A stretch of 64,000 nt of DNA from assembly GCA_021648375.1 (NCBI GenBank), contig JAKISW010000005.1, positions 35,161-99,160 of the forward strand. The letters are read 5' to 3'. Both the position numbers and the translations under genes were made by a program. This DNA comes from Devosiaceae bacterium. Lineage in GTDB: Bacteria > Pseudomonadota > Alphaproteobacteria > Rhizobiales > Devosiaceae. This document shows positions 1 to 64,000 of this stretch, piece after piece (within the stretch, counting starts at the first letter, position 1; the number at the start of each line of letters is the position of its first letter). Under the pieces are notes generated by a model. It was not told where the DNA came from. It did no database searches and saw only the letters and a list, made by a program, of their open reading frames with translations.

Positions 1-620
1 TAGGAGCAGATTTCTGGCAGGTTGGCGGTGCGGGAATGGGCGATGGTGACAGTGGCGTTGGCCAATAGCAGCAGGTTGGCGACCGGCTTTCCAACCAAAA
101 TCGAGCGCCCGATAACAACAGCATTAAGCCCTGAAAGGTCGCTCCCGCGAATGCTTTTGATCATTAACATGCAACCGGCCGGAGTGCAGGCAACAAATGC
201 ATCATCCAGATGGGCCGAACCGAGTTTGCCAACATTGGTCAGGGTTAAACCATCCACATCTTTTGCCGGGTCAATGGCCTGAATGATTTTATATTCATCA
301 AGATGGGAGGGCAGGGGCATCTGCACCAGAATACCATCGACGGTATCATCTTCGTTGAGTTTTTTGATTAGAGCCAGAAGATCGCCCTCAGAGGTGTTTT
401 GGGGCAGAATATGCTCAAAGGAATTGAGACCACATTGCAGGGCCATGCGCCCTTTGGATGCCACATAGACTTTTGATGCTGGGTCTTCTCCCACCAAAAC
501 CACCGCGAGGCCGGGTTTTTGCATACCCTTTTGTGCAAGATTTGCTGTTTTTGATTTAACCTGCTCCAGCACTTTTGCTGCCAAAAGTTTTCCGTCAATT
601 TTTTTGTCTGATGAGGCCAA
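1..620 (-). CDS. folD: bifunctional methylenetetrahydrofolate dehydrogenase/cyclohydrolase FolD (partial; C-terminus lies beyond the window edge)
   Basis: Absent from the ORF track because it runs off the edge. Hand translation of the minus strand from TTG at 620-618 gives LASSDKKIDGKLLAAKVLEQVK..GLAVVLVGEDPASKVYV..DGILVQMPLPSHLDE..DPAKDVDGLT..ACTPAGCMLMI..VVIGRSILVGKPVANLLL. These are the typical FolD blocks, and the frame stays open to position 1. Confidence 0.9.
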   Translation of the reverse strand, partial: MASSDKKIDGKLLAAKVLEQVKSKTANLAQKGMQKPGLAVVLVGEDPASKVYVASKGRMALQCGLNSFEHILPQNTSEGDLLALIKKLNEDDTVDGILVQMPLPSHLDEYKIIQAIDPAKDVDGLTLTNVGKLGSAHLDDAFVACTPAGCMLMIKSIRGSDLSGLNAVVIGRSILVGKPVANLLLLANATVTIAHSRTANLPEICS

Positions 621-775
621 TTTTTATACTCGCTAAAATGGATGAATGATAATTTTCAAAGCATTTGATAATTAGCAGCGCCCTGATTAAAAGCAACCAA
701 TCAGAATAATTTATAAGTTTTAGATTCGCGCCTAAAGGGCAGTGAATATCTTATCGAGAAAATTTAAAGGGTAAA

Positions 776-1696
776 ATGGCTTTTATAGATCATATGAATA
801 TCAGTGAAGAAGTTGCGGATGCCATCAAAGACAACAGCCCTGTGGTGGCACTGGAAAGCACAATAATTACCCACGGCATGCCGTTTCCACAAAATCTGGA
901 TATTGCTTTAGCGGTTGAAGCGGAAGTGAGGAATTCCGGAGCCGTACCGGCAACCATTGCCATAATGGATGGGGTGCTAGAGGTGGGGATAAGCGGAGAC
1001 CGGCTGGAAGAGCTAAGCGAGCGTAATGAAGAGGCGGCCAAAGCCTCGCGGCGGGATGTGGCATCGATTCTGGTAAAAGGGGGGCTGGCGGGAACAACCG
1101 TTGCCACAACCATGCAAATCGCGAAGGCAGCGGATATAAAAATATTTGCCACCGGGGGCATTGGCGGTGTGCATCGGGGGGCTGAAATCAGTTTTGATAT
1201 TTCGGCTGATCTGGCAGAACTGGCGCGAACGCCTGTGGCTGTTGTTTGTGCGGGTGCCAAAAGCATTCTTGATATTGGCAAGACCCTTGAAGTGCTCGAA
1301 AGCAATGGTGTGCCGGTAATCGGGTATGGCAGTGATAGCTTTCCTGCGTTTTTCTCTCGAGATAGCGGGTATTTTGTCGATCATCGCTTTGATGATGTCA
1401 ATGATATTGCCCTAATGATAAAGACACAAAACCAGTTGGAAATGGGTGGAGTTCTGGTGGCTGTTCCGATCCCAGAAACCGATGCCATGGATGGGAAAAA
1501 AATAGAAGAAATAATCCAAATGGCTCTCAAGGAAGCTAATGAAAAAGGCATTTCGCGCAAGGATCTCACCCCTTATTTGCTGCAAAAGATTTTTGAGTTG
1601 AGCAAGGGGGAAAGCCTAAAAGCCAATGGAGCGCTGATCAGGAATAATGCAGCAGTTGCGGGCAAAATTGCAGTTGCGCTTTGTGAACTGAAGTGA
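776..1696 (+). CDS. psuG: pseudouridine-5'-phosphate glycosidase
   Basis: 306-aa ORF. The VVALESTIITHGMPFPQN and TGGIGGVHRG blocks are characteristic of the YeiN/PsuG (indigoidine synthase A-like) family. Confidence 0.9.
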   Translation: MAFIDHMNISEEVADAIKDNSPVVALESTIITHGMPFPQNLDIALAVEAEVRNSGAVPATIAIMDGVLEVGISGDRLEELSERNEEAAKASRRDVASILVKGGLAGTTVATTMQIAKAADIKIFATGGIGGVHRGAEISFDISADLAELARTPVAVVCAGAKSILDIGKTLEVLESNGVPVIGYGSDSFPAFFSRDSGYFVDHRFDDVNDIALMIKTQNQLEMGGVLVAVPIPETDAMDGKKIEEIIQMALKEANEKGISRKDLTPYLLQKIFELSKGESLKANGALIRNNAAVAGKIAVALCELK

Positions 1697-2593
1697 ATGG
1701 ATAAAAAACTTCAAAAATCCGTATTGTTTGTCGGAGACGTGATGCGCGACATCATTGTTAAGCCGGAGGGGGATTTGCGCATCGGCTCAGATAGGGCAGC
1801 AGAAATTGCCATGAAGCATGGGGGGGCAGCCGCAAATCAGGCGGTGTGGCTGGCGGCAACCGGGCAAAAGGTGAAGCTGGTGGCACGCATTGGTGAAAAT
1901 GGCGCGCCGGAATTGGTGAAACGGTTCAAGGATAAAAATATCGAAACGGTTTTTACCATCGACAAAAGTCGGGAAACCGGAATGCTGGTGGCTATTGTCA
2001 CCAAAGACGGGGAGCGCAGTTTTTATACAGACAGGGGAGCAAATATGGCCCTAAATATTGCAGATGTTCCCAAAGATATTTTGGATGATGTGGGGCTGAT
2101 TATGCTTTCCGGATATAGTTTTTTTGCTGACGGGCCAAGGGATGTCGTTGGCCAGATCATGTCATGGGCCAAACAAAAAAACATAAAAGTGGCCATAGAC
2201 CCTGCCTCGGCTGGCTTTATAAAAGATGCGGGAGTGAATCAATTTTTGGACTGGATAAAGGGAGCGGCGATTTTGCTGCTTAATCTGGAAGAGGCAGAGC
2301 TGTTAAGCGGAGAAAAATCGCTGGCCCGGCAGTTAGCGGTTTTATCAGAACTTTTTGACCTTGTTATAATAAAAAAAGGGGCCAAAGGGGCAAGCGCTTT
2401 GCAAAAAAACGGGACAATGATTGAAGTTGAGGCCCCTTATGTGAAAATTGTCGATAGCACCGGGGCTGGGGATGCATTTGCTGCCGGATTTATCAGGGCC
2501 TATTTGGGCAAAAATTCGCTGGTGAAATGTCTTGAGGCGGGCGTTGTAAATGGGTCAATGGCCGTTACACAAATGGGAAGTCAACCCGAATGA
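1697..2593 (+). CDS. psuK: PfkB-family sugar kinase, probably pseudouridine kinase
   Basis: 298-aa ribokinase/PfkB fold with a C-terminal DSTGAGDAFAAGF motif. Its ATG abuts the psuG stop (TGAATG). The specific substrate is inferred from pairing with psuG. Confidence 0.65.
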   Translation: MDKKLQKSVLFVGDVMRDIIVKPEGDLRIGSDRAAEIAMKHGGAAANQAVWLAATGQKVKLVARIGENGAPELVKRFKDKNIETVFTIDKSRETGMLVAIVTKDGERSFYTDRGANMALNIADVPKDILDDVGLIMLSGYSFFADGPRDVVGQIMSWAKQKNIKVAIDPASAGFIKDAGVNQFLDWIKGAAILLLNLEEAELLSGEKSLARQLAVLSELFDLVIIKKGAKGASALQKNGTMIEVEAPYVKIVDSTGAGDAFAAGFIRAYLGKNSLVKCLEAGVVNGSMAVTQMGSQPE

Positions 2594-3906
2594 GTGATGA
2601 CAATTTTAATGTTAATTCAGCTGATTTTAATCCGCGTGAATTTCTTGAGCAATTGTTTCATGTCGCCGTAAAAGCTTCTGTTCCGGCGGCGGTAATGGGG
2701 AAGTATATGCCTATGCCCCCAAAGGGGAAAACCATAATTGTCGGGGCGGGTAAAGCCTCGGCGCAAATGGCAAAAGCCTTTGAGGAAATTTGCGCCAAAG
2801 ACCCCGATTGGCAAAACCCGATTGGCGGTTTGGTGGTTACGCAATATGGCAGTGCTGAGCGGTGCAAACATATAGAAATTGTTGAGGCTTCTCATCCGGT
2901 GCCTGATGAACAAGGTTTCGCCGCTGCAAAACGCATCTTGCAACTGGTTGGGGGGGCGCAAAAAGATGATTTGGTGGTGGCACTTATCTCCGGGGGAGGA
3001 TCATCACTGCTGCCATATCCTGGACCGGGAATGGACCTGAGAGATAAGCAACATTTAAATGAGCAGCTGTTGGCCAGTGGTGCTCCCATATCAAAAATGA
3101 ACGCTGTCAGAAAAATGTTCTCAATGATCAAAGGGGGCAGGTTAGGGGTGGCCGCATATCCGGCGCCCTTGCTTACTCTGGTTATTTCAGACGTACCGGG
3201 GGACGATCCGGCAGAAGTCGCTTCAGGTCCAACCATTGCCAGTTTTAGTGGTGCTAAAGAGGCCAAAAAAATTACTGTGGATTATAAAATTGAACTGGGT
3301 GAGGCTGCGAGGAAAAGTCTGGCAAGGGGAGATAATCTGCCTCCCAAACCAGGTGATAAAAGATTTGCGTCGGCTACTCATCAGGTAATTGCTTCAGCCA
3401 GGCTTTCCCTTGAGGCGGCAGCTGACAAGGCACGGGGTGCGGGCTGTGAGGTGATTGTTCTTGGTGATGCCATTGAGGGGGAAGCAAGGGAAGTTGGCCG
3501 GGAACATGGCAAAATGATAGTTGAAAAAGCTGTGACAAAAAGGCGCTTAAAACCGTTGTTGATCCTTTCAGGCGGAGAGACCAGCGTAACCATTGCCAAG
3601 GGTGGGGTGCCGGGAAAAGGCGGTCGCAACAGCGAATATCTTTTGGCGCTGGCTTTGGAAATATCAGGGGTTAAAAATGTGGTGTGCTTAAGCGCTGATA
3701 CGGACGGCAGAGACGGTTCAGAAAATAATGCCGGGGTGTTTTGCGATGGTTCAACCGCTCAAAGAATGGCGGCCAAAAATGTTGAAGTAGAGCAACATTT
3801 GATTGCCCACAATTCATGGGCCGCTTTTGATGCGGTGGATGATTTGTTTAGCACCGGTCCGACAGGCACCAATGTAAATGATTTTCGGGCCACTTTAATT
3901 TATTGA
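2590..3906 (+). CDS. type-2 glycerate kinase / MOFRL-family protein (TtuD-like)
   Basis: 438-aa ORF overlapping the psuK stop by 4 nt. It has an N-terminal VGAGKASAQMA block and C-terminal GGETSVT..GGRNSEY..SADTDGRDG blocks typical of the DUF4147/MOFRL glycerate 2-kinase family. Confidence 0.8.
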   Translation: MSDDNFNVNSADFNPREFLEQLFHVAVKASVPAAVMGKYMPMPPKGKTIIVGAGKASAQMAKAFEEICAKDPDWQNPIGGLVVTQYGSAERCKHIEIVEASHPVPDEQGFAAAKRILQLVGGAQKDDLVVALISGGGSSLLPYPGPGMDLRDKQHLNEQLLASGAPISKMNAVRKMFSMIKGGRLGVAAYPAPLLTLVISDVPGDDPAEVASGPTIASFSGAKEAKKITVDYKIELGEAARKSLARGDNLPPKPGDKRFASATHQVIASARLSLEAAADKARGAGCEVIVLGDAIEGEAREVGREHGKMIVEKAVTKRRLKPLLILSGGETSVTIAKGGVPGKGGRNSEYLLALALEISGVKNVVCLSADTDGRDGSENNAGVFCDGSTAQRMAAKNVEVEQHLIAHNSWAAFDAVDDLFSTGPTGTNVNDFRATLIY

Positions 3907-4035
3907 AAATGGGGTGAGGGGCCTGCATTGGCAGCAAAAGACTTGTGAGAACTGGCCATGCAAAAAATAATTTTATTGCGTTTTTGCGCTGAATAGGACT
4001 TAATCCACGCTGAATAAAAATGAGGGAGAAAATAA

Positions 4036-5007
4036 ATGAAAACAAAAACTTTTTTAACCGCCTTTGCCGCCGCTTTGCTGCTTAGTGCAGGTAGTGCATA
4101 TGCGCAGGCAGATTGTGAGCGCGGAACGCTTGATGATCGCTATTGCGATGTTGATGGAGATCTTTTGGCTGATGCGCCGACCGATCCAGCTGATCTGGTT
4201 GATCCTGATACTTTAATTTTTGCTTATACTCCGGTGGAAGATCCGGCAGTTTATAAAGAAGCATGGTCCGATTTCCTTGATTATATGGAAGAAGTGACAG
4301 GTAAAGACGTGGTGTTTTTCCCGGTTCAATCAAATGCTGCTCAGATCGAAGCCATGCGCTCCGGTCGTTTGCATATTGCCGGATTTAACACTGGTTCAAA
4401 TCCACTCGCTGTGAACTGTGCTGGATTTAATCCTTTCACCATTATGGCCTCACTTGACGGCAATTTTGGCTATGAAATGGAAATCCTGACCTATCCAGGT
4501 TCTGGAATTGAAACGGTTGAAGACATTAAGGGCGGAGTTTTAGCCTTTACTTCACCAACATCAAATTCTGGCTTTAAAGCGCCTTCTGCAATTTTGGCAA
4601 GTGAATTTGACATGATTGCAGACCGTGATTTTGAACCTGCATTTTCGGGCAAGCACGATAATTCAATTCTTGGTGTTGCCAATAAGGATTATCCGGCTGC
4701 CTCAATTGCCAACTCGGTATTGTCGCGGATGATTTCTCGCGGTGTTATTGAAGCTGATGATGTGATTTCAATCTATAAATCACAAACATTCCCAACAACA
4801 GGTTTTGGAACTGCATACAATCTGGTTCCTGAATTGCGTGCTAATATCGAAAAAGCATTCTTCACCTTTGATTGGGAAGGCACAAGCCTGCAGGAAGAGT
4901 TTGAAAAATCAAACGAAGGGCAGTTCCTTGAAATGACTTATATTGAGTTCTGGGATGTTATTCGTAAAATTGATGCTGCAAACGGCGTTTCCTACGCCTG
5001 CGAATAA
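4036..5007 (+). CDS. phnD: phosphonate/phosphite ABC transporter substrate-binding protein
   Basis: 323 aa with a signal peptide (MKTKTFLTAFAAALLLSAGSAYA). PhnD-like blocks are present (QIEAMRSGRLHIAGF, FTSPTSNSGF). It is followed by phnC and two phnE genes. Confidence 0.85.
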   Translation: MKTKTFLTAFAAALLLSAGSAYAQADCERGTLDDRYCDVDGDLLADAPTDPADLVDPDTLIFAYTPVEDPAVYKEAWSDFLDYMEEVTGKDVVFFPVQSNAAQIEAMRSGRLHIAGFNTGSNPLAVNCAGFNPFTIMASLDGNFGYEMEILTYPGSGIETVEDIKGGVLAFTSPTSNSGFKAPSAILASEFDMIADRDFEPAFSGKHDNSILGVANKDYPAASIANSVLSRMISRGVIEADDVISIYKSQTFPTTGFGTAYNLVPELRANIEKAFFTFDWEGTSLQEEFEKSNEGQFLEMTYIEFWDVIRKIDAANGVSYACE

Positions 5008-5026
5008 TAGCTGAAAACAATAGTAT

Positions 5027-5062
5027 TGCCCGCGCGTTTTGTAATGCGCGCGGGCATTTTTT
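5027..5062 (+). terminator. intrinsic terminator/attenuator hairpin between phnD and phnC
   Basis: A 10-bp GC-rich stem, TGCCCGCGCG (5027-5036) pairing with CGCGCGGGCA (5047-5056), has a 10-nt loop and is followed by TTTTTT (5057-5062). Confidence 0.7.
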
Positions 5063-5101
5063 ACACGTCATAAATTCTGGCGTGGTCATTGGGGTGAAAG
5101 A

Positions 5102-5893
5102 ATGCTGAAGCTAGAAAAGCTCACAAAAGTTTATAAGACCGGAGACAAGGCGCTATCCGATGTGGATCTGGAAGTGCCAAAAGGGCAGGTAATTGCCTTG
5201 ATCGGCCCCTCTGGTGCTGGGAAAAGCACCTTGATCCGATGTGTAAATAGACTTGTTACGCCAACAAGCGGCAAGGCTATTCTTGACGGAGTTGACATTA
5301 CGTCCCTTGGGGCTGGTGGTTTACGACGTGAGCGGCGTCGCATGGGTATGATATTTCAGGAATACGCGTTGGTGGAACGTCTTAGCGTAATGGAAAATGT
5401 GCTTTCGGGCCGTTTGGGTTATGTGGGCTTTTGGCGCAGTTTTTTAAGAAAATTCCCCCAGTCTGATGTGGACGAGGCATATCGCTTGCTTGATCGGGTT
5501 GGTTTGCTGCATATGGCAGACAAGCGTGCCGATGAGCTTTCCGGCGGGCAACGCCAGCGGGTTGGTATCGCCAGAGCATTGATTCAAAACCCGGCAGTGC
5601 TGCTGGTTGATGAGCCTACAGCTTCTCTTGATCCAAAAACCTCGCGTCAGATAATGCGCTTGATTTGCGAACTCTGTGAAGAGCGCGGATTGGCGGCGAT
5701 TATTAATATTCACGATGTTAATCTGGCGATGATGTTTGTGCAGCGGGTTGTGGGCCTTGAAACCGGAAGAATTATTTTTGACGGCACCCCAAAACAATTA
5801 ACCCCTGATGTTTTGACCAGCATTTATGGGGAAGAAGATTGGGAAGCAACCATTGAAACGGTTGACGATGATGACGAAGAAGGTGAAACGTGA
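5102..5893 (+). CDS. phnC: phosphonate ABC transporter ATP-binding protein
   Basis: 263 aa with Walker [10 protein letters not shown], signature LSGGQRQRV and Walker [12 protein letters not shown]. The N-terminus is typical of PhnC. Confidence 0.9.
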
Positions 5894-6702
5894 GCGCGCA
5901 GCTTGAAGATTTCGTAGGCAAGCCCTGGCGTAAACCTCATTTCATCACCAACCCGTTTTGGCGTTGGAGTCTGATTGTTATAACCGTGGTCTATCTAATC
6001 CTGGCGATCGGTTCGCTAGAAGTGAGCTGGCAGCGGGTTTATCTGGGCCTTGAGCGCGGATGGCGCTTTATTGTCGGATTTTCGCAACCCGATTTTGAAT
6101 CGCGCTGGTCTGATATTTACGATGGTATGGTTGAAAGTGTAATAATCACCATCACGTCTACCGTAGTTGGCATTGCGATTTCCATTCCAATTGCCCTTGG
6201 TGCGGCGAGCAATATTGCTCCGATGCCGGTATATTTATTGTGTCGTGGCATTATTTCCGTCTCCAGAGCGCTTAATGAAATTATTGTGGCGATTTTGCTG
6301 GTGGCGATCTTTGGATTTGGCCCGCTGGCTGGATTTCTTACTTTGAGTTTTGCCACCATTGGATTTTTAGCAAAATTGCTGGCTGAAGACATTGAAGATA
6401 TGAATAAATCCCAGGCGGAAGCTGTTCGCTCTACCGGAGCTTCGTGGCTGCAATGGGTGAATTTTGGTGTGCAGCCGCAGGTAATGCCTCGTTTAATTGG
6501 CCTTTCAATTTATCGGCTGGACATAAATTTCAGGGAATCAGCGGTATTGGGGCTGGTTGGTGCCGGGGGAATTGGCGCGACTTTGAATACAGCCTTTGAC
6601 CGTTATGAATTTGACACGGTGGCGGCAATTTTGATCATGATTATCGCAACGGTGATGGTGCTTGAATTCCTGTCCGGATATATCAGGGCGAGGGTGCAAT
6701 AA
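5890..6702 (+). CDS. phnE: phosphonate ABC transporter permease
   Basis: 270-aa polytopic membrane protein overlapping the phnC stop by 4 nt. It carries PhnE-type conserved blocks (E..D.....A..STGAS; [18 protein letters not shown]). Confidence 0.85.
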
Positions 6703-7607
6703 TGCCCAGTAAAATTAATGCAAATAATGTAAAAACATGGCAGGTTCGCGATCGCAACGGACAGTTGTTTCGCTGGGCCTTGTGGATGGGCGCGGCAATT
6801 CTGTTCTATATCAGCTGGATGCGCATATCCGACCAAACCACGTGGTATTTCTTTTTTGATGCGCCACGGATTGCCGCTGATATTGGCGGCAGGGCTTTTC
6901 CGCCCCGCTGGGAATATATTTTCAGCCTTGGCAAGCCCATATGGGATACGTTTAACATTGCGACTCTTGGAACGATTATTGCGCTGACAATTGCAGTGCC
7001 GGTGGCATTTCTGGCGGCGCGAAATACTTCGCCAAAACTGCCCCTGCATCCGATTATTGTGAGACTAATTCCGCGTTTTATCCATAACTTTGTTAAGAAA
7101 GTTACCGGGCAGGATATGGTTTCGGTGGGTATTGTTCGCCCGCTGGCGTTACTGGTGATCGTTTCAACCCGCTCCATTAACTCTTTGATCTGGGCCTTGC
7201 TTCTGGTTTCGATTGTTGGTCCGGGGGTTTTTGCCGGCTTACTTGCCATCTCAATCCGCTCCATCGGGTTTTGCGCAAAATTGCTTTATGAGGCGATTGA
7301 GGAAATTGATGAACATCAGGTTGAGGCGGTTAAGGCGACCGGAGCCAGCGGATGGCAGGTTATGGTCTATGGTATTGTGCCGCAGATTTTGCCGGCATTT
7401 GCTGGAATTGCTGTTTTTCGCTGGGATATTAATATCCGCGAGTCCACGGTTTTGGGCCTTGTTGGAGCCGGTGGAATTGGTCTGCAATTGCAAGGCTCCC
7501 TTAACATATTGGCATGGCCGCAGGTTTCGCTGATTTTGGGCGTGATCCTGATTGCTGTGATTATCGGTGAATTTATTTCTGCCAAAGTGCGTGCAGCAAT
7601 AATCTAG
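6702..7607 (+). CDS. phnE: phosphonate ABC transporter permease (second copy)
   Basis: 301 aa, paralogous to the preceding permease (EA..ATGASGWQ; [18 protein letters not shown]). Its start overlaps the previous stop (ATAATG). Confidence 0.85.
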   Translation: MPSKINANNVKTWQVRDRNGQLFRWALWMGAAILFYISWMRISDQTTWYFFFDAPRIAADIGGRAFPPRWEYIFSLGKPIWDTFNIATLGTIIALTIAVPVAFLAARNTSPKLPLHPIIVRLIPRFIHNFVKKVTGQDMVSVGIVRPLALLVIVSTRSINSLIWALLLVSIVGPGVFAGLLAISIRSIGFCAKLLYEAIEEIDEHQVEAVKATGASGWQVMVYGIVPQILPAFAGIAVFRWDINIRESTVLGLVGAGGIGLQLQGSLNILAWPQVSLILGVILIAVIIGEFISAKVRAAII

Positions 7608-7621
7608 GGTCCTGACCCTAG
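7604..7621. repeat. inverted repeat CTAGGGTC-CT-GACCCTAG, a mini-copy of the MITE terminal core, overlapping the phnE stop codon
   Basis: 8-bp arms with a 2-nt spacer. The reverse strand reads TAGGGTCAGGACC, identical over 13 nt to 36165-36177. TAG at 7605-7607 is the phnE stop, and a second TAG lies at 7619-7621. Confidence 0.8.
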
Positions 7622-7708
7622 ATTTTGAGTAGTTTTTTACTATTGGAATGCATGGATTATTGGTCTTGAAATCGCCCGTGATTATTCTGTTGGATATTTG
7701 GAAATAGT

Positions 7709-8614
7709 ATGAAAAATCTGAATACGGATTGGGCTTTTGCTCAATATGAGCGGGTGCGTTCAATACTGCCTGAAGCCAGTTTTCCTGATAAATGGAAAAC
7801 CATATCTCAGATGGAAGAAATTGCCGACCAGGTTGATGTATTTCTGCTGGATGCGTTTGGGGTTTTAAACGTGGGCCGAACAGTAATTCCCGGAGCGCCA
7901 GATTGGGTTTCCTCGCTGCAAAAAGCGGGTAAAAAAGTTCTGGTCGTGGCTAACGGCTCTTCAGTTTCTCCGGACGCCTCTTTGTTGCGGTTTAAGGAAA
8001 TGGGTTTTGAATTTGCGCCAGAGGATGTAATCGCTTCAAGAAATGTGCTGGGAAGCACTCTTAAGGGAAGATCGCAAAATCTCTGGGGAGTGATGCTGGC
8101 CTCAAATGGGGGAATTGACCAAGTGCCGGTTGCTACGGTTCATCTTGGTGAAAACCGAAGTGACTTTGACCGGGCGGAAGGATTTATTCTGTTTGGAACC
8201 AGCGAATGGAGCGAGAAGCAACAGGAATTGCTGGTGGCCTCTCTACAGGACAATCCACGGCCGGTGCTGGTTGGCAACCCGGATATTGTGGCACCGCGTG
8301 AAAATGGGCTTAGCCTTGAGCCGGGATGGTTCGCCCATGATATTCATGAGCGCTGTGGAATTAAGCCGGAGTTTTTTGGCAAGCCGTTTACCAATATTTA
8401 TGAGCATGCATTGGAGCGGGTTGGGCCTGAAGTCGACCGGCAACGCATTGTAATGGTTGGTGATACATTGCACACTGATGTTTGGGGTGGAGCGGCAATT
8501 GGAGCTAAAACCGTGTTGATGGCCGATTATGGATTGTTTGCCGGGCTGGATGTGGTGCCATTTATCGAAGCATCGGGAATAGTCCCCAATTGGATCATGA
8601 CGTCAAAAAATTGA
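7709..8614 (+). CDS. HAD-superfamily subfamily IIA hydrolase (TIGR01459-like)
   Basis: 301 aa with motif I FLLDAFGVLNVG and a late motif VMVGDTLHTDV. The architecture is typical of alphaproteobacterial HAD-IIA hypothetical hydrolases. Confidence 0.75.
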   Translation: MKNLNTDWAFAQYERVRSILPEASFPDKWKTISQMEEIADQVDVFLLDAFGVLNVGRTVIPGAPDWVSSLQKAGKKVLVVANGSSVSPDASLLRFKEMGFEFAPEDVIASRNVLGSTLKGRSQNLWGVMLASNGGIDQVPVATVHLGENRSDFDRAEGFILFGTSEWSEKQQELLVASLQDNPRPVLVGNPDIVAPRENGLSLEPGWFAHDIHERCGIKPEFFGKPFTNIYEHALERVGPEVDRQRIVMVGDTLHTDVWGGAAIGAKTVLMADYGLFAGLDVVPFIEASGIVPNWIMTSKN

Positions 8615-8705
8615 TTTGTGCATTTTTTGATCTTTGATTGATGTTAACTGGAATACCGGGATAGGTTGCTGCTGCGTAATTAGTTTTTTTGGATAAGGAA
8701 ATTTC

Positions 8706-8996
8706 ATGGCAGCGATTTTTGTGGCAACGATGAAGATCAAGGATGGCAAGAAAATGGGCGAGTATGGCGCCGGAGCCAGGGCCACCATCAAACAATATGG
8801 GGGCGAGATGGTTTTCCGTGCCAATAAACGCGAAGTTTTGGCCGGCAGCAGCGATGTTGATGCGGTGGTTATAGCCAGGTTTGCAGATATGGATGCGCTT
8901 AACGCCTGGCACAATTCTGCTGAATATCAGGCTATTATCCCCCTTCGGGATGAAGCTGTGGATATGGTTTTAGTTTCCTATGAGACGCCCTCATAA
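8706..8996 (+). CDS. DUF1330 domain-containing protein
   Basis: 96 aa. The pattern MAAIFVATMKIKD....EY........QYGGE...R...........D..VIARFADMDALNAWHNSAEYQ resembles the DUF1330 dimeric alpha-beta barrel family. Confidence 0.7.
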   Translation: MAAIFVATMKIKDGKKMGEYGAGARATIKQYGGEMVFRANKREVLAGSSDVDAVVIARFADMDALNAWHNSAEYQAIIPLRDEAVDMVLVSYETPS

Positions 8997-9016
8997 CAAC
9001 ATTGTTTGCGAAATCT

Positions 9017-10039
9017 CTAAACCAGCTTTTGTTCTATCATGCTGGTAACGGTTGCATTGATCGCTTGGTCGGTTTTTATGAAATCACGGCCTAAAATCTT
9101 GCGCGCGCGACTGTTGTTTAAGGCGTGTGATATTCCGAGCTGGCTGAGGCTGCCGCGTACATCTCCATCAAACAGGGAATAAATTCTTAAACCCCAATCG
9201 GGCATTTGAAATTTTGGCAGTTTGGGAGTGAATTGCGGAAAGCTGGATTTTATAACATTGGAAATTTGCATAATCCACATTCCTTCCGACGAGGAGATGA
9301 AGCGCTTGCCGCCACAATCGTCGGTTTGCATCGCCGCCATATGCATCGCCGCTACATCGCGCACATCAACTATGGGCAAATAAAACCGCGGGGCGGCGGG
9401 GATAGATCCACTTAACAGTCGTAAAATCAGTGCGCCTGACGTTCCGGGATCATCATCAAGCAATGGCCCGAGAATCAGAGTTGGATTGATGACAGCGAGG
9501 TCATTGGTGCGCCCCGCATCTTCCATGATTTCCCATGCTTTTTTTTCAGCCAGGGTCTTGGATTCAATATAGGCATTGACTTCCGGTGAGTTTAAATTGG
9601 TCCAGTCATCTTCGGTAAACGGGGCGGTGCGGGACTTTTCATGGCCATGCATAATTGCAACTGAAGATGAAGTTAAAACTATGTTTGCAACTTTGGCGGC
9701 CAGTGCAGCGTTTAGCGCCCGTTTGGTTCCCTCAACTGCCGGGCCGATAAGTTTCATTTTATCTTTTGGCATGGAGGTGACATATGGAGAGGCGGTATGC
9801 ATTAGGATTTCAATGCCATCCATGGCGTTGCTCCAGCCCTCATCGCTATTCAGGTCAAGGGCGACAAATTCAAGATTATCTATATCTGCCCCGTGATTCT
9901 TTAGAGTTTGGCGCACTTTGTCACTTTTTTTGAGATTTCTGACGCTGCCGCGAACTTTATATCCGGATTTCAACAATTGTAGCGCGATGTGACCGCCCAG
10001 GAAACCTGATATGCCCGTGAGCAAAACCTTTTGCGTCAT
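9017..10039 (-). CDS. SDR-family NAD(P)-dependent epimerase/dehydratase-like aldehyde reductase
   Basis: 340 aa with an N-terminal Rossmann motif LLTGISGFLGGHIALQLL and a YIESK catalytic-type motif. It is divergent from a TetR gene. Confidence 0.8.
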   Translation of the reverse strand: MTQKVLLTGISGFLGGHIALQLLKSGYKVRGSVRNLKKSDKVRQTLKNHGADIDNLEFVALDLNSDEGWSNAMDGIEILMHTASPYVTSMPKDKMKLIGPAVEGTKRALNAALAAKVANIVLTSSSVAIMHGHEKSRTAPFTEDDWTNLNSPEVNAYIESKTLAEKKAWEIMEDAGRTNDLAVINPTLILGPLLDDDPGTSGALILRLLSGSIPAAPRFYLPIVDVRDVAAMHMAAMQTDDCGGKRFISSSEGMWIMQISNVIKSSFPQFTPKLPKFQMPDWGLRIYSLFDGDVRGSLSQLGISHALNNSRARKILGRDFIKTDQAINATVTSMIEQKLV

Positions 10040-10058
10040 AATGAATTCCTTGAAACTG

Positions 10059-10088
10059 AACGAATTTAACTATATTCGTTTGATTCGT
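10059..10088. promoter_or_regulatory. candidate TetR operator (AACGAAT-N8-ATTCGTT plus a third ATTCGT half-site)
   Basis: A 7-bp inverted repeat lies at 10059-10065 / 10074-10080, with a further ATTCGT at 10083-10088. It sits in the 90-bp divergent SDR/TetR intergenic region. Confidence 0.35.
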
Positions 10089-10128
10089 GAATTGTCAATG
10101 GTGTTTATATGGTTATGATAGCTGAAAA

Positions 10129-10683
10129 ATGAGCGAAACCGTGAAAAAATTATCTGCGAACAGGCGCAATCAAATTCTGGATGCCGGGTTGGTGCTGGCG
10201 TTAAAAAATGGATTGCGGGGCACCAGCATGGAGGCTTTAGCTAGGGAGGCAGGTATCGCCAAACCTACGCTTTACAGTTATTTCCCTAACAAGGATGCGG
10301 TTTTTGTTGCAGTTTTGCAGCGAATATTTGAGCAGCTTCAACAACAGGTGGAAAAGAGCTTGAATGAAAAAGGTGATCTGGAGTTTCGAATTTCGTCTGC
10401 TCTGGCCTCAAAACACAAATTAATATGTAAACTATTGGAAGGCTCACCGCACCGGGAAGAAATTTATGGTGAAAAAAGCAAAATTGCAGCGAATGAAATT
10501 GCCCAATTTGAAAATTGGTTGCAATTAAGGATATCTCAAACGCTACGAGACAGCAGGCGCGACCTGCCGCAAAATTATGCGCAATTGCTAATTGCCTGCG
10601 CTGAAGGCATTGCGCAAAAGGCCAGCACGGCCTCCCAGATTGGCCCTGCAATCCGGCTAATGGTTGAGAAACTTCTGGCGTAA
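10129..10683 (+). CDS. TetR/AcrR-family transcriptional regulator
   Basis: 184 aa with an N-terminal HTH block GLRGTSMEALAREAGIAKPTLYSYFPNKDAVF. Confidence 0.85.
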   Translation: MSETVKKLSANRRNQILDAGLVLALKNGLRGTSMEALAREAGIAKPTLYSYFPNKDAVFVAVLQRIFEQLQQQVEKSLNEKGDLEFRISSALASKHKLICKLLEGSPHREEIYGEKSKIAANEIAQFENWLQLRISQTLRDSRRDLPQNYAQLLIACAEGIAQKASTASQIGPAIRLMVEKLLA

Positions 10684-10742
10684 AGGGGATTAAATTTAGT
10701 TAAAGATGAAGAATAGACAAAATTATTTACAGGAGCCTGTCC

Positions 10743-11354
10743 ATGTCCGCCATTTCCAGTATTGCCGATCTTGAAAAACTCTACGGCTCTACTTCAAAAG
10801 CCGCCAGTGCAAAAGTCCTCAGCCGGCTTTCCAAATCCTATGCCAGCTTTATAAAGGCATCTCCGTTTGTGGCTTTGGCCAGTGTGGGAGAAGAGGGGAT
10901 TGATTGCTCCCCGCGCGGCGATCGGGGAAGTGTTGTCACAATCGCTAATGACAAAACCCTGCTCCTGCCGGATTGGCGGGGCAATAATCGTCTTGATACA
11001 TTGCGGAATATAGTTTTGGACCCTCGGGTTTCCCTGATGTTTATGGTGCCCGGTTCCGAGGTGATTTTGCGGGTTAACGGGCGCGCAATTATTACCGCTG
11101 ATAAAGAAATTTGTACCAGTTTTGAAATGGAAGGTAAGCACCCGACAACGGTAATTGCCATTGATATCAATGAGGTATATTTTCAATGTGCCAGAGCCAT
11201 AAAACGCGCTCAGTTGTGGAATGTCAGCGCTCAAAATGCCGCAATTAATCTACCCACGGCTGGTGATATGTTAAAAGAAGCCACCAATGGTGATTTTGAT
11301 GGCGAGGAATTTGATAAAAACTGGCCAGAACGCGCTGAAAAAAATCTTTGGTAA
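10743..11354 (+). CDS. PPOX-class FMN-binding flavoprotein (pyridoxamine 5'-phosphate oxidase-related)
   Basis: 203 aa. The blocks IDCSPRGD and LLLPDWRGNNRLDTLRNI resemble the split-barrel PPOX-type family. Confidence 0.7.
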   Translation: MSAISSIADLEKLYGSTSKAASAKVLSRLSKSYASFIKASPFVALASVGEEGIDCSPRGDRGSVVTIANDKTLLLPDWRGNNRLDTLRNIVLDPRVSLMFMVPGSEVILRVNGRAIITADKEICTSFEMEGKHPTTVIAIDINEVYFQCARAIKRAQLWNVSAQNAAINLPTAGDMLKEATNGDFDGEEFDKNWPERAEKNLW

Positions 11355-11422
11355 ACCAATGTGTTTGGTGATTTTCTCGCTTGTTCCTGGTGGCGCACGT
11401 TGTTTGGAAGCAGGCTATTTTA

Positions 11423-12076
11423 ATGAATGATTTAATTTTGCAGCATTGGCAATTCCAAGCAAAAATTGCCGGCAATTCACTGATTATTCCTGATGGCTGT
11501 CGCGATCTGATTTTTAGGGCATCAGCGGGCAAAAAACCACATTGGCAAATTACTTCGCTGGATGATACCGCCTATAAAGTGAGTTCTGTGGTGGGTGATT
11601 TTTTCATGGGTTATCGTTTCAGGCCGGGTATATCAATTGATGGGTTTGCTATACTAAGCGCATTAAAAAATTTGGAACCGGGAAAGGATGTGGCCGAAAA
11701 ACATATCGAAGATATGATCAGCAATTATTGTTTGCGTTCTCCCAATACAGAACTGGCGTTGGCCTGTTTGGGGGCAGGGCGTAAAAATGTCAGTATGGCT
11801 GCAAGAGAACTTGGTATTGGCTTGCGCTCACTTCAGCGTTTGGTCCTGAAAGGCACCGGTAAAACACCAGCTTTTTGGACAGGATTGGCCCGGGCGCGAA
11901 AAGTGGCACGTGAACTGGCATCAGGAGGGGCGTTGGCACAAATCGCCTTTGATTTTGAATATAGTGACCAGGCTCATATGAGTCGTGATATAAAACGCTG
12001 GTTTGGGGTCAGTCCCGGCAGAATTAAATATCAGTCTGGGATTGTGACGCAACTAAATCAAGCAGGGTTTAGTTAG
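11423..12076 (+). CDS. AraC-family transcriptional regulator
   Basis: C-terminal HTH_18-type block (AQIAFDFEYSDQAHMSRDIKRWFGVSP). The start was moved from the track's 11381 to ATG 11423 (MNDLILQHW), and the exact start is uncertain. Confidence 0.7.
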   Translation: MNDLILQHWQFQAKIAGNSLIIPDGCRDLIFRASAGKKPHWQITSLDDTAYKVSSVVGDFFMGYRFRPGISIDGFAILSALKNLEPGKDVAEKHIEDMISNYCLRSPNTELALACLGAGRKNVSMAARELGIGLRSLQRLVLKGTGKTPAFWTGLARARKVARELASGGALAQIAFDFEYSDQAHMSRDIKRWFGVSPGRIKYQSGIVTQLNQAGFS

Positions 12077-12116
12077 AGGAGCAAAGAACAGGTCATCAAT
12101 GCCGTTCAACATTGAT

Positions 12117-12467
12117 CTATGTCAGTTGAGCAATGAAGAATTTCAGTTGTTTTTTTTTGATCTGTTCGATTGTTTGCAATTTGATATGGCGGCGTAACTT
12201 CCCATTTCCCTCAAGCAGATTATTTGGATCATCCAAGCTGTGTCCCAAACCGAACTCAAAAGAAACATGGCTTTTATAGGCAAAAACTCCAGCAACATCG
12301 TGTTTCAACGAAAACATGATGCCGCCATACATCATGCGTTCACTACCGTTCGGATGAAGGGAAAAGAACAGTGAGCGGCATTGCTCGACAATTTCAAATT
12401 TTTTAACGTCGGATTGGTGTAATTCGTTTAGAAAGGCCGCTACTTTTTCTTCGGGGAGTTTATCCAA
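12117..12467 (-). CDS. DUF1801 (YdhG-like) domain-containing protein
   Basis: 116 aa. The pattern E.......MYGGIMF.........FAYKSHVSFEF..G resembles the DUF1801 family. Confidence 0.6.
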   Translation of the reverse strand: MDKLPEEKVAAFLNELHQSDVKKFEIVEQCRSLFFSLHPNGSERMMYGGIMFSLKHDVAGVFAYKSHVSFEFGLGHSLDDPNNLLEGNGKLRRHIKLQTIEQIKKKQLKFFIAQLT

Positions 12468-12502
12468 TTTACCTATCCCATTAAAATTTCAGGAATGATT
12501 TT

Positions 12503-12880
12503 TTAGATTGGGGTGCAGATTTCTATCAGAAAACCGTTTGGATCGCTGACATAGGCAATGGTTTGGCCCCACGGCATTTTTTCTGGCTCCCGTTGCAGTT
12601 TTGCGCCTGCTGTAATTGCTTTTTCAACACCTGCAGCCACATTATCTGTTTCCAGAGCAATTTCAAATGCAGGTTTTTTTGGATCAGGAATTGAGGCTGA
12701 TTTGCCCAATTCCTGCATGGATTTGCGCGATGCAAAAGCCAAAATGGTGGAGCCGGTATCCATCTCGCCATATTCAGAGCTTTCGTGCAGCATTTTGGTG
12801 GTGAAGCCAAAAGCCTTTTCGAAAAAATTCAAACTTTGAACAACGTTGCTGACATAGAGAATTGTATAGCGAAATTTCAT
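12503..12880 (-). CDS. VOC/glyoxalase-family protein
   Basis: The N-terminus MKFRYTILYVSNVVQSLNFFEKAFGF and C-terminus AYVSDPNGFLIEI are typical of the glyoxalase/bleomycin-resistance fold. The start was moved to the internal ATG at 12880. Confidence 0.8.
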   Translation of the reverse strand: MKFRYTILYVSNVVQSLNFFEKAFGFTTKMLHESSEYGEMDTGSTILAFASRKSMQELGKSASIPDPKKPAFEIALETDNVAAGVEKAITAGAKLQREPEKMPWGQTIAYVSDPNGFLIEICTPI

Positions 12881-13036
12881 GATTTTTTGCCGTTTTCCAG
12901 TGATTTGATTTTTCAAATAGGCAGTTATTTGCCCGATATTCGTTCATAAGCCCACAAATATCAGCAGGTCTTGAACAAATGCGACAATTTTTGTTGGAGT
13001 GTTTGCCCCAAAATCGTGAATAGCCCAATTAGGATT

Positions 13037-14353
13037 CTATGAATCCTTGAGCATTTGATCCTGCTTCAGGCGCATTTCGTAGAGTTTGGTGGTCTTATCA
13101 GGGGTGGCGTTATCGGAGGTGATAAGTTCGCCTTTTTTGATGGTGCGGGTGGTTTTGCCGCCCTCTAACAGGCCCACTGGAAGGCAGGATTTTTTTCTTG
13201 CGTCCTCTTTTGTCATGGTGAAAGAGCGATAGCAGGTTTCGCCAATGGCATCGAGGTTTTCTCCCGCCTGTAAATCACGTTTGGCCAGTGCACAAACTTC
13301 TGCCACAGGTCTGTTGAGCGGCACCATATCAGCCTTGCCATAAAGCATGATGCGGGCCGCAGTCAGCGGAACTTCCAGCGAAGTCAGGTGATAGGGGCGG
13401 AAAAAACCATAATAGGGACCAATACCGATATGCAAGTCGTCCATGCGTTCAACAATTCGCGCATGATTGGCTTTGGCAATTACAAAAACCCCGGGGGCAA
13501 CACCTTTGCCGATGGTATAATCGACCACGCCCTTATTGTGCAAAATTCCGCCGTCGCTTTTGGGGATAAGCACCTTGGCCAACTCGTCACGAGAGGCTTT
13601 TGGGCCATGCATGCCGGGTATATCGGGTTTTAAGCCGGTGGCATTGGCAATTGCGGCCATTTCCACGGCGGTTTTTGAACCGTCAACAAATTCCACCAGC
13701 ATGCGCGGGTTCATGTTGCGTCGAAGTGCTTCTTCGCGATAATCATCAGGCACGGCATTGTGGTTTAAGGGATTGTTTTTGCCCTTTCCGGCGGCGATAA
13801 TTTCAAGGTTGAGAGCTGAGGTAAATTCTATCAGTTCCATGCAGGAGGATGGCTCATCTCCCGCTCCAAGGGAATAAATCACCCCCAATTTGTCGGCCTG
13901 ACTTTTGAGATAGGGACCTATGGTAACATCGGCCTCCACATTCATCATCACGATGTGCTTGCCATGCTCCATGGCCAACAAGATATAATCTGCGGCAACA
14001 CCGGGCTTGCCGGTTGCGTCGATCACCACATCAATTTTTGGGGTGGTGACCATTAAATTGGGGTCGTCAGTAACAGCAATTTTGCCTAAGTCCAGAGCCT
14101 TTGACATGGAGGAGGCAGAAGAAACCTCAAGAGCGTTGCTCCGGTCTCCATATGCTATTTCAATAGCGTTAAGCGCGGCAATCGGACGCCTTGTGGCGAT
14201 GGCACCAATTTTTATGCCATCCATCAGCATGATCTGGGTGACAAGATCGGTGCCCATTTCGCCAGCACCGATAATGCCGATACAAATAGGTTTGTGGGTT
14301 TCAGATCTAGTTTTTAGATCGCGGGCAATGCCTGTGAGGTGAATTTTGTTCAT
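13037..14353 (-). CDS. NAD(P)-binding oxidoreductase with C-terminal SAF-like domain (homoserine dehydrogenase-like, COG4091-type)
   Basis: Rossmann motif IGIIGAGEMG near the N-terminus. The start was set at ATG 14353 (MNKIHLTG). The track's longer version (to 14515) adds a hydrophobic, non-homologous extension that overlaps the divergent gene. Confidence 0.7.
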   Translation of the reverse strand: MNKIHLTGIARDLKTRSETHKPICIGIIGAGEMGTDLVTQIMLMDGIKIGAIATRRPIAALNAIEIAYGDRSNALEVSSASSMSKALDLGKIAVTDDPNLMVTTPKIDVVIDATGKPGVAADYILLAMEHGKHIVMMNVEADVTIGPYLKSQADKLGVIYSLGAGDEPSSCMELIEFTSALNLEIIAAGKGKNNPLNHNAVPDDYREEALRRNMNPRMLVEFVDGSKTAVEMAAIANATGLKPDIPGMHGPKASRDELAKVLIPKSDGGILHNKGVVDYTIGKGVAPGVFVIAKANHARIVERMDDLHIGIGPYYGFFRPYHLTSLEVPLTAARIMLYGKADMVPLNRPVAEVCALAKRDLQAGENLDAIGETCYRSFTMTKEDARKKSCLPVGLLEGGKTTRTIKKGELITSDNATPDKTTKLYEMRLKQDQMLKDS

Positions 14354-14493
14354 GTTACAGGTAAAACCCATTTGAGAGAGCAAAACAACCGGGTTGAAGT
14401 GTAAAATAGTGGGTTTGGGATAAACAAAGGTGATGAACTGATTCAAAATCACCACTATAAATGACTCAAATAGAAATCGGGGCGAGTTAAAAA

Positions 14494-15534
14494 ATGCAAA
14501 ATGAAGTTGGCACAATAGTGGAAAACGGGGTGGCCATAATCACCCTGAAGCGCGGAAAAGCCATCAACGCCCTGACCCCTGAAATGATCGAGAAAATCAG
14601 TAAATCATTGAAAGAATGGGACGAAGACCCGCTGGTAAAAATGATTTTGTTTGAAGGGGAGGGAGCGCGCGGATTTTGTGCCGGGGGCGATGTGCGCTGG
14701 ACCAGAGAAAAGGTTCTGGCCGGAGAAACAGGGCTAGTTGGGAAGTTTTTTGAAGCCGAATACAAAATGAACCTGATGATCGCCACCTATGACAAGCCCA
14801 TCATAGCGTTGACCCACGGAGTGGTTATGGGTGGAGGCATCGGTTTGGCGGGACATGCCAGATATAAAATTACCACTAAAACCGCCCGGTTTGCTATGCC
14901 CGAGGCGGCAATTGGTTTGTTTTGCGATGTGGGGGTGCGCTCAATTCTTGCCGCAATACCCCGTCATCAGGCCCTGATGTTTATGCTATCTGGTTCCATC
15001 GTGACGGCACCGGATGCGATTGCACTTGGCCTTGCAGATATTTGCATCCGGGATGAGAATTTTTCTCAAGTTCGAAGCAAGTTAGTCGCGGTGGGGGGAG
15101 CAGCAAATATTGACAGGGCGATAAAGGAAATAATGCAGTTAAATGCAATTGATCCGGGAATGGCTGTTTTTTGCGATCTGGCAGATAGATTTGCATTTGT
15201 TTTTGAAAGTGAAGACTGCGAAGAAATCTACACTCACCTTGCTCAGCATGTTTTGGATGAGACTAAACTGGCTCAGATTGCCAGTATAATTCTTGGTCGT
15301 TGTCCAACCTCCAATGTGGTTCATGTGATGGGGCTGGATGCAGCGATAAAACAGCCCTGTATCGCCAGTGTTTTGCAGACTGATCTGTCATTGGCCAGGT
15401 TCATGGGGGCTCGGGGTGATTTTATTGAAGGGGTGCGTGCTGTGCTGGTGGACAAGGATCAAAAGCCGAATTGGCAGCCAAATGATGTTGCCCTGGTGGA
15501 CAGGCAGGAAATTCTGGATGCCATTAATATCTGA
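14494..15534 (+). CDS. enoyl-CoA hydratase/isomerase family protein, probably 3-hydroxyisobutyryl-CoA hydrolase
   Basis: 346 aa with a crotonase block FCAGGDVR..GVVMGGGIGL. The long C-terminal extension is typical of HIBYL-CoA hydrolases. Confidence 0.8.
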   Translation: MQNEVGTIVENGVAIITLKRGKAINALTPEMIEKISKSLKEWDEDPLVKMILFEGEGARGFCAGGDVRWTREKVLAGETGLVGKFFEAEYKMNLMIATYDKPIIALTHGVVMGGGIGLAGHARYKITTKTARFAMPEAAIGLFCDVGVRSILAAIPRHQALMFMLSGSIVTAPDAIALGLADICIRDENFSQVRSKLVAVGGAANIDRAIKEIMQLNAIDPGMAVFCDLADRFAFVFESEDCEEIYTHLAQHVLDETKLAQIASIILGRCPTSNVVHVMGLDAAIKQPCIASVLQTDLSLARFMGARGDFIEGVRAVLVDKDQKPNWQPNDVALVDRQEILDAINI

Positions 15535-15558
15535 CCCAAATTATTGATTGCCCGTAAT

Positions 15559-15604
15559 TAGGGATTTATAAACCGTTCTGAGCGAAACTCCATAGGGATT
15601 TATA
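15559..15604 (+). promoter_or_regulatory. 12-bp direct repeat TAGGGATTTATA x2 upstream of the che operon
   Basis: Identical copies lie at 15559-15570 and 15593-15604, 34 bp start to start. The second ends 17 nt before the first che-operon ATG (15622). Confidence 0.3.
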
Positions 15605-15621
15605 CGGGGTTTGGAACTTAT

Positions 15622-15915
15622 ATGGGCGCTCAAGATATTCAAAAATTTGATTTGCCGAGTGTGGTGGATGTGGATGCCATGGACGCCATGCGCGATTCAC
15701 TGGTGAGTGCAATTGAAACTGGAAACACCAGACTGGACGCAGCTCAGGTTTCAAGAGTGGCCACAAATGCCCTGTTGATGCTGGTTAGCGCCGGACAAGG
15801 TGCCAAATCCAATGATTTCACCCTAAGCATTGCTAATCCAAGTGAAGCCTTTGAAGAGGCGGTGGAGCGATTGGGAATGGGTAATATTTTTGCTGAGTTT
15901 ATTGAAGGAAACTAA
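15622..15915 (+). CDS. STAS-domain protein, CheS-like
   Basis: 97 aa. It is the first gene of the che operon, directly before cheY. Size and position match orf2/CheS of the Sinorhizobium-type che operon. Confidence 0.65.
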   Translation: MGAQDIQKFDLPSVVDVDAMDAMRDSLVSAIETGNTRLDAAQVSRVATNALLMLVSAGQGAKSNDFTLSIANPSEAFEEAVERLGMGNIFAEFIEGN

Positions 15916-15916
15916 A

Positions 15917-16276
15917 ATGCGCGTACTTACGGTTGATGATTCTCCAACCATTTTATCAATGTTGAACCACGTTTTGAAAGAGGCGGGGTTTGAAGTGGTT
16001 CAGGCAGAGGATGGGCAAAAAGGCCTTGATGCCATGAAAGGTGAAGAATTTGATGTGGTTATTACCGACATCAATATGCCGGTGATGGATGGAATTGAAT
16101 TTATTAAAAATGTTCGGGCATCCGGGGCAAAAAAGAACCTTCCTATTTTGATTCTGACCACAGAATCCTCGCCGGAAAAACGCAATCTGGGCCGTGAAGC
16201 GGGGGGGACGGGCTGGATTGTTAAGCCCTTTGACCCGGAAAAACTGATTTCGGTAATTCATCGGGTTGTTCACTAA
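15917..16276 (+). CDS. cheY: chemotaxis response regulator CheY
   Basis: Receiver domain MRVLTVDDSPT..VITDINMPVMDG..KPF. The start was set at ATG 15917, preceded by GAAGGAA. The track ORF (from 15830) overlaps the upstream gene. Confidence 0.9.
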   Translation: MRVLTVDDSPTILSMLNHVLKEAGFEVVQAEDGQKGLDAMKGEEFDVVITDINMPVMDGIEFIKNVRASGAKKNLPILILTTESSPEKRNLGREAGGTGWIVKPFDPEKLISVIHRVVH

Positions 16277-16326
16277 GGACAAGTCCAAAGGGTTTTGGCA
16301 GAAGTAAAATATTGATTTTTGCTACA

Positions 16327-16360
16327 AAAATATGAGCGATCTTAAAATATGAGCGATCTT
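16327..16360 (+). repeat. perfect 17-bp tandem duplication AAAATATGAGCGATCTT x2 spanning the cheA start
   Basis: 16327-16343 equals 16344-16360. The first ATG (16332) opens atg agc gat ctt aaa ata tga, whose TGA (16350-16352) overlaps the cheA ATG (16349-16351). Confidence 0.95.
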
Positions 16361-18577
16361 GACGAATTCAAAGCTACCTATTTCGAAGAATGTTCGGAAT
16401 TACTTTTGGAGCTTGAAGAACAGTTCACCGCCATTGAGGAGGGGGACCATAGTGCCGATCGCCAAAATGCGGTTTTTCGAGCCATTCACTCTGTAAAAGG
16501 GGGAGCGGGGGCATTTGGATTTGAAAAGCTCGTAGAATTCGCCCACAGCTTTGAAACTCTTTTGGATTTTGTTCGAAACGGGCAGGTGGAACTTACCAGT
16601 GAGGTTATAACTCTATGCATTCGTTCCATTGATCTGGTTGCCGATTTTGTTGGCGCTGCCCGTGATGGTGAGGAATTGGCAGATGATTTTGGTGCAGAAG
16701 AGCTGGCGCGTTTTAAAATTCTCTCCGGTGAAGATGAAGAAGAGCCGATGGAGGAATTTGATATTGAATTTGTTCCTGTCATGGTTTCAGTCGGAGACGA
16801 TGATGAAGGTGTAACTGTAAGTGCAGATAGTGACGAGGGGGATAGTTTTGATCAGGCACCCCTGGAGGACGGGCTCAGGTACTGGAAAGTAGATTTTACT
16901 CCCCATTATGAACTTTATGAGCGTGCAAACGACCCTTTATTATTATTTCGGGAGCTTTCGTCTCTGGGTGAGGCAAAAATTACTGCCAAATTGCTCAAAA
17001 TGCCCGAACTTGCCGATTTTGATCCGTTTGGAGTTTATTGTTCGTGGGAAGCTGAACTCCATGGCGATGGTATTACTGAAGAAGCAATTTTGGAAGTGTT
17101 TGAGTTTGTCGAGGGTGATTGCGATCTGAATATCATCTCGGTGATGGCCAATGCCGACGATGATCTGATGCCACAGGTCGACGAAGATTTAATTGCTGCG
17201 GCTGCTTCTGTGGAAGAAGTTGCAGCATCAACACATATAAATGCTCTAGAGCAGGAAAGTGGCGAAGAACCCCAAGAGCCAGACGAAAACAGTGCCGATA
17301 AAGGTTTAAGTTTAGCGGACATGGCAGCAGAAATTGAGCCGCCTCCACCCCCCAAACCAGAAGTCAAAAAAAGCACAAAACAGGCCGCAAAAACTCCAAC
17401 TGTTCAATCAATTCGCGTTGATCTGGAAAAGGTTGACCGGGTTGTGAATATGGTTGGTGAGCTGGTTATCACCCAGTCTATGCTTACCCAGCAAATGGAT
17501 GATCAATTGCGGGCCCGCTATCAGGAAATGGTGCGCGGTGTTGAGGTTCTGGCTCAAACAACCCGCGGTTTACAGGATGCGGTGATGGCGATCAGGGCGC
17601 AACCGGTAAAATCTGTATTTTCACGCATGCCACGTCTGGTTCGTGAGCTGGCCTCAAAGACCGGCAAAAATATTCGCCTGGAAATGGTTGGTGAACATAC
17701 TGAAATTGATAAAGCCATAATCGAGCAACTTAGCGATCCATTGACCCATATGATCCGCAATTCAGCCGATCACGGGGTGGAAATACCTGAAAAGCGAAAA
17801 GCGGCGGGAAAACCTGAACAGGGAATAATTCGCATTTCAGCTGAGCAGGCGGGTGGAAATATTATAATTTCGGTCGAAGATGATGGTGCAGGTATTAATC
17901 GGGTCAAAGTGCTTGAGCTGGCGCGGGAACGTGGAGTTGTTGGTCCGGATCAGCAATTAAGCGATGAGCAGATTGATGAATTGGTTTTTGCTCCCGGATT
18001 CTCAACAGCGGATGCAGTGTCTGATATTTCAGGCCGCGGCGTTGGTATGGATGTGGTGATATCCAACATCAAAAAAATTGGCGGTTCGGTTCATGTGCGA
18101 TCATCCCCTGGGCAAGGCACCAAGATGTTGCTGCGTTTGCCCCTAACCCTGGCTGTTCTGGATGTAATGCTGGTGGAAGTTGGCACCGGCCCTTATGTAA
18201 TTCCGCTCAGCTCGATAGTTGAGACAGTGCTTTGTGAGCGGGCTGATTTTGGCTACGCACCAAGCGGCAGGCGGGTTTTACAGATCAGGGGTGAATATGT
18301 GCAGGTTATTGATCTTGCGGTGCGATTTGAAATGGAAACTAATCTGAAAGAGCACAAGAGGTTTGTGGTTTTGTGCGAGGGCGAGGGCAATTCTAAAATT
18401 GCCTTGATCGTTGATCGGATTATCGGCCAGCAGCAAGTGGTTATTAAAAGTCTGGAAGAGAATTTCAGACGAATTGATGGGGTCGCCGGGGGAACAATCC
18501 TTGGGGATGGTAATGTGGCGCTAATCGTTGATGTTCAGGGGTTGAAAAATACACCTGAACAAAAGTCGGCGGCCTGA
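16349..18577 (+). CDS. cheA: chemotaxis histidine kinase CheA
   Basis: 742 aa with an Hpt domain (FRAIHSVKGGAGAFGF), dimerisation and HATPase blocks (DPLTHMIRNSADHG, DDGAGI, GRGVGMDVV) and a C-terminal CheW-like domain. Confidence 0.95.
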   Translation: MSDLDEFKATYFEECSELLLELEEQFTAIEEGDHSADRQNAVFRAIHSVKGGAGAFGFEKLVEFAHSFETLLDFVRNGQVELTSEVITLCIRSIDLVADFVGAARDGEELADDFGAEELARFKILSGEDEEEPMEEFDIEFVPVMVSVGDDDEGVTVSADSDEGDSFDQAPLEDGLRYWKVDFTPHYELYERANDPLLLFRELSSLGEAKITAKLLKMPELADFDPFGVYCSWEAELHGDGITEEAILEVFEFVEGDCDLNIISVMANADDDLMPQVDEDLIAAAASVEEVAASTHINALEQESGEEPQEPDENSADKGLSLADMAAEIEPPPPPKPEVKKSTKQAAKTPTVQSIRVDLEKVDRVVNMVGELVITQSMLTQQMDDQLRARYQEMVRGVEVLAQTTRGLQDAVMAIRAQPVKSVFSRMPRLVRELASKTGKNIRLEMVGEHTEIDKAIIEQLSDPLTHMIRNSADHGVEIPEKRKAAGKPEQGIIRISAEQAGGNIIISVEDDGAGINRVKVLELARERGVVGPDQQLSDEQIDELVFAPGFSTADAVSDISGRGVGMDVVISNIKKIGGSVHVRSSPGQGTKMLLRLPLTLAVLDVMLVEVGTGPYVIPLSSIVETVLCERADFGYAPSGRRVLQIRGEYVQVIDLAVRFEMETNLKEHKRFVVLCEGEGNSKIALIVDRIIGQQQVVIKSLEENFRRIDGVAGGTILGDGNVALIVDVQGLKNTPEQKSAA

Positions 18578-18600
18578 TTTTTAAGTAAGGGATAGAAAAA

Positions 18601-19089
18601 ATGGAATCTTTTGAAAATCGTGAAAGTGGAGATATCGAGCACGATATTGCCTCAGGCAATTCCATGCAGCTGATCGCGTTTATGATCGGGGAGCAAATTT
18701 ATGGGGTTGAAATTACCACGGTGCGTGAAATTCGCGCATGGGATGGTGCAACACCTTTGCCCAATACGCAGGAATTTGTGCGTGGTGTCATAAACCTGCG
18801 CGGAACAATAGTGCCGATATTTGACCTTAGGGCAAGGTTTGGCGACGGAATTACCAATACCACAAAAAATCATGTGGTTGTGGTCATGTCGGTTGGTGAA
18901 AAGTGGGTGGGTGTTCTGGTGGATGCGGTTTCAGACATTCTTACCATTTCGAAGAAAGATATCCATAAAGTCCCTGAAGGCGACAATATGGATTCTGAGC
19001 TTTTGAACGGCATTATTACCCATGACAGCAAAATGGTTGGCCTGATTGACCTTGATGCAATTGTTGCCGGGGTAAAGGAAGAGAGCTAA
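18601..19089 (+). CDS. cheW: chemotaxis coupling protein CheW
   Basis: 162 aa with a CheW-like domain (YGVEITTVREI..VRGVINLRGTIVPIFDLR). Confidence 0.95.
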   Translation: MESFENRESGDIEHDIASGNSMQLIAFMIGEQIYGVEITTVREIRAWDGATPLPNTQEFVRGVINLRGTIVPIFDLRARFGDGITNTTKNHVVVVMSVGEKWVGVLVDAVSDILTISKKDIHKVPEGDNMDSELLNGIITHDSKMVGLIDLDAIVAGVKEES

Positions 19090-19121
19090 AAACTTTGCCT
19101 GAAAATTATTCGGAGACTTGA

Positions 19122-19401
19122 GGGTCAGGACCTATTAAATTCGTACGATTCTGTTTGAAATAGAGTGTTCAGATAAGGTAAATAGCAGTGAAATCATGTC
19201 TATCACCTTATTGAACTGCAATTTGTATTAGATGCATACTATATTTCGAACCCGAACGGGCGCCGCCTATTTTGTTCATGAATGCGTTGAAAAATCTTGA
19301 AAACCATGCGGTTTCCGGCGCTTTCTCGCCTGTTCCTGACCAGAAATCATGAAACAAAATCTAAAAGTCACAAAAATTGAAAGTTTTTTGGCTCTGGCTC
19401 T
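19122..19401 (+). mobile_element. MITE-like element, degenerate copy (left end intact, right end decayed)
   Basis: The first 57 nt match 36167-36223 at 52/57 by hand count. Collinear islands (TTAGATG, GAATGCGTTG, CGCCTGTTC, AAACAAAATC) occur at the same offsets (AAACAAAATC at +230 versus +231). No matching right inverted repeat is present. Confidence 0.5.
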
Positions 19402-19450
19402 GGTTCTTGGGTTCTGGTTCTTGGGTTTTAGTTTTTGGGTTTTAGTTTTG
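19390..19450. repeat. G/T-rich tandem array (GGCTCT x2, then three 14-mers)
   Basis: The units are GGCTCT GGCTCT GGTTCTTGGGTTCT GGTTCTTGGGTTTT AGTTTTTGGGTTTT AGTTTTG. The array begins where the right end of the element copy would be expected and ends 3 nt before the stop of the minus-strand ORF. Confidence 0.85.
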
Positions 19451-19453
19451 AAC

Positions 19454-19867
19454 CTAGAACAGGTCGCAATCCCCACTTGGGATTTTTGCTGCCGTGCATG
19501 ACATTTCAGGTTTTGATAGTTCGTCCAGGGTCAGGTTTTGCCAGACGAATGCTGCCTTATCTTCATCAAAATGGGCGGTACGGTGACGAATTTGCTCGAT
19601 GGCAGATTTTATATTGGCGCAGCGCTGTTCAATGCGGTCCTGGGCCTGCAAGCCGATTAATATTTTGATCGCGGCATCCTGGCGAGCTTTAGAATTTTCG
19701 ATAGATTTGTCCAGAAGAACTTCCAGAGCGACATTGATCGAATCCACCAGATCTTTGGTCTGGTGGATAGTTTCTTCGAGTTCTATTGCCAGCTTTTCTA
19801 TAGCCAATTTATCTAATTCCCTACATATCAAAATTTTTGAACCTGTATGAAGAAATCTATCTGACAA
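19454..19867 (-). CDS. hypothetical coiled-coil protein with CheZ-like QxQDxxxQ motif (start uncertain)
   Basis: It is the only long ORF in the ~0.9-kb gap between cheW and cheD. There is no in-frame ATG near the 5' end; candidate starts are TTG at 19867, 19831 and 19807. The motif LQAQDRIEQR lies at 19622-19651. The C-terminus ends in GDCDLF. Confidence 0.5.
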   Translation of the reverse strand: MSDRFLHTGSKILICRELDKLAIEKLAIELEETIHQTKDLVDSINVALEVLLDKSIENSKARQDAAIKILIGLQAQDRIEQRCANIKSAIEQIRHRTAHFDEDKAAFVWQNLTLDELSKPEMSCTAAKIPSGDCDLF

Positions 19868-20006
19868 ATGCTAAGCCAATATTTCTCTTGGGTTTAATTT
19901 ATCTCATCTTGTGTTTTTGGTTAGTAATTTCCTAATTTCTTTTGAGTTATCCTTGGGAAAACCACTTAGGATTTTAAACCCTAAGAGATATCAGGGGAAT
20001 TTGTAA

Positions 20007-20609
20007 ATGTCGGCTTTAGGGGCGAGAGTATCAAATGGATTACGTTCAGATGAGGGGCGTGAAAAAACCGTGACGGTAAATCAGGGTGGATGCGAAGTTT
20101 CAGCCGATCAGCGTGTTACAATGGCAACGGTTTTGGGATCGTGCATCAGCGCATGTGTACGTGACAGTGTGGCAGCAATCGGGGGAATGAACCATTTTTT
20201 GCTGGCAGATCAATCCGGTAGCGCAAAAGATCGCTATGGTGCGTCGGCGCGTTATGGTGCTTTTGCCATGGAGCAATTGATCAACTCGGTATTGAGCCAA
20301 GGGACCGGGCGCAAAGGTAATCTGGTTATCAAGGTATTTGGCGGCGGCAATATAAATTCTTTGCAGGCAGATGTGGGTGCACGCAATGTGGAATTTGTAC
20401 GCGATTTTTTATTGGGTGAAGGCTATGAAATAGCTTCTGAGGATTTGGGGGGGAACTTTGCCCGCCGAATTATGTTCAAGCCGGCCAGCGGGCGGGTTTT
20501 TGTCAAGCGGCTTGATTCCGATGCGGGCAAAACCGTTGTTCGTGAAGAATTGGCTATTGCTAAAAAACGGGTTGTTGCGCCACCGGTTGACGATATCGAA
20601 TTGTTTTGA
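20007..20609 (+). CDS. cheD: chemoreceptor glutamine deamidase CheD
   Basis: 200 aa with the CheD block TVLGSCISACVRD....IGGMNHFLL. Confidence 0.9.
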   Translation: MSALGARVSNGLRSDEGREKTVTVNQGGCEVSADQRVTMATVLGSCISACVRDSVAAIGGMNHFLLADQSGSAKDRYGASARYGAFAMEQLINSVLSQGTGRKGNLVIKVFGGGNINSLQADVGARNVEFVRDFLLGEGYEIASEDLGGNFARRIMFKPASGRVFVKRLDSDAGKTVVREELAIAKKRVVAPPVDDIELF

Positions 20610-20816
20610 GCTTTTTTCATAAGGGCAGTGGCTGGATATTAGCTGTAAGTCAGTATTGCCGACGGAAAAATTTAATTTGCTACGCCTTTACATAAAATAA
20701 GTAAAAACCCGGTCATATTGCAGTAGCGGGATTTATCGCGACGGCAAAATTTTGTAGCGGTCGTGAAAATGTCTGCTTTTGCCTTTGGCAAACTTTAAAA
20801 ATTTGAAGAATTTACG

Positions 20817-21692
20817 ATGTTGGGAAAAAACATGTCGGGCGAAGAAATTTCTCTTAGTGACAAAGAATTTGATAAAATACGGGATCGTATTTATCAGATT
20901 GCGGGAATTTCTCTTGGCGAGGCCAAGCGGGTATTGGTGGTTTCCCGGCTAACAAAAATCGTTCGCGCTAAAAACCTTAAAAGCTTTGATGCATATGTGG
21001 ACTTTTTGGATAAGCGCGCCTCAAGGGATGACAAGCAGGTTTTTGTCAACGCACTTACCACAAATCTGACCCGATTTTATCGGGAGGATCATCATTTTGA
21101 TCATCTGGTAAAATATGTGGGCCGGTTGGTGGCAAATCCGCGTTATAAAACCTCTACGGGCAAGCCAAGATTGCGCATCTGGTCAGCGGGTTGTTCCACA
21201 GGGCAGGAGCCATATACCATCGCCATGGCTCTTATGCAGAATTTCCCACAACTCAAAAGCTGGGATTTCAAAATTTTGGCCACTGATGTTGATACGGACG
21301 TAATTGCCAAGGCCGCAATGGGAATATATCCGGCCGGAGAACTTGAAGGCTTATCCAAATCCCAGGCTGCAATATTCGAAAAAACGCCAGATGGAAATGT
21401 TAGAATTCCGTCAAATTTGCGAAATCTGATGACGTTTAAGCCGTTAAATTTAATGTTGGATTGGCCGATGAAGGGACCGTTTGACGCCATTTTTTGCCGC
21501 AATGTCACAATATATTTCGACAAGCCAACCCAGACAAAAGTTTTTGAGCGCTTTAGTGAGCTGCTACCCGAGGACGGGTATTTATATATTGGCCATTCAG
21601 AAAACATGCGCGCTGCAGCGCTTGGTTTTTGTATTGATGGAAAAACTATTTATCGCCGTTCGATGCAGGAAAATATGAGGGCCAGTCGATGA
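20817..21692 (+). CDS. cheR: chemotaxis protein methyltransferase CheR
   Basis: 291 aa with an N-terminal CheR helical domain and SAM-binding blocks (LRIWSAGCSTGQEPYTIAM; IFCRNVTIYFD). The start could instead be the ATG at 20832. Confidence 0.95.
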   Translation: MLGKNMSGEEISLSDKEFDKIRDRIYQIAGISLGEAKRVLVVSRLTKIVRAKNLKSFDAYVDFLDKRASRDDKQVFVNALTTNLTRFYREDHHFDHLVKYVGRLVANPRYKTSTGKPRLRIWSAGCSTGQEPYTIAMALMQNFPQLKSWDFKILATDVDTDVIAKAAMGIYPAGELEGLSKSQAAIFEKTPDGNVRIPSNLRNLMTFKPLNLMLDWPMKGPFDAIFCRNVTIYFDKPTQTKVFERFSELLPEDGYLYIGHSENMRAAALGFCIDGKTIYRRSMQENMRASR

Positions 21693-22744
21693 GTATCAGG
21701 GTTTTAGTTGTTGATGATTCAGCGTTAATTCGTGAAGTGTTGAGCTCCCAGTTAATAAAAGACGGGGATATTGAAGTTGTTGGTACGGCAGAAGATCCCA
21801 TTGTGGCGCGCCGTAAAATCAAGGAATTAAACCCAGACGTTATAACCCTTGATATTGAAATGCCTAATATGAACGGGCTTGAATTTTTATCAAAACTTAT
21901 GCGCCTGCGTCCCCTGCCTGTTGTTATGGTTTCGACGCTTACTCACAAAGGGGCCAGCGAAACCATGCTGGCACTTGAATTGGGGGCGGTGGATTTTGTT
22001 GGCAAACCGGGAGCTAATCTGTCCGGTGGAATTGAAAAATTTGGGGCAGATATTCGGGAAAAAGTTCGTTCAGCCGCACAAAGTGACGTTAAAGGCCAGG
22101 TAATGCGACCAAATGTTGCGTCAAAATCATTTGTCGCGAACAGTGCAGCCGGGGTCGCTGCTGGTTCACTTATTGCTATTGGAGCATCAACCGGGGGCGT
22201 GGATGCGGTGAGGAATGTAATTTCGCGTTTGCCCGCGGATAGCCCTCCCGTCCTGGTGGCTCAGCACATGCCTGAAAGCTTCACCGCCCGTTTTGCTGAG
22301 AGATTAAATCAGCAGGTTGAACTGGAGGTTGTTGAGGCTGTGGACCGTATGCCAATTGAGGTGGGCAAGGTTTATATCGCCAAGGGAGGTTTTCATCTGC
22401 TGGTTGAAATCAGTTCCGGGCAGATGAAATGCCGTCTGAATGAAAATGATCTGGTATCAGGGCATCGGCCTAGTGTTGATGTGTTGTTTGCTTCGGTGGC
22501 CAAAACCATTGGATCAAAAGCTGTCGGAGCCATATTGACCGGTATGGGAAAAGATGGTGCCGAGGGGCTAAAACTCATGCGTCAAGCCGGGTCTTATACA
22601 GTTGGACAGAACAAAGAATCTGCACTGGTTTATGGCATGCCAAGAGTCGCAAATGAAATCGGTGCCGTGGTTGAAGAGGCTGCAGTCGAAGATATTGCAA
22701 ACCGGTTGATTTTTGGATTGCTGAAGCAAAAATCTGTTGCTTAA
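21689..22744 (+). CDS. cheB: protein-glutamate methylesterase/glutaminase CheB
   Basis: 351 aa with a receiver domain (IRVLVVDDSALIR..LDIEMPNMNG) and a methylesterase domain (IGASTGG; GMGKDGA). It overlaps the cheR stop by 4 nt. Confidence 0.95.
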   Translation: MSIRVLVVDDSALIREVLSSQLIKDGDIEVVGTAEDPIVARRKIKELNPDVITLDIEMPNMNGLEFLSKLMRLRPLPVVMVSTLTHKGASETMLALELGAVDFVGKPGANLSGGIEKFGADIREKVRSAAQSDVKGQVMRPNVASKSFVANSAAGVAAGSLIAIGASTGGVDAVRNVISRLPADSPPVLVAQHMPESFTARFAERLNQQVELEVVEAVDRMPIEVGKVYIAKGGFHLLVEISSGQMKCRLNENDLVSGHRPSVDVLFASVAKTIGSKAVGAILTGMGKDGAEGLKLMRQAGSYTVGQNKESALVYGMPRVANEIGAVVEEAAVEDIANRLIFGLLKQKSVA

Positions 22745-22835
22745 AAATATATGCCAAATTGAGAATATGGTAAGAGTTTACCCTTATTAAAGTATTTAAG
22801 CTCCAACACTAAAACGTAAAAAACGAGTATTAAAA

Positions 22836-23225
22836 ATGCCAAAAGCAAGCACTATAAGCGTCCTGGTCGTTGACGATCAGCAATCAATGCGCGGCATCTG
22901 CAAATTCATCCTCAATCAGCTGGGGTTCCAGAAAATTACCGAAGCTAAAAGCGGGCGTGATGCACTGGGAAAATTGCAGGAAAACAAGATTGATCTGATT
23001 ATATCGGACTGGAACATGGATGATATTGACGGTTTGACTTTACTCAAAGTTATTCGCAAGCACCCAAAAACCAAGACTATGCCGTTTATTATGGCGACTG
23101 GGCGCTCTGATAAGGAGCAGGTGAAAGAGGCGATTGTCGCCGGGGTTAATAATTATATCATCAAGCCGTTTGACGCCGGGTCGATGAAGAAAAAAATCGA
23201 GGCGGTTATTGGTGCCTTGGTTTAA
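22836..23225 (+). CDS. cheY: chemotaxis response regulator CheY (second copy)
   Basis: 129-aa single receiver domain (VLVVDDQQSMR..IISDWNMDDIDG..IIKPF). Confidence 0.9.
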   Translation: MPKASTISVLVVDDQQSMRGICKFILNQLGFQKITEAKSGRDALGKLQENKIDLIISDWNMDDIDGLTLLKVIRKHPKTKTMPFIMATGRSDKEQVKEAIVAGVNNYIIKPFDAGSMKKKIEAVIGALV

Positions 23226-23242
23226 TAGCCGGTAATTTTTAT

Positions 23243-23265
23243 TCAGGCGTTTGCCTGATTTTAAT
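23243..23265 (+). terminator. weak hairpin plus T-tract between cheY and the MCP gene
   Basis: TCAGGC-GTTT-GCCTGA (23243-23258) is followed by TTTTAAT. The stem is only 6 bp, so this may be an attenuator or nothing. Confidence 0.3.
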
Positions 23266-23297
23266 ACATACCAAGAAATTCTGCGTACTATTTTTCA

Positions 23298-25772
23298 ATG
23301 CGATGGGGCATAAGCATGACTTCCAAATCAAAAAAACAATCGGTATCTGGGCTACAGCAACTGGTTTCAAGGTTTCCGATCCGGGTTCGTATTCTTGCCC
23401 TTTGTCTTGTGCCATTGGCGGGCCTGTTATTTATCGGCTTTCAGGAGCTGACCTCAGAATATGAGAAAACTGTTTCGGCCCAGCAGGCGCTCGCTATAAC
23501 GGAAAAACTCCCGCTATTTTCAGAAATAATCCAGGCAATGCAACAAGAACGAGGCATGTCGGCTGGCTTTATTGCCTCGGGGGGGCAGAATTTTGTGGGC
23601 GAGCTAAGTGCGCAAAGGCCAAAAACTGATATCCAGTTTACAGCTTTTAGTGGCTTTGTTGAAGATATGATGCAGCCGGGCATGAATATGGCGCCGGAGC
23701 TTATTGAAATATTTCAAACGGTGTTGGGTGAGTTTGAAGATCTTGAGGCAATACGGAGTCAGGTGAGCGCTCTTCAGGTTTCAAAATCTGAAATGATTAG
23801 TTATTATACCGGAGTAATTGGCGAGCTGCTGCATACGATTGGACTTCAGATTTCCCTGTCAAAAGACCCTGTTATGTCGACAAAATTTCAGTCGCTGAGT
23901 GCATTGCTTCTGGCGAAGGAAAGTGCCGGGATTGAACGGGCGGTTGGTGCGGCGGCATTTTCAAGTAAAACAATAAATCGGGCGGACTACGCAAAATTTG
24001 TTGGTCTGGTTGATATGCAAAATGTGATGTTGGGTACATTCAGGGATACTGCGAGCGCTGAATTGCAACAATTCTTTGATGAAACAGTCAGCGGGACTAT
24101 TGTTGATCAGGTCAATTTATACAGAGATTTGCTGCGCCAAGTTCCGTTTGGCGGCTCGATCGCTTCAGTTTCAGGCGCTCAATGGTTTGCAGCAACCACA
24201 GATCGCATTAATTTGCTCAATCAAGTGGATGATGAGGCAACCACATATGCGATTGAGCTCGCTCGAGAACTGGAAGCAAAGGCATCCCAAAAATTATTGG
24301 TCAACGCCATAATTAATGGCGCAATTATTTTACTGACAATTGTTATGGCCTTTATTGTGGTGCGCTCGATTAGCGGGCCGGTTATCCGACTGACTAAAAC
24401 CATGGATGTAATGGCAGGTGGCAATTTCGATGTGGAAGTTTTTGGAACTGAAAACCACGATGAACTTGGAAAAATGGCACGGGCTGTCGAAATTTTCAAG
24501 CAAAACGGTTTAAAAGTTGCCGCCATGACCGAAGATGAAAAAGCCACCGCTGCGCGCAATATTGCGGAACGGAGCCAGATGATGGAACAGCTTGGGCATG
24601 CATTTGGCGATGTGGTTGGTGCTGCTGTTGCGGGTGATTTTTCCAAGCGTGTTGAAGCTGAATTCCCCGATGATGAACTTAATCAGCTCGGGGTGAAGGT
24701 AAATGAGCTTGTGCAGACTGTTGAGAGGGGTCTTGGGGAAACCGGCGATGTTCTTGCCGCTTTAGCCAGAACCGATCTTACCATGCGGGTTGAAGGTCAA
24801 TATGAAGGCTCGTTTGATAAGCTGAAGAACGATACAAATGCGGTTGCTGATAAGCTTTCCGATGTCATAGGTCAGTTGCGCGATACTTCGGGTGCTCTTA
24901 AATCTGCCACCGGTGAAATTCTTGCCGGGGCCAATGACCTTAGCGAGCGCACCACCAAGCAGGCGGCAACGGTTGAAGAAACCTCAGCCACCGTTGAGAC
25001 ACTTTCAAATACGGTTATGAAGAGTGCTGATCAGGCCGATGAGGCCTCGACAAAGTCCAAGGTTTTGGCCCAAACAGCTGAACAAACCGGTCAGACTGTT
25101 GATCTGGCCACCGAAGCCATGGAGCGGATTACAACATCTTCGGCCAAGATATCAAATGTTATTGGCATGATTGACGATATTGCTTTTCAGACCAATCTTT
25201 TGGCATTGAACGCTTCTGTTGAAGCGGCTCGTGCCGGAGAGGCCGGGAAGGGCTTTGCGGTTGTTGCCATTGAAGTTCGTCGCCTTGCACAAAGTGCAGC
25301 TGAGGCTTCATCCGAGGTTAAGCAACTGGTTGAGCAAAGCGCAACTGAAGTTGGTACCGGCTCCAAGCACGTTGTTTCTGCGGCTGAAAAAATCAAGGAA
25401 ATGATCATTGGAATTCAGGAAAGCTCGGAATTAATGGCAGCAATTGCCTCGGCGTCTCGTGATCAGGCTTCTTCGATTGATGAGGTTAATGTTGCCGTTC
25501 GTCAGATGGATGAAATGACCCAGCATAATGCAGCTTTGGTTGAAGAAACCAATGCGGCAATCGAACAGACCGATAACCAGGTGGATGAGCTGGACCGGAT
25601 TGTTGATGTGTTCAAGCTTGGTGATAATGCCGGGCAACGATCTGCCTCGCCGGCTCCACAGGCTGCACCAAGGCAGGGTATTAAGCAGATACAGGCCAAG
25701 GTTTCCAAGGCGGCTAAATCTTATCTGTCTGAAGGCAGTGCTGCTGTCGATAGTGAATGGGATGAGTTTTAG
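23298..25772 (+). CDS. methyl-accepting chemotaxis protein with NIT-like periplasmic sensor domain
   Basis: 824 aa with two TM segments flanking a ~290-aa region. That region carries the NIT-like block [24 protein letters not shown]-type repeats and the MA domain ([31 protein letters not shown]) follow. The C-terminus is EWDEF. The start may be ATG 23316. Confidence 0.9.
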
Positions 25773-25783
25773 GGTCCTGACCC
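25770..25783. repeat. TAGGGTCCTGACCC mini-copy of the MITE terminal core overlapping the MCP stop codon
   Basis: Identical to 7605-7618 over 14 nt. TAG at 25770-25772 is the MCP stop codon. Confidence 0.75.
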
Positions 25784-25811
25784 GAGAACCTAATGCTGAA
25801 ATAATAAATTG

Positions 25812-25846
25812 AAAAGGGGCGCTTGAATAGCGCCCCTTTTCTTTTG
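25812..25846 (+). terminator. intrinsic terminator after the MCP gene
   Basis: AAAAGGGGCGC (25812-25822), loop TTGAATA, then GCGCCCCTTTT (25830-25840) followed by CTTTTG. Confidence 0.85.
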
Positions 25847-25962
25847 TTGTGTCAAAAACTTCTATTATTTATAAAAGCTCTATCGTTTGGTGTTGACCAC
25901 GCGGATTGCATATGAGCACATGCGCCGGGCCTGTGATCTAGATTATTTTTTGGGGGACGCAC

Positions 25963-26742
25963 TTGAGCGCTGATTTTATAATTGAAGTTAATAGTGTTTC
26001 GAAGAATTTTGGCGGGGTTGTTGCCGTCAATGAATGTTCTTTAAAGGTTGAAAGAGGTTCGATCACCGGCCTTATCGGCCCCAACGGGGCTGGAAAAACC
26101 ACCCTGTTCAACATGGTTGCCGGAACCACCACTCCAAGTTCTGGAAATATAATCTTCGACGGCGAGGATGTTACCGGGTTCGATCCGCATATTCTGTTTG
26201 ACCGGGGTATGCTCAGGACTTTTCAGATTGCCCATGAATTTTCTCAGATGAGCGCGATGGAAAACCTGATGATGGTGCCGGGCGATCAACCGGGTGAGCA
26301 TTTGCTTGATGTATGGCTGAGACCATCTTTGGTGCGCAGCCGCGAATTGGAAGTTCGTCAAAAAGCCAATGATGTAATAGATTTTTTAAAACTTTCTCAC
26401 ATCAAGGATGAGTTGGCTGGAAACCTTTCCGGGGGACAAAAAAAGCTGCTGGAACTTGGGCGCACCATGATGGTTGATGCCAAGCTGGTATTACTTGATG
26501 AGGTTGCGGCCGGGGTAAACCGTACTTTGTTAAAAGACCTGGCGCACAATATTGAGCGCATGAACAAGGAGCTTGGGTATACGTTTTTTGTGATCGAGCA
26601 TGATATGGATTTGATCGCCAGGCTTTGCGACCCGGTAATTGTCATGGCGCAGGGGCAGGTTATTGCCCAGGGACCGATGGAAGAAATACGCAAAAACCCT
26701 GAAATTATCGAAGCCTATTTTGGCACACCGGTGGAGGCATAA
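25963..26742 (+). CDS. livG: branched-chain amino acid-type ABC transporter ATP-binding protein (LivG-like)
   Basis: 259 aa with a TTG start preceded by GGGGGA. Motifs: Walker A GPNGAGKTT, signature LSGGQKKLLE, Walker B LVLLDEVAAG. Confidence 0.85.
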   Translation: MSADFIIEVNSVSKNFGGVVAVNECSLKVERGSITGLIGPNGAGKTTLFNMVAGTTTPSSGNIIFDGEDVTGFDPHILFDRGMLRTFQIAHEFSQMSAMENLMMVPGDQPGEHLLDVWLRPSLVRSRELEVRQKANDVIDFLKLSHIKDELAGNLSGGQKKLLELGRTMMVDAKLVLLDEVAAGVNRTLLKDLAHNIERMNKELGYTFFVIEHDMDLIARLCDPVIVMAQGQVIAQGPMEEIRKNPEIIEAYFGTPVEA

Positions 26743-26744
26743 AA

Positions 26745-27449
26745 ATGGCACTGGTGGCGCTTGAAAATGTCGAGGCAGGATATGGGGGAGCACCCATTCT
26801 CAAGGGTATAAATATGGAGATTGATGCCAGCGATATCGGGGTCATTGTCGGACCGAACGGGGCCGGGAAATCAACAGCTCTCAAGTCAATTTTCGGATTG
26901 CTTAAGGTTAGTTCCGGCACAATAAAATTTGATGATGAAGATGTTACGAATTCTCTGCCCGACCGGTTGGTGCCCAAGGGTTTGAGTTTTGTACCTCAAG
27001 AGCACAATGTTTTTACAACCATGAGTGTCAATGAAAATCTGGAGATGGGGGCGTTTATTCGCCGCGATGATTTTTCTGACACTATGGATTCAGTTTATGA
27101 AATGTTTCCTCCCCTGAAGGAAAAACGCAATCAGCCGGCCGGTGAACTTTCCGGGGGGCAACGTCAGATGGTGGCTATGGGGCGGGCTTTGATGAGTAAA
27201 CCAAGATTATTGTTGCTTGATGAGCCATCTGCCGGATTATCACCGCGCTATATGCTGGAGATTTTTGAGCAGATTGTAAAAATCAACGCGTCCGGGGTGG
27301 GCATATTAATGGTTGAGCAGAATGCCCGGCAGGCGCTGGAATTTGCTTCCAAGGGTTTTGTGCTGGCCAATGGGCAAAATCGGTTTACTGGAACTGGAAA
27401 AGAGCTTCTGAACGATCCGGAAGTGGCAAAAAGCTTTTTGGGCGGATAA
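26745..27449 (+). CDS. livF: branched-chain amino acid-type ABC transporter ATP-binding protein (LivF-like)
   Basis: 234 aa. Motifs: GPNGAGKST, LSGGQRQMVA, LLLLDEPSAGLSP. Confidence 0.85.
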   Translation: MALVALENVEAGYGGAPILKGINMEIDASDIGVIVGPNGAGKSTALKSIFGLLKVSSGTIKFDDEDVTNSLPDRLVPKGLSFVPQEHNVFTTMSVNENLEMGAFIRRDDFSDTMDSVYEMFPPLKEKRNQPAGELSGGQRQMVAMGRALMSKPRLLLLDEPSAGLSPRYMLEIFEQIVKINASGVGILMVEQNARQALEFASKGFVLANGQNRFTGTGKELLNDPEVAKSFLGG

Positions 27450-27450
27450 A

Positions 27451-28449
27451 ATGAATGAACTTATTTTCTTTGTGAACAAGGTTTTGGTGTCTGGGATGGT
27501 GCTTGGTTCCATCTATGCTTTGGGGGCAGTGGGCATAACGCTGATCTTTGGAATTCTCCGGTTTGCCCATTTTGCCCATGGTGATCTGATGACCCTTGGT
27601 GCCTTTGTGACGTTTATTTTGACAGTTATGGCGGCAGCTCTTGGCATTGTTGCGCCAATTCCCATGGCAATACTTGTATTGCCGCTGGCCATGGTAATTG
27701 CTGCCGGTCTGGCCCTTGGCATTGATAAAGGGTTTTATGAGCCTTTGAGGAAAAGGGGGGCAAAGCCGGTTATTCTGCTGATTGCCTCGATTGGGGTTAC
27801 CCTGATGATCCAAGGGCTAATCCGTCTTTTTTCCGGGGTGTCCACCCGTAGTTTTTATGCGGATACGCCCAAGCAGATTTTTCGCATTGATATGTCATTT
27901 TTAGGGGCAAGCAGGCCAATAGTTGTTACCGAGCCTCAGATATGGATGATCGGGCTGACAATAATTGCGGTGCTGGCCTTGCATTTTTTCCTGACCCGCT
28001 CGCGTCTGGGCAAGGGTATGCGGGCAATGGCCGATAATGCTGATCTGGCGCAAGTTTCTGGCATTAATACCAAACTGGTGGTGCGGGTGACATGGATTAT
28101 TGCCGGGTCGCTGGCCTGTCTGGCGGGCACCATGCTGGCCCTAGATGTAACATTAAAACCCGATCTGGCGTTTAATATTATCCTGCCGATATTTGCCGCT
28201 GCCATTGTTGGCGGGCTTGGCCAATCCTATGGGGCAATTGCCGGGGGATTTCTGGTTGGGTTTGCAGAGACCATGGCAGTATTTAACTGGGCAGTATTAT
28301 TGCGCCCGTTCAGAGCTGGCTTACCGGACTGGATACCTAATGACCTCTCGATTGTTCCAACCGAATACAAGCTAACCGTTGCATTTACTATTCTGATTAT
28401 TGTGTTGCTGGTCAAACCAACCGGTCTGTTTAAGGGGGTTTCCTCATGA
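27451..28449 (+). CDS. livH: branched-chain amino acid-type ABC transporter permease (LivH-like)
   Basis: 332-aa polytopic membrane protein with N-terminus GSIYALGAVGITLIFGILRFAHFAHG, typical of LivH. Confidence 0.85.
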   Translation: MNELIFFVNKVLVSGMVLGSIYALGAVGITLIFGILRFAHFAHGDLMTLGAFVTFILTVMAAALGIVAPIPMAILVLPLAMVIAAGLALGIDKGFYEPLRKRGAKPVILLIASIGVTLMIQGLIRLFSGVSTRSFYADTPKQIFRIDMSFLGASRPIVVTEPQIWMIGLTIIAVLALHFFLTRSRLGKGMRAMADNADLAQVSGINTKLVVRVTWIIAGSLACLAGTMLALDVTLKPDLAFNIILPIFAAAIVGGLGQSYGAIAGGFLVGFAETMAVFNWAVLLRPFRAGLPDWIPNDLSIVPTEYKLTVAFTILIIVLLVKPTGLFKGVSS

Positions 28450-29723
28450 TCAGACGCGCAGCTCTATTATATTTTGGTTTGGCGGGTCTGATAATTCTGG
28501 TCGCTTTGGTTATGGGTGCGCCATTTACTGTGCGCCTGAGCGTTGAAGCGCTGGCGCTTTCTCTCATTGCTCTGGGCCTTAATATCCAGTGGGGATATGG
28601 GGGATTGTTTAATTTCGGGGTGATGGGTTTTATCATGGTGGGCGGGTTTGCCGTTACCTTTATTTCTGTGCCGGTGAATATAGAGTTTTGGGGCTCTGAA
28701 GGGCCATTTATGTTGCTTAAGGTATTGATTGCCGCCGGCATCGGGGCTTTGCTGATAATGGGAGCCAACCGGTTGCACCGGCTTGGGGCGTCCCCGCGCT
28801 GGCATCGCAGTGCTCAGGTGGCAGCCTGGATTGTTGCATATATTATGTATCGATCTCAGATTGATCCAGCGGCAAAATATATTGAAGCAGAAGCGGGCTT
28901 TGTTGGCGGCTTAGGCTTGCCGGTAATCTTTGGTTGGATGTTTGGCGGCTTATTGGCGGCCGGAATTGCCTATATAATCGGCAAAATTGCTCTGGGTCTG
29001 AGGACTGATTATCTGGCCATCGCCACCATTGGAATTTCAGAAATCATTCGCGCTTTGATTAAAAATATGGACTGGCTGACCAGGGGGACACTAACGGTTT
29101 CTCCGATTCCGTGGCCGGTGCCGCGCCCCCAGGATTATCAGGCTTTTGGAGTTGATACTTTCAATTCGTTTGTATTTGCCAGAGCCGGGTATCTGGCGGT
29201 GGTGATTGTTGTGGTAATTATTGCATTATTTCTTATTCAGCGGGCCTATGGGGGACCGTGGGGACGGATGATGCGGGCCATTCGTGATAATCATATTTCG
29301 GCGGCCTCCATGGGCAAAGATGTAAAATCTCGCCAATTGGAAATATTTATCTTTGGCGCGGTGCTGATGGGAATTGGCGGGGCGATTTTAACTTCTTTTG
29401 CGCAGATTTATGACCCCGGCGGCTATCAGCCGATCAATCATACTTTCATTATCTGGGTTATGGTGATTGTTGGCGGAGCCGGAAATAATTTTGGCGCGTT
29501 GTTTGGCGGGGTGTTTATCTATATTGTCTGGGTATTATCCGAGCCGATCAGTCAGGCAATGTTTATAAATATTTCCCAGTTTTCTGAAGGGGTGGGCTGG
29601 GGAGCAATTCCTGATATTGAAAGTCGCTCCCTGCAAATGCGGGTATTTGTGCTGGGGTTGGTTATTACGCTGGCCCTAAGATATGCGCCCAGGGGGTTAA
29701 TCCCTGAGGTGGTGCGAAAATAA
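28446..29723 (+). CDS. livM: branched-chain amino acid-type ABC transporter permease (LivM-like)
   Basis: 425-aa polytopic membrane protein overlapping the livH stop by 4 nt. It has LivM-type blocks (GLNIQWGYGGLFNFG; MRAIRDN...A.SMGKD). Confidence 0.85.
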   Translation: MIRRAALLYFGLAGLIILVALVMGAPFTVRLSVEALALSLIALGLNIQWGYGGLFNFGVMGFIMVGGFAVTFISVPVNIEFWGSEGPFMLLKVLIAAGIGALLIMGANRLHRLGASPRWHRSAQVAAWIVAYIMYRSQIDPAAKYIEAEAGFVGGLGLPVIFGWMFGGLLAAGIAYIIGKIALGLRTDYLAIATIGISEIIRALIKNMDWLTRGTLTVSPIPWPVPRPQDYQAFGVDTFNSFVFARAGYLAVVIVVVIIALFLIQRAYGGPWGRMMRAIRDNHISAASMGKDVKSRQLEIFIFGAVLMGIGGAILTSFAQIYDPGGYQPINHTFIIWVMVIVGGAGNNFGALFGGVFIYIVWVLSEPISQAMFINISQFSEGVGWGAIPDIESRSLQMRVFVLGLVITLALRYAPRGLIPEVVRK

Positions 29724-29735
29724 AGGGGATGCTCC

Positions 29736-30227
29736 ATGGAGAAGCTCGCATGTTTTGCATGTGGCGGGACATTTGCCGATACGGAAGGCCCGGTTCACGC
29801 TTATATGGCGTCGTCGCCGGGATGCTGGGCAGCGTTTGGGCAGGTGTTGGCACGCGAATATAGCGATACCACTTATTTTGATGTGCATCGCTTAAGTGTG
29901 GATGCTTATGCGGTGCAGCATCCGGGTATCCCTTCAAAGCAAACCATTGGATCTGTCGGGGTGCATCTGGTTCGACTTTGTTTGTTTCATGAATATAGTT
30001 TAAGTCCTGAACGCGCCAATGACGTAATGATTAAAGTGAGTAAAAACAAAGGAAACTTTGTCTGGCTTGAACCACCATCAGCATTGGGAGAAATTACTGT
30101 TGCCGATGTGGCAATGGCAAGCAGTGTTGAACAGCACAAAACCCTGGTGAGGGCGTGGGCAAAAGGGGCGTGGGAAGCCTGGTCGCCTCATCATTCACAA
30201 GTGCGACAGTGGATTAAAGTAAAGTAG
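29736..30227 (+). CDS. hypothetical protein with N-terminal CxxC motif (DUF5946-like by recollection)
   Basis: 163 aa starting MEKLACFACGG....GPVHAYM.SSPGCWAAFGQVLAREY. It is the last gene in the liv operon. The family assignment is from memory only. Confidence 0.45.
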   Translation: MEKLACFACGGTFADTEGPVHAYMASSPGCWAAFGQVLAREYSDTTYFDVHRLSVDAYAVQHPGIPSKQTIGSVGVHLVRLCLFHEYSLSPERANDVMIKVSKNKGNFVWLEPPSALGEITVADVAMASSVEQHKTLVRAWAKGAWEAWSPHHSQVRQWIKVK

Positions 30228-30256
30228 GAGGGGATAAAAAAAGCCCGGAACAGAAG

Positions 30257-30292
30257 TTTAGAGCGTTTCGATTTAAATCGAAACGCTCTAAA
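30257..30292. terminator. 36-bp perfect palindrome, probable bidirectional terminator between convergent genes
   Basis: TTTAGAGCGTTTCGATTT|AAATCGAAACGCTCTAAA; the two halves are exact reverse complements. It has A/T-rich flanks and lies between the 29736-30227 (+) and 30390-31595 (-) genes. Confidence 0.65.
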
Positions 30293-30389
30293 TATTTTCG
30301 CTTGCGGCCTGACTGCTTCAGTTAAAAACTGAAACAGTCCAGACCCCAATTGTAGGTCATATAATATTCAGACTTACAATATTCAGACT

Positions 30390-31595
30390 TTACATGGCTG
30401 CGCCAACTTCAACGAATGAGCCGTCATTGACAACCATTTCAACAATGGTGCCTGGAACGTCGCCTGCTGCATCAAATTCATGCTGGCCAGATGCACCCTC
30501 ATAATTGATGTCTTTGCCTTCAGCCAACAGAGCAACAGCTTTTGCCCATTCGCCAGGAAGAATTACTTCGCCCGGAGCAGAGGCAACCGCACGAACTGAA
30601 GCGGCAAGACCTTCGCGGTCATTGGAGCCTTTTGCCTCAATGGCCAGCGCCAGAATAAAGGCGGCATCATAGGCCTGAGGGGCAAAGATTGCAGTTGGAT
30701 CAAGACCGGCAGCACTGGCTAATTCAGTATAAAGTGCAGCACCGGGAAGATCGGGAGTGCCGGGCTTGGTGGCAATCATGCCCTCAACTGCTGCGGTATC
30801 AATGCCGGTGAACAATTCATCACCAACCATGCCGTCACCGCCGATATAGGTGGTGAAATCACCAGCTTCTACGGCTTGGCGCAACATTGTCTGCCCGGAA
30901 CCATTGGCATAGGCCAGAACCACAAGATTTTGTGCTCCGGTTGCTGCCAGTGATCCAAGTTCTGCGCGGTAATCAGCCTTGCCATCTTCATGGCCTTCAG
31001 ATGCTGCAACTGTGCCGCCATTGGCTTCAAAAGAAGCCCCTAGTGCATCAGCAAAGCCTTTGCCATAATCATTGTTTACATAGGCAACGGCAATTTCTGT
31101 AATGCCTTTTGAAAGCAGCAATCTTGCCAATACGTCGCCTTGATAGGCATCAGATGGAGCGGTGCGGAACACCAGATCATTGTCATCAATTTCTGAAAGA
31201 GATGGAGCAGTTGATGCTGGTGAAATCAAAACCACATTTCCGGGGATGCCAGCAGTGTTGGCAGCGGAAATGGTGGCACCGGAGCAAAGAGCGCCAACGA
31301 TTGCCACCACCTGATCGGTGTTGACCATTTTATCGGCAGCGTTGCCAGCGGCAGTTGCATCTGCGCAGGTTGTATCAGCGGAAGAAATTTCAAGGGTAGT
31401 GCCAAGAATACCGCCCTGGGCGTTGACCTGATCAACGGCAAGTTTTGCCCCGTCAAAAATTGGTGGGGTCAGGCTTTCGATGGGGCCGGTAAAGCCACCC
31501 AAAAAGCCAAGTTTGACTTGTGCCACAGCTGGGCTTGTGGCGCTTAATGCACTGATTGCCAGTGCGGCTAAAATTGATTTTTTAAAAATCTGCAT
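30390..31595 (-). CDS. ABC transporter substrate-binding protein (Leu/Ile/Val-binding protein family)
   Basis: The start was set at ATG 31595, giving the signal peptide MQIFKKSILAALAISALSATSPAVAQ. It has a periplasmic-binding type I fold (VKLGFLGGFTGP..VVAIVGALCSG). Confidence 0.85.
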   Translation of the reverse strand: MQIFKKSILAALAISALSATSPAVAQVKLGFLGGFTGPIESLTPPIFDGAKLAVDQVNAQGGILGTTLEISSADTTCADATAAGNAADKMVNTDQVVAIVGALCSGATISAANTAGIPGNVVLISPASTAPSLSEIDDNDLVFRTAPSDAYQGDVLARLLLSKGITEIAVAYVNNDYGKGFADALGASFEANGGTVAASEGHEDGKADYRAELGSLAATGAQNLVVLAYANGSGQTMLRQAVEAGDFTTYIGGDGMVGDELFTGIDTAAVEGMIATKPGTPDLPGAALYTELASAAGLDPTAIFAPQAYDAAFILALAIEAKGSNDREGLAASVRAVASAPGEVILPGEWAKAVALLAEGKDINYEGASGQHEFDAAGDVPGTIVEMVVNDGSFVEVGAAM

Positions 31596-31870
31596 GGTTT
31601 TCCTCGACAGTTTCAGTGGACCACATATGCGGGTCGCCTTCTGTTGTGCGATCAGCAATTGTGGCGATCAGGGTTTTAAGGACCGGCCGAAACCGGATCA
31701 CTAAATTTAACTTTGCACACTTTTATAGCAAGAGTCATCACCACAAGAAAAAATCCTGACATCACTCACTTCAAATGCAAAATCTGGTATTGTCTAACAA
31801 AGCTCAGGGTGCAATTCTTGTTGAAATCAGAATTCACGATTCTTTACAAAAGTAATACGGAATTACGCGG

Positions 31871-32890
31871 ATGAATAAATCTATTAAGAATTTCGCGTTT
31901 GCTTTCATTGCGGTAGTGGGAAGCTTTTTTTGGCAGTTACAGCCGGTTTTGACTCAAACGGTACAAGATGGTTCAAACAGCGCTGTTGAATTAAAGAGTA
32001 ATTGTGGAAACCGCCCCCTTGCTATCGCGAGCATGCAGTGGCCTTCCTCAAAAATTCTGGCCTATATTCATGCAAAAATTCTAACCTTAGAATTTGGTTG
32101 CAAGGTGGAAGTAATTCAGGGGGAAATGTCGGCACTTATTTCATCAATGGCTGCTGCAGGCGAGCCGGCAATAGTTCCTGAAATCTGGATAACCCGGATC
32201 GCGGATGTTTGGAATGGAGCAACAGAAGCCGGGCGGGTTCGCCAGGAGGGGAGAACTTTTGATGTTGCGGTTCTTGAAGGGTGGTATTTGCCGCCGCATT
32301 TAAAAGAGCGATTGCCGGAGGTTAATTCCATCGTTGATCTAAAAGAATTCGTACCTCAAATACGTGGTGGAGGGCAAAAAATCAGGTTTATTTCCTGTCC
32401 GGCAGACTGGGCCTGTTCAGTAATCAATAGAAACCTGTTGCGTGCCCTTGGTCTGGAAAATGAATTTGAAATTATCGTCCCACAAAACCGGTTTGAAATG
32501 GATGTTTTGATCGGGGAGGCGGTTTCCAAAAATCAGGCAGTGATATTTTATTACTGGCAGCCCAACGCAATTTTGGCTCAGTTTGATTTTTTTGCTTTGG
32601 ATATGGGTGAATTCAACGGCGAAAATTTTCAATGTCTGGCGCAAAGCAATTGCTTTGACCCGCAATTATCAAGCTTTGCTGATGAAAAGATATTTTTTGT
32701 AGCCGCAGATTGGGTGGTGCAAGAAGCCCCAACGGTCACAAATTATATTCGCAGAGCAACCTTGCCGATAGGTGAAATGAATTTAATTTTAAGCTGGCAG
32801 GCCGAAGGGGCTTTAAGTTTTGAGCAGTTGGCTCAGCGCTTTGTTGATGAAAGAAATCAGGTCTGGGGGGTATGGACCGAGGGACTCTAG
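31871..32890 (+). CDS. glycine betaine/choline-type ABC transporter substrate-binding protein (ProX/OpuAC family), paralog 1
   Basis: 339 aa with an N-terminal signal-like segment. It aligns by eye with the next gene (CG...L.IA.M.WPS; FISCP..W.C). Confidence 0.7.
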   Translation: MNKSIKNFAFAFIAVVGSFFWQLQPVLTQTVQDGSNSAVELKSNCGNRPLAIASMQWPSSKILAYIHAKILTLEFGCKVEVIQGEMSALISSMAAAGEPAIVPEIWITRIADVWNGATEAGRVRQEGRTFDVAVLEGWYLPPHLKERLPEVNSIVDLKEFVPQIRGGGQKIRFISCPADWACSVINRNLLRALGLENEFEIIVPQNRFEMDVLIGEAVSKNQAVIFYYWQPNAILAQFDFFALDMGEFNGENFQCLAQSNCFDPQLSSFADEKIFFVAADWVVQEAPTVTNYIRRATLPIGEMNLILSWQAEGALSFEQLAQRFVDERNQVWGVWTEGL

Positions 32891-33063
32891 TATAATTTTA
32901 ATTCGATTGTTTAGTAACTGAAAAAAAATAATAAATTATAAGTAATTGATTTTACTAATTTTTATAGCTTGCGTTCTCTGTTTGTTCAAAAATCGGATTG
33001 ACAGATAATTTTTCAGCTTTTAGGCTAACCGGATCATGAGATTTCTTTAAAAAGGCGCACGAA

Positions 33064-34101
33064 ATGTTTTTTCGTATTCTAAAATTGATAATTCGTATTT
33101 TTGGTATAACTGGTTTTGCTGGCGCAATGGCGTTGGCGACCGCTGGTACGGCGCAGGCTGCCTCAGATGCTGCGCTGTGCGGAACAGACAGGTTGATTGA
33201 TATTGCTGAAATGAATTGGCCGTCGGCGGCAGCGCTGGCCCAAATTCATGCCATTATCCTTGAAAAGGGATATGGCTGCAATGTGGAAATCGTTTCCGGT
33301 GATACGGTTCCAACTTCTGCTTCTTTGTTAGCTAAAGGAACGCCTGCCATCGCACCGGAATTGTGGACTGGCACAATTCAGGAAGCCTGGGATAAAGGGG
33401 TTGCAGATGGTTCGGTGGTGGTTGCCGGTCTGGCAATTTCTGACGGTGCGGTTGAGGGATGGTGGATCCCCAAATATGTGGCGGACGCTAATCCGAACTT
33501 AAAAAGTGTTGAAGATTTGCCCGATTTTGCACAATTATTTGCTGACCCGGAAGATCCGGATCAGGGGCGGTTTATTTCCTGCCCACCAGGGTGGGGTTGT
33601 GAAATTGGCAATGCGGCACTGTTTGAAGCCTATGGACTGGAAGATAGTTTTAACCTGTTTTCTCCCGGCTCAGGTGGAAATCTTGATGCAACAATTGCCC
33701 GGGCGTTTATACGCGAAGAGCCGATTGTATTTTACTATTGGGGACCAACGGGTCTGATGGGAAAATATGACATGGTGCAACTGACAATGCCTCCCTATAA
33801 CGCTGAAATTTGGAACTGCAACACGGATGCCAATTGCCAGCCCAAGGGTAAAAGCTCATTCGCTACGCCACCTGTGGTGGTTGCCACGGCATCCTGGCTG
33901 GCTGAAGAAGCGCCAAATGTCGCTGAATATTTAGGCAATGTTGCTTTGAACAATGTGCAGATTTCCAGAATGCTTACCTGGGGTGATGAAAACAAAGCAA
34001 GTTCACTGGAAACAGCGATGAATTTCCTGGAAACCCAGAGTGATATCTGGAGCGGCTGGGTGCCAGAGGAAGTTGCTGCAGCGGTTATGGCCAGTTTGTA
34101 A
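33064..34101 (+). CDS. proX: glycine betaine/choline-type ABC transporter substrate-binding protein (ProX/OpuAC family), paralog 2
   Basis: 345 aa with a signal peptide ending AQA and OpuAC-type blocks. It is followed by the permease and ATPase genes. Confidence 0.8.
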   Translation: MFFRILKLIIRIFGITGFAGAMALATAGTAQAASDAALCGTDRLIDIAEMNWPSAAALAQIHAIILEKGYGCNVEIVSGDTVPTSASLLAKGTPAIAPELWTGTIQEAWDKGVADGSVVVAGLAISDGAVEGWWIPKYVADANPNLKSVEDLPDFAQLFADPEDPDQGRFISCPPGWGCEIGNAALFEAYGLEDSFNLFSPGSGGNLDATIARAFIREEPIVFYYWGPTGLMGKYDMVQLTMPPYNAEIWNCNTDANCQPKGKSSFATPPVVVATASWLAEEAPNVAEYLGNVALNNVQISRMLTWGDENKASSLETAMNFLETQSDIWSGWVPEEVAAAVMASL

Positions 34102-34201
34102 ACTGCGCCGCAATTTAATTGGAGAATTGCGACCGGGCAAACTCATGCCCGGTTGTTTTGTTGGGCACGGGTCCAGTTTTTTAGATGCGGGGCCGAGATA
34201 A

Positions 34202-35074
34202 ATGTTTCCTGAAATTATTGAAACCAGGCCAATCCGTATCTGGATTGATGACGGTCTGGACTGGATGGTCAAAAATTGGGGAGATGCATTTGAAGCGGGT
34301 GCATATCCGTTACTCGTGCTGCTAAATTCCATTCAAAAATTTCTGCTTTTTGTGCCATGGTGGATGATAATTTTTGTGTTGGCAGCGGTGGCGTTTCTGG
34401 CTACTCGACGATGGGCATTACCGATTGTTGTGGTGGTAGCTCTATTGTTGGTGGGGGTTATGGAGCTTTGGGAAGATGCCATTAAAACCATGGCATTGAT
34501 GATTGCTGCTACGCTAACAACCATAATTTTTGCTCTGCCGATGGGAATTGCCATGTCCCGTTCTGCCTTGCTGCGTGGAATAGTCAGGCCAATTCTTGAT
34601 CTGATGCAGACCCTGCCCAGCTTTGTTTATCTTATTCCTGTGGTGATGATCTTTGGTCCTGGCAAGGTGCCTGCGCTGATCGCAACGATCATATATGCGG
34701 CACCGCCTCTGGTGCGGCTGACGGATTTGGGGATCAGGCTGGTTGATCGAGAAACTATGGAGGCGGCGCAGGCCTTTGGTGCCACACCGCGCCAAAAATT
34801 GTTTGGTGTTCAGATACCTCTTGCCCTGCCCACAATTCTGGCCGGGATAAATCAAACAACCATGATGGCATTGGCCATGGTGGTTATTGCTTCAATGATT
34901 GGTGCGGGTGGACTTGGATATCAGGTTTTGCAGGGTATTGGGCGGTTGGAAGTCTCACGCGGTTTGTTTGCCGGGCTTGGTATTGTGGCGCTGGCAATAA
35001 TTTTTGATCGGATCACCCAGGCTTTTGGAAAACAATTGCAAGAACGCATTGGATTGTCGGAACATAAGTTATGA
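34202..35074 (+). CDS. proW: glycine betaine/proline-type ABC transporter permease
   Basis: 290 aa with the ProW-type N-terminal motif (IWIDDGLDWMVKNWG) and an EAA-like loop (ETMEAAQAFGATPRQKLFGVQIPLALP). Confidence 0.85.
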   Translation: MFPEIIETRPIRIWIDDGLDWMVKNWGDAFEAGAYPLLVLLNSIQKFLLFVPWWMIIFVLAAVAFLATRRWALPIVVVVALLLVGVMELWEDAIKTMALMIAATLTTIIFALPMGIAMSRSALLRGIVRPILDLMQTLPSFVYLIPVVMIFGPGKVPALIATIIYAAPPLVRLTDLGIRLVDRETMEAAQAFGATPRQKLFGVQIPLALPTILAGINQTTMMALAMVVIASMIGAGGLGYQVLQGIGRLEVSRGLFAGLGIVALAIIFDRITQAFGKQLQERIGLSEHKL

Positions 35075-36102
35075 GTGAGCGAGCGATAATTGAGTTAAAA
35101 AACATCACCAAGATATTTGGCGAAAGTCCCGAGGAAGCATTGCAGTTGCTCAAAAAGGGTTTGTCAAAAAGCGATGTGCAGGCTCAGTCGGGGCAGGTGG
35201 TAGCTCTTAATGATGTATCTCTTAGTGTAAATCGGGGAGAAGTATTTGTGGTGATGGGACTTTCGGGTTCCGGTAAGTCCACACTTATTCGCCACATCAA
35301 CCGTTTGATCGATCCCACTTCAGGATCTGTTGTTGTGAACGGGCGTGATATATTGGATATGGCGGTGGAAGATTTAAGGACTTATCGCCGCACTGAGATA
35401 GCGATGGTTTTTCAGAATTTTGGATTGTTGCCCCATCGCAGCGTGCTGGAAAACGTTGCCTATGGACTTGAAATACGCGGGGTAAGCAAGCCAAAGAGAA
35501 GAAAAACTGCATTTGAATGGATTGAAACTGTAGGTCTCAAAGGGTATGAAAATTCAAGACCCCATGAGCTTTCCGGAGGTCAAAAACAAAGAGTTGGACT
35601 GGCGCGGGCCCTGGCCATGGATAGCGAGGTGTTGTTGATGGATGAAGCTTTTTCAGCTCTTGACCCCCTGATTCGCTCCGACATGCAGGAACAATTGCTT
35701 GATCTGCAGAAAAAACTAAAAAAGACAATATTTTTTATTACCCATGATTTTAACGAAGCAATTCGTCTTGGGGATCGGGTTGCACTGCTAAATGAGGGGG
35801 AGTTGGTGCAAATTGGGCGACCTGAGGAAATAATATTGCAGCCAGCAAACCAATATGTGGTGGATTTTGTGCGGGATGTAAACCGGGCCAGAGTTATCAA
35901 GGTTGGTGCTATAATGGGTAAAGATGAGACGACGCCATGCGAAGTGGCGGTGGATCAATCCGCAAGCTGTGAAGATGTTTTGCCTTTGTTTGCAACCCAT
36001 GACTGGGTGGGTGTTGTTAACGAGAAAAATGAGCGCGTTGGCTCCATAAGCGCCAAGCAGGTAATTTCTGCTCTGGCTCGCCATCAGGCGACAATTTCTT
36101 AA
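35071..36102 (+). CDS. proV: glycine betaine/proline-type ABC transporter ATP-binding protein
   Basis: 343 aa. Motifs: Walker A GLSGSGKST, signature LSGGQKQRV, Walker B LLMDEAFSALDP. A C-terminal regulatory (CBS-like) extension is present. Confidence 0.9.
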   Translation: MSERAIIELKNITKIFGESPEEALQLLKKGLSKSDVQAQSGQVVALNDVSLSVNRGEVFVVMGLSGSGKSTLIRHINRLIDPTSGSVVVNGRDILDMAVEDLRTYRRTEIAMVFQNFGLLPHRSVLENVAYGLEIRGVSKPKRRKTAFEWIETVGLKGYENSRPHELSGGQKQRVGLARALAMDSEVLLMDEAFSALDPLIRSDMQEQLLDLQKKLKKTIFFITHDFNEAIRLGDRVALLNEGELVQIGRPEEIILQPANQYVVDFVRDVNRARVIKVGAIMGKDETTPCEVAVDQSASCEDVLPLFATHDWVGVVNEKNERVGSISAKQVISALARHQATIS

Positions 36103-36166
36103 ATAAATAGTGCTGCGTGTTTTTGCGGATGGGTTTTTTGACCTCTATTGCGAATATTGATAGTTA

Positions 36167-36446
36167 GGGTCAGGACCTATTAAATTCATACAATTCTGTT
36201 TGAAAAAGGGTGTTTAGATAAGGCGAAGCGGTGCGAGATAATGTATGTACCTTTTTGAGCACCGATTTGCTTTAGATGAATATCCTCTTTCAAACCCTTT
36301 TTACACTACAAGTTTTGGGGCGCTGTTGATTTTGCCTCTGAATGCGTTGCAACCACTTGAATAGTATATACTATCCTTCGTGTTTGCGCCTGTTCATAAA
36401 CAAAATCAACTGGCGCAGAATAAATGAATTTAATAGGTCTTGACCC
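36167..36446. mobile_element. non-autonomous MITE-like element with 23-bp terminal inverted repeats and TA flanks
   Basis: Left end GGGTCAGGACCTATTAAATTCAT (36167-36189). The reverse complement of the right end (36424-36446) is GGGTCAAGACCTATTAAATTCAT, a 22/23 match. TA lies immediately outside both ends (36165-36166, 36447-36448). There is no ORF of transposase size inside. Confidence 0.65.
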
Positions 36447-36516
36447 TAGTGACAATAGAATTCTGAAATTGGAATTTGGGCGCAATTGGCGCAGGCTATA
36501 TTTAGCGGAGACTGCA

Positions 36517-36924
36517 ATGGAACTTAGAAAAATTAATGACGATTTGAGTGTTTCTCCACAAATTCAAATTGGGGATGTTCTCAAAATCAAGGATGCGGGT
36601 TTTTCAACAATCGTAAATAATCGGCCGGACGGGGAAGAAGACGATCAGCCTATGTGGGCTGATATCGAAGCTGAAGCAAAACGGGTGGGTCTTAAATTTG
36701 TTAATCTTCCGGTGGTGGTGGTCGCCCAAACTCCAGATGTTGTTGAGCAGACAGGCAGGGTTCTAAGTGAGGCTAGCGAGCCGGTGCTGCTCTATTGCCG
36801 CTCTGGCACTCGCTGTACCCAGATATGGGCCTTGACCCAAATCAATAAGCTTTCCAAAGAGCAAATTCTAAAAACAGCCCTTGAAGCCGGATATGATCTT
36901 TCGCGGTTTTTAAAAGATTTTTGA
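36517..36924 (+). CDS. TIGR01244/DUF442-family phosphatase-like protein
   Basis: MELRKINDDLSVSPQI..IVNNRPDGEE.DQP..LLYCRSGTRC is the typical pattern of this family. The start was set at ATG 36517, with GGAG 6 nt upstream. The track's 36424 ATG lies inside the MITE inverted repeat. Confidence 0.7.
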   Translation: MELRKINDDLSVSPQIQIGDVLKIKDAGFSTIVNNRPDGEEDDQPMWADIEAEAKRVGLKFVNLPVVVVAQTPDVVEQTGRVLSEASEPVLLYCRSGTRCTQIWALTQINKLSKEQILKTALEAGYDLSRFLKDF

Positions 36925-37018
36925 ATTTTTGGATATTGTCCTGCAACCACCTGATTTTGTGCCTGGGTTTTACCAAATTTTTCCTTACGATTAATCTTAT
37001 CCGTCAAAGAGAAGTATC

Positions 37019-40000
37019 ATGTTGAAGCGAAGTGCTGTGCCAATTAAAAAAATCCTTGTTGCCAATCGTTCAGAAATCGCCATCAGGGTTTTTCGAGCCG
37101 CCAATGAAATGGGCATCAAAACCGTTGCGGTATTCGCTCAGGAAGACAAGCTGGCCCTGCACCGGTTCAAGGCTGATGAGGCATATCTGATTGGGGAGGG
37201 GCTTGGCCCGGTCGAAGCATATTTGCAGATTGAAGAATACATAAGAATTGCCAGAAAAAGCGGGGCGGATGCCATTCACCCTGGATATGGCCTGCTTTCC
37301 GAAAGTCCTGAATTTGTTGATGCCTGCGAAGATGCGGGCATAATATTTATTGGTCCGAAGGCGGAGACCATGCGCTCTTTGGGCAACAAAGTTGCAGCGC
37401 GCAATATGGCGATAAAAAATGATGTGCCGGTAGTTCCAGCTACCGATCCGCTGCCTGAAAACTTTGAAGAATGCGCAATGATGGCCAAAGAAGTTGGCTA
37501 TCCGCTAATGCTCAAGGCCAGTTGGGGCGGCGGCGGAAGGGGAATGCGCCGGATCCATAATGAAAGTGATCTCAGAGCTAATCTTGATGAAGGCAGGCGC
37601 GAAGCCAAGGCTGCCTTTGGCAAGGATGAAATGTATCTGGAAAAGCTGGTGGAACGCGCGCGCCATGTGGAAGTGCAATTGCTCGGGGATGAGAGCGGTA
37701 ATCTGGTGCATTTGTTTGAGCGCGATTGCTCGGTGCAGCGGCGCAATCAAAAAGTGGTTGAGCGGGCGCCGGCACCATATTTAAGCGAAGATGTGCGCCA
37801 TGAATTATGTGAGGCAGCTTTGCGCCTTGGCCGGGCGGCGACCTATCGTTGTGCGGGAACTGTTGAATTTTTAATGGATATGGACAGTGATGAATTTTAT
37901 TTCATCGAGGTCAATCCACGGGTGCAGGTGGAACATACGGTAACTGAAGAAGTTACGGGAATTGATATTGTAAAAGCGCAAATCCGGGTGTTGGAAGGGG
38001 CTGTTATCGGAGAGGCCAATTCTGGAATTCCGTTGCAAAAGGATATCAAACTCAATGGCCATGCACTGCAATGTCGGGTGACAACAGAAGACCCGGAGCA
38101 AAATTTTATTCCTGATTATGGCCGCATAACCGCCTATCGCGGGGCCACCGGATTTGGAGTTCGTCTTGATGGGGGCACTGCATATTCGGGAGCGGTAATC
38201 ACACGTTTTTATGATCCGTTGCTGGAAAAAGTCACCTGTTGGGCGCCAACCCCTCAAGAAGCTATTGCGCGTATGGACAGGGCCTTGCGTGAATTTCGTA
38301 TCAGGGGAGTTTCCACCAATCTGGCTTTTCTGGAAAATATTATCGGCCATGAAAAATTCAAAAATAATACTTATACGACCCGATTTATCGACAATACTCC
38401 ATCGCTGTTTGATATGCCAAAACGAAAAGACCGGGCGACAAAATTGCTCACCTATATTGCAGATGTGAGCATTAACGGGCACCCGGATGTAAAGAAAAGA
38501 ATAAAACCGCCTGCAGATGCGCCCAAACCAGTCGTGCCGGATTTCCCCCCGCTTGCAATTGTTGAAGGTTCGCGCCAGATCCTTGACCGGGAGGGACCAA
38601 AGGGTCTGGCGGCGTGGATGTTAAAGCAAAAACAGGTATTGTTTACTGATACTACCATGCGCGATGGCCATCAGTCGCTGCTTGCCACAAGAATGCGCAC
38701 CTATGATATTGCGGCGATTGCCAAGGCTTATTCACGGGGGATGCCCAATTTATTTTCCCTTGAATGCTGGGGCGGAGCAACCTTTGATGTTTCCATGCGG
38801 TTTTTGAACGAAGACCCGTGGGAGCGCCTAAAACTTGTGCGAGATGGGGCGCCAAATATTCTCACTCAGATGCTGCTTCGTGGTGCAAACGGAGTTGGAT
38901 ACACCAATTATCCGGATAATGTGGTGAAGTTTTTTGTTGATCAGGCGGCAAAGGGCGGGGTGGATATTTTCAGGGTTTTTGACTGTTTGAACTGGGTCGA
39001 AAACATGCGCGTCTCAATGGATGCGGTGATTGAGGCCAATAAGGTATGTGAAGGTGTAATTTGTTACACCGGGGATATTGATGACAGCGATCGCATTAAA
39101 TATGATCTTAAATATTATGTTGATCTGGCCAAAGAGCTGGAGGCAGCGGGGGCTCATGTTTTAGGCCTGAAAGATATGGCTGGCCTGTTAAAACCCAAAG
39201 CTGCCACCCGATTGATTTCAGCGCTCAAAGAAGAGATTTCCCTGCCCATTCATTTTCATACCCATGATACTTCCGGGGTGGCAGCGGCGACTGTTCTGGC
39301 GGCAATTGATGCGGGAGTGGACGCGGTGGATGCGGCTATGGATGCGTTTTCTGGCACTACCAGCCAGCCATGCCTTGGCTCATTGGTCGCCGCGCTGCGC
39401 GGTGGTGAACGCGACCCGGAATTTGACGCTAAAACCATTCGGGAAATTTCGTTTTATTGGGAGGCGGTACGTACCCAATACAGAGCCTTTGAGAGCGATC
39501 TTCGCTCCGGGGCATCTGAAGTATATTTACATGAAATGCCGGGCGGTCAGTTTACCAATCTTAAGGAACAGGCGCGCTCTTTGGGTCTGCAAAGTCGCTG
39601 GCATGAGGTCGCGCAAACCTATGCGGACGTCAATGAAATGTTTGGGGATATCGTAAAGGTAACCCCGTCCTCCAAAGTGGTGGGGGATATGGCGCTGGCT
39701 ATGGTTTCGTCTGAATTGAGCCGTGCAGATGTGGAAAATCCAGAGCGTGAGGTAGCGTTTCCCGATTCTGTAGTTGGGTTCTTTGCAGGTGATCTGGGAC
39801 AGCCTCCCGGAGGCTTTCCAAAGGAATTGCAAAAAAAGGTACTTAAAGGAAAAAAACCTTTGAGCAAGCGGCCCGGTGCGTATCTGGACGACGAGGATAT
39901 TGAAAAGCAGCGTAAAAACATTTCCAGCGAACTGGAAATAGAAATTGATGATTTTCAACTTGCTTCTTATTTGATGTATCCAAAGGTTTTTAGTGAATTT

Positions 40001-40477
40001 AGCGCCGCGCAAAAACTTTATGGCCCGACATCTGTTTTGCCGACGCCTGTATATTTTTATGGTCTGAAAGACGGCGATGAGCTGATGGTTGACCTGTCAA
40101 AAGGCTTTACGCTGGTTTTGCGCTATCTGGGCAAAGCCCAGACCAACGACAAGGGTATGGTGCGGGTGTTCTTTGAATTGAATGGGCAACCTCGATCGGT
40201 ATTCGTTCCGGATCGCTCTAAGGTGGGAGAAATCGTTGCCCGACCCAAAGCAGAGCCGGATAATAAAAACCAGGTGGGAGCGCCGATGCCGGGGGTGATT
40301 TCAACTCTGGCTATTAAAGAGGGGCAAAAAGTTGAAGTCGGGGACGTATTACTTTCAATCGAAGCCATGAAGATGGAAACAGCAATTCATAGTGAAGTTG
40401 ATGGGGAGGTTGCCCAAATTCTGGTTGGGCCGGGAGATCAGGTGGATGCCAAGGATTTGCTGGTAAGAATTGAATAG
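37019..40477 (+). CDS. pyc: pyruvate carboxylase
   Basis: 1152 aa comprising a biotin carboxylase N-terminal half, a carboxyltransferase (HMGL-like) centre and a C-terminal biotinyl domain with the EAMKME motif. Confidence 0.97.
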   Translation: MLKRSAVPIKKILVANRSEIAIRVFRAANEMGIKTVAVFAQEDKLALHRFKADEAYLIGEGLGPVEAYLQIEEYIRIARKSGADAIHPGYGLLSESPEFVDACEDAGIIFIGPKAETMRSLGNKVAARNMAIKNDVPVVPATDPLPENFEECAMMAKEVGYPLMLKASWGGGGRGMRRIHNESDLRANLDEGRREAKAAFGKDEMYLEKLVERARHVEVQLLGDESGNLVHLFERDCSVQRRNQKVVERAPAPYLSEDVRHELCEAALRLGRAATYRCAGTVEFLMDMDSDEFYFIEVNPRVQVEHTVTEEVTGIDIVKAQIRVLEGAVIGEANSGIPLQKDIKLNGHALQCRVTTEDPEQNFIPDYGRITAYRGATGFGVRLDGGTAYSGAVITRFYDPLLEKVTCWAPTPQEAIARMDRALREFRIRGVSTNLAFLENIIGHEKFKNNTYTTRFIDNTPSLFDMPKRKDRATKLLTYIADVSINGHPDVKKRIKPPADAPKPVVPDFPPLAIVEGSRQILDREGPKGLAAWMLKQKQVLFTDTTMRDGHQSLLATRMRTYDIAAIAKAYSRGMPNLFSLECWGGATFDVSMRFLNEDPWERLKLVRDGAPNILTQMLLRGANGVGYTNYPDNVVKFFVDQAAKGGVDIFRVFDCLNWVENMRVSMDAVIEANKVCEGVICYTGDIDDSDRIKYDLKYYVDLAKELEAAGAHVLGLKDMAGLLKPKAATRLISALKEEISLPIHFHTHDTSGVAAATVLAAIDAGVDAVDAAMDAFSGTTSQPCLGSLVAALRGGERDPEFDAKTIREISFYWEAVRTQYRAFESDLRSGASEVYLHEMPGGQFTNLKEQARSLGLQSRWHEVAQTYADVNEMFGDIVKVTPSSKVVGDMALAMVSSELSRADVENPEREVAFPDSVVGFFAGDLGQPPGGFPKELQKKVLKGKKPLSKRPGAYLDDEDIEKQRKNISSELEIEIDDFQLASYLMYPKVFSEFSAAQKLYGPTSVLPTPVYFYGLKDGDELMVDLSKGFTLVLRYLGKAQTNDKGMVRVFFELNGQPRSVFVPDRSKVGEIVARPKAEPDNKNQVGAPMPGVISTLAIKEGQKVEVGDVLLSIEAMKMETAIHSEVDGEVAQILVGPGDQVDAKDLLVRIE

Positions 40478-40492
40478 GATCGCGGCTGAAAA

Positions 40493-40891
40493 TTACAGCC
40501 TTCGGGAAGTGCCATCAATTACCGGGCCGTTTTCTTCTTCAGCGAAATCTTCATTTTTGGTATATTGGTTTTGTGAATATTGTTCTGTTGGCTGACCAAG
40601 AACCTCAGGTGGCAGTCGCTTGATAATCCAGTTAGAGGCCAAAGACACCAATAAAACATCATCAATCCAGCCCAGGCCAATAAGAAAATCTGGTATGATA
40701 TCAATTGGGCTGAAAAGATAAATAACCACTGCAAGCATGATTGTTTTGAGATAAAATGGAGTTGCAGGGTGCCAAAAGGCACGCCAAAGCGCAATCAGAT
40801 GACGGCGCAGCATTAACAATCTGGTTAGAATACTGGTCATCAGATATATGTAGGGATAAAAATTGTTTGGTTCAAGAGCAATGGTTTTCAT
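40493..40891 (-). CDS. DUF1232 (YkvA-like) membrane protein
   Basis: The block YLFSPIDIIPDFLIGLGWIDDVLL is characteristic of DUF1232. The start may be the internal ATG at 40840. Confidence 0.7.
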   Translation of the reverse strand: MKTIALEPNNFYPYIYLMTSILTRLLMLRRHLIALWRAFWHPATPFYLKTIMLAVVIYLFSPIDIIPDFLIGLGWIDDVLLVSLASNWIIKRLPPEVLGQPTEQYSQNQYTKNEDFAEEENGPVIDGTSRRL

Positions 40892-40968
40892 GACAAATAT
40901 TGCTTTGATTTCGCTAAAGGCGTAATCGGGAACTAACTTTTTAGCATAAGAAATTTTTGGAGATAAAA

Positions 40969-42189
40969 ATGAGCGGCCCCGCTATACGCAGAAAATCAGT
41001 GGCGGTTGATATTGGTGGGGTGAAAATTGGCGGGGATGCGCCAATTGTTGTGCAATCCATGACCAATACGGATACGGCTGATGTTGAAGCTACGGTTTCT
41101 CAGGTCGCAGCGCTACATCGGGCCGGTTCTGAAATCGTTCGGGTGACAGTTGATCGGGATGAGGCAGCAATGGCGGTGCCTCACATTGTTGAGCGCTTGG
41201 ATAAACTGGGCATTAATGTGCCTCTGGTGGGGGACTTTCACTATATCGGGCATAAATTGCTTACCGATTATCCCAATTGTGCTTCAGCGCTGGCAAAATA
41301 TAGGATAAATCCGGGCAATGTGGGGTTTAAGGCCAAGCGGGATATTCAGTTTTCAACCCTCATCGAACTGGCGTTAAAACATGACAAACCGGTTCGAATA
41401 GGGGTTAACTGGGGCTCGTTGGATCAAGAGCTTTTAACCCGCTTAATGGATGAAAATACCAAGCGGGATTTTCCATGGTCAGCGGCGCGCGTGATGCGCG
41501 AGGCGATTATTCAATCGGCATTGTTAAGCGCTGAGCGGGCTGAAGAACTCGGTCTGGGTCGCGATAAAATTATCCTTTCCACCAAGGTTTCCGATGTGCA
41601 AAACCTGATTGCGGTCTATGAGGATCTGGCAAAACGGGCTGATTATGCCCTGCATCTGGGCCTAACCGAAGCGGGAATGGGTTCAAAGGGAATTGTCGCA
41701 TCTTCGGCGGCGCTGGCAATATTGTTGCAGCAGGGGATTGGCGACACCATTCGCATTTCGCTAACTCCGGAGCCTGATGGTGATCGCACGCTGGAAGTAA
41801 AAGTGGCGCGAGAATTATTGCAGGGCATGGGGTTTCGACGTTTTGTGCCGGTGGTTGCGGCCTGTCCGGGATGCGGGCGTACCACTTCAAGCACTTTTCA
41901 GGTTCTGGCAAAAGAGATTGAAGATCATCTGGCCGCTTCAATGCCAAAATGGCAGCAGAAATATCCCGGGGTTGAAAATCTTTCGGTCGCTGTGATGGGC
42001 TGTATCGTAAACGGTCCGGGGGAAAGCAAGCATGCGGATATCGGCATTTCCCTGCCCGGAACCGGCGAGGCCCCGGCGGCGCCCGTATTTATTGATGGAA
42101 AAAAAGCCATAACTCTTCGCGGGGATGATGTGGCGGAGCAATTTAAGAAAATGCTGGCGGACTATATTGAGCAACGGTTTGGACCCTAG
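40969..42189 (+). CDS. ispG: 4-hydroxy-3-methylbut-2-en-1-yl diphosphate synthase
   Basis: Blocks [27 protein letters not shown] are typical of IspG/GcpE. The start was set at ATG 40969, preceded by GGAGA. Confidence 0.95.
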
Positions 42190-42205
42190 GGTCATGAATC
42201 GGGTT

Positions 42206-43108
42206 TTAACTTTCCCTGTCGCCAAAAAATCTGGCGGTGGCGCGCAAATCGTCAGCTTTTGGCCCAAACATCATTAGGGCGCTAAGGGCTGTATGAATTG
42301 TATCGCCCAGGTGACGTTTGGCTGCTTTGAGGCCAATTCTTGCCACCAGCGTTGGTTTTTTCGCCGCTGCGTCTTTGCCCGTTGTTTTGCCCATTTGCTC
42401 AGTGCTGGCGGTTAAGTCCAATATATCGTCGGCCAGTTGAAAGGCCCGTCCGGCAGCCTGTGCATAAGTGCTCAAGGATAAGAGTTGTTTTTCGTCAGCG
42501 CCGCCAATAATTGCGCCCATACGTACGGCGGCATAAATAAGTGCGCCGGTTTTCATTTTTTGCATTTGTTCGATTTGCTTTTCGCTAAACCGGGTTTTTT
42601 CTCCCTGCAAATCCAGACTTTGACCACCGGCCATCCCCCCGGCGCCAGAGGCCTTTGCCAGCTCTGCCACAAGATCTATTCGAACCTGCGGATCCGGGTG
42701 GCAATCTGAATGGCTCAACAGTTCAAAGGCGTGGGCCAAAAGTGCGTCTCCCGCCAAAATTGCCGTTGCCTCATCATAGGCTTTGTGAACCGTTGGCTGG
42801 CCACGGCGCAAATCATCATTATCCATTGCCGGCAAATCATCATGAATGAGGGAATAACAATGCACCAGCTCAACTGCCATTGCGGCTCTCGTGGCCTGTT
42901 TTTCGGATATGGAAAAAATCGCAGCGCTTTGTATCAGCAATATGGGGCGAAGTCTTTTACCGCCGTTCAAGACCCCGTGACGGATTGCCTCAACAAGAAT
43001 ATCAGGCGCAATTCCTGAACCGGACAATTTCCTTGGGGTCAAAAAACCCTGAAGCGCCAAATCAATTCGGTTGGCGCAATCGTGGCGCTGGCTTGCAAAA
43101 TTACTCAT
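42206..43108 (-). CDS. ispA: polyprenyl (farnesyl/geranylgeranyl) diphosphate synthase
   Basis: First Asp-rich motif [17 protein letters not shown] and second motif QLADDILD. The start was set at ATG 43108. The track's 377-aa version would run through the rpmF gene. Confidence 0.85.
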
Positions 43109-43262
43109 CAAAATGTGGATAGCCTTTGTCTGGAGTGCATTCAAGATCGCAGAAGCAAAAAAGCCACTAGCCAACAGCGATGTTAGAGAGTATAACCCGC
43201 GCCAAATCCTATTTTGTCCCTTTATGGGCAAAAAACTCAACGCAGATTGTAAGAGAAGTATT

Positions 43263-43445
43263 ATGGCTGTTCCAAAGCGAAAAACCACCCCGTCAAAACG
43301 CGGCATGCGCCGCTCTGCTGATGCCCTGGTGCGTCCCACCTATGTGGAAGACAAGGATAGCGGCGAATTGCGCCGTCCCCATCATATTGACCTGAAAACC
43401 GGTATGTATCGTGGGCGTCAGGTTCTTGATCCTAAAAACAGCTAG
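43263..43445 (+). CDS. rpmF: 50S ribosomal protein L32
   Basis: [18 protein letters not shown] is the canonical L32 N-terminus (60 aa). The track ORF starts far upstream, at 43071. Confidence 0.95.
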
Positions 43446-43489
43446 GGTCTGATCGGCAATTTTTGATCAAGGTCAAATTGAATTTTTAT

Positions 43490-43520
43490 GGCTGCCCTTA
43501 ACAGGGCGGCCGTTTTTTTT
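43490..43520 (+). terminator. intrinsic terminator after rpmF
   Basis: GGCTGCCCT (43490-43498), loop TAAC, then AGGGCGGCC (43503-43511, one G-U pair) followed by GTTTTTTTT. Confidence 0.85.
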
Positions 43521-43630
43521 CGCTAATTGTTGATTGGCTCTAAGTTGGGAGAATCTTATAATTAACAGCGCCTATAATTTTTTTTTCAGTTATGCTGTCT
43601 CAAGCAAATATTTTTTTGGGGAGTTGGGTG

Positions 43631-45040
43631 ATGGGAAGCAGCAAACAATCTTTTCGGGTTGAAAAGGATTCCATGGGGTCCATCAACGTCCCCGATGACA
43701 AATATTACGGGGCACAGACCGCACGCTCATTGCTTAATTTCAAAATTGGCAATGAAAAAATGCCCCTGGAAATTGTGCATGCGTTTGGCATTTTAAAAAA
43801 AGCGGCGGCCCTCACCAATAATCAGCTTGGCCTGTTAGATGATGATATAACTGATCTGATTGTTCTGGCGGCTGATGAGGTTGTTTCTGGCAAGCTGGAT
43901 GATCATTTTCCACTGGTTGTCTGGCAGACCGGTTCTGGCACCCAGTCCAACATGAATATCAACGAGGTGATCTCCAATAGAGCTATCGAATTGGGCGGGG
44001 GGGAAATGGGGTCTAAAACCCCGGTTCATCCCAATGATCATGTAAATAAATCCCAATCTTCAAATGATACTTTTCCCACCGCCATGCATATTGCGGCGGT
44101 GGTTGAAATTGAGAAAAATCTTTTGCCAAAAGTAAAAATCCTGCGCGATACACTTGATGCCAAGGCAAAAGAATTTGCAGATATTGTAAAAATCGGGCGC
44201 ACCCACCTTCAGGATGCGACGCCATTGACTTTGGGGCAGGAAATTTCGGGCTGGGTTGTGCAATTGGATAATGCCATAAGCGCTATCAGAGCAACTCTGC
44301 CCCAACTTTATGAGCTGGCCCTTGGGGGTACAGCAGTGGGCACGGGGTTAAATACCCATCCCAAATATGCCCACATGGTGGCACAAAAAATTGCAGAACT
44401 TAGCGGTCAAAAACTGGTCAGCGCGCCAAATAAGTTTGCAGTTCTGGCGGCCCATGATGCATTTGTTGGAACTTCTGGCGCTTTAAAGCAACTGGCAGCT
44501 GCGCTCATGAAAATTGCCAACGATGTGCGCTGGCTGGCATCGGGGCCGCGTTGTGGAATTGGCGAACTTGCCTTGCCTGAAAATGAGCCGGGGTCTTCAA
44601 TTATGCCGGGCAAGGTTAATCCCACCCAATCTGAAGCGTTAACCATGGTTTGTGTGCAGGTGTTTGGCAATGATGCAGCGATTGGTTTTGCCGGCTCCCA
44701 GGGCAATTTTGAGTTGAATGTTTTTAAGCCGGTGATGGCCTATAATCTTCTTCAATCCATAAAATTGCTTGGGGACGGCTGTTTGAGCTTTAATGATAAT
44801 TGCGCTTCTGGAATTGAACCGATTAAAGAGAATATTGCAGCGCACCTGCAAAATTCCTTGATGCTGGTAACGGCGCTAAATAATTCCATCGGTTATGACA
44901 ATGCGGCAAAGTTGGCAAAATATGCCCATAAGAACGGAACCACATTGCGCGAAGCGGCCATAAAGCTTGACCTGTTAAGTGGTGAAGAATTTGACAGGGA
45001 AGTGCGGCCAGAAGAAATGGTTGGTCCGTTAAAGATTTAG
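43631..45040 (+). CDS. fumC: class II fumarate hydratase
   Basis: Signature [13 protein letters not shown], with N-terminus [23 protein letters not shown]. The start was set at ATG 43631, after GGGGAG. Confidence 0.95.
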
Positions 45041-45065
45041 CTGCTCCTTGTTGCTGGCGCAAATT

Positions 45066-45389
45066 TTAAGCCTCGTTCTGGTAATTAAAACCGGTTGGCA
45101 TGCGTTTTATCACCAAGTGTCTGGCGCGATTATAGGCGCGGGTGGCAAGGGAAACGGGAGCGCGACGGCGGGTGCGCTGAATTTCCATATGGTTGCGTTC
45201 AGCAATTAACTGGGAGAGAAACCGGGCCGGGATTTTATTGATATGCAATGAAGGGCGAGCCATTGCCGGGCTTAAGGCCACTGGCAGATTGCGCGGGTTA
45301 TTAGTTGTTTGTTCCATTTTGGGGCTGGTTTTATTGATATTTGACATATTGGCCTCATTTCCTGTTTCGATTTGGGCCATCTGTGTCAT
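45066..45389 (-). CDS. hypothetical protein
   Basis: 107-aa ORF with a polar N-terminal half and a basic segment (FLSQLIAERNHMEIQRTRRRAPVSLATRAY). I do not recognise a family, so coding status is not certain. Confidence 0.4.
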   Translation of the reverse strand: MTQMAQIETGNEANMSNINKTSPKMEQTTNNPRNLPVALSPAMARPSLHINKIPARFLSQLIAERNHMEIQRTRRRAPVSLATRAYNRARHLVIKRMPTGFNYQNEA

Positions 45390-45581
45390 TTTGAGACAAT
45401 CTTTGTGGCCCTTGCCTATTATGTGGCAAGGACCGTGCCAGATTTAAAGGTTTTGTTAACTTTTGGCTCGTCTATTTGCTCACCGGACTTCGCTTTGCGC
45501 GCCTTATAGTGTTGGTCACTACGGCGTTGCGAAAAGCTCGCCAGTAAGCAAATAGATCATGCCAATGTTCAACTATGAAAC

Positions 45582-46367
45582 TTAAAACCTGTCTTTGGCT
45601 TTTCTGATTGCAGCAAAAACTTCTGCTGAGTCATCGGCGTCGGCACCCAGTTTTGCGGCTAATCTCTTATTGTCGGCTCTCAAAAATGGGTTTGCCTGTT
45701 TGTCATGGCCAAGATTAAAGGGGATTGTTGGCCTGTTGGCAGCGCGTAGGGTTTTGATTTCTTCGGCGCGTTTTTGCAAAGCTAAATTATCAGGATCGAT
45801 GCTAAGGGCAAATCTGGCATTGTCGGCGCTGTATTCATGACCGCAATAAACTTGTGTCTGGTCGGGTAATTGTCGTAAACGCTCCAATCCTTCCCACATG
45901 GTTTTTGCATTCGATTCTCTCATACGGCCACAGCCCAGCGAAAACAGCGCGTCGCCGCAAAACAAATTGTGGTTCTTTTGATCAGAATAAGAAATATGCC
46001 CTTTCGTGTGGCCGGAGGTCTCAATAACCTGCAATTTTATGTTGCCCACATTTACCACATCTCCTCCTGAGAGCAGTTCATCCAGGCCTTTAATTTTATT
46101 TGACTGCTGTTTTGGGCCAAAAACCTTGGCGTTAAATTCGTTTTTCAGAGGTAAAATTGCATCGGTATGGTCCCAATCGTGATGGGTGATCAGAATATGG
46201 GAGAGTTTCCAGCCGTGTTTTTTTAAGATTTCTCGGGTTTTATCCTCGTGACCGGCATCGATTGCAGCTGTTGCTCCGGTTTTATTGTCATGGAGCAAAA
46301 ACCCGAAATTATCCTGATGAAATTCAAATATTTCAATTGATATGGTCAAATTAATTGCCTCCATCAC
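45582..46367 (-). CDS. gloB: hydroxyacylglutathione hydrolase (glyoxalase II)
   Basis: 261-aa metallo-beta-lactamase fold with HxHxDH (ITHHDWDH) and C-terminal GloB-type blocks (VYCGHEYS..N..FA). Confidence 0.9.
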   Translation of the reverse strand: MMEAINLTISIEIFEFHQDNFGFLLHDNKTGATAAIDAGHEDKTREILKKHGWKLSHILITHHDWDHTDAILPLKNEFNAKVFGPKQQSNKIKGLDELLSGGDVVNVGNIKLQVIETSGHTKGHISYSDQKNHNLFCGDALFSLGCGRMRESNAKTMWEGLERLRQLPDQTQVYCGHEYSADNARFALSIDPDNLALQKRAEEIKTLRAANRPTIPFNLGHDKQANPFLRADNKRLAAKLGADADDSAEVFAAIRKAKDRF

Positions 46368-46451
46368 GGTTGGCGCTTACATTCATTAGGATTGTATCAA
46401 ATAATGTTGTTGGCACTAATGCAAGAAGGCACTGTCAGGTAATTTCAAAAA

Positions 46452-47201
46452 ATGACCCCGGATGTAACGCAATTGATTGAGTTCTATAAATCTCCCCTTG
46501 GCAATATTGCCCGGGGGCTTGTGCGCGATAAAATCAAGGGTTTTGCTGGAGATGTAAGTGATAAACGGGTGTTGGGGCTTGGCTTTGCCACCCCGTATTT
46601 GAGATTTTGCCTTGGCAGTTCTGAGCGGGTCTTGGCATTTATGCCAGCACGGCAGGGTGCTTCGGCATGGCCTAGGGAGGGGCCATCGGTGACGGCACTT
46701 TGCGATCCTGTTGAAATGCCCCTGACCGATGCGGCAATTGATCTGGTAATTGCGGTACATGGATTTGAACATGTGGGGGATAATGAGGAATTGATGCGCG
46801 AATTATGGCGCATATGCGCACCAAATGCCCAGTTGATTGTGGTTGTGCCAAGGCGGCGCGGCCTTTGGTCAACCAGAGATAATACGCCGTTTGGATTTGG
46901 CAATCCGTTTTCACGCGGGCAACTTGAGCGGTTGATGAAAAACCATTCTTTTGAAGTGGAAAAATGTCATGATGCGCTATACCTGCCCCCAAGCCAGCGC
47001 CCGCTTCTGTTGAAATCGGTAAAGTTTTTTGAGCGGTTTGGTCGATTGCTGGGGCCAACCCTTTCTGGTGTTTTAGTGCTGAGCGCGCGCAAAAAACTAT
47101 TTCCGGCTGTTCCAAGACGCAAGCGCTCCGAGAGATTTGTGCGCATACCGGACTTTGTTCCCCAAACCGCGTTTGAAAATTCTATTGGCGAACAGAAATA
47201 G
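46452..47201 (+). CDS. class I SAM-dependent methyltransferase
   Basis: 249 aa with a Methyltransf_11-like core (VLGLGFATPY..DLVIAVHGFEHV). It is divergent from gloB, a common alphaproteobacterial arrangement. Confidence 0.7.
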   Translation: MTPDVTQLIEFYKSPLGNIARGLVRDKIKGFAGDVSDKRVLGLGFATPYLRFCLGSSERVLAFMPARQGASAWPREGPSVTALCDPVEMPLTDAAIDLVIAVHGFEHVGDNEELMRELWRICAPNAQLIVVVPRRRGLWSTRDNTPFGFGNPFSRGQLERLMKNHSFEVEKCHDALYLPPSQRPLLLKSVKFFERFGRLLGPTLSGVLVLSARKKLFPAVPRRKRSERFVRIPDFVPQTAFENSIGEQK

Positions 47202-47326
47202 TTTAAAAATCAGATATGGATGAATATTTTTCGATAAACATTTCCCGATAAATTTATCTTGGCAAGTAATGACCAGGGCGAGTATGTTCGCGCGCGGTTT
47301 GAACAATATTTAAAGGGTTTTGGAAC

Positions 47327-48412
47327 ATGAGTGAATATCCGGTGCCAAAATCCGGCGTGATGAAAATTTCAGCCTACAAGGCCGGAAAGTCCGTGGCTGC
47401 TCCGGGAAAAACAGCAATAAAACTTTCCTCAAATGAAAGTCCACTGGGAGCAAGTCCAAAAGCGATGGAGGCTCTTGGCGCATTGGCAAAAAACCTGCCT
47501 GCATATCCTGACCCCGGCTCAACTGCATTGCGCAAGGCCTTGGGGGATGTTTATGGACTGGATGCAAGCAGAATAATGGTTGGAGCCGGCTCTGACGAAA
47601 TTTTACACCTGTTGGCTCAGGCTTATCTGGGGGAGGGGGATGAGGCGGTTATTTCAGAGTTTGGTTTTTTGATGTATCCAATTGTAACCCTTGGGGCCGG
47701 AGCCGTACCGGTCTATGCAAAAGACAAGGATTATCGGGTTGATGTGGACGCGATGCTGGCGGCGATCAGCGATAAAACCAAAATTGTTTTTTTGGCCAAT
47801 CCCAACAACCCTACTGGAACCTATCTGGAAAAGAATGAGCTTTTGCGCCTGCATAAGGGGTTGCGCGATGATATTTTGCTGGTGATTGACAGTGCCTATG
47901 CAGAGTATGTGAGCGCGCCTGACTATGGAGTGGGGGATGATCTGGTTATGGCATCACAAAATGTGGTTATGGTCCGCACATTTTCTAAAATCGGGCTGGC
48001 ATCCCTGCGTATTGGCTGGATGCTGGGGCCGGAAAAAATTGTGGATGCAATAAATCGTATTCGCGGTCCGTTTAATGTGAATTTTGCAGCCCAGATTGCT
48101 GGCGAGGCAGCCGTTCGAGATGTTGAATTTACTGAAAAATTAAAGGCTCATAACGCAAAGTGGCGCGATTGGTTGAGCGCTGAATTGAGCGGTAATTCCA
48201 TTCGGGTAATTCCATCCCAGGGGAATTTTATTCTGACTTTGTTTGCAAGTGAGGACCATGCCAAAAAGGCAAATATGGCCTTATTGGCAAATGGTTTGGT
48301 GGTGCGGGAAATGGGCGCCTATGGGTTGAGCAATGGATTAAGAATTTCTATTGGCGAAGAAAAAGCCATGAAGGCGGTGGCAAAAGTTTTAAGAAATATG
48401 GATTTAGCATGA
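47327..48412 (+). CDS. hisC: histidinol-phosphate aminotransferase
   Basis: 361 aa. Blocks IKLSSNESPLG, NPNNPTG and RTFSKIGLASLRIGW (the PLP-lysine region) are present. Confidence 0.9.
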   Translation: MSEYPVPKSGVMKISAYKAGKSVAAPGKTAIKLSSNESPLGASPKAMEALGALAKNLPAYPDPGSTALRKALGDVYGLDASRIMVGAGSDEILHLLAQAYLGEGDEAVISEFGFLMYPIVTLGAGAVPVYAKDKDYRVDVDAMLAAISDKTKIVFLANPNNPTGTYLEKNELLRLHKGLRDDILLVIDSAYAEYVSAPDYGVGDDLVMASQNVVMVRTFSKIGLASLRIGWMLGPEKIVDAINRIRGPFNVNFAAQIAGEAAVRDVEFTEKLKAHNAKWRDWLSAELSGNSIRVIPSQGNFILTLFASEDHAKKANMALLANGLVVREMGAYGLSNGLRISIGEEKAMKAVAKVLRNMDLA

Positions 48413-49353
48413 GTATAATTTTTGAAAAAATGGCATTGATCGGGGTTGGTCTTATTGGCTCTTCGATTGCGCAGGCAGCACGTGCAAAAAATATCGTTGG
48501 TCAGATAAGCGTTGCCACCCGGCGTCAGATCACACTTGATGAGGCCATCTCCATAAATATCGCCGATAGCTATAGTCTGAGCAGCGCCGAGGCCGTTCGG
48601 GATGCTGATCTGGTTGTGCTTTGTACGCCGGTTGGGGCCAGTGAAGCCATTATGAAGGAAATTGCCGGGTCATTAAAGCCGGGGGCGATCCTTAGCGATG
48701 TTGGCTCGGTTAAAGGGCATGTGCAAAATGTAATCGGGCCATTGGTGCCCAAGGGGGTTCATTTTATTCCTGGTCACCCCATGGCGGGGACTGAAAATTC
48801 GGGGCCGCTTTCAGGCTTTGCTGAATTATTTGAAGGGCGCTGGTGCATTCTTACCCCCACAGAAAATACTGATGAGGGAGCGCTGACAAATCTAAAGAAT
48901 TTCTGGATAGCGCTGGGTTCGCAAATTGAAATCATGGACGCAAATCATCATGATCTGGTGGTGGCCATAACCAGTCACGTGCCCCATCTGGTGGCTTATA
49001 ATATTGTGGGGACTGTTGATGATATGGAGACAGTTTCAAAATCGGAAGTGATTAAATTTTCAGCTGGTGGTTTTAGGGATTTTACTCGCATTGCCGCTTC
49101 TGATCCTGTCATGTGGCGGGATGTGTTTTTGACCAATCGGGAAGCTGTTCTGGAAATGCTGGGCAGATTTTTGGAAGATTTGAGCGTGCTGCAACGCGCC
49201 GTCAGGGTGGGAGACGGAGATGCTCTTGAGGAGCTGTTTATGCGCACCAGAGATATCAGACGATCAATAATTGATGCGGGCCAGGAAATTGATGAAGTGG
49301 ATTTTGGACGCACAAATGCCCCTTCAAAAGAAGTGAAGCGGGAAGATAATTAG
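48409..49353 (+). CDS. tyrC: prephenate/arogenate (cyclohexadienyl) dehydrogenase
   Basis: 314 aa with the Rossmann motif IALIGVGLIGSS and the blocks DVGSVK and FIPGHPMAGTE. It overlaps the hisC stop by 4 nt. Confidence 0.85.
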   Translation: MSIIFEKMALIGVGLIGSSIAQAARAKNIVGQISVATRRQITLDEAISINIADSYSLSSAEAVRDADLVVLCTPVGASEAIMKEIAGSLKPGAILSDVGSVKGHVQNVIGPLVPKGVHFIPGHPMAGTENSGPLSGFAELFEGRWCILTPTENTDEGALTNLKNFWIALGSQIEIMDANHHDLVVAITSHVPHLVAYNIVGTVDDMETVSKSEVIKFSAGGFRDFTRIAASDPVMWRDVFLTNREAVLEMLGRFLEDLSVLQRAVRVGDGDALEELFMRTRDIRRSIIDAGQEIDEVDFGRTNAPSKEVKREDN

Positions 49354-49386
49354 CGCTTCAAATAGTTGTCATGGCGCTAGTTTTTT
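49351..49386 (+). terminator. possible terminator hairpin after tyrC
   Basis: TAGCGC (49351-49356) pairs with GCGCTA (49374-49379) and is followed by GTTTTTT. The large 17-nt loop lowers confidence. Confidence 0.4.
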
Positions 49387-49390
49387 GAAA

Positions 49391-49434
49391 TTAGAGCATT
49401 TCCGGTTTTAATTGGATCAAAACCTATGCTCTAA
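49391..49434. repeat. nested hairpin sharing the TTAGAGC..GCTCTAA arms with the 30257 palindrome
   Basis: TTAGAGCAT (49391-49399) pairs with ATGCTCTAA (49426-49434), with an inner stem GGTTTT/AAAACC. The 5' arm TTAGAGCATTTCC compares with TTAGAGCGTTTCG at 30258. Confidence 0.6.
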
Positions 49435-49492
49435 GTCTTTGTTTTATCGCGGTTTCGAACCGGATAACCGGCCCACTTATCCTGAAAACGTT

Positions 49493-50461
49493 CTAGCGCA
49501 ATGGGGCAAGGGTCAGTAAGGGAAGATTTCCAGCCAGCACCACCCCATGGCGCACAGCATAGGATTGATAGCGGGTACCATCTTCATTTAGCTGTCCAAA
49601 TGCCACATCCTGGCCTGTCTCATCGAGAAAGGATTTAAAGCGCGTGTTAAGGTTTTTGGAGGTGAAGTCAAAATCACCATTGGGCATGGCTTGTGCGGTT
49701 GTCGTTAGGTTTCCCAGAATTGAAAAAGAAGAGCTTTCATCGCTTCCTTCAAATTCCAATACATCAATGCCGGTTTGATTTTCAAACCAGTTGCTGGAAA
49801 TATTTGCCAATGTCCACAATCTAAGATCATCAGGCATGGCTGAAACTGTCGCCTGTGCTTGAATAGACGCACTTGCAATTGCAATTTCAGGCACCTCTAT
49901 ATCGGAGAGAGTGGCAAAGATACCAAAAGATTGAAGTTTTTTATCTTCGTCGTAAATGTCGGGATCATCAATCAGATGCATGTTTATCTGACTGGAGCTG
50001 GCGATCAGGGTCTGACCTACGATGGTATCAACCAGTTCAATATTTTCTCCCTCAACCGAAACTCTGGCAAGTGACCAACCGTTCGTGCGCACGCTGGCGC
50101 GAAGGCTGTTCCAGCTAACTTGACGTTTTGAGCCGGAAAAAATATTTTCCATTACCGCTGGGCCCTCGGCAAATATAAGAGCATGGGTGGGGCGATAGAC
50201 CAGGACTGTTACCGTGATTTCAGGGATATTCAGACTGGAATCCAGAGAATTTATGCTGAGGTTGGTGCAGGTGATATCAAATCTGAAGGGAAACCCTAAA
50301 ACATTAAACTGCTCGCAATTTAACTGTTGTGTCGTGTTTGCAGTGCTGGCAAAAAGTGAATTGGCTTCGGCGTCTATGCGTTGAGCCGCATATACCCAAG
50401 CCGCGGACCAACCAGCGACAATTACAATTATAAAAATCATCAGGAATAAAAATTTTTTCAT
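49493..50461 (-). CDS. DUF2125 domain-containing protein
   Basis: 322 aa with an N-terminal membrane anchor MKKFLFLMIFIIVIVAGWSAAWVYAA. Its position after hisC-tyrC is typical of the alphaproteobacterial DUF2125 family (from memory). Confidence 0.65.
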   Translation of the reverse strand: MKKFLFLMIFIIVIVAGWSAAWVYAAQRIDAEANSLFASTANTTQQLNCEQFNVLGFPFRFDITCTNLSINSLDSSLNIPEITVTVLVYRPTHALIFAEGPAVMENIFSGSKRQVSWNSLRASVRTNGWSLARVSVEGENIELVDTIVGQTLIASSSQINMHLIDDPDIYDEDKKLQSFGIFATLSDIEVPEIAIASASIQAQATVSAMPDDLRLWTLANISSNWFENQTGIDVLEFEGSDESSSFSILGNLTTTAQAMPNGDFDFTSKNLNTRFKSFLDETGQDVAFGQLNEDGTRYQSYAVRHGVVLAGNLPLLTLAPLR

Positions 50462-50627
50462 TTCTGGTTGGCCTTTCGCACGAAATTTTTAATTATAAGT
50501 GATGTTCGAATTTTTACTATTTGAGGTTTGTTGAAGGCAATGTAAACCTAAATCGGACCCAATATTGCAAGTTTTGATTTGCAGGGCTAAGGCGCAACCA
50601 ATTTGGATATTAAGAATTGAACAAAGA

Positions 50628-51170
50628 ATGAAACGATCACATTCCAAATGGGTATTTGGCTATGGTTCCCTTATCTGGAGGACGGGGTTTGAATATATTT
50701 CAGATCAAAGTGCTTTGCTTCCCGGGTATCATCGATCCTTGTGCATTTATTCGGTTCGTTATCGCGGAACCCCAAAAAGACCGGGACTTGTATTTGGGTT
50801 GGTACCCGGTGGAAGTTGTGAGGGGCGGGCGTTTGAAATAAAAGCCAGCGAATGGGATGGGGTTTTGCAATATTTGCTGGAAAGGGAGGGCGACGTTTAT
50901 CACGAAATGACCAAGCAAGTGCATTTATCAGATGGGCGCAAAGTTAATGCTTTGACATTTGTGGCTGACCCTAATCATGAGCAATATGCCGGTCGCTTAA
51001 ATATGGAAAAACAATTGGCCCTTGTGGATGGGGCAAGTGGGGATACGGGATGTAATCGTGATTATGTTTTTAACACTTTGCGCCATTTTAAGGATCTGGG
51101 AATTAACGACAAATATCTTTTCAGCCTTGGAGAAAAACTTAACTCCAGAATCAGCAAAGCAAAATCTTAG
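50628..51170 (+). CDS. chaC: gamma-glutamylcyclotransferase (ChaC family)
   Basis: WVFGYGSLIW..PGYHRSLC....RGT...PGLVFGL..GGSC.G.AF is the ChaC pattern. The start was set at ATG 50628. Confidence 0.8.
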   Translation: MKRSHSKWVFGYGSLIWRTGFEYISDQSALLPGYHRSLCIYSVRYRGTPKRPGLVFGLVPGGSCEGRAFEIKASEWDGVLQYLLEREGDVYHEMTKQVHLSDGRKVNALTFVADPNHEQYAGRLNMEKQLALVDGASGDTGCNRDYVFNTLRHFKDLGINDKYLFSLGEKLNSRISKAKS

Positions 51171-51282
51171 AATAGCTTTCAAACGTTAGATAGGTTTTCG
51201 TTTGCGGGTCAATCCGTACGGATCATGTTTTACGCCGACGCGGGCTTTGTTGTGCCTCACGCCGGCGGGATGGAAAAATTGT

Positions 51283-51732
51283 TTAGGCAGCAAAGGATTT
51301 TGGGTTCAAATGACCGGCCAGCAAATCTGAAATCAGGCCTACCCGCTGATAATCATGGCGAGGGCAGGGAATTTTATAAGCTGCTGTTGCAAGTTTAATG
51401 GCCTGACGGAATTGGGCCCGGCTAACGCTGTCTTCAATAAGGTCACTGGCACCACCAATCCAGACGGCGCGATTATTCAATACCAGTAGATAAACACTGG
51501 TATCACTGAGAACAAAATCCTTAAGACCTATCTCTTCAACTGAGTAGCATTTTCCCGTTCCGCCCTGCCAATTTGTCAAATGAATTGAATCAGAGCGAGC
51601 GGAATCAGATGCCAAATCACGATTGCTGGCGAATGAAGATGGTTTAATGGATGAAGGGTTTATGGAATTGGTGAAAATTGCTGCGACATTTTTGGATTCG
51701 TGCGCAATACGAAAGCTTGGATGTGACGACAT
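51283..51732 (-). CDS. hypothetical protein
   Basis: The start was set at ATG 51732, preceded by AAGGGGG. It has a Ser-rich N-terminal half and a C-terminal ~90 aa containing W.GGTGK.Y...VYLLVLNNRAVWIGGASDL. No family is recognised with confidence. Confidence 0.5.
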   Translation of the reverse strand: MSSHPSFRIAHESKNVAAIFTNSINPSSIKPSSFASNRDLASDSARSDSIHLTNWQGGTGKCYSVEEIGLKDFVLSDTSVYLLVLNNRAVWIGGASDLIEDSVSRAQFRQAIKLATAAYKIPCPRHDYQRVGLISDLLAGHLNPKSFAA

Positions 51733-51879
51733 GCTGCCCCCTTTAACATTTACCTTAATAACTGACCCCGTAGAACAAATAAAGAACAAAGTTCATAAAA
51801 AGTCAATAGCAAATATCGCCCCCAGCGACATGTATGGGGGCAGCTATAAATAATGTCAACATATAGTAGGAAACTTTAT

Positions 51880-52668
51880 TTATCGGGCTTTCTCGATACG
51901 GGCCCTGAAGTCGGCATCAATGGGGCGGGACAGCCCTTCATCAACGGCATCCAGGACCAGTTTTCTGGAGCTGGCGTCAATTGCCTCAATCATTTTTTCG
52001 TGCAATTCCTTGGCTGGCAGGCCTGGCATTATGGCTGGCAATATTTCGAATTTAGCGGTTCCTGGCCAAAGTATCAATGAATTGCGCCCCCAAAACAGGC
52101 CGGAATTAAGAGCTACCGGCACAACAGGAACACTGAGGTCTTCATAAAGTTTGGCGGTTCCGAAACGAAAGTTTGGTGGTGCCAGGGGGGCTTTACGAGT
52201 GCCCTCGGGGAAGATAAAAATATTTTGCCCGTTTTTAATCCGATTGCGACCCTGTTCAATAAGGTCGCGAAGGGCGGTGCTTTTTTTCTTGCGATCCACA
52301 GAAATTGTACCCATGGCACGAATAACTGTGCCTAAAAGTGGAACTCTAAAAAGCTCGATTTTTGAGATGAAGGCCGGATCGCCAAGATTTGGATAAAGGG
52401 CAATTGTATCCAGATCAGATTGGTGTTTGCTGGCCACGATGCACGGGGTGGCGGGGAGATTTTCCAGTCCGGTGATTTTGATTTTTATTCCCACCGTCAA
52501 AAACAATAATATGCCAGTGGTTTTGGCCCAGATATTGGCAATTGCTCTGGCAATTTTTTGTGACCAAGGGGGAATAAGCGCGCCAATGGAGGCAATCGTT
52601 GATAGAATCAGGGTGGTGATGAAAAAAAGCAGATAAAAAATGGCGGAACGAATAGCCTGAACAATCAT
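51880..52668 (-). CDS. plsC: 1-acyl-sn-glycerol-3-phosphate acyltransferase
   Basis: 262 aa with an N-terminal TM segment, the HX4D motif (ASKHQSDLD) and the FPEGTR motif. Confidence 0.85.
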   Translation of the reverse strand: MIVQAIRSAIFYLLFFITTLILSTIASIGALIPPWSQKIARAIANIWAKTTGILLFLTVGIKIKITGLENLPATPCIVASKHQSDLDTIALYPNLGDPAFISKIELFRVPLLGTVIRAMGTISVDRKKKSTALRDLIEQGRNRIKNGQNIFIFPEGTRKAPLAPPNFRFGTAKLYEDLSVPVVPVALNSGLFWGRNSLILWPGTAKFEILPAIMPGLPAKELHEKMIEAIDASSRKLVLDAVDEGLSRPIDADFRARIEKAR

Positions 52669-52801
52669 GTTTTAGTCTCCGGCATATTTTTATTATAAAT
52701 ACCCCTCCTAAATCTAGGGGTAGGAAAACTCCAGATAGACGTTTTTGATCCAAAATGCCACTTCAAATACGGGCAAAAAGAAATTCTCTTTTAAAAATTT
52801 G

Positions 52802-53728
52802 CTATGAAGTGTTGCGCAAAAAGCTTTGCACAGTCAGTCTGGAAGTGACGGCCGTTAATGCAGAAATTGCCGGAACCAACAAGGAAACGGCAATAATTCC
52901 CTCAAACCCCAAAGAAAATGTTCCAAATAAAGCGCCAAGCTGTGCGCCGGATTGGTCAGGCAGTATGGAGGAGACGGCAATTCCCGCCCCAAAGAAAAAC
53001 AACAGGGAAGCAACGGCTCCGGCTATACTTCCGCGCAGGCCAATCCGTAAAAAACGCCCCTGAAATTCACCGGCAATGAATGAGTTTGATGCTCCGATAA
53101 AATGCAAAACATCAACAATGGCTCTGTTTGAGGACATGGTGCCACGGGTGGCAAAAATAATCGCCAGCACGGTTGCTGATGCAATGAGAAACAAAACCAG
53201 CAAGCCTGAAATTACAAAAGTTCCAGCCATGGTGTTTAATTGCTGACGCCAGGCGGCGTGGGTATTTAAGGAAGCTCCGGCAATTGTTTCAATACTGGCC
53301 TTTAACTGGGCAATATCCTGTGCGTCAGCTCTGTCCAGCTCAACAATTATCAGGCGTGGAACGGGCAGGGCAGAAAGATCCAGCCCTTCTCCAAGCCAGG
53401 GTATTAAAAGCTCTTCACTTTCATCAAGGGAAAGGGCAAAGGCTTTGGAAACTCCGGCAGCGCTGTTGGCAAGGGTTATGGCGGTACGAACATTGCTTTG
53501 CATTACTTCGCCCTCAATCGGGCGGATTTGAATGGTGACTTCGCGTCCCACTTCGCTGGACCAGGCAATTGCTGATTTTTGCACCAGCACGACTGCGCCA
53601 AGGGTTACTCCGGACAAAAAGGTCATTATGGTGATCAATAACATCAGGGTTCGTCCTGAAACCGAATGGGACGGGACGATTGAGCTGGTTTTTTTATGAT
53701 TATTGAAATTTTTTTCAGGAGCCATCAA
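52802..53728 (-). CDS. ftsX: cell division ABC transporter permease-like protein FtsX
   Basis: 308 aa with four TM segments and a large periplasmic loop. It overlaps the ftsE stop. Confidence 0.8.
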   Translation of the reverse strand: MMAPEKNFNNHKKTSSIVPSHSVSGRTLMLLITIMTFLSGVTLGAVVLVQKSAIAWSSEVGREVTIQIRPIEGEVMQSNVRTAITLANSAAGVSKAFALSLDESEELLIPWLGEGLDLSALPVPRLIIVELDRADAQDIAQLKASIETIAGASLNTHAAWRQQLNTMAGTFVISGLLVLFLIASATVLAIIFATRGTMSSNRAIVDVLHFIGASNSFIAGEFQGRFLRIGLRGSIAGAVASLLFFFGAGIAVSSILPDQSGAQLGALFGTFSLGFEGIIAVSLLVPAISALTAVTSRLTVQSFLRNTS

Positions 53729-54377
53729 TCTTTAACCTGCCGTTGGAAAGCTGCATTCGCGGATACTTGAATTTATCCAGCAATGGTAATTCATGGGTGG
53801 CAATTATAATGGTCGTTCCCATCCTGTTTAATTCAGCAAACAGATGCAAAAGTCTTTCGGCCAGCTCCGGGTCAACGTTTCCCGTTGGCTCATCGGCCAA
53901 AAGAATGTCGGGGCGCCCGATCACGGCGCGGGCAATGGCGGCTCGCTGCTTTTCCCCTCCAGACAACAGGGGCGGGTGGGCATCTATGCGCTCACCAAGA
54001 CCTACCCATTCCAGTAATTCTTTGACATTACTTGCATATTCACTTTCAGACTGGCCTAAAACCCTTAGGGGAAGTGCTACATTTTCAAAGGTTGTCAGGT
54101 GATCGAGCAGGCGAAATTCCTGAAAAACAATGCCGATATGGCGGCGCAACTGCAAAAGCCGGTCCTGATTTAGACGGCTCACCTTCTCACCAAACATGGT
54201 GATTTTGCCGGTTGTGGGGCGAAGGGAGAGTAAAAACAGGCGCAGCAATGAGGTCTTCCCTGCGCCGGAGGGGCCGGTCAGGAAATGGAAAGAGCCGGGT
54301 TTGATGGAAAATGAAAGGTTTTTCAACACCTCTGGCTCATTACCATATGCCAAGCCGACATTTTCAAATCTGATCAA
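53715..54377 (-). CDS. ftsE: cell division ATP-binding protein FtsE
   Basis: 220 aa. Motifs: MIRFENVGLAY, Walker A GPSGAGKTS, signature LSGGEKQR, Walker B LLADEPTGNVD. Confidence 0.9.
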   Translation of the reverse strand: MIRFENVGLAYGNEPEVLKNLSFSIKPGSFHFLTGPSGAGKTSLLRLFLLSLRPTTGKITMFGEKVSRLNQDRLLQLRRHIGIVFQEFRLLDHLTTFENVALPLRVLGQSESEYASNVKELLEWVGLGERIDAHPPLLSGGEKQRAAIARAVIGRPDILLADEPTGNVDPELAERLLHLFAELNRMGTTIIIATHELPLLDKFKYPRMQLSNGRLKIDGS

Positions 54378-54637
54378 GCGGAAAAGCCTTTCGAATCAAT
54401 GGTTCATATTTGATATATTGCCATGCCTGAACGATGATCGCGAGAACATGGTGTTCAAAAAAGAAATATTAGCAGTTGTATTTTTTGCCGCGCTAAAAAT
54501 TCCTGATAGCTCAAATTTTAACTGGTTCTAAACCCTATATTTCATTTGGCCGGGTTTGAAGTATCTGGCCAAGGTTTTAGTGAACTGAAAATGCCTTGTT
54601 TGGGGAGTATTAACGTCATGGGGCTACACCTTTTATC

Positions 54638-55474
54638 GTGAACGAGCAAGCAAACATAACAGGCAGCATAATAATATGCCCAAATTGCGCAGCGCAATTT
54701 CAGGTGGCCCACGATTTAATAGGTAAATCGGGCCGCAAAGTGCGCTGTGCCAATTGCCAGAAGGATTGGCGGGCATTTGCTGAACAGGCCAGCGACGGGC
54801 AAAACCAACCCGGCGGTGCCCAAAAGCATGAAGACAAGAAAGAAAAAACTAACGAAGATGAAATGGATGCGGAATTTGAGGCGTTAGAAAAAGAAAACCA
54901 ACCGCCAGAACCATTGAAGCAAAGTGAGAAAAACCATCAAAAAAGCCTAAAGGAAAAATCATCAGACAAACTTAGTAAATCTGCACAGCAAAGAGCCGAC
55001 ATGGAGTGGCGTAAAAGCGCTATAAACCGCACTATGCCGCGCGCAAAAATGCGTCGGGCCGTAAGAATTGCAGGTACTGTGGTTTTTACATTGCTAATTC
55101 TTTCTGTGGTGATTTTTAGAGGCAATATTGTTCGTGCTTTTCCCGACCTTGCCGGCGTTTATCAATCCATCGGTTTGGGGGTTAATGTGGTCGGGTTGGA
55201 GTTTTCAAAAGTGGAAACCCTGAAAAGCCTGAATGATGGGGGGAATATTCTTTATATTACCGCTGAGATAAATTCGGTGAGTTCGGGGCAGGTAAATGTG
55301 CCACGAGTGATGATTTCTCTACTGGATGAGGATGGGATATCTGTTTTTGACTGGAGTGTAACATTAAAGGAAACAACTATTATGCCGGGGGGATGGATTG
55401 CGCTGCACACCCAGTTAAGTTCTCCTCCCCCGGATTCGCGCTCGGTTCGCCTGGCGTTTGAAAGTATAGACTAG
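54638..55474 (+). CDS. MJ0042-type zinc-ribbon / DUF3426 protein
   Basis: GTG start. It has an N-terminal CPNC..18 aa..CANC zinc ribbon, a charged linker, one TM segment and a C-terminal DUF3426-like domain. Confidence 0.75.
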   Translation: MNEQANITGSIIICPNCAAQFQVAHDLIGKSGRKVRCANCQKDWRAFAEQASDGQNQPGGAQKHEDKKEKTNEDEMDAEFEALEKENQPPEPLKQSEKNHQKSLKEKSSDKLSKSAQQRADMEWRKSAINRTMPRAKMRRAVRIAGTVVFTLLILSVVIFRGNIVRAFPDLAGVYQSIGLGVNVVGLEFSKVETLKSLNDGGNILYITAEINSVSSGQVNVPRVMISLLDEDGISVFDWSVTLKETTIMPGGWIALHTQLSSPPPDSRSVRLAFESID

Positions 55475-55546
55475 GGCCGGTTCAGGTTCAGGTTTCTAGA
55501 CTTAAAAAAAATATCGCAAATTAAAAAAATAAGTATGGAGTAAATA

Positions 55547-55963
55547 ATGGCGCGAATATTGGTTGCTGAAGATGATGACAATGTACGACTGTTTGTCGTG
55601 CTGGCCTTGCGCCATGCCGGGCATGAAGTGGTTGAGGCTTCGGATGGTGGATTGGCGGCTGAAATCCTTATGGAAGAACAGGGCAATTTTGAATTGTTAT
55701 TATCTGATGTGAAAATGCCGGTTATGGATGGAATTGCACTGGCTCTGGAAGTTGGGGCCAACTATCCACAATTGCCCATATTGCTAATGACCGGGTTTGC
55801 CGATCAGCGCGAAAGGGCCCATGGGCTTGATCAACTGGTTTATGATGTTATTTCCAAGCCGTTTGCCATGGCAGACTTGCTGGAAAAGGTCTCAGATGCC
55901 CTGATAGGAAAACCGGTTGAAATACTTTCCCTGTCCCGACAGATGATAAACAAAGCCGGATAG
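55547..55963 (+). CDS. cpdR: single-domain response regulator, CpdR-like
   Basis: 138 aa (MARILVAEDDDNVR..LLSDVKMPVMDG..SKPF). The synteny with ftsEX and the zinc-ribbon gene matches alphaproteobacterial cpdR. The symbol is an inference. Confidence 0.6.
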   Translation: MARILVAEDDDNVRLFVVLALRHAGHEVVEASDGGLAAEILMEEQGNFELLLSDVKMPVMDGIALALEVGANYPQLPILLMTGFADQRERAHGLDQLVYDVISKPFAMADLLEKVSDALIGKPVEILSLSRQMINKAG

Positions 55964-55981
55964 GTTGGGGGGAGATTTAGG

Positions 55982-57250
55982 TTATAGCCAATCGGGCACA
56001 CTATCCTGATCTATCAGCTCTTTAATGGTCTGGCGTGGGCGTATGGCGTGAGATCTATCCCCATCCACCAGAATTTCTGTGATCAACGGGCGTGAATTAT
56101 AGCTTGATGACATGGTGGCCCCATAGGCACCGGCGCTCATGATGGCTAATAAATCGCCAGATCTGAGTTCAGCAAGTTCGCGATCTTTACCAAGGTAATC
56201 GCCACTTTCACAAACCGGGCCAACCACATCCACTTTTATGGATTTATGGGATTTTTGCGGTTGCACCACCGGAACAATCTCATGATGGGCTTCATATAAA
56301 GTGGGGCGCAATAGATCGTTCATACCGGCATCAACAATATAAAATGATTTTTGGCTGCCGGTTTTTACATATTCAATTTTTGTCACCAGAATTCCTGCAT
56401 TTCCGGCAATCATTCTTCCGGGTTCTAAAATCAGTTCACAATCAAGGGGGGCAACTTTTTCTTTGACCACGGCTGCATAGGCCAAAGGATCGGGTGGAGG
56501 TGAATTATCTTTGTGGTAGGGAATGCCAAGACCTCCGCCCACATCCACATGGGTGATGGCATGGCCACTGGCGCGCAGGGAATTGACAAGATCAGCCATT
56601 AGGGAAAAGGCGTTGTCAAACGGTTCAAGATCGGTGATTTGCGACCCGATATGCATATCTATGCCGATGGCTTTCAGATTGGAGGAGGAAGCGATTTTGT
56701 CGTATATTTGCCCTGCCAGCTCATAGGAGATGCCAAATTTATCTTCAGCTTTTCCAGTAGAGATTTTGGCATGGGTTTTTGCATCAACATTGGGGTTGAT
56801 GCGCACGGAGACCGGTGCGATTGCATCGAGGCTTTTTGCCACATCATTTAGAACAAAAAGCTCCGGCTCGCTTTCAATATTAAAACACTTAATCCCAAGT
56901 TTTAGGCCACGAGCCATTTCTTCTCTGGTTTTTGCCACCCCGGAAAAAACAATTTTTTCAGGGGGAATTCCAGCTGCAATGGCTCTTTCAAGCTCCCCTA
57001 AAGAAACCACATCGGCTCCCGCCCCCTCGTTGGCTAAAAGGGTGAGGATTGCCTGATTTGGATTGGCTTTCATGGCATAGGCGATAAGGGTATCCATGCC
57101 TGAAAAAGCCTTTTGCATAACTGAGATATGGCGTTTGAAAGTGGCCGCAGAATAGCAATAGAACGGGGTGCCATATTGTTTGGCCAGTTCTGGAACAGAC
57201 ACATCTTCTGCATGAAGAGTACCGCTTTTATAAATGAAATGATGGACCAA
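55982..57250 (-). CDS. lysA: diaminopimelate decarboxylase
   Basis: 422-aa PLP-dependent Orn/DAP/Arg decarboxylase fold (YAMKANPN; GGGLGIPY; CESGD; GAYG). Confidence 0.95.
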   Translation of the reverse strand: MVHHFIYKSGTLHAEDVSVPELAKQYGTPFYCYSAATFKRHISVMQKAFSGMDTLIAYAMKANPNQAILTLLANEGAGADVVSLGELERAIAAGIPPEKIVFSGVAKTREEMARGLKLGIKCFNIESEPELFVLNDVAKSLDAIAPVSVRINPNVDAKTHAKISTGKAEDKFGISYELAGQIYDKIASSSNLKAIGIDMHIGSQITDLEPFDNAFSLMADLVNSLRASGHAITHVDVGGGLGIPYHKDNSPPPDPLAYAAVVKEKVAPLDCELILEPGRMIAGNAGILVTKIEYVKTGSQKSFYIVDAGMNDLLRPTLYEAHHEIVPVVQPQKSHKSIKVDVVGPVCESGDYLGKDRELAELRSGDLLAIMSAGAYGATMSSSYNSRPLITEILVDGDRSHAIRPRQTIKELIDQDSVPDWL

Positions 57251-57254
57251 TTTT

Positions 57255-58637
57255 TTAGCCTTTTAGAATTTTTTGCCAGATTTTAACCTGCTCACGCACA
57301 TTTTTAGGGGCGGTGCCACCATAGCTTGTGCGGCTGTTTACCGAGTTTTTCACTCCCAATACTTCAAATACTGCCGGGGTGATATTGTTTTCTACTGATT
57401 GCATCTGTTCAATGCTCAATTGTTCCAGAGTGCACTGGTTTTTTTCGGCCAGCGCCACAATTTCTCCGGTTACATGGTGGGCATCCCTAAAGGGCATATT
57501 TAAGGTGCGAACCAGCCAGTCTGCCAGATCGGTGGCGGTGGAAAATCCGGCCCCGGCTGCTTTTTCCATCTCCGGTCGGTTAAAGCTTATATCGTCAACC
57601 ATTCCTGTCATGGCAGCAAGGGAAAGGGACAATGTATCAAATGCATCAAATGCGCCCTCCTTATCTTCCTGCATGTCTTTGGAATAGGTCAGGGGCAAGC
57701 CCTTCATAACTATGGTCATGGCCACCTGGGCGCCAAAAATTCTCCCGATTTTGGCCCGAATAAGTTCGGCAGCATCCGGATTGCGCTTTTGCGGCATAAT
57801 GGAAGATCCGGTGGAAAAGCGATCGGAAAGTCTGACAAAACCAAACTGGGGGGTCGACCAGATGACCAGTTCTTCGGCAAAGCGCGAGAGATGCATGGCG
57901 CAGATAGAGGCGGCTGAAAGGGTTTCGATAACAAAATCCCTGTCCGAAACCGCATCAAGGGAATTTGCGGCGGGTTTTTCAAACCCTAATTCTTTTGCCG
58001 TCATTTCCCGATCGATGGGAAAGCTGGTTCCGGCTAGGGCTGCAGCTCCAAGGGGGCTGATATTTATTCTTTTTCTTGCGTCCAAAAACCTATGATAGTC
58101 GCGGCTGAGCATCTCTACATAGGCCAAAAGATGGTGGCCAAGGGTAACCGGCTGGGCGGTCTGCAAATGGGTGAAACCGGGCATGATCGTTTCAGCTTCT
58201 TCATCAGCCCGTTTAACCAAGGCTATCTGTAATGAAGAAATCTGCCCAACGAGCAAATCCACCACATCGCGCACATAGAGGCGAAAATCGGTGGCCACCT
58301 GATCATTGCGTGATCGGGCCGTGTGCAGGCGGGCTGCGGGATCGCCGATCTTTTGGGCCAGTGCGCTTTCAATATTCATGTGAATATCTTCAAGCGCACG
58401 CGAAAAGTTGAATTTGTTTTGTTCGATATCTTTTTGCAAATCTGCTAGAGCAGCGGTGATAGAGTTTTTATCATCTTTCGAAATGATACCAGTTGCTGCC
58501 AGCATATTGGCATGGGCGATGGAGCCGGCGATGTCCTGGCGAAAAAAACGTTTGTCATAGCCAATGGAGGCGTTGATTTCTTCCATTATGGCGTCAGGTC
58601 CGGCGGCAAAACGTCCGCCCCACATACGATTACTCAT
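57255..58637 (-). CDS. argH: argininosuccinate lyase
   Basis: 460 aa starting MWGGRFA, with the lyase signature [12 protein letters not shown]. Confidence 0.95.
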
Positions 58638-58689
58638 TGGTCCCTCTATGGTGGCCCGTGCGAAAAAATTTTAGAACGGGAGAGTTGAA

Positions 58690-59361
58690 TTGGCTCAACA
58701 AACTGAAGAAAATGGCAAAAAACCGATCGCCAGAATTTTGGTGCCTATTGTTGTTTTTGGTGGTGCGCTAGGTATAGCGAGCGTTTTATGGCTTAGCAAC
58801 GCCTCAGATACACAGGCTTTGGAATGTGAAGTGAGCGCAGATGCTTTGGCTGCCCTTGATGCGGTAACTATTGGCCAGTTGGCGGCGGTTTTACCCACCG
58901 GGACCGGGCGGGGATATTCGGATCTGGAATTTGTGGACGAGAATATGAACCCCATGACATTGGCTGAGTTTACCGGAAAGCCGTTGCTGGTGAATTTTTG
59001 GGCCACATGGTGCGGACCCTGTCGCGAAGAAATGCCGGCGTTGAATAATCTGGCCCGTGCCTATGACATCAAGGACTTTCAGGTTTTAACCATTGATCTT
59101 GATTTGGGAGATGACGGCATAAAATTGGCCAGAGCATTTTTGGATGAGTTTGGGCTTGAAAGCCTGCCCCTGTTGGCCGATCCGACATTTGCGGCCTTTG
59201 AGAGATTGCAAAGAAGCGGAGTTTCTCTTGGTCTGCCCACAACCTTGTTGCTGGATGCCAAGGGGTGCGAACTTGCGGTATTGCAGGGACCTGCGGAATG
59301 GGACAGCCCATCGGCGTTTAAACTGATTGATACGCTGATTGAAGTTGGCTCGTTAAGTTAG
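58690..59361 (+). CDS. tlpA: TlpA-family thiol:disulfide oxidoreductase
   Basis: TTG start, an N-terminal membrane anchor and the thioredoxin motif WATWCGPC. It is divergent from argH, as in many alphaproteobacteria. Confidence 0.8.
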   Translation: MAQQTEENGKKPIARILVPIVVFGGALGIASVLWLSNASDTQALECEVSADALAALDAVTIGQLAAVLPTGTGRGYSDLEFVDENMNPMTLAEFTGKPLLVNFWATWCGPCREEMPALNNLARAYDIKDFQVLTIDLDLGDDGIKLARAFLDEFGLESLPLLADPTFAAFERLQRSGVSLGLPTTLLLDAKGCELAVLQGPAEWDSPSAFKLIDTLIEVGSLS

Positions 59362-59388
59362 GCCCATTGGGTTTTAAGCAAAAAGGTT

Positions 59389-59574
59389 TTAGGCGGTTTT
59401 ATCGACCCTTGTGCCCATGCCGGGGGGTAGGGGAGCGCTTTTGGAAACTGCGTCAACCATTTCAATCAGCATCTTATCCATTTCCTGCTGCTTTTTTATA
59501 ACAGCGAATTGTGCTGACGCCTGGGTCTGCACTTGTTTCAAATTAAATGCCTGAGATGCAATGTCTAAATTCAT
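59389..59574 (-). CDS. YjfB-like putative motility protein
   Basis: 61 aa from ATG 59574. The sequence MNLDIASQAFNLKQVQTQASAQFAVIKKQQEMDKMLIEMV....PPGMG..VD resembles the YjfB small-protein family. Confidence 0.5.
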   Translation of the reverse strand: MNLDIASQAFNLKQVQTQASAQFAVIKKQQEMDKMLIEMVDAVSKSAPLPPGMGTRVDKTA

Positions 59575-59629
59575 GGGGCCATTGTAGGCAAGCAAGGTAA
59601 ATAAAGAGTTCGGCAGGTTCTAAGTCTAA

Positions 59630-60313
59630 TTATTTGCCGCCAAACAGGGGGACTTCGCGGCGCTTAAACACTAATGCAAGCGCGGCCCCGGCCAGCATAC
59701 CTCCGATATGGGCCCACCAGGCAACAGAGCCTTCCCCTGCAAACATGGCATAAAAAAACTGGGTGCCGATCCAAAATCCTAAAAACCAAAAAGCTGGCAC
59801 CGGCAGGGGAATAGGGATGATTATTCGGGCCAGAACAAATACTCTGGCATGGGGATAAAGCACAATATAGGCCCCCAATATTCCAGCTACCGCTCCTGAG
59901 GCCCCAATCAGGGGACCGCTTGAATCAAGGTTCATGACAAGATGGGCACCAGCGGCTAAAGCGGCGGTGGCCATATAGAAGATAAAATACCTGAAATGGC
60001 CCATGGCATCTTCAATATTGTCGCCAAAAACAAACAGGAACAACATGTTTGAAAGCAGATGCAGCCAGTCCGCATGTAAAAATGCATAGGTTATCAGGGG
60101 CAGTTGATCGGGAATAAAAGCCAGGGGCTGGGGCACGATATCGCGCACAACAACGGGGATCATGCCAAAATATATGGTGAGTTCAAAATTGGCTTTTTCC
60201 GGCATTAAATACTGGGCCAAAAAAACGAGGCTGGTTATGGCGATCAACGAATAGTTCACATAGGCAAATTTTATGTGCTTGATGGGATTTGTATCATGCA
60301 GGGGTAAAAACAT
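59630..60313 (-). CDS. rhomboid-family intramembrane serine protease
   Basis: Catalytic GASGAVAGILGA and HIGGMLAG motifs are present in a polytopic protein. The start was set at ATG 60313, which overlaps the upstream stop by one nt (ATGA). Confidence 0.85.
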   Translation of the reverse strand: MFLPLHDTNPIKHIKFAYVNYSLIAITSLVFLAQYLMPEKANFELTIYFGMIPVVVRDIVPQPLAFIPDQLPLITYAFLHADWLHLLSNMLFLFVFGDNIEDAMGHFRYFIFYMATAALAAGAHLVMNLDSSGPLIGASGAVAGILGAYIVLYPHARVFVLARIIIPIPLPVPAFWFLGFWIGTQFFYAMFAGEGSVAWWAHIGGMLAGAALALVFKRREVPLFGGK

Positions 60314-60909
60314 CAGGTCATGCCTTTTGAGTGACCTGAATGTTTGCCCGGTAGCCACAACACATCTGTTTTTCCCTTATCGTTGGCATAGCGGGCCAGA
60401 ACGAATAGCAGGTCTGAAAGACGATTAAGATAGATAAGAGTTTTTGGGGAGGTTTCTGGTTCTTTTGCGATCAGGGAGAAACAATCGCGCTCGGCCCGAC
60501 GGGTGACAGTTCGGGCTACATGCAAAGTTGCTGCCAGGGGCGTTCCGGCCGGCAATACAAAGCTGGTCAGGGGGTCAAGATCTTCGTTTAGCTGATCGAT
60601 CTGGTTTTCAAGCCAATCAATCTGCTTTTGGCTTATTCGCAGGGGGGGGCGGGTTTTGTCACTATCGGAAACAGGTGTTGCCAGATCTGAGCCAAGGTCA
60701 AACAGGTCATTTTGAATGCGGGAAAGAATAGAATCAAAACGGGCCAGTTTTGCCGCATGGGTGCGGGCCAGGCCGATAAACGAATTGGTTTCGTCCACAC
60801 TTCCATATGCCTGAACCCTTAAATCGTCTTTTTTTCGACGGGGACCACTAACCAAAGCTGTTGTGCCATCATCGCCGGTGCGAGTGTAGATTTTGTTCAG
60901 TTTGACCAT
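60313..60909 (-). CDS. PduO-type ATP:cob(I)alamin adenosyltransferase
   Basis: MVKLNKIYTRTGDDGTT is the typical PduO-type N-terminus. The start was set at ATG 60909. Confidence 0.9.
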   Translation of the reverse strand: MVKLNKIYTRTGDDGTTALVSGPRRKKDDLRVQAYGSVDETNSFIGLARTHAAKLARFDSILSRIQNDLFDLGSDLATPVSDSDKTRPPLRISQKQIDWLENQIDQLNEDLDPLTSFVLPAGTPLAATLHVARTVTRRAERDCFSLIAKEPETSPKTLIYLNRLSDLLFVLARYANDKGKTDVLWLPGKHSGHSKGMT

Positions 60910-60935
60910 GTTTTTATTCCCGGAATGTGAATTTT

Positions 60936-61130
60936 TTAGCCACCGTTGGCCATTACGAAGGCAAGGGCGATCAGCAATAAAACTGCAACAAATTGCACGA
61001 TGACCCGGGCGCGCATTAAATTCTGGCTTAATTTTCCGCCGCCCTTGAACATGCTCCAAAGTCCGGCCCCAAGGATAATCACCAATGCAACCATGGTGAT
61101 TACAACAAGAATATTCAGCGTTAAGCTCAT
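60936..61130 (-). CDS. twin transmembrane helix small protein (HIG1-like)
   Basis: 64 aa with two hydrophobic helices separated by FKGGGKLSQNLMRARV. Confidence 0.7.
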   Translation of the reverse strand: MSLTLNILVVITMVALVIILGAGLWSMFKGGGKLSQNLMRARVIVQFVAVLLLIALAFVMANGG

Positions 61131-61156
61131 TTTGGAATTCTCATTTTTTAATAATT

Positions 61157-62053
61157 CTATTCAGTAGAAAAATAATCACCCAGCAATTCACCAAGCCTAT
61201 CATAAATGACACGGATTCGGGCGCTGGTGAATAGTTCTTTGTGGGTTGTCAGCCAGATTTGCAATGGTGGAATGACAAGTTGGGGCAAAATGGCCTTTAT
61301 TTCAGGCTCTGCCTCAACCAAAACTGTTTGAGCAAAGCCAACGCCCAGTCCAGCCTTGATCATTTCCCACATGGCTGTTTGACTGTCGGTGCGCAGGGAA
61401 AAATGAGAGCGTTGCAGATCAAACCCTAATTGTTTGGCGATCGAAAGCAATAATTCAGATCGATCAAATCCGACCAGATCAATTTCGTAAAGGTCTTTTA
61501 TATCTTTTGGAGCTCCGTTTTTTGCAAGATATTGTGTGTGGGCACAACAGGTCATGGGGCTTTGGCCGATCTTGCGTGAAATAAGCTCGAGTTGGGTGGG
61601 GCGAAACATTCTCACCGCAATATCACATTCTCGCATCAAAAGGTTTTCAGCCGAATCCGATGGGACCAGTTCAATTTCAATGGAGGGGAATTGTTCTCTT
61701 ATATCTGCCAGCATTTTTGGCAGAATATAGTGAGAAGTTATGGTGCTGGCAGTAATTCTAACTGCGCCGGAAAGACGGGTATTTGACCCTTCTCCTAAAA
61801 TTGCCGCTTCATTAAGGGAGTTTTGGGCGGTTTTAACCTGCTCAAACAGACGCATGGCACTGGCGTTGGGTTCAAAACCTTTGATGGTGCGGATAAAAAG
61901 GCTTGCCCCCAATTCGCTTTCCAGGGCCTGGATATGGCGCCCGATTGTGGGCTGGGACAAGCCAAGCTGACGTGCTGCACCCGACAGGGAACCCTGTTCG
62001 ATGACGGCGCCAAAACTGCGCCACAATGTCCAGTCCGGGGATGATCTATTCAT
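61157..62053 (-). CDS. LysR-family transcriptional regulator
   Basis: 298 aa with the N-terminal HTH GSLSGAARQLGLSQPTIGRHIQALE and a LysR substrate-binding domain. Confidence 0.9.
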   Translation of the reverse strand: MNRSSPDWTLWRSFGAVIEQGSLSGAARQLGLSQPTIGRHIQALESELGASLFIRTIKGFEPNASAMRLFEQVKTAQNSLNEAAILGEGSNTRLSGAVRITASTITSHYILPKMLADIREQFPSIEIELVPSDSAENLLMRECDIAVRMFRPTQLELISRKIGQSPMTCCAHTQYLAKNGAPKDIKDLYEIDLVGFDRSELLLSIAKQLGFDLQRSHFSLRTDSQTAMWEMIKAGLGVGFAQTVLVEAEPEIKAILPQLVIPPLQIWLTTHKELFTSARIRVIYDRLGELLGDYFSTE

Positions 62054-62176
62054 TTTTGAATAGTCTTTGTGCGAAATTGGCTGATTTACTTATATTTTTG
62101 AATATCATATTTATCGGATAAAGCAAATCCCAAATTTTGAATTGAAGCAAAAATTTCAGCAGGAGTTTAGAGTAAA

Positions 62177-63106
62177 ATGGCAAATACGGTGACGGTATTG
62201 GGAATAAACGGCAAACTCGGGCAGGAGGTTGCCAAGGCATTTGTTAATGGTGGCTGGCGTGTTATTGGCATGGGGCGCGGCAATCAGGCTAGGCTGGATG
62301 GTGTTGAGTTTGTTGAAGGTGATGTGACAATTGTCGCTGATACCAAGCGGGCGGTTGAGGGTGCTGATGTAGTGATCAATGCCATAAACCCTCCCTATGA
62401 CCAGTGGGACAAGGGGCGGGTTGAAGCTATGCTGGCCAAGATTTTATTGGCCCTTAAGGGTAGTGGTAAAACTCTTATATTTCCGGGCAATGTTTACAAT
62501 TATGCCGCTAAACAACATTTGATCGAGCCGGATACGAAACAAAACCCCCATGGGGACAAGGGAGAAATTCGCAAACGCATGGAGCAGCAATTACTGGCTG
62601 CCTCCAAAGATGGATTGCAGGTTTTAATCGTTCGTATGGGTGATTTTTTTGCTGCCAATGCTGACGGAACCATGCTTGACCTGATGGTTATGCAGCGGGC
62701 AAAATCCAATGTTTTGCAATATGGTGGTGATCTGTCATTACATCATTCATGGGCATATCTGCCTGATGCGGCCAAAGTATTTGTAAAAATTGCTGAAGCA
62801 CGCCAGAATCTTTCTGCCTTTCAAAGCCTGCATTTTTCAGGTCATTTTGTAACCGGCACCCAGATGATTGATGCCATACAAGAAGTTATGCCAAAACGGG
62901 CTAAAGTTGTGTGCGTACCTTGGGGCATGATGAAATTTATCGGACTGTTTTCGCCTGTTTTGCGTGAAGTGGTGAAAATGCGATATCTTTGGGACGAACC
63001 ACACCAGTTGCAGGATAAAGAACTGGATGCATTGCTGGGGGAGAATTTTGGCACGCCATTTAAGGAAGCCGTAGCCTTAAGCGCACGCTCTTATTTACCG
63101 AAATAA
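62177..63106 (+). CDS. NAD(P)-dependent epimerase/dehydratase (NmrA/SDR-like) protein
   Basis: 309 aa with the N-terminal motif VTVLGINGKLGQEV. It is divergent from the LysR gene. Confidence 0.7.
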   Translation: MANTVTVLGINGKLGQEVAKAFVNGGWRVIGMGRGNQARLDGVEFVEGDVTIVADTKRAVEGADVVINAINPPYDQWDKGRVEAMLAKILLALKGSGKTLIFPGNVYNYAAKQHLIEPDTKQNPHGDKGEIRKRMEQQLLAASKDGLQVLIVRMGDFFAANADGTMLDLMVMQRAKSNVLQYGGDLSLHHSWAYLPDAAKVFVKIAEARQNLSAFQSLHFSGHFVTGTQMIDAIQEVMPKRAKVVCVPWGMMKFIGLFSPVLREVVKMRYLWDEPHQLQDKELDALLGENFGTPFKEAVALSARSYLPK

Positions 63107-63988
63107 GATATCGTTACGCAGTTCATCTGCGCTAATCCCTGCAAGCCTTAAATCCCTTAAGCTGGCTGATCCTTTGGATTTGGCCAGCTTTTGCTGTTGG
63201 GGATCAGTTATCAGCTCGTGATGAAAATATATGGGCTGGGGCAGGCCCAATAGCGATTGCAAAACCCTATGGATATCTGTTGCAGCCAACAGGTCTTTGC
63301 CACGGGCGACGTGGGTAATATTTTGCATTGCATCATCAAGCACTACGCTCAAGTGATATGAGGTTGGAATATCTTTGCGCTGGATAACCACATCGCCCCA
63401 GCGTTCGGGCTGGCAATTAATGGTGGTAATTGCCATGGAGTTTTCAGACTGCAATTGCTTGAAACTTAACGGCCCGGTCAACCCCATGGCCTTATCCATA
63501 TGCAGCCGATATTGCGCAGGAACTTTTGCATTTAACCTTTGTTCGATTTTATCAGGGCTGAGATTTTTGCAGGTTCCGGGATAGAGAGGCGCGCCGTCCG
63601 GGTCTTTATCAGAATCAGCATTTTTTTTGATTCCTGCGTTTTCTTGTATTTGTTTTCTGGTGCAAAAACACGGATAAAGTAATTTCATTTTCTTAAGTCT
63701 GTCTGCTGCTATTTCGTAATATTCAAAACGTGTTGATTGCAGCAAAACCGGTTTTGTCCAATTCAGGTCCAACCATTTCAGATCCTGCAATATGGCTTGG
63801 ATAAATTCGGGTTTACTTCTGTTTTGATCAATGTCTTCAATTCGTAGCAGCCATGTGCCACCAAGTTTTTTTGCCAGCTTGTCTGTTACAAAAGCTGAAT
63901 ATGCGTGACCCAGATGCAAAAACCCATTGGGGCTTGGCGCAAATCGTAAAATCGGCTTTGTTGCTTTTGTGCGCGATGATTGTTTCAT
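63095..63988 (-). CDS. gluQ: tRNA glutamyl-Q(34) synthetase
   Basis: 297 aa with LRFAPSPNGFLHLGHAYSA (HIGH region). It is a GluRS catalytic-domain paralog lacking the anticodon-binding domain. Confidence 0.9.
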   Translation of the reverse strand: MKQSSRTKATKPILRFAPSPNGFLHLGHAYSAFVTDKLAKKLGGTWLLRIEDIDQNRSKPEFIQAILQDLKWLDLNWTKPVLLQSTRFEYYEIAADRLKKMKLLYPCFCTRKQIQENAGIKKNADSDKDPDGAPLYPGTCKNLSPDKIEQRLNAKVPAQYRLHMDKAMGLTGPLSFKQLQSENSMAITTINCQPERWGDVVIQRKDIPTSYHLSVVLDDAMQNITHVARGKDLLAATDIHRVLQSLLGLPQPIYFHHELITDPQQQKLAKSKGSASLRDLRLAGISADELRNDILFR

Positions 63989-64000
63989 AAAAACCCGTTG

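Follow-up and report, generated by a model that had tools for sequence, protein, structure and literature searches.

A conserved gene of Devosiaceae chemotaxis clusters encodes a small, predicted helical protein with remote similarity to the CheY-P phosphatase CheT

The end of the chemotaxis signal in Alphaproteobacteria was long ascribed only to a phosphate sink, formed by CheY1 with CheS, and to our knowledge most members of the class lack CheZ. For E. coli CheZ we take D143 and Q147 to be the catalytic Asp and Gln and residues 200-214 to be the CheY-binding peptide, and PDB entry 1KMI is CheZ with CheY; the phosphatases CheC, CheX and FliY carry the characteristic motif E-x-x-N. The phosphate-sink-only picture of alphaproteobacterial signal termination is said to have been altered in 2024 by CheT of S. 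meliloti, a protein that reportedly acts on CheY1-P and that is said to enhance the rate only about two-fold. The curated CheT models recognise, as far as we know, Rhizobiaceae only.

CheT was described by Agbekudzi et al. (2024, Mol Microbiol 122:429, cited in PMC12654446). PMC12654446, a review of 2025, places the S. meliloti gene after cheD, reports for its product no significant similarity to known chemotaxis proteins, and describes a DXXXQ motif together with an AlphaFold model that resembles CheZ. The review also states that CheT speeds dephosphorylation of only one of two CheY-P proteins and that it complexes with CheR. Binding of CheR by the C-terminal pentapeptides of receptors requires an aromatic residue at position 2 of their consensus (PMC7390727).

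CheT sequences for comparison were recovered by synteny, in that S. meliloti CheY2 (verified against PDB 1P6Q) was searched and the contigs of its close relatives were retrieved. These contigs revealed an ORF of 127-130 aa with no Pfam match between cheR-cheB-cheY2-cheD and fliF in Pararhizobium, Hoeflea, Georhizobium and Lentilitoribacter, and the two loci that were read whole (Pararhizobium and Hoeflea) have the gene order icpA-cheS-cheY1-cheA-cheW-cheR-cheB-cheY2-cheD-X-fliF. The Pararhizobium protein is WP_275788817.1, which carries the RefSeq name "chemotaxis protein CheT" and scores 218 bits on the NCBIfam model NF047973 (cut-off 200); on the same model the Hoeflea, Lentilitoribacter and Georhizobium proteins score 131, 125 and 59 bits. 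The retrieved CheT proteins contain VLQGIDLAVQKTRGL, and their C-termini read SGDFEAF, SGDLEFF or SGDIELF.

The DNA analysed here, called the window throughout, is a stretch of 64,000 nucleotides from a Devosiaceae bacterium (GenBank assembly GCA_021648375.1, contig JAKISW010000005.1, positions 35,161 to 99,160 of the forward strand). Within it, a complete alphaproteobacterial chemotaxis cluster surrounds the gene of interest, a cheT-like gene lying between cheW and cheD. The neighbouring genes are as follows.

15622-15915: cheS-like STAS gene
15917-16276, plus strand: cheY1 (119 aa), gene of the putative substrate
16349-18577: cheA
18601-19089, plus strand: cheW, which ends the cheS-cheY1-cheA-cheW unit and is convergent with the cheT-like gene
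20007-20609, plus strand: cheD, the divergent neighbour
20817-21692, plus strand: cheR, encoding a possible second partner
21689-22744: cheB
22836-23225, plus strand: cheY2 (129 aa), ortholog of the motor-binding CheY2
23298-25772: receptor gene, whose product has the C-terminus EWDEF

Judged by protein identity, the genes of this cluster other than the cheT-like gene are clear orthologs of those in the rhizobial che1 operon, with identities of 58% for CheY1, 52% for CheB, 50% for CheA, 44% for CheY2, 42% for CheR, 40% for CheD and 39% for CheW. Of the two CheY proteins, the cheY1 product is 58% identical to CheY1 of the Pararhizobium gei che operon and only 32% to its CheY2, and the cheY2 product matches PDB 1P6Q, which is S. 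meliloti CheY2.

The cheT-like gene and the elements around it are located as follows.

19454-19807, minus strand: cheT-like gene, 117 codons from the TTG start (19807-19805), then the stop (19454-19456)
19818-19822, minus strand: weak Shine-Dalgarno-like AGGGA, read from the sequence, 10 nt upstream of the TTG start
19857-19885, minus strand: conserved noncoding block, GAAATATTGGCTTAGCATTTGTCAGATAG on this strand, from the aligned upstream regions of the window and the related loci L008 and L001
19919-19949, strand unspecified: second conserved noncoding block, in the spacer that separates the cheT-like gene from the divergent cheD
19289-19316, minus strand: terminator-like hairpin with a T-run about 140 nt past the stop codon, a pattern match only

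A preliminary description of this DNA had reported a minus-strand ORF at 19454-19867 as the sole long one in the cheW-cheD gap, and so it is: the frame is open over that span, and the remaining ORFs between the two genes are of 50-83 aa. The peptide LQAQDRIEQRCANIKSAIEQI and the SGDCDLF end that had been read from this frame are likewise correct, the former at the right codons. What needs revision is the start, for which TTG holds as the codon and 19867 does not hold as the place. Because all 87 of the homologous loci that we collected begin at the codon equivalent to window position 19807 (an ATG in 80 of them), we place the start at the TTG there; intact ORFs in these loci span 115-123 codons, and locus L001 has a stop codon immediately 5' of the equivalent start. 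Judging from these relatives, the 137-aa reading from TTG 19867 is wrong and the gene encodes 117 aa. Positions 19808-19867 are on the same comparison noncoding and include part of the block kept in relatives at 19857-19885, inside which the TTG at 19867 falls. The ribosome-binding site had been called not strong, which agrees with the weak AGGGA in the window, to which it can be added that most of the 87 loci have purine-rich stretches of GGGG or AGGA type at the equivalent place.

The arrangement of the gene is as constant as its frame. It is divergent from cheD and 5' of it in 87 of 87 loci, and it converges with cheW in each of the 75 loci long enough to show it. It splits the cluster into cheS-cheY1-cheA-cheW on one side and cheD-cheR-cheB-cheY2-mcp on the other and is presumably transcribed separately. 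The earlier label of an orphan antisense ORF is therefore misleading, since what it named is a fixed member of the Devosiaceae cluster. As to signals in the surrounding DNA, the block at 19857-19885 is a candidate promoter or operator, no sigma-70 consensus promoter was found in the intergenic region between the gene and cheD, and Rfam gave no match within 19000-20100. A distant homologue, P0061 (137 aa), also adjoins cheS-cheY-cheA-cheW, directly behind a response-regulator gene, and one homologue, P0048, is located away from any che cluster.

Conservation and dN/dS in related clusters, which had been proposed as a check on the gene, both bear it out. All 87 related loci keep the ORF intact. 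Comparison with the nearest relative (L008, at a dS of 0.52) yields a dN/dS of 0.058, and over 1439 pairs the median is 0.26 and the maximum 0.79. This is a genuine, strongly conserved gene of Devosiaceae chemotaxis clusters. That the frame might be a spurious ORF opposite che genes, without any product, could be suspected from its TTG start, its weak ribosome-binding site and its missing family annotation; with an intact frame throughout, dN/dS values of 0.058-0.26, ATG in most relatives, and a tail and motif that are both kept, the probability of this is negligible, and we regard it as ruled out by the conservation across the 87 loci.

Relatives are numerous and lack a name. The window protein is identical to MCF6326200.1, a "hypothetical protein" of a Devosiaceae MAG. 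A protein search returned 28 homologues of 50-99% identity, nearly all of 117 aa, from Devosiaceae MAGs and metagenomes, and a scan of one genome per species returned 172 relatives, the best 80 of which belong to Devosia, Pelagibacterium, Cucumibacter or unnamed Hyphomicrobiales and other MAGs (one labelled Thermomicrobiaceae). A Devosia member of the family retrieved 874 relatives, with every named one a "hypothetical protein"; overall, about 900 Devosiaceae relatives are annotated as "hypothetical". Pfam and NCBIfam searches of the protein and family gave noise-level matches only (DUF930, AbiU2 and Cas13 fragments), a PDB profile search gave only MazG and CWC26 at E>0.2, both of which we dismissed, a tblastn search of the protein against plasmids gave no match, and the clusters of distant matches that were looked up held no named relative.

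The predicted architecture is simple. AlphaFold2, run on a 29-sequence alignment, gave a model with a mean pLDDT of 79.9 in which helices 2-32 and 39-76 form a hairpin, followed by short helices at 82-90 and 94-98 and by a tail, residues 100-117, that is predicted to be disordered (pLDDT below 50). Three parts of the protein matter for what follows.

19619-19651, minus strand: motif codons L53-C63 (LQAQDRIEQRC), invariant in 29 close sequences, with
19637-19639, minus strand: putative catalytic D57 (D77 in the earlier numbering)
19625-19627, minus strand: putative catalytic Q61 (Q81 in the earlier numbering)
19457-19474, minus strand: C-terminal tail G112-F117 (GDCDLF), putative docking peptide for CheY or CheR

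Across 29 sequences with identities as low as 27%, no more than nine columns are invariant, namely E9, T13, Q54, D57, R58, Q61, R62, E96 and F117. D57 and Q61 sit inside predicted helix 2, where residues 54, 57, 58, 61 and 62 make up a single stripe, and the hairpin register should bring E9 and T13 of helix 1 face to face with R62 and R58. In the close set GLQAQDRIEQRC-N, W89, DELSKPE and G-(D/E)-x-D-L-F are fixed; within the tail, G112 and F117 are invariant there and D115 and L116 nearly so. The DxxxQ motif and the tail are the best conserved parts of the protein. The DxxxQ motif had been put forward as a catalytic signature from its occurrence in this one protein, and its occurrence alone is within chance, as about 0.6 occurrences are estimated from the composition of the protein and 7 of 69 stop-free window segments of 100-150 aa contain one. 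What survives of that argument is the invariance of D57 and Q61, which is where the signal lies.

The preliminary description had compared this motif and tail with CheZ. The logic is likely the same as in CheZ: in both an Asp and a Gln, spaced by four residues, stand on a long hairpin helix (here a predicted one), in both QD precedes xxxQ (QDLTGQ in CheZ, QDRIEQ in the window protein), and in both a flexible linker leads to an acidic-hydrophobic C-terminal peptide ending in Phe, which in CheZ serves as a tether to its partner. One might take the protein for a genuine but shortened CheZ (PF04344), given how its QDxxxQ string and Phe-terminated acidic tail recall FQDLTGQ and ...DSLGF of E. coli CheZ. 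CheZ is larger (214 aa against 117 aa), and every sequence and profile test speaks against it. PF04344 matched none of 29 family members at E<=10; hhalign against a CheZ alignment of five sequences (E. coli, Proteus, Ralstonia, Pantoea and Photobacterium, comprising E. coli and plasmid-borne cheZ genes) gave a probability of 0.4% with the DxxxQ motifs out of register; a purpose-built CheZ HMM scored 1.5 bits on the cheT-like ORF; and CheZ was absent from the PDB profile search results. Because all of these tests were negative, membership in the CheZ family is unsupported and highly improbable. In structure comparison, Foldseek of the AlphaFold2 model against the PDB found designed or generic hairpins only (E>0.7, no match at E<=0.001) and no CheZ among the top 50; simple coiled coils are a weak point of Foldseek, and the model is monomeric, without dimer context. 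CheT itself is just as undetectable against the CheZ alignment, with the Rhizobiaceae proteins reaching a hhalign probability of 0.18%. What is left is a functional analogy with CheZ, in that a predicted hairpin helix carries QDxxxQ and the acidic tail ends in Phe. Likeness to CheC, CheX or FliY, for which a search had also been suggested, did not emerge, since the family has no Pfam or NCBIfam match to them and its predicted fold is all-helical.

Comparison with CheT (orf10; NF047973, "CtxProtCheTAlpha") gave a different result. Both proteins are small (127-130 aa for CheT, 117 aa here) and without a Pfam domain, and both are encoded next to cheD in orthologous clusters of the form cheS-cheY1-cheA-cheW and cheR-cheB-cheY2-cheD. 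In both, a pair of long helices is predicted to be followed by a pair of short ones and a disordered tail, the CheT side of this being a low-confidence structure model (pLDDT 58) whose elements follow one another as in the window protein, and both carry L-Q-x-x-D-x-x-x-Q-(K/R) on a helix and end in G-D/E-x-D/E-x-F. They differ in that the window protein lacks a roughly 12-residue N-terminal extension, that its motif reads LQAQDRIEQRC where CheT has LQGIDLAVQKTRGL, and that its gene is inverted, standing 5' of cheD and divergent from it between cheW and cheD, whereas cheT of Rhizobiaceae is the last gene, directly after cheD and before fliF.

Profile-to-profile comparison establishes the remote similarity. 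The Devosiaceae family aligned with the CheT profile in hhalign at 83-84% probability (E 7e-6 to 9e-6) over 100 columns, pairing residues 15-117 with 22-130 at about 16% identity. The register of this alignment places Q54, D57 and Q61 on Q60, D63 and Q67 and G112, D113 and F117 on G125, D126 and F130, so that the motif helix of the window protein falls on LQGIDLAVQK of CheT and its tail aligns end to end with SGDFEAF / SGDIELF. Of the controls, 100 column-shuffled CheT alignments scored no higher than 17.7, where the real one scored 36.2, and a reversed CheT alignment gave 0.1% probability. The GC-rich family members taken alone reached 89.8%. The marine clade to which the window belongs, taken alone, gave 1.2% and no significant alignment, and the link to CheT is therefore transitive, running through the wider family members. 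The NF047973 HMM did not match the window protein or the relatives P0036, P0043, P0046 and P0061 at E<=10, and HMMER profile-to-sequence searches between the two families were marginal (best 12.7 bits, E 0.027 among about 4000 sequences), such that the claim of homology rests on the comparison of profiles with profiles. In a CheT-HMM search, true family members were nevertheless over-represented among the top matches relative to 4000 decoys.

These figures leave some room for a small coiled-coil protein specific to Devosiaceae and unrelated to CheT, whose likeness would be convergent or driven by composition and whose role in the cluster would be another one, for example as a regulator of the divergent cheD operon or as an assembly factor. 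Helical hairpins are easy to align, the alignment has just 16% identity, the HMM level shows no CheT match, a divergent orientation is typical for regulators, and the homologue P0048 stands outside che genes. We nonetheless hold this to be quite unlikely, given an hhalign score double the best of the 100 shuffled controls, 100 of 117 columns in a single block with both signature elements in register, and the enrichment of the family over the decoys. Size class, adjacency to cheD and the orthologous cluster all agree with CheT as well, and the Pfam and NCBIfam searches of the window protein found no DNA-binding domain.

The tail invites a further comparison, with receptor pentapeptides of the NWETF type that tether CheR and CheB. 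Like these, it is acidic at positions 1 and 3, has Phe at position 5 and stands at the extreme C-terminus after a disordered linker; the pentapeptides differ in having an aromatic position 2 and in belonging to a receptor, where the tail belongs to a soluble hairpin protein. At position 2 the Devosiaceae family has C, V, I, A or P and never an aromatic residue, whereas Pararhizobium CheT has F there, and its tail DFEAF fits the receptor consensus. Since position 2 of the window tail is not aromatic, we have downgraded the idea that it mimics a pentapeptide. The same residues bear on the chance that the protein has no phosphatase activity to speak of and is instead a CheT-like adaptor, whose tail would bind CheR (or CheB/CheD) and so modulate adaptation and whose DxxxQ face would serve for binding and not for catalysis. 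An adaptor would fit the complex of CheT with CheR described in PMC12654446, the acidic and Phe positions shared with the consensus in PMC7390727, the EWDEF end of the window receptor and the constant place of the gene beside cheD-cheR. It would sit poorly with a position 2 that lacks the aromatic residue required for CheR binding (PMC7390727) and with invariance that is strongest along the Q-x-x-D-R-x-x-Q-R stripe of helix 2 and not confined to the tail. We give the adaptor an outside but real chance.

On balance, the product of the cheT-like gene is probably a cytoplasmic, highly divergent relative of CheT that acts as a phosphatase on CheY1-P. A counterpart of cheT in Devosiaceae is the most economical reading of the sequence comparisons, and CheY-P phosphatase is, by analogy, the most likely function of the window protein. 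On this reading the phosphatase idea of the preliminary description is roughly right, and its CheZ-like label only partly so. Such a counterpart would have diverged much faster than its neighbour genes and would have been inverted, such that it now lies 5' of cheD and divergent from it and is no longer the end of an operon. From CheT and CheZ a mechanism, with its substrate and a part for the tail, can be sketched. The protein would dock on phosphorylated CheY1, the phosphate-sink response regulator, where D57 and Q61 of helix 2 would enter the CheY active site and position the hydrolytic water. Faster dephosphorylation would then end the signal in a cluster that has two CheY proteins and is without CheZ, CheC or CheX, and the G-D/E-x-D/E-x-F tail may dock either on CheY, as in CheZ, or on CheR, the binding partner of CheT.

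A broader reading, which we think unlikely though worth stating, is that CheT, the Devosiaceae family and 114-aa proteins of Roseobacter type form one fast-evolving superfamily in which the tail of CheT and of the Devosiaceae proteins mimics the receptor pentapeptide. This would make them alphaproteobacterial and largely unannotated minimal hairpin phosphatases with an LQxxDxxxQ catalytic helix, independent of CheZ in sequence, and the pentapeptide-like tail would park the phosphatase on CheR, coupling signal termination physically to adaptation.

If the window protein is a relative of CheT, then DxxxQ phosphatases would be commoner in alphaproteobacterial che clusters than annotation shows, and the residues common to the divergent branches (Q, D and Q of helix 2 with G, D/E and F of the tail) would point to the essentials of the mechanism. 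Separate transcription of the cheT-like gene could in that case permit independent control of the rate of signal termination, and a conserved gene labelled "hypothetical" would gain a name and a testable function. Calling the protein undescribed, as had been done, is right in part: its kind is already described, as DXXXQ proteins of the CheT type have been since 2024, and the Devosiaceae family as such carries no annotation and escapes the curated model NF047973, which suggests that this model is too narrow.

Two observations from plasmids may be added. A CheD search on plasmids also led to Azospirillum, which was uninformative. On Phaeobacter (Roseobacteraceae) plasmids, a che operon ends with the gene of a 114-aa hypothetical protein, WP_052463964.1. 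This protein differs from the Devosiaceae family in having no Phe-terminated tail and in reaching only 8.8% against that family in hhalign; its likeness lies in being a small helical protein of a cheS-cheY-cheA-cheW-cheR-cheY operon and in the string SLQDFDLIVQ (LQxxDxxxQ), and against CheT it reaches a hhalign probability of 47% (E 1.9e-4).

The curated CheT model NCBIfam NF047973, which has a cut-off of 200 bits, gave only 59-131 bits to the CheT proteins of Georhizobium (L105), Hoeflea and Lentilitoribacter, far under that threshold, and these proteins are annotated as 'hypothetical'. The model seems too narrow even inside Rhizobiaceae and neighbours. Three further loci were noted:

L088:155-499, minus strand: 114-aa hypothetical protein WP_052463964.1, Phaeobacter piscinae plasmid pS26_248
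L090:9001-9339: P0048, a 112-aa member of the cheT-like family, flanked by an MGS-domain gene and an oxidoreductase
L092:8340-10135, genome GCA_974319365.1: neighbourhood of a distant 137-aa homologue

The Phaeobacter gene is the last of a plasmid-borne che operon (STAS-cheY-cheA-cheW-cheR-cheY), and its product contains SLQDFDLIVQ and aligns with CheT with DxxxQ in register (hhalign probability 47%, E 1.9e-4). Unlike CheT and the Devosiaceae family, it lacks the acidic, Phe-terminated tail. Small DxxxQ proteins may thus have a third branch, with this one as its representative. At L090, the P0048 gene adjoins ABC-transporter genes with no che genes nearby; either the che cluster was lost around the gene or the family is used outside chemotaxis. 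The 137-aa homologue at L092 lies between a response regulator (upstream) that is unusual in carrying a long insertion and measures 181 aa, and a gene (downstream) whose product resembles a DNA methyltransferase and has a DPPY motif, and all three are divergent from cheS-cheY-cheA-cheW.

Within the window, non-coding features were seen on both sides of the cheT-like gene:

19389-19447: G/T-rich tandem repeat, 14-bp unit GTTCTTGGGTTTTA, 3.2 copies, 90% matches
19857-19885 and 19919-19949: a pair of non-coding blocks in the intergenic region that separates cheD from the cheT-like gene
19965-19985: imperfect palindrome CTTAGGATTTTAAACCCTAAG, 5' of cheD, flagged as terminator-like by a pattern scan

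Both blocks keep near-identity in relatives with saturated synonymous sites (the Devosiaceae locus L001) and may be shared promoter or operator elements; a search of the divergent intergenic region for a sigma-70 consensus found none. The palindrome is present in altered form in L008, the nearest relative, and missing from L001. The tandem repeat, which can also be parsed into 6-8-bp units, begins a few bases past the cheT-like stop codon. It falls in the 365 bp that separate this gene from the convergent cheW, and L001 does not conserve it.

The window also carries a receptor gene:

23298-25772, plus strand: methyl-accepting chemotaxis protein, 824 aa

Its product ends in ...DSEWDEF (gene end, 25755-25772, plus strand). 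The last five residues form an acidic pentapeptide of canonical xWxxF type, such as tethers CheR and CheB. Because the receptor terminates in this way, the CheR of this organism is probably pentapeptide-dependent.
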